A stretch of 32,000 nt of DNA from Zygophlyctis sp. KS116 (GCA_054661495.1 BAAFSQ010000096.1:2192-34191); one strand, 5' to 3'; shown: positions 1 to 32,000, numbered from the stretch's first letter. Notes: generated by a model not told the origin, from the sequence alone. Made by a program: numbers and translations.

Positions 1-70
1 CATTGATTGTATGAAAACAATCTGATGATGGATCCGCAGATACTATGCTAAGCAATGCAAGAAAAAACAT
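1..70 (-). CDS. 5' end of a secreted/membrane protein gene running off the window
   Basis: ATG at 70 reads MFFLALLSIVSA-DPSSDCFHTIN, a signal-peptide-like start that stays open to the window edge. A TGACGTC motif lies at 79-85 just upstream. Confidence 0.55.
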   Translation of the reverse strand, partial: MFFLALLSIVSADPSSDCFHTIN

Positions 71-131
71 TTAAAGTCTGACGTCGTGGAGAGGCGTTTG
101 TTTAAGTGCCACAATTTAGAAGCTTACAGAG

Positions 132-385
132 TTATTTATTACTATTTCTAATTTTATCCTGAATTCTGTCAATTTCATCCCAGTCTTTAGGAACTTTCTA
201 ATACTTTTAATAATATAAATTACAAACAAATCGTCCTTTGGCTTTATGAGATCCTCATACAACTTTCTAGTTCCAGCAAAACCCTCAATGAAATCCAATT
301 CATGGAAGAGCCATAGACTGCCGATCGGAAACATGATATAAATAGAAAACTTGAACATTTCCATTGTAAACTTTTTCTGAAACAT
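132..385 (-). CDS. PET100: Pet100-like cytochrome c oxidase assembly factor
   Basis: MEMFKFSIYIMFPIG motif. A 26-nt intron at 198-223 gives ...KDDLF/KVPKDWDEIDRIQDKIRNSNK*. Confidence 0.75.
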
Positions 386-467
386 CTGATGGTAATTAGT
401 AAATGTACTTTTTAGTAACTTGTGTTGCAAGGGCTGCGAGTTAAGTTAAGTCATTGGCCAAGAGAAA

Positions 468-1526
468 ATGCTTGAGGAAACAACAATTCAGAGCAGTTCG
501 CAGGAACAAGTGCCAAGTAAAAAAGTAGAAAAAAAGGAAGAACAGGAAATCGTACTAAGAAATCTATCTGATTATAAAATATTTGAAAAGGAAAAAATCG
601 ATTATAATATTTATACAGTTTCTGCTGAATTTGTACCCAAATGGTATGGCCATTCAGAGTTTATTCACAAGGGCTATAGAAGAATCACTAATTCTTATGT
701 CGGTGCTACGAAAAGTTTACTTTATTTACATAATGAAACTGGAAATATTCTGACTCATGGATTTGGATCTCTAGGATTTGTTGGACTCATGATTTGGTTT
801 TATTCTATTTTTTCTAGGCTGGGATGGAAGGATGAGGTTGTTATGCTTTGTTTTTTTATAGGTGCTATAGGTTGTTTAAGTCTATCTACATTCTTTCATT
901 TGTTTTGTTGTCATTCAAGGCATGTGTCTTCAATGTGGAATAAGGCGGATTATATAGGGATTGTGTTTTTAATTATTGGAAGTTTTGTTCCTTTAGTGTA
1001 TTATGGTGATTTTATACCATCTAAATTTTAGGATTTTATTGTAATCCAGTACATCAAGCAGTTTATCTGGCAATGATTCTCATATTTGGAGCTGCAACTG
1101 TAAATTAATTTTTTTAAAAAATTACAGATTTCAATAAGTATTTCTTCTTATTTTGCTACACCACAGTATAGATTTTTAAGAACTGGTCTTTTTAGTTCAA
1201 TGGGGTTATCTGGAATTGCTCCATTGGTTAATGGTGTACTAATGTATGGGTTTCCTCTGGCTAGAGTAAATTTTGCAGTAGATCGGGTGATTATTATGGG
1301 ATCCTTGTATATTCTTGGTGCTTTCATTTACGCTTTTAGAGTTCCAGAGCGTTGGTTTCCAGGAAAATTTGATATTATTGGTCATTCTCATCAAATTTTT
1401 CATTGTTTGGTTGTCGCTGGGGCTTGTATACATTATACTGGTATTTACTATATGCAAGTATGGTGGTTAGAAAATAATCCACAGTGTCAATTAGACATTT
1501 CTGCAATGAAGGACATGTTTCATTAA
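468..1526 (+). CDS. PAQR / Izh / adiponectin-receptor (HlyIII) family membrane protein
   Basis: Motifs HNETGNILTH, STFFHLFCCHS, DYIGI and PERWFPGKFDIIGHSHQIFH. Introns 1006-1031 and 1100-1127 join the ORFs. Confidence 0.93.
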
Positions 1527-1584
1527 TAAATCATGAATGTATATCAATGTCTTTTTATTTCAGTTTTAAACTTTTCTACCAGTC

Positions 1585-3966
1585 CTAAAAGAGTAATTCA
1601 TTGTACTTTGGATACGTCCAGAATTTATCGGCAGTCTTGGCTTCCACTGCATCTGCGACAGTTCTGACTTCATCAAAGAGAGGAATCAACTCTTCATTCA
1701 CAGCCAAAGCTTGAGCATCTCCTTCCATAGCATTGAGTTTGTCAATCAAAATGACTAGCTTTTCGGTTGATGATTTCAAACCAGACGTATGCGTAGATAA
1801 TTCATCAAAGGTAGCCTTTTCTGGACTTTTGCTAATGTCCATTCCGCAAGACTTCATAGAGGCGAGAGAATCAGCCAAAACCTTGCGATAAGAATAAGCA
1901 TCAGGTAGAAGAGTTTGGAAAATCATATTCTTCAATGTATTGCCTTCAATCAATAAATCCTTGGAATACTTTTCCATAACAATATGGAATCTAGATTCAA
2001 TTTCAACCTTTGATACAATTCCTAGAGAGCTTAAAAGCGTGGTGCTAGATGGCAAAAGTAACTAATCATTAATTTACCAAGTATTTCGTACCTGCTGGAA
2101 TGCTACTGGGCATGAACGGATATTGGGAAGTCCACGTCGAACAGCTTCTTTTTGCCATTCTTCAGAGTAGTTATTTCCTTCAAATCTGATGTTTTTGGAG
2201 GTTTTAATAAACTTCTTGACAATCGAGATCACATCTTCCTGAGAAGGAACTGCCTTTGATCCCATAACCTTGGCTAATTCAGCAGTTATTTTACCAAGGG
2301 AGTCAGCAACGGCCGCATTAACCAAAGTTACTGGGAATGATGGCGATTGCTTAGATCCTACAGCTCTAAACTCAAACTTGTTTCCTGTAAAAGCAAAAGG
2401 AGAAGTTCGATTACGATCGGTCAAATCTCGATTGATAGGTGGCAAAGAAGACACTTTGATATCTAAACGAGAACCACCGAGCTTGACAGTTTCCAAATGA
2501 GGTTTGCCCATTTCACTTACTACGCGAGATTCTTCAATTGAGTTCAAGACTTCAGTGAGATGCTCCCCTAAGAAGACAGACATGATACCTGGAGGGGCTT
2601 CGTTTGCACCCAAACGATGTTCATTTGAAGAGCTAGCAATTGAAGCGCGAAGTAATCCCCCGTGATTATGTACTGCGTCTAAAACAGCAACTAAAACCAA
2701 TAAGAAGCGGTGATTAGTTTCAGGACTTGCTGTAGGCTCCAATAAATTATCCCCCAAATCGGTTGACATTGACCAATTACAATGTTTTCCAGATCCATTA
2801 ACACCTTTGAATGGCTTTTCATGAAACAAGACCTGAAATATCAAAAATGAAAAACTACCTTGAGTTTATGACGGTGAGCCACTTGGTGTAAAGTATCCAT
2901 GACCAACAAATTATGGTCAACCGCGACAACAGCTTCTTCGAAAATTGGCGCCATCTCAAATTGATTTGGAGCAACTTCATTATGACGGGTCTTTACTGGC
3001 ACTCCTAATTTGTAAAGTTCCAACTCTGTTTCACAAATTGCAGCCAAAACTCTTGATGGAATTTGACCAAAATAATGATCTTCCAATTGTTGATGTTTTG
3101 GAGGAACTGTTCCAATCAAAGTTCTACCAGAAATCTTCAAATCCGGACGAAGATTATAAAGACCACGATCAATCAAGAAGAATTCTTGCTCTGTTCCCAA
3201 AGTAGAATAAACTCTTTTAGTAGTCTTATCTCCCAACAAATTCAAAAGCTTACAGGCAGCATTAGATAAAGCCTCTGAAGAACGCAAAAGAATAGTTTTT
3301 TCATCCAAAGCTTCCCCATTATAAGAAATAAAACAAGAAGGAATGTAAAGAATAGAAGTTCCATGAGGCCCACTTCTAATAAAAGGAGGACTATTCTCTA
3401 AGAAAATTTAAAATACCTTGTAGTATCCCAAATCGTATACCCTCTAGCTTCAAAAGTGGATCTAATCCCACCATTAGGAAAAGAAGAAGCATCTGGTTCT
3501 GCTTGCATTAACTGAGATCCTGAAAAACTATCAATAGCAGTAATCTTTTATAAAAGTTGTAAAAACTTACAACTTCCAAACCATTATTAATAGAAGTTTT
3601 CAAACTTAGGAATGAGTCATGCTTCTCAGCCGTTAGACCAGTCTGAGGTTGAAACCAATGAGTAAAGTGCGTAGCTCCTCTATCCATTGCCCAAATTCTA
3701 ATTGCATGAGCAACTGCATCTGCCGTTGGCTTATCCAATGGAGTTTTTCCCTAAATTCAGTTTAATAATTAAAGAAATACCGCCAACTGCGCAACAAATA
3801 GCGCATAAACCGATTTTGGCAGAGATCCAGCCAATACTTTCAAATCACAAACATTCTGACCAAATATTTCAGAAGGATAAGCATTTCTATTTCCAGTCTT
3901 TGGCCAATCCACTGATCGAGCGGGTCTCTCAATAACACTACTAGTCGCAGATATTCTTGCTTCCAT
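1585..3966 (-). CDS. Glutamine synthetase type III (GlnN-like)
   Basis: Motifs [62 protein letters not shown] and [22 protein letters not shown]. Introns at 3751-3780, 3545-3570, 3391-3416, 2833-2858 and 2062-2091. Confidence 0.95.
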
Positions 3967-4148
3967 TGTCAAAAGTTTTACGTGAGCGCGACTATAACGC
4001 GTTCGCGTCTTGGCCAGGGCGCCGCTGGTTGTGCTGATAAGAGTCTTCTCGGCTCATTTCTAAAGGCGATCATTCTAGATTCTAAATATAAATTCTATAT
4101 CCTAAATCTAGATAAAAATTCTGTCATCTTGGAAAACCATTTTCAAAT

Positions 4149-4605
4149 TTATTTCTTTTCATTTGCATGTTTCAAATGTTCAATCTTTTCCTGTTCCAAT
4201 TTTCTGAAATACTGTTCTTCAGCAGCAGCTTCTCTCTTCCCAAAAGTTCCCGATGCAGCAGACATTGGGGATAAACGAATTGTTTCATCTAAATTTTAAA
4301 AAAAAAGGAAATTACCAGCAACCGTCTTTGAATCACTCTGTACATGACCAGTTTCAGTCACAATTGGCGATGTAATTGCAATTTTAGATTTTGAAATTTT
4401 TTCCGCCAAATTTCTTTCTTTTTCTGCCAATTCTTGACGAAGTTTAGCAATAACTTCCTTTTCATGATCATGTATAAATTTCTCTTCTAAAGCAGACTCT
4501 CTTCCACCCTAGACTTTTAATACACTAAATTACCAATGGAGCTTTTGTACTGTACAGTCTCATTATCCGAGGTACATTAAATTTTTTAAGAGAATTACAA
4601 ATCAT
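4149..4605 (-). CDS. Mitochondrial ATPase inhibitor (IF1/Inh1)-like protein with two IF1-type motifs; absent from the ORF track
   Basis: Introns 4509-4533 and 4289-4315 give MICNSLKKFNVPRIMRLYSTKAPL/GGRESALEEKFIHDHEKEVIAKLRQEL...SGTFGKREAAAEEQYFRKLEQEKIEHLK. The N-terminus looks like a presequence. Confidence 0.8.
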
Positions 4606-4676
4606 CCTGCAAGCTTTCTACTAGAGTTTTCCTAGTCCACATGAACAGCCGTGGGTTATATTTCCCATTGTAGGCT

Positions 4677-5537
4677 ATGGTTATGGCTACGGGTAAAATG
4701 AAGACAATTCTACGTAAAGACTCTAAAGACTCTCAAGACTCTCAAAAATCTAAATCAGATCAAATAGAGCTAGTAGAAATAAATGAGGAAATTTCAAAAA
4801 TTGTAAATCAGATTAAATCTCTGGAAATAAAATTAAAAAAATTACAAAAGAAAAAATCAATCATGACTAGACAAGAATGTTTTTTGGAAAACATACCTTC
4901 GGACTTGATTTTAAATTTTTGTTCTTTTTTAGATCCTAGAGATATTTCAAGGTTTGCAACATGTCAAAAAAGTTTATGGAAGCTTATCAAACATGATTAT
5001 TTATGGAATCTATTGTTAAAGGATAGATTTAATATTGAGGCTCTGCCAGGGAAGGCCCTTGAATTGTATAAGGAAAATTATAGTAAAACTAATATACTCT
5101 ATGGGACAGATCTAAGAGTTACATGGTTGGATGAAACTCATTGGAAAAGAGTACAAAGATCGGTTGAATTGGTGTTTGTTTGGTGGTTTGAAGTTCGTGG
5201 CTCTTTTCTTGGGGTTAGGTCTGGGTCATATATACCAATATTACATGGAAGCTTTAGAGGAGAGAATCTTGAAAATATTCATATTTCTATACGATCAAAA
5301 GTTGAAGGTCAGGTAGGGGGTTTTTTATTTAATTACAAGTCTAGTATATCTGAATATATTTTTTCAGATTTGACAGATAAAAGTCAATCTGAAATTCATC
5401 TACCGCCAATTACAGTTGGGGATGACAAGGGATGTCCTGTTTTTCAGGATTTGGAATTAGAAATGCTGGATCTGGAAAGTGGATTGGTTAAACAAGGAAT
5501 CACTATAGAATATTTTGAATTAAAGAAAATAATCTAG
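4677..5537 (+). CDS. F-box protein with a PP2 (phloem protein 2)-like C-terminal domain
   Basis: F-box LENIPSDLILNFCSFLDPRDISRFATCQK...LW. PP2-like LRVTWLDETHW...VELVFVWWFEV. No intron needed. Confidence 0.75.
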   Translation: MVMATGKMKTILRKDSKDSQDSQKSKSDQIELVEINEEISKIVNQIKSLEIKLKKLQKKKSIMTRQECFLENIPSDLILNFCSFLDPRDISRFATCQKSLWKLIKHDYLWNLLLKDRFNIEALPGKALELYKENYSKTNILYGTDLRVTWLDETHWKRVQRSVELVFVWWFEVRGSFLGVRSGSYIPILHGSFRGENLENIHISIRSKVEGQVGGFLFNYKSSISEYIFSDLTDKSQSEIHLPPITVGDDKGCPVFQDLELEMLDLESGLVKQGITIEYFELKKII

Positions 5538-5543
5538 GAATTT

Positions 5544-6951
5544 TTAGTCTATTTTATTTTTTCTTTGGTGAGAAATCAAGTCTGCAATAGTAATGATTGA
5601 AATGTTCCATTTTCTTGCCCATGGGATTAAATCATTTCTACGTGCCATAGTTCCATTATCAAGGGTAATTTCAGAAATAACTGATACTGGTTGCTTTCCT
5701 GCAAGCTTACACAAATCTATTGATGCCTCTGTATGACCCATTCTAGATAAAACTCCTCCAGGATGGTAGCAAAGTGGAAATACGTGACCAGGGCGATTAA
5801 AATCTTGCGAAACACTAGTTGGGTTTGCTAAAGCATTGATTGTCATGCATCGATCAGAAGCTGAAATTCCAGTAGTTGTATTTATATGATCAACAGTTAT
5901 TGCATATGCTGTTTTTAAGGAATCAGTATTTTGTTTAACCATTTGAGGAAGGTTAAGAGTCTCAAGTCTTTCACCTAGCATTGGTACACACAATACACCA
6001 CTAGTAATTTAACAGAAACTAAAATACCTAGAATATCTAATCATGAATGCAGCTTTCTCAGGTGTAATATCTTGAGCTGCGATAACTAAATCACCTTCAT
6101 TTTCTCTATCTTGATTATCAACAACAATAACAAATTTCCCCATTTCTAGAATTAAATCATTATAATATACGTATTTCATGAATAGCCTTTTCAATACTAT
6201 CAAATTTCGCATCTATCCAGTTTGATATTTGAGGATAAAAAGGATCTTCAAATATTGTTCTTGGTAAATCTAAACTAGGCCCATATTTTGAAAAAATAAA
6301 ACTGCCCTTTTTCATTACTGCTTTGATAAATCTATCTTCATTTTCTAATAATAGCATTGGCAATAATACATCACTTAATTTTTCCATTCCCTTTATATTT
6401 TCAAGTTGAATAAAAATAAGATCAGCATTTTTATCAACTTGCATTGATCCAGAATCTACTGAATTTGATTCGAGTACTTTAACAAGTGAAGCCCTTAAAT
6501 CCATTCCTTTATCAACAAAATCCTGTATCCCCTGTTTTATAGAGATCCAAGGGTTAATCATGGCAAGACCATCATTGATACATTTAGAACTAGAAACTTG
6601 ATCATATAAAACTGATGCAAGATCCGGATAATCAGAATCTAAAACCTCTTTTTTCCAATATTGATAATCATTAATCAAAATATTTGTGGCACCTTTTTGC
6701 ACAGTTTTAAAAATCATTTCTAATCCAATTTCTTTTGGCTATCATTAATTCTTTCAAGAAATTACTAAATGCAATGACAAGTTTAGAGTATACACTATCC
6801 CAGGCAAAATAAGCCATTGAGAAAGATCCCAATATTGATCTACCTGCATAGGTGCCACAATTTCCCCATTACAAATATAAACATCCCTTCTTTCTATAAA
6901 GTCTGTCCCATCCCAAACCAATGCATTCTGACAACAAATAGACTCCTTCAT
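5544..6951 (-). CDS. RIB3: 3,4-dihydroxy-2-butanone 4-phosphate synthase fused to an N-terminal degenerate amidohydrolase-like region
   Basis: RibB motifs [33 protein letters not shown] and GHTEAS. Introns 6739-6765, 6146-6170 and 6001-6027 link four ORFs in frame. Confidence 0.8.
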
Positions 6952-7000
6952 ACCTCTAAATCTCTTTAAAAAACCTAAAAAATAGAAAAAAATTCCTTTA

Positions 7001-7775
7001 TTATTCCGCCAATTCTTCTTCAGTTTTCGCCATGGCTGGTTTCATAACAATAACTCTGTCATTAACAATAGCATTAAAAACTTCACTCAAGACCTTGTCT
7101 CTTTCTTCTGTAGATTCAAATTCTACAAATCCAAATCCCCTTGATCTTCCAAATCGCTTCACGACATACGCATTCTTGACCGAATAATCTTTAAAAATGG
7201 AAAATAAATCTGCATCACGAACCTTAAAAGGAAGATTCGCGACATACATTGAAGTATTTAGCGAGGTATCAATACGATTCACTGGTTTAGACGGTTTTCG
7301 AGAAGGTTTAGCTACAGTTGAAGAGTCTTCCATTGTTTCAAGAATTTCATTAGAAGGGTTAGTTTCCTTTTTCTTATTAGGAATTTTTGGTTTTTTTGTT
7401 TCAGTGACTTCTTTAATTTTTTTCTAATTTTTTAAAAAAAGTATATTTACCTCTTCCTGTTTCTTAACCTTTTCAGTTTTTTCTTCTTTAGGCTTTGAAT
7501 GACGCACTTGAATAGCTCTTCCATTTAATTCCTTTTCATTCAATTCAGAGACTGCCTTTTGAGCTTCTGCTGAACTTGAAAACGTCACAAACCCAAAACC
7601 TTTTGATCTTTTCCCAAATTTCATAATCTCTGCAGAAACACTAGACTAAATTTAAAAAAACATACACTGTTCCAGAAGCCATTGCAAACCCTGATAATTC
7701 TTCTTGAGTCAATGTAAATGGTAAATTTCCAAAATATACTTTATCGCCAGATTCAACAACTTGAGTTGCCATCAT
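7001..7775 (-). CDS. Two-RRM RNA/ssDNA-binding protein
   Basis: RNP2/RNP1 pairs VYFGNL / KGFGFVTF and MYVANL / RGFGFVEF. Two short introns near 7641-7666 and 7424-7450. Confidence 0.9.
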
Positions 7776-7941
7776 TTAATTTTTTTGAATTTAACCTAGA
7801 CGTCGTGTCGCTAAAAGGTTTTTTTAATTTTTAAAAATTTCCGCCAGACAATTTTTAGACCTAGGATGAAAATACGCGTTTTCTCTTGTTTTTGTTTCTG
7901 GTTGTCAACTGTCAAAAAAAAAACTTTTGCAGTGGTAAAAA

Positions 7942-8451
7942 ATGGCTGCTCTCTCACAAATTCTTCTTGGTTTATTCATTGGAATTCTTACATTTCACGC
8001 TAGATTTGATTCTCTTTGGTACTCTTATTTTGGATCTGATCTAAATACTCTAAAATCTAGAGTCTCAACTTCTCAAAGAGCAGAAGCAACATCATTTTAT
8101 AAATCTATTCTAAATTCTCATCCATACTTTAATTATGTAATGGGAATTTCTGCTGGATTATTGTTATTATCAGCTCTAGGACAAGTCTTTCAGTATCCTA
8201 GAAAAAGAGTAGCTAATACTATAAATTTACTCTTATTACTCTCTTCTACGGCGATTAGATATCTAGCGTATAAACCAATTTCTAAAATTTTTAAAGCTAG
8301 ATATATTAAACCTGATGAAGAGGCAAAAGCATTATATTCTATTGCTCTTTGGAATTCTATTTCTCTCTCTTTATTGATTTGTTGTGCATTGATTCATGTA
8401 AGTGGAGAAGAAGAGGAAGATGTTGGTTTAAAGGAAAAAAAGTCTAGATAA
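7942..8451 (+). CDS. Shr3-like ER membrane chaperone of amino-acid permeases
   Basis: Four hydrophobic segments, a GILTFHARFDSLW...FYKSILNSHP pattern and a basic C-terminus (KEKKSR). Confidence 0.5.
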   Translation: MAALSQILLGLFIGILTFHARFDSLWYSYFGSDLNTLKSRVSTSQRAEATSFYKSILNSHPYFNYVMGISAGLLLLSALGQVFQYPRKRVANTINLLLLLSSTAIRYLAYKPISKIFKARYIKPDEEAKALYSIALWNSISLSLLICCALIHVSGEEEEDVGLKEKKSR

Positions 8452-8586
8452 ATTTTGAATTTTCTAAAGTATATTCCACATTCTCTATTTTTATACTACT
8501 CAGAATCTAATTATATCATAGATTTAGACTAGATGTTGGTTCCTAGACTGAAACCTGCCTGATATTCAAGTCAACTATAATAGTTC

Positions 8587-10050
8587 ATGGAAAAAGGAAA
8601 GGGGAAATTAGTACTTTTAGAAAACGAGGTTGAAGAGTCTGATCATGAATTTTCTTTGACGCAATCTGACTCTGAAGAAGAATCTCTAGACTCTTTGGAA
8701 AATTCAGAAGAGTCTTTTCAAGAGGAAGAAGAAGAAGAAAATGAATTGTTGGATTTACTACAAGAAGCTCAGGAATATGGGGATGGAGGAGATATGGTTG
8801 ATGGTTTAAGATCAGGAAAATATAGACAAAAATTATCAATAGATGAAACTCAAAGAGATAAATTAAGAGATAAATCACAATCTTCTTCTTCTGGAAAAAG
8901 ATCTGCACAAGAGTCTGTAGAAGATAAAGACTCTAAAATAAATAAATGTCCGTAATTTTGTCTGCTAAACGTAATGCTCATACTAGAGTTCGTTCAGCGT
9001 CTTCACCTCCAAAAGCATTGGTGGCTCCTGCTGCTGATGTGCCATTATTTCTAGAGTCTGTGGTAGATGAGAGTTGGTGTTTACAAGACAAGGATGGGTC
9101 AATGGAAACGTTTGTAAATGGGGTAGATACATTAAATGGTGTTTTTAAGCATGGGTTATTGGTTTGTTTGATTTTTAGTAATGACAGACTGAATTTAAGG
9201 CTGTAAGAAACCAGATTATTGCGCATCAACAATTGTTAAATTCAAAAAACGTTGCTGAATTAACACAAAAATTAGAACAATCTCAAAAGGAATCTAGTAT
9301 ATTTCATCAAGAATTGGATATTGTCAGACAGCAAGTTGAAAAGAATAATTCTATTTTAGCATCTAGCTGGATATTTATTGATAAAAAGGTATAACTTTGA
9401 AATATTTAAAAAATTAGAAAGCAAAGACTGATTGTGCTTTATTTTTTGCTCTATGGAAATCAAGGTCTGTATCAGCTACAAAAGAGAAATTAATTCATCA
9501 TATGGCACTTTTACACAATCATGCAAATATAATGAGAAAAGTTATGAATGGTTGGAGAGGTGTTATTGGATCTACATGGAAGTCCAATTTTGAGCATAAA
9601 GTCAAGGTAATTTGAACTATTAAACTTAGAGAGAAGCAGAACTTTGTATACAAGAGATGTCTCAAAAGTATGAAGATCAGATCTCAAAGGTATATTTAGT
9701 TTTTTAATATTTAGCTGAATCAACAATTAAACGAAGCTAATTCAAGGTTGAAAGACGCTGAATCACATAGGGATTTGAAGGAAGCAGAAATGAAAAGGGC
9801 ATTAATGCGAGGTGTATGTGCCCTTAATATGGAAGCAATGTCTGTTTTTAGAGACAAGACCATCTTAGCAGATCCAATGAAATCCGCAAAAGTAAATCAA
9901 GTTCTTGAAACTGCTTCTGATTCATTGTTCCAAGCCGCTATAATTCCTCAACACAGTGGTTCTTCTCAAAAAACTGTTCAGTTTGCTGAAAATTCAGAAT
10001 GCAAACAAGAATCTAAAATAAATAGAATCCTTGTCACCAGACATCAGTGA
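8587..10050 (+). CDS. POC5: Centriolar protein POC5
   Basis: C-terminal MKRALMRGVCALNMEAMSVF signature, acidic N-terminus and coiled coils. About five short introns, e.g. 8952-8986 and 9152-9177 region (GTTTGT...GACAG, approx. 9162-9187). Confidence 0.85.
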
Positions 10051-10155
10051 TTTGTGAAATTGTATTCTTAACTCGTGAAATCTTTAAATGTCAATTATAA
10101 ATTTGATCTGATCTGCAATGTCTTGATTCAGAGTTCACAGTGATTCAACGCGCAT

Positions 10156-10188
10156 AAACGCGACACGTTATTCTTACGTGTCGCGTTT
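10156..10188. promoter_or_regulatory. Perfect 13-bp inverted repeat AAACGCGACACGT-N7-ACGTGTCGCGTTT
   Basis: Read directly from the sequence; ends 13 nt before the ATG at 10202. The regulatory role is inferred. Confidence 0.6.
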
Positions 10189-10201
10189 GAAAAATCTCAA
10201 A

Positions 10202-11512
10202 ATGGGCGCACCTTGTTCGACTTCCAATACTAAAGACTGCAATTGCTATAATGATGGAAGAGTTCCTTACTTACAGGAAATACACGATATTTGTGCATAT
10301 AAAATTTCCGAATGCTGCTTCAGGATTGGCAACAATTACGCAAATTATGGATACGACTACAAATCAAGTAATTGTTACCTGTATAATACTACAATGATTA
10401 AGCTCTTCCCAGACAAGTGTACACCGGAATGCTCAAAGTTTCATCCAGAGAGTTGCCCCGACCCATCTGCTCTTGATACTACCCCTTTGAATTGGAGACA
10501 TCCAATCACAAGTGGATCAAAATGTTTTACTACCGTACCAAAAGAAGAAGGCTTAGTTTACACAAATCATTCCCAATCTTTAGGGGATGAATTTGTCTGT
10601 ATGAATTACATATCATGGTTCGAACCGTTAAAAAAATATGTTTATGTTGCTACCACTGGAGATTCAAGTTTACATTCTTCAATGTCTTTATACCCATCAA
10701 TTTATATGAATCTGACACAGTGCTCTACTGATTATTGTAATAATCCGGCAAATTTAGTTGGTTCTCTGGATACTTTTCAGCCTGAAATCACTTCTCAAAC
10801 CGGACTTGATTGCTTTGAAGGTATATATCCAAATGTCAGCTCCAAATTTATTTATAAAGCCGAAAGCTGTGTACGATATAGTTTTGTTGCAGATTATAAA
10901 TCAGGTTTAGTAACAGTGTATGATGGATTACCTGAAAGTGATTTACCAATGTTGAAAAGTACTTTTTACATCAAAAATGCAACTTCTTGCTCTACTCCAA
11001 ACTGTAATACAATTATTGTTCCTCCTATTGAAAGCAGCTCACTTGTCTGGGATGCAAATAACAGTGGAAAGTTGGTATGTTTTGAAAGTATTGACTCTGG
11101 AAATACTGTAGTAATGCATCCAAATCCGAGCCCGGATCCTTCTACAAAGTATTGTATACGTCTTAAATCTACTATAGACAATAGCATCATGTTTTTTTCT
11201 GCAAAATCGTATTCGGCTTATACTTCTTTTTCAAAAGCTACAAATGTATTTGTTTGCAATACAAACCTGTGCAATGCTCCACAAACCTCTACTTCTACAC
11301 TTAAATGTCACTTGACAACCCCAAATAATGTAGCAACTGTTATTAAATCTGATATAAGTCTACCTGTTGACTATTGTGTCAAATATGTGACTGATTCTGA
11401 ATCCAAATTCTATTCAGCTGTTACTTCTGATCAATTGGCAATTATCAATGCTAATCCAACAAAGTTTAAAGAAGTGGTATCATGCCAAACAGACTATTGT
11501 GTTGCTCCATGA
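10202..11512 (+). CDS. Cys-rich protein with four ~70-80 aa repeats ending in CxTxxC(N), LU/three-finger-like
   Basis: Intronless ORF from the ATG at 10202. Each repeat starts xCF/CH, has a central CxxY/L and ends in CSTDYCN, CSTPNCN, CNTNLCN or CQTDYC. Confidence 0.75.
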   Translation: MGAPCSTSNTKDCNCYNDGRVPYLQEIHDICAYKISECCFRIGNNYANYGYDYKSSNCYLYNTTMIKLFPDKCTPECSKFHPESCPDPSALDTTPLNWRHPITSGSKCFTTVPKEEGLVYTNHSQSLGDEFVCMNYISWFEPLKKYVYVATTGDSSLHSSMSLYPSIYMNLTQCSTDYCNNPANLVGSLDTFQPEITSQTGLDCFEGIYPNVSSKFIYKAESCVRYSFVADYKSGLVTVYDGLPESDLPMLKSTFYIKNATSCSTPNCNTIIVPPIESSSLVWDANNSGKLVCFESIDSGNTVVMHPNPSPDPSTKYCIRLKSTIDNSIMFFSAKSYSAYTSFSKATNVFVCNTNLCNAPQTSTSTLKCHLTTPNNVATVIKSDISLPVDYCVKYVTDSESKFYSAVTSDQLAIINANPTKFKEVVSCQTDYCVAP

Positions 11513-11667
11513 ACAAATAAAATTTGAATTTCTTTAAAAGTTATAAGCTAGTGATATAAAAATGAAATAATAAAGCAGGAAAATCTTTTAAGAAGCATTA
11601 TAAACACTTGGAAAATCCAATAAAATTGTAATAAAATCCGATAAAAACTAGGAAAATCTCGTAAAAA

Positions 11668-12149
11668 ATGGACAAAATTCAACCGCAACTTGCTAAACTT
11701 GATAATTACTTGTCTCAGTACAAATTTCTATCAGACATTGAAAAAAAATCTTGTATTCCAAAAGTATATCTTGTACTTTCTCTATCTTTTCTACTTGGAC
11801 TTTCTATAGTTTTTGACATTTTAGCTGCGTGGACTGTTGGAGCTTTATCTCTAATTTATCCTATTCTAAACTCTTTCAAAGCTATTCTTAAATCTGATGC
11901 TAAAGCTACTAAAACCTGGTTATTGTATTTTTCTATAATCTCTATTTGGTCATTTCTAGAATTGGGAGATTTCTTGTATAATATTATTCCATACTATTAT
12001 ACTATCAAATCTATTGCAATTATTTGGTTAATTACTCCAAATTTTATGGTAATTTTATGATTTTTTTTATTATATAGGGAATAAACACTGTATTAGAGTC
12101 TGTACAACCAATGTTGAGCAATTACTTTACAGAAAAAGAAAAGGAATAA
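11668..12149 (+). CDS. YOP1: Yop1/REEP/DP1 ER-shaping protein
   Basis: LSDIEKKSCIPKVY, YPILNSFKAI, TWLLYF and IPYYYTIK...WL..P motifs. One intron at about 12049-12077. Confidence 0.88.
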
Positions 12150-12150
12150 A

Positions 12151-12540
12151 TCATAATCTTTGTGATTTTAACCATTTTCTAATTTGTGATTTTCTAGAAC
12201 TCTTTTGATCATAGTCTAGACACGAATGGACTACATCTTTGAGTTCAGAGAGAGATAAATATGATTTTTTAGTTTCTAGAGAGATAAAGTCTGTAAATGG
12301 ATTTTCATAAATTCTTTTAGAAACTTTAACTGGAGATTTACTAGTCCAAGATGACCAAAAACATGATTCTTCAGAGATTGAAATCATGAATAAATTCAAA
12401 TTAAAGGAATCTTGAACAATTTCAGTGTCTCCGATGAGATTTTGAAGAGAATCTAATTCCATTTGAGAGATTCTCATTGTATCATTAACTGATTGGATTA
12501 AAAAGTTGAATGTAATATCAAACGCAGACATTTCAGACAT
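12151..12540 (-). CDS. Hypothetical protein
   Basis: Open frame from the ATG at 12540 (MSEMSAF...) whose stop abuts the YOP1 stop. No family recognised. Confidence 0.55.
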   Translation of the reverse strand: MSEMSAFDITFNFLIQSVNDTMRISQMELDSLQNLIGDTEIVQDSFNLNLFMISISEESCFWSSWTSKSPVKVSKRIYENPFTDFISLETKKSYLSLSELKDVVHSCLDYDQKSSRKSQIRKWLKSQRL

Positions 12541-12691
12541 GATCCTTGAATTTTTACTTACTGTGGGAGATTTGCACAAGATTTTCACGTCTGCAGTTGG
12601 ATTGATTAAAGATTTATATTTCTAATAATTGTATGATCATGATAATACAGGGAATAAATGGTATTTGAATCATTATTCAATCGGCGAATCT

Positions 12692-12731
12692 GACGTAAGA
12701 TATATCAAACAGACGTAAGATATATCAAACA
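12692..12731 (+). repeat. Tandem duplication of GACGTAAGATATATCAAACA (20 bp x2) in a divergent promoter
   Basis: Read directly from the sequence; surrounded by TGACG/CGTCA motifs. Confidence 0.85.
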
Positions 12732-12767
12732 ATGACGCTGTACGTCAGATCACCTAAAAAATAAACA

Positions 12768-13411
12768 ATGTCTACTGATCTTGAAACTAGATTGAAATAT
12801 GCCTTATACTGTTCTATCGGATTGCAGGTTGCAGCATTGGTAAAAGATATATTCTCATAATGCAGGTTACTAGTGCAATAACTGCTGTCAATTCTTTTAA
12901 AGATCCAGAGGATGGTTTTAAAGATTTAAAAGGATGCTTTCTCTATGTAGAGGTGGATGTTAAAAACAATTTCTTTATTCCAACGAATACATCCAGTGTT
13001 GGCTGCTCAGCTATTAAAACGTACATTTTAAAAAGTCTAATATTTTATAGAATTTCTTCAATTGAAGCTGTATCATCCCTTATAGTACTCTGTATTTTAA
13101 CATGGATTGCATTCACCAATATTAAGAGATCGGCACCTATTTTTTGGATCTTGTTGGGATTTGGCGTCGTGTGTAGCTGCATTGGGTTTTTAGGATCTTG
13201 TTTGTACTCTGTTGGTCTTCAAAAGACTAAAGAAAATCTTCATGGAAATTTTGATCAATTGATAGGTAGTGTGGTTGGTGGGCATTCAACGCCTATATCG
13301 AATGGTGAAAAGACTAGTTGGTTAGCATGTCTATGCTGGATTGTATTTTCAGCATTAGAATTTATTTCTTACAAGTGGGATCAGACAAGTAATAAAACTG
13401 CTGGACTTTAG
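12768..13411 (+). CDS. Four-TM protein, TMEM179/MARVEL-like, paralog 1
   Basis: LQVAAL / intron / ...GCFLY...VGCSAI / intron 13021-13050 / ...SCLYSVGL...SWLACLCW. Confidence 0.75.
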
Positions 13412-13524
13412 TAAAGCGATAAGGTCGATGCTCTTGAGTTTCGGACCGCTTTTCTTTCAGTAACGCCGCTTTTCCTAGAGCACAACTCAAAATCTAAATT
13501 TAGATTTACTATTTTGAATTTAAA

Positions 13525-14198
13525 ATGTCTCTCTCAAATTTACAACCACCATTAAGGTCAACTCTGATATATTTTTCAATTGTATTACAGATTGTTGCAT
13601 TTGTAAGATATCTTTATAAAATAGTAGATTTCTAGTATTATTACTGCTTCTATTTCTGCTAAAGATCTTAAATTTGATTATATGTATTTAAGAGCTTGCT
13701 TTCTTTATATGCAAGGAGTTGTTAAAGAAATAGATGATCCAAAAAAAGTTGGTAGTAAAATATCTGTTTGGACTCCAGAAAATTCCTCTAGTGCTAGTTG
13801 TTCAGCTATTCAAGCGTAAGATTATATTACTGGAATTAATGTATAGGATTTCTGGGATTGATGCATTGGGATCTGCTATAGTAATTATCACTCTAATATG
13901 GCTTACATTTTTTGGTCTTGAGAGATCTAAAACTGTTTTTGGGATTTTAATTGGATCGGGTGTATTTTGTGGATTTATAGGATTTGTAGCTGCATGTATG
14001 TACTCTGTTGGACTTAAGAATACAAGAGATAATTCGGGTGGTTTTTTCGATCTTGTACTATCAGCTGCAGGAGCTGCTAATAGTGTTACTATTGAGATTG
14101 GTCGGACATCTAGCTGGATTGCATTCATGAGTTGGATAATCTATGTTGCAGTTGAATTTATTGGTTATAGATATTATGAAATAAGACTACTTGATTAG
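13525..14198 (+). CDS. Four-TM protein, paralog 2
   Basis: LQIVAF/...ACFLY...ASCSAI/...ACMYSVGL...SWIAFMSW, with the same two intron positions as paralog 1. Confidence 0.75.
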
Positions 14199-14254
14199 TA
14201 AGCAAGTGTGCCGCACCTTGATTGAGTTTCTATTTTTAGTATTCAAAATTATAA

Positions 14255-15207
14255 ATGAATCGTCAAACATCAGCTTCCAAATTGCACAAATTAAAAAGGC
14301 AATCATCAGTAGGAATCATGTCCATAAGTTCCCCAGTGTCTGCTGGGCCTGTGATTACTCCCAGAAGTACTTCAGTGTCATCCAATCTCTTCAATAATGG
14401 AAGAAATACAATTGTCTTGGCCAGTAAACATCCTACAGTAACAAAATCTACATCAGAACTTGCTTCATCTAATTCTTTCCAAAAGGATAGAACAGGTCAA
14501 GATTCCCCAACAAATAATAAATGGCCGTCTTCAAGGAAATCTTTAAAAGATTCAAAGACTGATTCTTCAATTCTGTTGAATCGCTTAAAATCTATAAACA
14601 AGGAATTACTATGCTCAATGATTGCTCTATCTCTGCAAATTATACTTTTTGTAAGTTTTAAAATGCTCAACTCTAGATCACATCTGTTTTAGTATCAATC
14701 GTCACATTTAAACATCTGAAATACCCGGATCCATCAACTGTTTTTGCTTGCGTATTATATATTTCAGAAAAGGTTGACAGTTCGTCTTGTTTTTCAATTG
14801 AAACGTAAGATTAAAACTTTTTAATTTGAAGCATATTCTTCATTAGTACATTATCAACAATGCTGATGTTTCTAATTTTATCAGCAATCATATTGCGAAA
14901 ATTGAAGAGAACTCGGACATCTTATGTAATCGGAATTTCAGTTGGACTTTTTTGTAGTTTTCTAACTTTTGCAGCAGCATGCTTATATGAAGTTGGATTA
15001 AGAACAACAATTGATCATAATGGTGGGAAGGAACATTTTGCTAAAATTTATTCTGATAGAATTGATATTCATCTAATATATATGGCTAAAAATGCTGCAT
15101 GGATGACTGCGATAATATGGCTAATTTATGCAGGAGTAGAATTTTATGAAGGATTATCATTTATGTCTGATTCAGAGTATGAAGTTTTTATGATTGATCA
15201 AGATTAA
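14255..15207 (+). CDS. Four-TM protein, paralog 3, with a ~115-aa Ser-rich N-terminal extension
   Basis: LQIILF/...ACVLY...SSCFSI/...ACLYEVGL...AWMTAIIW, with the same intron positions. Confidence 0.72.
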
Positions 15208-15234
15208 AAATCGGAGTCGATTTTGATTTGCAAA

Positions 15235-16033
15235 ATGTTTACTGGTACTTCAACATCGCCTGTTTTTACTAGAAAGAAAAAGAGAAATAGCACATTATTG
15301 ACGCTAATATTTTTAGTCTTATGTTTTGATTTACTTTTACGGTCATTTACTTTTACTTCTCCAAATTCGGACTTGGGTGAAGCCGACGTGCCACATTTAC
15401 AGAGTCTACATTTTAAGGAATTTTACAATAAGAAGCCAATCTTTATGATTGGGGATGAAGCTGCATTGAATTCTTTTTCATTTGAAAATGCTGGATATTC
15501 ACTACAATTAAATCAACTCATATTTCCTCATAATGAATTATTAAATCGTGCTGGAATTGGTTTTAATAGTACAGTTTGGGCTATTGAATCATTTGAATTC
15601 TTAAAAAGTATTAAAAATGCCGGTCTGATTATAATTAATATCGGAACAGAGTAATTCAAATTATTAATCATAAAGGGAAGCATTAAATGGAGGAAATTTA
15701 ACTAATTTTGCAAAATCACTATCAAGTCTGATATATTTACTTCGACAATCATTACCAGATGTTTCACTTGCTGTCTTTACTCCAATGCCTCCTATCAATA
15801 TTTCAGATTTAGACCGACTGCAGTTTGTTAGGACAGATGTTGAAGTTTTCGGCCAGAATTTTATGGTTCCAGTCTTTGACTTGTGGCAAGTTTTTGATTT
15901 AGATCCAGCAAGCTATAAATCAATGTCTGCATTTCTAAATAATCCTCAATCATTTAACGCAAATGCCAATGCATTAATAGCTGCTAAATTATTTGAATTC
16001 CTTTCGAAAAACTTTGTGCAGTTTGTTGAATAG
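15235..16033 (+). CDS. Membrane-anchored SGNH/Iah1-like protein, probably catalytically inactive
   Basis: N-terminal TM segment. MIGDE in place of GDS, LNRAGIGFNS, IGTEEA in place of GxND, and no DxxH. One intron at about 15651-15675. Confidence 0.7.
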
Positions 16034-16054
16034 AAATCTTGATACGCGCAAAGA

Positions 16055-17030
16055 ATGAGCGAATCGTCAGCACAAGATAGTTTCGAAAGACAAGTCTTAT
16101 TTGCAGATATTGAGAGTCCAAACGAGTCCAAATTATCCCAATATGTTAAAAAGATTTTGCCCAAACATCGGTATTCACAAAGCCAAAGTAATTCTTACAT
16201 TTGGGGAACAGTCGCTGCAATAATTATCGGACTACTAATAGGAGACTTGATAATTCGAATATTTCCATGGAATCATATAGGACTAGACTCTGATGACTAT
16301 AATAATGCACCAATAATATTATTAGGAGATTCAATCACTCAATATGGATATTCTACTGAAAGAGAAGGATGGACATCACTAATGTCATGCTCTTATGCAT
16401 TAAGATATGATGTATTGAATAGGTTTATAGTAATATATTAAATACTCAGAGGTCATTGGGGGTTCAACACTGATGCTTATGTGAATAGAATTCAAAAAAC
16501 GATGAAAAATGCTTTAGGAACTTGGGATACTCCAACTTTAGTGACCTTAATGATTGGTACAAAGTAATAATTTATTAGCTAATAGATATAGTGATGCAGA
16601 ACCATCATCAAGGAAAACTATGCATGTTCCTATTGAACGATACAAGGAAAATTTGAAATCTATAATTTCTGATATTTTGGAATTTAAGACTCAAAGACTA
16701 ATTCTGATTACACCTCCTCCGACTCGTAAATCTAGACAACCAGAAAATCGTTACGAATACCGTACAGCAATGATTGAAATGGCTAAAGATTTTGATTTAC
16801 TAGTTTTGGACACATGGTCAGTATTTTTATTAAATTATACAATTGGAGAAATGTCATGGGATGCATTAGATTCAGTCACCATGAAGCATTATAATGACTC
16901 TATAATGGAAAATTATCTAATTGACGAGGAACATTATAATATCCAAGGTAATCGTCAGCATTGGTATGCATTGTCCAATATGATTAAAATCTTCTATCCA
17001 GAAATATGGCCGTGGGACGGCTGTATTTAG
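16055..17030 (+). CDS. Membrane-anchored SGNH hydrolase, Iah1-like esterase
   Basis: LLGDSITQ, LNRGHWGFNT, IGTNDA (after a 28-nt intron) and DEEH; TM segment near the N-terminus. Confidence 0.88.
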
Positions 17031-17105
17031 AACAAGATTTCTAGTATAGTTAGTGGCGGTTAAGTAAATTTTAAAAGAATATGAATACTGATTTGACGTT
17101 GGAGA
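16930..17105 (+). repeat. Left copy of the ~176-bp direct repeat bracketing the island (right copy 20748-20924)
   Basis: Contains the esterase 3' end, the intergenic spacer and the first ~8 codons (MNTDLTLE) of the gene at 20900. Roughly a dozen differences between copies. Confidence 0.95.
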
Positions 17106-17146
17106 TTATTTTAAAAATCCTTTAGATGTAGACTTTGTAATTCGTT

Positions 17147-17652
17147 ATAACAATAGAAATCATCCGAGACTAACTGTTGACATAGGTGAACAACGGATTT
17201 CAGCTATTCCCGAATTCGTTGTGCACCAATGTGATAGCGTAACAGAGTCTGTATGCGTTGTTGCCGTGGTATTTACACCTAGTATATCTAATTCTTAGGA
17301 TAAGCATATAAAAAACGTGTCGGGTTCTAGTAGCTTTGGAGAATCGCAGATTTCAATGGAAATTCTTTCCGCAGCTTATGGAAATTTTCTGGAAGATATT
17401 GATACAGGAAATGAAAGAAATCAGACCATTTATGCCATAAGAGTCATTTCAAACTACGTCACGTTTTATTGCGCAACTGTTCCTATTGATTATTTGAAGG
17501 CACTAGCATTCGGTATCCCCAAGACAGAAACGTTTGAAATAATCCGTTATCCCGGCAGGAATGGAAAGAAGACGGGACTTGACCTCGTTGATGTCGAACA
17601 AAGAAATGCTGCTCTTCGTGGTATGACTATCCTTGGACTTGCACTCGCTTAA
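17147..17652 (+). pseudogene. 5'-truncated copy of the PD-(D/E)XK-like nuclease gene at 19366-20341
   Basis: Aligns to 19830-20341. It starts inside intron 2, retains intron 3, and VVE/DK is changed to VAV/DK. Confidence 0.85.
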
Positions 17653-17738
17653 TTACTTTTAATAAGTTCAATATATTGAAAATATCCCTGCAGACTTAGA
17701 TTATCTTAACTAAAAGATATTGTCATTTGTGACTCATC

Positions 17739-17899
17739 CTTCTTGAGTGAGTATTTACAGTCATTCCGCGCTTTGAAGGTGCAGTGAATTTTATGAATTC
17801 GATTACAATCACATACGTGGTGCCACTATGGAGAATGTTTTAGCAGCAAAGAATTTCTTCTTGAGTGAGTATTTACAGTCATTCCGCGCTTTGAAGGTG
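17739..17899 (+). repeat. 43-bp perfect direct repeat (17739-17781, 17857-17899) enclosing a copy of 18321-18393
   Basis: CTTCTTGAGTGAGTATTTACAGTCATTCCGCGCTTTGAAGGTG occurs twice; the insert matches the downstream CDS at 72/73 nt. Confidence 0.95.
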
Positions 17900-17946
17900 T
17901 ATGTATGACTTGTTCAGTTTCCCGACCGCTTGCATCAACTAAAAAT

Positions 17947-18756
17947 ATGTCGCAAACGCTCTGGATTGCATATGATAATCCTGCCAAGTTATTTAGTCCT
18001 GCAAGAGTCTCCATTGAAGGATGCTCTGATGTGGCTGCCTTTAAAGGTACTATTGGCAATTTTAACTTAAAAGTTGCAATGAGAAACAGACCTTTACTTG
18101 CCATCCCTCAAAATACTCCCATCACTCTCTACAAATCTGATGGAACTACTGAAATTGATGTCGGGGACTCTCCTGCTGCTTATTTGGATGGAAACTCAAG
18201 TAAGATTCCACTCATTGTCAAGGTTACTGCTGTAGGGGAATCCGGTCGTCAAGCTTCGACTAGAAAAATGGCCGTTGATGCTTCTTGTCGAAAATACTTG
18301 GATGCTATTGCTAGAAAAATCAGTGAATTTTATGAATTCGATTATAATCACATACGTGGTGCCACTATGGAGAATGTTTTAGCAGCAAAGAATGGAAAAC
18401 AAGGTAAAGACTGGAGATTTCGACTGGCAATAAAGAATTCTACTCAAATTGATGATAAAGGCATTGAAAGAGTAGTTAAAAAAGGCAAGCCATTTACTAA
18501 TTGCCCCCTCCTGAAGTTGTTCCAGCCTGATGAATGGGAAAAAATCAGAATGTTTAATAGCATCACATCCCAAAGTATTCATCCTGCAGGGCTTCCTCGT
18601 TTATCTGATGGAAGGGCATATATTATCATCCCTGTTTCCATGTATTCTGATGAAGCTGTTGCATTTCTCAAAGACATTGGTGTCCGAAGCTTTCTCTTAT
18701 CTGACCCTGGTGCTCTAGTAGTCAAGAATGAAGATACCGTGTTTGAAAGTTCTTAG
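17947..18756 (+). CDS. Crinkler (CRN)-like protein: ubiquitin-like header plus an unrecognised C-terminal domain
   Basis: MSQTLWIAYDNP...VSIEGCSDVAAFK...ITLYKSDGTTEI...GNSSKIPLIVKV resembles CR-Ubl headers. Probable in-frame 27-nt intron at about 18047-18073. Confidence 0.65.
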   Translation: MSQTLWIAYDNPAKLFSPARVSIEGCSDVAAFKGTIGNFNLKVAMRNRPLLAIPQNTPITLYKSDGTTEIDVGDSPAAYLDGNSSKIPLIVKVTAVGESGRQASTRKMAVDASCRKYLDAIARKISEFYEFDYNHIRGATMENVLAAKNGKQGKDWRFRLAIKNSTQIDDKGIERVVKKGKPFTNCPLLKLFQPDEWEKIRMFNSITSQSIHPAGLPRLSDGRAYIIIPVSMYSDEAVAFLKDIGVRSFLLSDPGALVVKNEDTVFESS

Positions 18757-18869
18757 GGACTGACTCACAAGTTGCTAAATTTATTTGTGCAAGCATTGAT
18801 TGGATTTTTTGTTGCAGTAGTAACAGTCATTCCACGCTTTGAAGTGTATGTATTTTTTATTGCAGTAAA

Positions 18870-19011
18870 GTAGAATACACATATTTCTTTATGAATCCAT
18901 CACTTTTGATTTTAGATTTTATCATGATTCAATGATAACCTTGTTGTCAGTTGTCTGAATCAGTTGAATCTGCTCCTTTTATTGTATGTTTTGGTTGTTG
19001 CGACACCTGCT
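18870..19011 (+). repeat. ~142-bp repeat, second copy at 20350-20494
   Basis: GTAGAATACACATATTTCTTTATGAATCC...GACA(T)CCTGCT is present at both sites with few differences. Confidence 0.95.
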
Positions 19012-19148
19012 AGTGGCGGTTAAGTAAATTTTAAAAGCATATGAATACTGATTTGACATTGGAGATTATTTTAAAAATCCTCAAGATATATACTTTGTAA
19101 ATGTGGCTCGTCTTCACTCAAGTCCGAATTGGGAGAAGTAAAAGTAAA
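19011..19148. repeat. Chimeric repeat: copy of 17051-17140 running into an inverted fragment of CDS 15346-15440
   Basis: The reverse complement of 19058-19148 reads TTTACTTTTACTTCTCCCAATTCGGACTTGAGTGAAG...CCACATTTACAAAGT, matching 15346 onward. Confidence 0.88.
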
Positions 19149-19365
19149 CCAAGTGCACGTACTATGTATAGAGCACCTGATGATTCTATATATTTTAAAT
19201 GGAATTCTCTGATAAAATCATTCTAATCAATGCATCACTAGTAATGAATCCACTAAAGTTTAAGTACATTTTTGACAGTGGCGCCGCTCATCAAAACCTG
19301 TAAAAAATACTGCAATTTCTTTTTTGGAGTTTATAAACTACTATATTTAGTAACATTTCGTCTTA

Positions 19366-20341
19366 ATGACTTCAAAAACTTCTACTAGAAAACGAACAAG
19401 AACTGAATCCGAAACTGAACCTTCGTCTGAAAGAGATTTGCCAACCAGTGCATCTTCTTTTTTACTCAAACATACTCTAGCACTTGGAATCAAATTCACA
19501 CCTGCCAATGATCTCTATGATGTTATTCCCAACGTTCCAATTGACGGTAAAATTATTATTATTTCTTAATAGTTAGAGTCTTCGGTGCCTTTCCTCTTGC
19601 CTCAGTTGAGTTTTGATACATTGACTGCTACAAGGAGAAATCTTCGGAACAACTCAAGTCTTTCCGGAACCGATAAGAATTTTATCAAGAAATTAAGTGA
19701 TGTTGCTACAAATAGCACTGAGAATATTGGCACTGAAGAAAGTAAAACAGACTCACTTGTTGATGACATGTTACGATCAGTGGGATTGAACAACTGGCCA
19801 TTATCGATAGAGTATTTTCATCATTCATAATAACAATAGAAATCATCCGAGACTAACTGTTGACATCGGGGAACAACGGATTTCAGCTATTCCCGAATTC
19901 GTCGTGCGCCAGTGTGATAGCGTTACAGAGTGTGTATGCATTGTTGTTGAGGTATTGTCACCAAGTATATCCTCTAATCTTTAGGATAAGCGTATAAAAA
20001 ACGTATCCCGTCCTAGTGGGTTTGGAGAATCACAGATTTCAATGGAAATTCTTTCCGCAGCTTATGGAAATTTTAATGGCGTTAATGGTATCAAAGAAGA
20101 CCAAACAATCTACGCCATTAGAGTTATTTCAAATTATGTCACATTTTATCGCGCAACTGTTACAGTGGATTATTTGAATGAATTAGACCTTGGTATCCCC
20201 AAAAAATCTACTTTGGAAATAAGACGCTTTCCCGGAATAAATGAAAAAGATTCTGGTCTTGACCTCGTCGATGTGGGACAAAGAAAGGCTGCTCTTCGCG
20301 GTATGACAATCCTTGGACTTGCACTTTCTCAATTACTATAA
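19366..20341 (+). CDS. Restriction-endonuclease-fold (PD-(D/E)XK-like) protein with a basic NLS-like N-terminus
   Basis: Three introns (30, 28 and 33 nt) give EESKTDSLVDDML...AIPEFVV...IVVEDKR...GESQISMEILSAAYGN...IYAIRVISNYVTFY. RKRTR lies near the start. Confidence 0.7.
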
Positions 20342-20747
20342 TAAGGATTGTAGAATACACATATTTCTTTATGAATCCGTCACTTTTCATTTTAGATTTT
20401 ATCATGATTCAATGATAACCTTGTTGTCAGTTGTCTGAATCAGTTGCATTTGCTCCCTTTATTGTATGTGTTTTGGTTGTTGTGACATCCTGCTCTTCAA
20501 TGAATTCATTCTTTAAATGAACAAGGCTACAAAGTGGCCACCTCTTAATCAATAACCCTGAAGATGATAGCTTTGAGCTAAAAACTTTTGTCCGGGAGTC
20601 ATCTTCCGTGTAAGCGCTATCTTTGTATGCTGGCTGGAAATTTGAATTTGATTACAGTGATGTTTTGTTCACCAATGGAAAAGAGCAGATTGATTATGTC
20701 TACAAACTCGTGCTCTGTAAGTGATCCATTGCCCCAACAAACGTTGA

Positions 20748-20924
20748 AACATTATAATATCCAAGGTATTCGTCGGCATTGGTATGCATTGTCCAATATG
20801 ATTAAAATCTTTCATTCAGAAATATGGCCGTGGGACGGCTGTATTTAGAACAAGATTTCTATTTTTAGTCAGTGGCGTTCAAGTAAATTTTAAAAGAATA
20901 TGAATACTGATTTGACGTTGGAGA
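20748..20924 (+). repeat. Right copy of the ~176-bp direct repeat; supplies the start of the gene at 20900
   Basis: Matches 16930-17105. Confidence 0.95.
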
Positions 20925-21992
20925 GGCTACCGGCAACCGCCAGAAGACCAACAAATGGTTTAAGTGTTAATAACAATTCCATTCTTTCTAGACTTATTCC
21001 AAAGGACAAATGGTACAAATTTACTATTTTCTGGTCTCTAACTCAGCTCTTATTCATTGGGATCCTGGAAGGGGTGGTGATGAAAATCCATTATGATTAC
21101 ATATACAATGATCTTAGTAACTATTCACAATCTCCATCGGAGGGAGAAGTTTTATTGCGAACTGTACCCAATGCAAAAGCATTGATTGTGTATCAAGCAC
21201 TGTTTATTTGTGCTCAGGCTTTTCAGTTTTTCTTATGTATTGATGCTATATACTCTCTTTCAATGATCCAACTAGTAGCTACTGCAATTTTTAATTGGGC
21301 TTTATTTGCTTATTCAATTATGCAGTATCAGCAAGCAGCAAATGTGATTACTGAAAATATAGCAGAGATCAATCCAAAAATTCATCCAACAAAACAAATG
21401 GAGATAATTGTGATTGTTCTCATGTCAGTTTTTTCCACTGTTTGGGCTTACCTGGCTTATAAATTGTATAATTTATTTGGATGGAAGTTGTACAAGGAAA
21501 TGGGGGCAGATATGTCTCTAATGAAGAGTCTAAGGCTTTATCATATTTACACAATGCTTCTAAAATTGGATGTATTCTTCTTTTTCGGTTTCGATATTCA
21601 ATTTTTGGTCTTGGTTTTAATACAACGGCCAGGTGGAGGTGTTGGAATGGCTCTGACTATAGTTCATGCAGCTCTAGTAGTTCCGCTTACTCCTGCTCTG
21701 TTGGCAGTAGCATATTTTGCAGTCAGGAAAGAGAGAAGAAGTTTCACAATTGTCACTCTGCTTGGATTTTTTGGAGGAATTATATTTCTGATTTACATGA
21801 TGGTTGATGCGAGAAGTAATACGGAAAAATATCTAAATTCAAAGAATTCCATTACTTTTTTCAGTAATTTTAAATTTTTATTCTAACTTTTTAGTAAGTC
21901 TTACACTCATCATGTGTACAATGACCATCATTTCACTCATTATGAATTATCGTAGATTTGGTAAAGGATTGAAGCAGAAACTTCACCATTAA
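20900..21992 (+). CDS. UPF0658-family multi-pass fungal membrane protein
   Basis: DAIYSLSMIQL, FGWKLYKEMGAD, LLKLDVFFFFGF and terminal FGKGLK. One intron at about 21864-21894. Confidence 0.8.
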
Positions 21993-22119
21993 TGATGTAC
22001 CATAGCTTAGTAGTGTACGATTTTTCACTAATAAAAGTTTGATTAAGCAGCTCAATTCTCAATTATTAAAAATTTGAGATAAATATAAAATCATATTCAT
22101 ACAAAACTATGTCATGTTT

Positions 22120-23281
22120 TTAGTCCCAAGCATCATCACTGGGCGCCATATGTACTAATTGAACTGTCGCATCGTCATATCTTAAAAGTCGACCATAAAA
22201 CAAATCCTGGCTTGTTGTAGTATTTTCCCTCTGTACCAGAGTTTGAGCAACATATTCAAGCCTATCAATTAATTCCAAATCCTTGCAATCAGAATTAAAA
22301 GTTGATGGTGTAGGCGGAGCAGATTTTTCTAGAGCATCTTGGGAATCAATGATTGAAAAAACATGATCCTTAACCATCAGATTTTGTGCATCATAATTGT
22401 TTATCTTCAAATGATCCCAAACTCCATCCGAACCAATAATTAAAGTATACTCTTTTGATTCATCCAATTGCAGAATAGAAATATCAGGGACACCAGAGAG
22501 CACAGGAGGATCCAGTTTAAAATGTATATCACCCATTGAACCCGTTAAATTAAGTGTTCTTCTATGAGAAAGACCTATAGAAATTGAACCTAGAGAAGGA
22601 GGCCGATATAACCTTGCTCCCAATAAATAAGAATAGTCCAAATCATCTTTAGAAATTTTGAATACTATTCCTTTATGACTTATAAAATTCCCTCCATTAT
22701 CAGTAATTTCATGAATTTTTTGAGAATTTGTAGTATTATGATCAATTGAAGAGAATTCTATTTCCCAAAGCTTTCCAGTTTTCATTGCCAAAATTGTTCT
22801 AGAATCTCCTACATTTGCATTTATAAGAAAACCATTCATCAAAATATTTAGAACAAATGTACATCCTATAATTTAATCTTTTTAAATTACCATCATCATC
22901 TGGTTTCTTTTCATTTGAATCATTAGGAGCCCAATCACTAAACTGATTAAATTTGAGAATTGTGTAATGATTATCAGTTTCAATGAATATGTTTTTCAAG
23001 TTCTCCTGAAACAATGTCCGATCTTTTGAATTTTCCAAATCCCAGTCTTTCCATTGCAACAGATGCATGACTCTATCCCTAATGTTTTCTACAAAGAAAA
23101 TTGCAGCTCCGGGGCCTCCATGTCCATCTGCCAGTATAAAGACCCTAGCTCCACCGGAACTGGAGCCAGACCAGACCACGTCTTCAATACTTTTATGAAG
23201 AGACATCTTTGATCCATTATGGTACTTGTAACCCTCTTCATTGGCATCTGTTTCAGTGAGTGAATGGAGTGGATTTTGCAT
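22120..23281 (-). CDS. PP2C/PPM-family protein phosphatase
   Basis: ADGHGG, DGCT (across a 25-nt intron), ANVGDSR, GSDGVWD and DDATV. Confidence 0.93.
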
Positions 23282-23351
23282 TAAATTTGTAAATCTAAAA
23301 TTAGAATTTTGAGTTTTGCGGCGTCAATTTTAAGCTTTTTTTAGAAAAACC

Positions 23352-24012
23352 ATGTCTGAAGTTCGAAGGAAATTGGTCATTGTTGGTGATGGTGCATGTG
23401 GTAAAACTTGTTTATTAATCGTTTTTTCTAAAGGAACATTCCCAAAGGTAATTTCATGTCTAACGCTAAGGATTATGTCCCAACAGTCTTTGAGAATTAT
23501 GTTGCAGATGTAACGGTTGATGGAAAACAAGTTGAATTAGCTCTATGGGATACCGCCGGACAAGAAGACTATGATAGGCTAAGACCATTAAGTTATCCTG
23601 ATAGTCATGTTGTTTTAATTTGTTATGCAATTGATTCTCCCGACTCACTGGAAAATGTTCAAGAAAAAGTAATTTATTTGTATAATTTTAAAGTGGATAT
23701 CAGAAGTCTTACATTTCTGTGCTGGATTACCAATAATTCTTGTAGGATGTAAATCAGATTTAAGAAATGACCCAAAAACTATTGAAGAATTAAAAAAGGC
23801 GTCACAAACACCAGTTACAACTGAACAGGTATATCTTGTATTCTTAATTTTTTAAGGGACAGGCAGTAGCACAAAAAATAGGAGCTTTTAAATTCTTGGA
23901 ATGTTCAGCCAGGACTAATCAAGGTGTAAAGGAAGTATTTGAAGTTGCTACACGCGCTGCATTAACTGTTCGTAAATCTGTCAAAAACAAGGCTAAATGT
24001 TTAATTGTTTAG
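23352..24012 (+). CDS. RHO1: Rho1/RhoA GTPase
   Basis: [36 protein letters not shown] and CAAX CLIV; three short introns. Confidence 0.97.
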
Positions 24013-24371
24013 AAATCTTGAATAAATTCTTTAAAGTATATTCCAGTATTAATACAAATGAGACCTAGATGTAGCAGCGGTAGAATTCTTTTAGAGATAA
24101 TAGCTCTTTTACCAAAACCTGATAAATGTATTAGTCCCCATGCAGATGCAATTGAACATCCAGCAATGGGATCATTATTATTTAAGAAACCTATCCCAGT
24201 ATATACTAAACTAAATCCAAATAATGCAGCTGGAGGAGGAAGACCTCTAGATTTAAAAGACACTGGAAAAAGTAATGCACAAGTAATAGCAGACATCCAT
24301 AGAGGATATGGTGTAGATCCCGGATCTCTTTTTAGATCGGACAGCGGAGGAAGAGGTTTGAATATATCCAT
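24009..24371 (-). CDS. Aim19-like small membrane protein
   Basis: STPYPLW...FGFS..G.G...D...G.SIASAW pattern. Its stop codon overlaps the RHO1 stop. Confidence 0.55.
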
Positions 24372-24440
24372 TGATCCAAGTCTTTATTCAATGACCTCCA
24401 CACTGATTTGGACCAAGAAAAACTGATTAATAGATTGACA

Positions 24441-24662
24441 ATGTTTAAGCATCAAGTCTTGTCTCTTTACAGATCATTATTAAAGAATGCAAACAATTTA
24501 TCTTATTCTGATTCAGCATACATAAAACAAAGGATCAGACAAGAATTTCAGCTTAATTCTACATTGTCTGATAAGGAATTAATTCAACGATGCATTCAGG
24601 TAATACTTTTTATTAATTATTAGAGAGGAAAGATTTTTGTCAAGAATTCTGGATTGTTGTAA
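24441..24662 (+). CDS. LYR-motif protein resembling L0R8F8/AltMiD51 (mitoribosome assembly)
   Basis: VLSLYRSLLK...LSYSDSAYIKQRIRQEF..N..L.D / RGKIF; 24-nt intron at 24600-24623. Confidence 0.8.
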
Positions 24663-24663
24663 A

Positions 24664-26157
24664 ATGAAAAAAAGTTCAAAAAAGCCATTTTACCTTTCTA
24701 CTCTTGTTTTGGCTCTTGTTTTTATAGTTTTAAACAAGAATTTTAATGTTAAACATGGTAACTAGTATCTTTAATAAGAAGTCGACTCTTGTCCATTTGA
24801 TCTTCCATTGACGGGAAACTTGTTTAATGAGAATAGAATTTCACTTTCTAAACAATTCGGACATGACAAAATTGAATTTATAATGGCAGCATCTCAACGT
24901 CCTATTAGAGTAGATTCTGATACAGATTATCCAGGATACAGACAAGCGTCAAATATAATTTATTTGATGGGACATATCAATATTTCACCGGCTCTAGTGT
25001 ATGTAATTTGGAATGGAACTGCTCTTTCTCTAAATTTGTTTGTTCCTGTAATGAGTCAAAGAGAACGGATTTTTGGTGGCGATTTGTTAAACAAGGAGCA
25101 ATTAAAAATCCTTTATAATCTAGATTCTGTACAAGATATGTATCAAATATTGGATTGGGTTGGAAATAATGTTACTATTAATACGATTTCACCAATAGAG
25201 GATGTAAATGCAGCTCTTGGTAAGGAATTAAAAATGAAATTGGAAAAGAAATCTATAGTTTTGCAGTTAAATTATGATTTAATTGAATCTTTTCATAGAT
25301 CTCGTTTTTACAAGTCATTAAAGGAAATTGAAATGATTAAATTTGCTACAAAAGTTGCTAAATGGGCTCATAAAATAGTGAAAAAATTGGTTTATTCTGT
25401 AGATGAAATTTCTGAAATGGATATTTTAAGTAATTTTAACTATCATACTTCTTTATGTGGTGGTCGTCTTTCAGCTTATAATCCTATAGTTGGATTTGGG
25501 ATTGATTCTGCAACATTACATTTTAGAACTGGTGAAAATGAAACTCGTGGATATCAAAAAATTCCCTCTAGTATCCCAAAATTTATATTAATTGATGCTG
25601 CTCCTGAATATAAAGGATATACTTCTGATATAACTAGAACTATTTACCCTAAAAATTCTAAAAAGCATCAAGTAATCTATAATATTGTACAAAATTCTCA
25701 AAATGCAGCAATTTCTAAATTTAGTCTTGGATCGACCTGGAAGGATGTAGAAAAAGGAGCTTATCAATCTTTAACTAAATCATTACAAGATTATAATTTC
25801 TTTTATCAGAATACTAGTCTTGAAGATCTTTTATATGAAAAAGCCCATTATGCATTTATGCCTCATGGTCTCGGACATCCTGTTGGATTAGATGTTCATG
25901 ATCCTGTTCCTAAATCACCAAATTCAACTTATGTCTTGGAAAATGGAATTGTTCATACAATTGAAGTAAGTTTAATTAAAATTATGCATTAGCCTGGAAT
26001 TTATTTTATTTCATTCTTTATGGAGAATTTAAAATCAAATCAGTCTTCCATTGGAAGATTTATAAATTGGACAACAGTTGATGAGTTTATGGACATTGGT
26101 GGAGTTAGGATTGAAGATATATTGGCTATTGTAAACAACGAAACAATAGTTTTTTAA
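24664..26157 (+). CDS. Xaa-Pro aminopeptidase/prolidase (M24B) with an N-terminal signal anchor
   Basis: YRQASN, ATLH, IDAAPEYKGYTSDITRT, PHGLGHPVGLDVHD, TIE/PGIY and GGVRIED; two introns. Confidence 0.92.
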
Positions 26158-26215
26158 TAAAAAGGTCCCAGTTCCTTTAAATAGCAGTCACGAGCCGGCG
26201 CCACCAAAATTTAAA

Positions 26216-28327
<2,112 letters not shown>

Positions 28328-28571
28328 ATAGTATATCTCATAAAATTTGAATAGTCGAATAGGCACTGCAATATATTATCACTTTGAGTCTGAATCTTTT
28401 GGAGCATCATTTACAATATTAATCGAATCACATCCTTTGATTAACTTTGAGCACCTCTGCCCGATCATTGCAAATAGTAGTTCTGGAGTGATTACCCATC
28501 TTAAAGACTCCAACTGTCCGAACGCGAAACGCACACGACTTCGCGAACTCGACGCGCTTTCAAAACTGATA

Positions 28572-31500
28572 ATGGGTCAAATCTGTAGCATTTATCCAGA
28601 CTGCTGTGGTGGGAATAATTTCTACCAGGATCAGTATGTAAATCAGACTTACGCTTGTACTCATCATTATTGTTATCCCAATGCGACTCAACCATTAAAT
28701 CATAATTGTTCTACGACCTTAACTGGAATATTATTCGATGCTCCTATTAACCGAGGATCGAGTGAGACAGAATTCTTATTGATGTATGAAGAACACATGA
28801 GACTTATAGCTGAACCAGTAAATGTAACAATTTGTCAAACCGATGAGCTTCTTCTTAATGTATCAATTCCTTCTGGAGATGTGAATACGTATTATAGAAA
28901 TCTAATAACAGCTCAAATTAGCCATAATACAACTTCGGATCGTAGCTGTTATTTACCTAGTGAATATAGTTTCAGCATAAAGTTTTATGGAAAAACATCT
29001 GACGATTCAGATCTTAGTAGCAATATTTCTTCAATTCATATCCCCCCATACACACTTTTGCCCAATCAAATATATCTTGTGGATGTTTCGGCAAGAAGTG
29101 AATATGCAAATTTTACGGCATCATATAATTTTACTACTGCACTTGATAAAATTCAAGTGACGGCCGGTACTGATCGTACATTTGGAGCTTTACAGCCTCT
29201 GATTATGCAACCCCAAATTATTGACTTATCCTACCGTCCTAAAACTTTTTTTAACTTCACATGCAATTGGAATTGCACTACATCAACTTTGGGTGCTTGC
29301 ATAAATTTAAAAACTTCAAATCCACTCCAGCTAAATTCTTGCAATTTGAATCTGACTCGAAGCCTAGAAACTGGAATTTACGATTTTAGTATTACCGTGA
29401 TTAATCAAGATACTGGTGCTATTGGTGTATCCAAAAATGTATCGATTATCATTCAGAATGATTCGTTGCCCCTTTTCACTGTGATACCATCAAAATTGCT
29501 GACTTCAACAGGAGATCGATCTTTTCAAATTGCTGCGAATGTTGATATCGCATCTGTTTTATCGCCAAAAAATATTCAGTATAACTGGCGCTCTGTTTCT
29601 AATTGCTCGTCTGGTGACGTTGCAGAATTAATTGATTTTTCTGAGGGAGAAAACTTTGCGGTTTTCCCAATATATAATGTTGTTAAATTTTCGAGAAATG
29701 CATTAAGAGCTGGAACCAATTACTGCATACAGGTACGGATTATTGATGGATACATTCAAACGAATTATAGTGAAGTTCAATTTAAAGTTCTAAATCGACC
29801 TTCTAATGGAATTTGTACTTCCAGTAACACATCTGTTGCTGAGTTTTTTGATTTAAGAATATCTTGCTCTGGCTGGACAACAGACTCTCTATCTTATCCT
29901 CTATTTTATAGCTTAATGTTAAAGAAATCAGACGAGGAAAACTACCGAACGGCTTCATTAAATTCCATTGAACCTATTATTGATTTAAAGCTTGCAGAAG
30001 GTATTTACGATTTTAAAGTATTGCTCACTGACGCTGCAGGGGGAGTTCCCAATGCTTCGAGCATTCCTCATTTTACAGTAAATGTAACTAGATCCTCTTC
30101 TCTTAAAGCGGCTTTATTTTCAGCTAGATTCCTACTTACCTCAGGCAAGGAAGAACTTTTGAAAGTTGGAGGTGTATCTAATTATATATCTAAATTGGCT
30201 GCAATTGCAGATATAGGCTTTGAAAACATATCATCAAACGTCGGGGCTGTAATACTTCAAAAGGATTTTATAGCTCAACTCAATTTTCTGACAGACAGTG
30301 GCCTAGTTCCTATAGATGATGCTGGTACTGCTCTTATCGCATCGAAATTGAGTTCCGCGATTGGTAGTCAATGCTCAGTCCCTGATTCTAACTCTGTTGC
30401 AGCTTCGAACACTTTGTTTAACCTCATGGATAAAGCGAAAGGCTCAAGCTTGACTTCACAGAGTCTTGACAGTTTAGTGGGCTCTTTGGACAATCTATTA
30501 TGCTCAGTCTCAAATTCCTCTTCTCATGTGGAAATTCTCTCTCAAAATTTAAACAATTTTGTTTTTGACATAGCTCAAAGTGCATTAGGCAGTGCGATCT
30601 GTGGTGAGGTCGCATATTCGGTAGTTTTTCAATGTCAGCTGGGATTGGCAGTGCGGGCACAACCACATTCGGCTCTTTCTTATTTTCTGAGCTAGACACT
30701 TCATCCTTCGCACCTAGCGGCTGCCCTCCCTATGTTTACGGCACTAAAAAGTCGGACATATTCTCGAAACTGAACTCTTCTATTTCATTGGTAAGTGATA
30801 TATATCAAATGTCATTTTTGGATGAGACGACTTTAGGTAAAACCAGTCCTACTTCACTGGAAGTTGTATTTACAATAAATGTAGCAAAAGGAACTGTACC
30901 AGAATGTGCCTGGATCAAATATTCTGATTCTTCTGAAACATTAATCGGCGCATCCGTCTCAACGGAAGGATGTAAAGTACTAAATACTACTGAAATTGAA
31001 TATTTCCTTAGCGTAACCTGTCAATGCTCTCATTTAACTGATTTCGTTGTGTTGGAGAATAAAATTGTTCCGCCGGCGATCCAGTCTTCGGCAACGTCAG
31101 TAGTGGCATCCTCATTTCAATCTACAGCGGCAACTTCAAAACTTTCAGCGTCTCAATCTACAGCTGTGACACTAAAAACGACTATAAAGCCTACTTTGCA
31201 GCCTACTTTGCAGCCTACTTTGCAGCCTACGTTGCAGCCTACGTTGCAACCCATTTCACAGTCAACGGGTACATCTTCTCAATCTACAGGTTCGCCAACT
31301 GTTCCGCCAACAACCAATTCATCATCAACCAATTCAGAGATTGGTGTAGGCGCAATCACAGGAATTGTTATTGCAGCTGTATTATTCATATCATTGGTCG
31401 TAGTAGGTGTTATAATACAGGTCAGACGTCGATCCTCTCTATATAGAGCTCCCGAAGCAGGTCGAGTACAAAAAGAAGAAGTAGCATCCGCTAGTAATCA

Positions 31501-31589
31501 GTCTGCGGAAGTGGAAAATTCGGAGATGAATGAAAGAGAACAAATGAAGAATAGAGGTACGTGATCGATTAGTGTTTACAATAGCTTAA
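28572..31589 (+). CDS. REJ/PKD-like ectodomain + GPS(GAIN) + Ser/Thr stalk + single TM; frame break near 30630
   Basis: REJ-like NRPSNGIC...ISCSGW..D...PLFY, GPS ECAW...TEGC...CQCSHLTDF and TM GAITGIVIAAVLFISLVVVGVII. Probable last intron at 31557-31584; without it the stop is at 31564. Confidence 0.75.
31190..31249 (+). repeat. Coding minisatellite, 12 bp x5 (PTLQ)
   Basis: CCTAC(T/G)TTGCA(G/A) x5. Confidence 0.95.
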
Positions 31590-31913
31590 AACCTATAATT
31601 TGAAGTTGTACTGTTTTATTTAATTTTTTTGAGATTAGATCTCAGTGGTTTAGAAGTCTATAAAGTGCTACGATAAAGTAGTTCATTTCTATAATGTTGC
31701 TTCGAAAATATATAGGATCGAGAAATGGCCAATAAATTATTCTCATACATTTTCTTATTAACCGTATTGACTTTGCACGAAAGGGGAATAAGGTTGCATA
31801 CTTTCTGAAATACAATCAAAGCAGCTGAACCAGATCATGACATTGAAGTGATCAAATTGTTTGATAGATTATTTCAAATAATTAAACGCTTCATATGCAA
31901 TGAGGAATCATTC

Positions 31914-32000
31914 TTTGCATTCACCACCACAAAAGTCTGCATTTGAACTAAAGTCTCCCCTTCGTGAGACACAGTCTGAATTCTGCCTTGAAATCCAAAC
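31914..32000 (+). repeat. Exact copy of kinase CDS 27811-27897, running off the window edge
   Basis: TTTGCATTCACCACCACAAAAG...GAAATCCAAAC is identical over 87 nt. Confidence 0.95.

Follow-up and report, generated by a model that had tools for sequence, protein, structure and literature searches.

In Zygophlyctis sp. KS116, an SGNH esterase gene and a membrane-protein gene are separated by an island that is not one discrete cassette but a mosaic, put together in at least three nested events that differ in age. Its probable source is staggered-break fill-in or template-switch repair, which would have acted repeatedly and captured copies from multi-copy gene families; in so compact a genome, the products would survive only where both neighbors were rebuilt.

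Structure of the Locus and Its Flanking Duplications

The DNA analyzed (the window) is one strand of 32,000 nt (GCA_054661495.1, BAAFSQ010000096.1:2192-34191); all coordinates are those of the whole window, and the stretch shown is 16,055-20,924. The source organism is a lake chytrid, free-living or algal-associated and not known as a plant or animal pathogen; its genome assembly is fragmented (12.7 Mb, 1,175 contigs), and the contig end is an 87-bp repeat.

Between the two host genes, 3,642 bp are bracketed by direct copies of a 176-bp sequence (16930-17105 and 20748-20924; 93.8% identity over 177 columns, E 2e-72), as a first-pass annotation of this DNA had described. Each copy comprises the last 33 codons and the stop codon of the esterase gene, a 50-bp spacer, and the first eight codons of the membrane-protein gene, so that both host genes are intact, the esterase reading frame ending at 17030 and that of the membrane protein occupying 20900-21886. 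The features of the locus are as follows.

15346-15431, + strand: upstream esterase paralog segment, in the open reading frame 15223-15654; inverted copy at 19066-19148 (85%)
16055-17030, + strand: host SGNH/GDSL esterase gene, reading-frame pieces 16055-16441 and 16554-17030; last 33 codons inside the left flank copy
16930-17105, + strand: left 176-bp flank copy; esterase part with ancestral residues, start-codon part with derived changes
17051-17140, + strand: first copy of the 90-bp inner duplication; 55-bp start-codon piece and the first 35 bp of the older cargo
17140-17666, + strand: truncated nuclease paralog, exon-3 and exon-4 equivalents 17158-17268 and 17299-17652; reading-frame part 17140-17652
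17739-17899, + strand: youngest unit; perfect 43-bp pair (17739-17781, 17857-17899) around a 73-bp insert
17905-18756, + strand: Crinkler-like gene; putative header at residues ~14-113, C-terminal domain at 114-283
18870-19011, + strand: tail copy 1, 93.8% identical to 20350-20494
19011-19148, + strand: second copy of the 90-bp inner duplication (19011-19100), continuing to 19148 as the inverted copy of 15346-15431
19159-19265, + strand: upstream element with a TATA-like box, preceding the nuclease-family gene; shared with four or more Crinkler-like genes in other parts of the genome (76-83%)
19366-20341, + strand: full nuclease-family gene, exons 19366-19546, 19577-19811, 19840-19951, and 19985-20341; ~294 codons
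20350-20494, + strand: tail copy 2, immediately 3' of the nuclease gene stop codon
20571-20732, - strand: antisense pseudogene fragment, 5'-truncated and with stops; family of ~279 aa with four to five other copies in the genome
20748-20924, + strand: right 176-bp flank copy; esterase fragment decaying (four derived amino-acid changes), start-codon part the working one
20900-21886, + strand: host multi-pass membrane-protein gene (termed UPF0658 in the first-pass annotation), intact, with chytrid orthologs

The decay of the outer flanks is reciprocal: the outer esterase copy is ancestral, whereas the inner fragment carries the derived replacements.

The two host genes had been proposed to be former neighbors, and an empty site was indeed found in two relatives, L022 and L051, in which the esterase stop codon is followed after 75-87 bp by the start of the membrane-protein gene. 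In L051, synteny with the locus covers eight genes in the same order, and a minus-strand PP2C gene lies 3' of the membrane-protein gene in both genomes. Since these relatives lack the island, it is an insertion, and the empty sites and flank copies together bear out the earlier reading that a long stretch of target was duplicated with both genes kept whole.

Nested Duplications Inside the Island

A third copy of the 55-bp start-codon piece, overlooked in the first-pass annotation, lies at 19011-19065, within the 90-bp inner duplication (17051-17140 and 19011-19100, 93.3% identity) that brackets the truncated nuclease paralog and the Crinkler-like gene. The two left start-codon pieces have three derived changes in common relative to the working copy and the outgroups, and thus the inner pair was copied after the outer event. 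The left end of the older cargo is the inverted copy of 15346-15431, and the right end of the cargo is the 20571-20732 fragment, which represents a third multi-copy family. The cargo ends are truncated genes, one beginning within an intron and the other being this antisense pseudogene.

The 142-bp tail is duplicated as well, the source for copy 1 lying 1.5 kb downstream. In the youngest unit, the 73-bp insert is a 99% copy of 18321-18393, coding sequence of the Crinkler-like gene 540 bp downstream; the unit is absent in one metagenome population, where run X3 joins 17777 directly to 17897. One more pair, of ~40 bp (17868-17906 and 18816-18853, 90%), brackets the Crinkler-like gene. Taken in nested order, the outer, inner, and youngest flank pairs are 93.8, 93.3, and 100% identical, and junction homology is 0-2 nt.

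Serial stitching of two haplotypes or paralogous regions by a short-read assembler can hardly have produced this structure. It would fit the fragmentation of the assembly into 1,175 contigs, the 87-bp repeat at the contig end, and the left junctions at 17105 and 17140, which among the matches listed are supported by the assembly alone, the unitigs listed not spanning 16987-17359; but the repeats are resolvable because they differ by 6-7%, and unitigs of the source run cross 18937-19859 (tail, start-codon piece, and the region upstream of the nuclease gene) and 20417-20805 (tail and right flank). The internal junctions also occur in unitigs of two independent freshwater metagenomes, and on the evidence of the source run and these metagenomes the artefact was rejected. 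The island is present in the three runs covering it, with no empty-site joint seen among them.

The Crinkler-Like Gene

The cargo had been described as a CRN-like gene plus one full and one truncated PD-(D/E)XK-like gene, and we find these at 17905-18756, 19366-20341, and 17140-17652, respectively. The first of them probably starts at 17944, and 18047-18073 is probably an unspliced intron of 27 nt. Its assignment as CRN-like stands as regards the architecture, and the header is probably of the Crinkler type: no fewer than 28 genomic sites match residues ~10-125 and three match the C-terminal part, and one header is combined with many C-terminal modules, which in some paralogs of this genome are REase-like. 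The support from Pfam is weak. The window protein has no Pfam hits at E up to 1, and four out of 20 of its homologs match PF20147, the ubiquitin-like header domain, none of them reaching the threshold (best E 0.0014); PF20147 is carried by the named Atlas clusters that lie nearest (scores 0.88). The header region is modeled with low confidence, and the C-terminal domain gives no clear match, with weak HEPN-like fold hits. The motifs LxLFLAK and HVLVxxP were not seen in the translation or in the family consensus; they are missing from many non-oomycete Crinkler members (PMC5289972).

The Nuclease-Like Family

The full nuclease-family gene has introns of 30, 28, and 33 nt, and its PE and E-D-K motifs and GE.Q helix are intact: exon 3 contains PEF and ends with VVE, to which the DK that opens exon 4 is joined, and GESQ occurs in the helix that follows. 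The acidic residue of strand 2, the (D/E)-x-K of strand 3, and the helix glutamate are present, and the same columns are conserved across the family. The structural model is that of a homolog, P0045 (42-sequence alignment, pLDDT 88), which is 43% identical to the window gene over exon 4. According to this model, the protein has the alpha-beta-beta-beta-alpha-beta core of PD-(D/E)xK enzymes, with VIA Z-scores of 8.2 for DrdV, 7.5 for BpuSI, and 4-6 for many restriction endonucleases, NucC, McrC, Hjc, and Can2. Hence the unnamed family of ~300 aa is predicted to have a restriction-endonuclease fold with catalytic-type residues, in agreement with the earlier assignment of the 19366 gene. The N-terminus of the full protein is rich in Lys and Arg and resembles a nuclear signal.

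The truncated paralog lacks a start codon, its 5' end lying inside what corresponds to intron 2, and reads V in place of the acidic residue of E-x-K. Judging by dS of 0.27-0.64 and dN/dS of ~0.24 between the truncated and full copies, they predate the insertion. These are the only two copies of the family in the 12.7-Mb assembly. No Crinkler neighbors were found for the nuclease relatives in Glomeromycotina.

Origin of the Island

We propose that at least three "duplication plus insertion" repair events, nested within one another, built the island at a single intergenic position in a chytrid genome that is very compact. Each time, two opposite-strand nicks 40-180 bp apart, or a collapsed fork with a template switch, would leave a break whose single-stranded ends are long; fill-in on either side would duplicate the sequence lying between the nicks, and a copy of DNA from another place would be joined in between the two copies. 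Event 1, the oldest, would have placed 19066-20747 between the esterase and membrane-protein genes, duplicating 176 bp and bringing in the inverted local copy, a Crinkler-type promoter, the nuclease gene, the tail, and the third-family fragment. Event 2 would have placed 17141-19010 in the left end of event 1, duplicating 90 bp, its cargo being the older, truncated paralog of the nuclease gene, the Crinkler-like gene, and a tail copy; event 3, which is still polymorphic, would have duplicated 43 bp around the 73-bp copy of adjoining coding sequence. The cargo genes may be passengers from multi-copy families. With spacers of 50-90 bp, an insertion would survive only where the duplicated flank rebuilds the end of one neighbor and the start of the other, and such a filter would explain the long flanks on all surviving insertions. 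What the sequences and the structural model show is the anatomy, the empty sites, the order and relative ages of the events, the polymorphism, and the fold; the filter and the repair pathway we infer.

Several observations are consistent with this scheme. The target duplication is direct, abuts the insert on either side, and is single-copy in the relatives; inserts are templated nearby, as with the 73-bp piece, the duplicated tail, and the 86-bp inverted segment. The pattern also recurs: at C234, two flank copies of 414 bp (98.3%) enclose 7.4 kb, and C198 has flank copies around a Crinkler-REase gene, so that the duplicated flanks range from 43 bp (43, 90, and 176 bp at this locus) to 414 bp. 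Other observations fit less well. In all recurrent cases seen so far the cargo consists of Crinkler-type genes, an outcome not expected from passive capture unless selection or ascertainment accounts for it; this island and C234 have the same end features (a Crinkler-type promoter at one end, a fragment of the 279-aa family at the other), pointing to a possible common element; and the cargo donors are not in the 12.7-Mb assembly. The relative ages are based on few substitutions, and the tail and inner flank are younger than the nuclease paralogs that they enclose, so event 2 requires several template switches or later replacement.

The first-pass annotation regarded the island as a single nuclease-driven cassette. 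A cargo protein, either the PD-(D/E)xK nuclease or a Crinkler-REase acting in trans, would make staggered cuts at intergenic targets, and the cassette would then be copied into the break, with very long target-site duplications; we consider this selfish scenario unlikely. The full nuclease gene does retain catalytic-type residues, evolves under constraint, and has the nuclear-signal-like N-terminus, while Crinkler-type genes are cargo at this locus, C234, and C198, the like ends of this island and C234 have the same orientation, and Crinkler-like genes have been reported as selfish elements in fish (PMC12957317). However, the same signature encloses the 73-bp non-coding templated insert, and therefore no cargo-encoded enzyme is needed. 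Moreover, flank lengths vary, one gene family is interrupted at different positions in the ends of the two islands, so that there are no fixed termini, the nuclease copies of the assembly are confined to this island, their Glomeromycotina relatives stand apart from Crinkler genes, and all three covering runs contain the island. For these reasons, and given the nested events, the putative nuclease-driven mobility is less likely than host break repair. As claimed earlier, no element machinery was found: no island ORF has a Pfam domain of a transposase, integrase, reverse transcriptase, or rolling-circle or tyrosine recombinase, and the island ends have no TIRs, LTRs, or conserved termini, the only inverted pairs involving 15346-15431, outside the island. 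Nor is there a short target-site duplication of fixed length among the pairs at this locus and C234. It is decidedly unlikely that Crinkler-class genes and restriction-fold nucleases constitute a new kind of eukaryotic mobile gene, their products making widely staggered nicks at intergenic sites, into which the genes would be copied with long target duplications that keep closely packed neighbors alive; if true, this would explain their being cargo at every such site seen in the genome.

We also find it quite improbable that a host segment spanning the esterase 3' end and the membrane-protein gene was tandemly duplicated and that ectopic DNA later replaced the first gene copy by non-allelic recombination, leaving 176 bp. 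The membrane-protein gene is present in two tandem copies in L051, hence the locus is able to duplicate, and the tree does not decide whether the window gene is orthologous to either of them. Yet no upstream esterase fragment accompanies the second L051 copy, no remnant of the membrane-protein gene past codon 8 or of the esterase gene was found within the island, and a matching duplication together with a precise replacement would have to be assumed separately for C234, for C198, and for the pairs of 43 and 90 bp.

Under the preferred break-repair reading, new genes can be inserted between neighbors 50-90 bp apart without breaking either, and three events are ordered at one site, the youngest varying between lakes. 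If the pattern holds genome-wide, it would offer a concrete route for expansion of the Crinkler-type family in chytrids and a natural record of how staggered breaks are repaired in an early-diverging fungus.

Comparison With Known Systems

MMBIR is a form of template-switch repair with nearby-templated inserts and little junction homology. As in staggered-break repair with end-joining fill-in, MMBIR, or FoSTeS, the stretch between the cut points is duplicated here in direct orientation on either side of the junction, inserts are often templated nearby, and junction homology is little or none (PMC5730883 for paired-nick breaks). Breaks with protruding ends from paired nicks are known to yield tandem duplications with or without inserts; the overhangs tested were of 46 nt, whereas the flanks here are 43-414 bp (PMC5730883). 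The inserts here also differ in reaching 1.7-1.9 kb with whole genes, and the events in occurring repeatedly, both at a single site and at further Crinkler loci.

The teleost element AACRNL is likewise a Crinkler-derived gene multiplying in the genome of a free-living host, but it reportedly spreads via flanking hAT transposons (PMC12957317), while here the flanks are host duplications with no flanking transposon. The CRN/CR families of oomycetes, chytrids, and Glomeromycotina share with the cargo gene a conserved N-terminal header of ~100 aa, putative in the window protein, with varied C-terminal modules, including REase-like domains in the genome paralogs, and membership in a large, patchy family (PMC5289972); the window protein differs in falling below the Pfam Crinkler threshold and in its C-terminal domain, which lacks a clear counterpart.

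The nuclease family resembles the nuclease domains of Type II/IIG/IIL enzymes (DrdV, BpuSI) and other PD-(D/E)xK proteins in the core and in the placement of the acidic and lysine residues. In contrast to them, it is eukaryotic and stands alone, lacking a partner methylase or ATPase, and it has ~100 additional N-terminal aa. Structurally, its model matches mL37 and mL65 (mS30) best, with Z of 13.3 and 13.0 over ~210 residues, both described as "repurposed endonucleases" (PMC8998825). No Pfam or PDB sequence match links the family to them; it retains catalytic-type acidic and lysine residues, and the window copy has no mitochondrial-type leader, although some Glomeromycotina members have one. 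An unnamed eukaryotic restriction-fold family is defined here; in structure it is nearest to mL37 and mL65 of the animal mitoribosome, which bears on the origin of both.

Host Locus and Flanking Duplication

The locus (positions 2192–34191 of contig C96) belongs to a eukaryotic assembly of 12.7 Mb in 1,175 contigs; the GC content of the window is about 33%, the introns placed in it are very short (27–33 nt), and the stretch is also present in freshwater metagenomes. Among named proteins, the host membrane protein has its best relatives in the chytrids Spizellomyces, Borealophlyctis, Phlyctochytrium, and Rhizophlyctis. These properties agree with an origin from a lake chytrid. Positions 12860–17030 are occupied by tandem paralogs, namely, three small membrane-protein ORFs at 12860, 13734, and 14860 and two SGNH esterases (15223–16033 and 16055–17030), whose order is the same in L051, a contig of a relative. 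No Rfam match was found in 15000–21500. At the end of the contig (C96, ending at window position 32000), an 87-bp perfect repeat is seen (27811–27897 and 31914–32000), and contig C119 of the assembly begins with 77 bp identical to 28317–28393; together, these look like an assembly-graph overlap.

The first-pass annotation described a 176-bp duplication on both sides of the island, a 3.6-kb block between the esterase and membrane-protein genes, with both host genes intact. Self-comparison bears this out: 16930–17105 and 20748–20924 align over 177 columns with 93.8% identity (E 2e-72) and are separated by 3,642 bp. In both copies, the last 33 codons and the stop codon of the esterase are followed by a short spacer and then by codons 1–8 of the next gene. 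The esterase part of the left flank is continuous with the rest of the SGNH/GDSL esterase gene, and the start-codon part of the right flank with the 328-codon membrane-protein ORF; hence both host genes are whole.

The same annotation suggested looking for an empty site in relatives, and two were found, both lacking the island. A metagenome scan yielded one relative locus only, contig L022, which encodes a membrane protein 61% identical to that of the window and where the esterase stop codon is followed by about 75 bp and the membrane-protein start codon. Look-ups of exact proteins provided a better relative, the 8,963-bp contig L051 of a public run, in which eight genes are collinear with the window (in order, an unnamed ORF, a paralog of the membrane protein, esterases A and B, the membrane-protein gene itself, and, on the opposite strand, PP2C). 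The gap between esterase B and the membrane gene is just 87 bp in L051, which contains nothing similar to the island genes.

Anatomy of the Island

Features of the island, from left to right (window positions)
16930–17105: flank copy 1 (self-comparison)
17106–17140: first 35 bp of the cargo (self-comparison)
17140–17666: truncated nuclease paralog (self-comparison)
17739–17781 and 17857–17899: perfect 43-bp pair enclosing a 73-bp copy (99%) of 18321–18393
17905–18756: Crinkler-like ORF, inside a pair of about 40 bp (17868–17906 and 18816–18853, 90%)
18870–19011: tail copy 1 (self-comparison)
19011–19100: second 55-bp start-codon piece with the same 35 bp, 93.3% identical to 17051–17140
up to 19148: extension of the second start-codon piece by an inverted copy (85%) of 15346–15431, a segment inside the upstream esterase paralog
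19159–19265: upstream element with a TATA-like box
19366–20341: full nuclease gene (exons 19366–19546, 19577–19811, 19840–19951, 19985–20341)
20350–20494: tail copy 2, 93.8% identical to tail copy 1
20571–20732, minus strand: antisense fragment with stop codons, 279-aa family
20748–20924: flank copy 2 (self-comparison)

The order of repeats in the self-comparison shows that three insert-plus-flank units are stacked: 176-bp flanks with the insert 19066–20747 (event 1), 90-bp flanks with the insert 17141–19010 (event 2), and 43-bp flanks with the 73-bp templated piece. By visual inspection, neither junction has Helitron-type ends (5′ TC, 3′ CTRR, A|T target) or a poly(A) end. The 279-aa family (also represented by L040:1344–2183) has four to five further genome copies, and truncated pieces of it mark the far ends of two distinct islands; it gave nothing above threshold in the Pfam, NCBIfam, and PDB sequence searches. 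A chimeric gene combining the duplicated start codon at 17081 with the truncated nuclease copy was also considered and rejected, as a stop codon is reached under every splice choice tried.

Order and Ages of the Events

Compared with two outgroups, the working esterase end retains the ancestral residues, and the inner fragment has four derived amino acid changes; both left start-codon pieces, in turn, have three derived changes in common relative to the working copy. The flanks thus decay reciprocally, and the left flank served as the source of the inner pair at a time later than event 1. The 43-bp unit, with its identical copies, is skipped in one metagenome population (run X3, joint 17777 to 17897) and is the youngest.

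The nuclease copies, at dS of 0.27 in exon 3 and 0.64 in exon 4, are older than the insertion events. Together with dN/dS of about 0.24 and a divergence of about 15% in the introns common to both copies, this shows that both had been working genes long before one was cut. As the assembly contains no nuclease copy other than the two in the island, the cargo donors are either missing from the assembled sequence or lost. The genes are older than the tail pair and the 90-bp pair around them, and hence either event 2 used several templates or a later replacement took place.

Read Support and Population Variation

Unitigs of the source run match the island at 100% in three stretches: 18937–19859 (tail 1, start piece, upstream element, and exons 1–2), 20417–20805 (tail 2, family fragment, and right flank), and 17359–17768 (truncated copy into the 43-bp unit), so that the listed read matches leave the left junctions, in 16987–17359, resting on the assembly. 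Two independent metagenomes contain the junction of tail and start piece, along with most parts of the island, at 0–5% differences. That the island is an assembly artefact is highly improbable. Four runs showed no contig that bypasses the island, which does not imply fixation, since Logan contigs drop rare variants.

The two metagenome runs with most of the island, X2 and X3, differ from the window in further respects. Both lack about 50 bp at 18820–18872, a segment that follows the Crinkler-like gene and is framed by two short direct repeats; within the island, this is the second small polymorphism in length. Neither has a contig at 90% likeness to the esterase body (16300–16842); such holes carry no proof, and the left neighbor may differ in these populations.

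The Crinkler-like Gene and Its Upstream Element

For the 283-aa Crinkler-like ORF, 41 homologs were found; those with names come from one aphelid and one chytrid. The homolog alignment suggests that translation truly begins at the codon-14 methionine and that 18047–18073 is an in-frame 27-nt intron. The header (residues ~10–125) occurs at no fewer than 28 places in the genome, and the remaining protein at three; in paralogs, the same header is fused to REase-like domains, and one header combined with varied domains is the Crinkler architecture (PMC5289972). Direct evidence for the Crinkler identity is weak: the window protein has no Pfam match, NCBIfam and PDB sequence searches with it likewise gave nothing above threshold, PF20147 was matched below threshold by four out of 20 homologs, and the nearest Atlas clusters carry this domain. 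The C-terminal domain (residues 114–283, window 18244–18753) is well modelled, and neither Foldseek against PDB nor the Atlas shape search gave a usable match to the model; VIA-align produced weak rows (Z 3.8–4.7), mostly HEPN ribonuclease domains (Cas13, HEPN toxins, Swt1, Csm6), so that the predicted likeness to HEPN serves as a lead only.

The 19159–19265 element shares 76–83% identity with the sequence immediately preceding at least four Crinkler-like genes elsewhere. In the window, it precedes the nuclease gene, whereas the window's own Crinkler-like gene has no such element. The presence of a Crinkler-type element ahead of an unrelated nuclease gene points to recombination among the loci carrying it.

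Recurrence at Other Loci

An uncontrolled sample of about 150 kb of the genome contains comparable arrangements. In contig C234 (L031, G000:C234:6000–15539), a 414-bp direct pair (478–891 and 8312–8725, 98.3%) represents the duplicated 3′ end of a RING-type gene, with 7.4 kb of cargo between the copies, both neighbors being whole. The cargo comprises a Crinkler-REase gene, a 722-aa P-loop protein, an RNase III-like gene, and a GIY-YIG-like ORF. The Crinkler-REase gene with the promoter element adjoins one flank, and a 279-aa-family fragment, oriented as in the window island and cut at a different codon, adjoins the other. In contig C198 (L029), the upstream sequence of a Crinkler-REase gene is copied downstream of the gene (5203–5473 versus 6700–6863 and 7894–8005, 83–89%, in two pieces 1 kb apart), an apparently older instance of this arrangement.

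Mechanism and Alternative Explanations

The direct duplication of the target on both sides, inserts templated from near and far, minimal junction homology, and insert ends at arbitrary points of a gene fit either the repair of breaks whose protruding ends are long or a template switch at a broken fork. It has been demonstrated that paired nicks on opposite strands lead to tandem duplications via end joining (PMC5730883). With spacers of 50–90 bp, we infer that an insertion failing to restore the ends of both genes would disappear, and such losses would enrich the survivors for long flanks.

The 73-bp templated case has the duplication signature without any cargo-encoded function, and hence such a function is not needed; this counts against a selfish, nuclease-assisted element, as proposed at first pass. 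Passive capture, on the other hand, accounts neither for the usual presence of Crinkler-type genes as cargo nor for the end features common to two islands, and we therefore retain the selfish element as an unlikely but live explanation. A tandem duplication followed by replacement might be suggested by L051, where 3068–5331 contains two tandem membrane-protein gene copies (60% identical) as opposed to one in the window. The membrane-protein tree, at its key node, favors no particular placement of the window gene relative to this duplication, no remnant of a lost membrane-gene copy was found inside the island, and the L051 duplication does not affect the young 176-bp pair; we consider this scenario rather improbable. 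Repair or template switching remains our preferred reading.

The Nuclease Family and Its Structural Relatives

The nuclease exons were translated and searched singly, and the homolog search was performed with exon 4 alone, yielding 150 representatives of clusters with E ≤ 0.001, with full-length members of about 270–330 aa. The family is widespread in Glomeromycotina, to which all named homologs belong (Rhizophagus, Gigaspora, Diversispora, Ambispora, Paraglomus, Acaulospora, and Entrophospora). None of the family homologs has a Pfam domain, and the exons and homologs gave no match above threshold in the Pfam, NCBIfam, and PDB sequence searches. The conserved features of the family, that is, a helix glutamate, the PE(F) strand, the E-D-K strand, and the GE.Q helix, are all present in the window gene; the truncated copy lacks exons 1–2 and the start codon and has V at the E position of E-x-K. 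Several fungal members begin with a mitochondrial-leader-like sequence, whereas the window copy begins with a K/R-rich, nuclear-signal-like one. No Crinkler gene was seen among the called genes around four Glomeromycotina homologs, and a single fused gene model, P0076, shows a weak match to Crinkler after its nuclease part.

The fold was compared using the model of a natural full-length homolog, P0045 (pLDDT 88), in place of the window protein, and the predicted structure upholds for the family the REase fold previously assigned to the gene at 19366. The nuclease domains of DrdV (Z 8.2) and BpuSI (Z 7.5) are among the matches, followed by many restriction-fold enzymes, and Foldseek gives the same, if weaker, picture. 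The best structural matches of the family, at Z 13 (mS30/mL65, Z 13.3; mL37, Z 13.0; about 210 residues), are the animal mitoribosomal proteins mL65 and mL37, which are described in the literature as repurposed endonucleases (PMC8998825).
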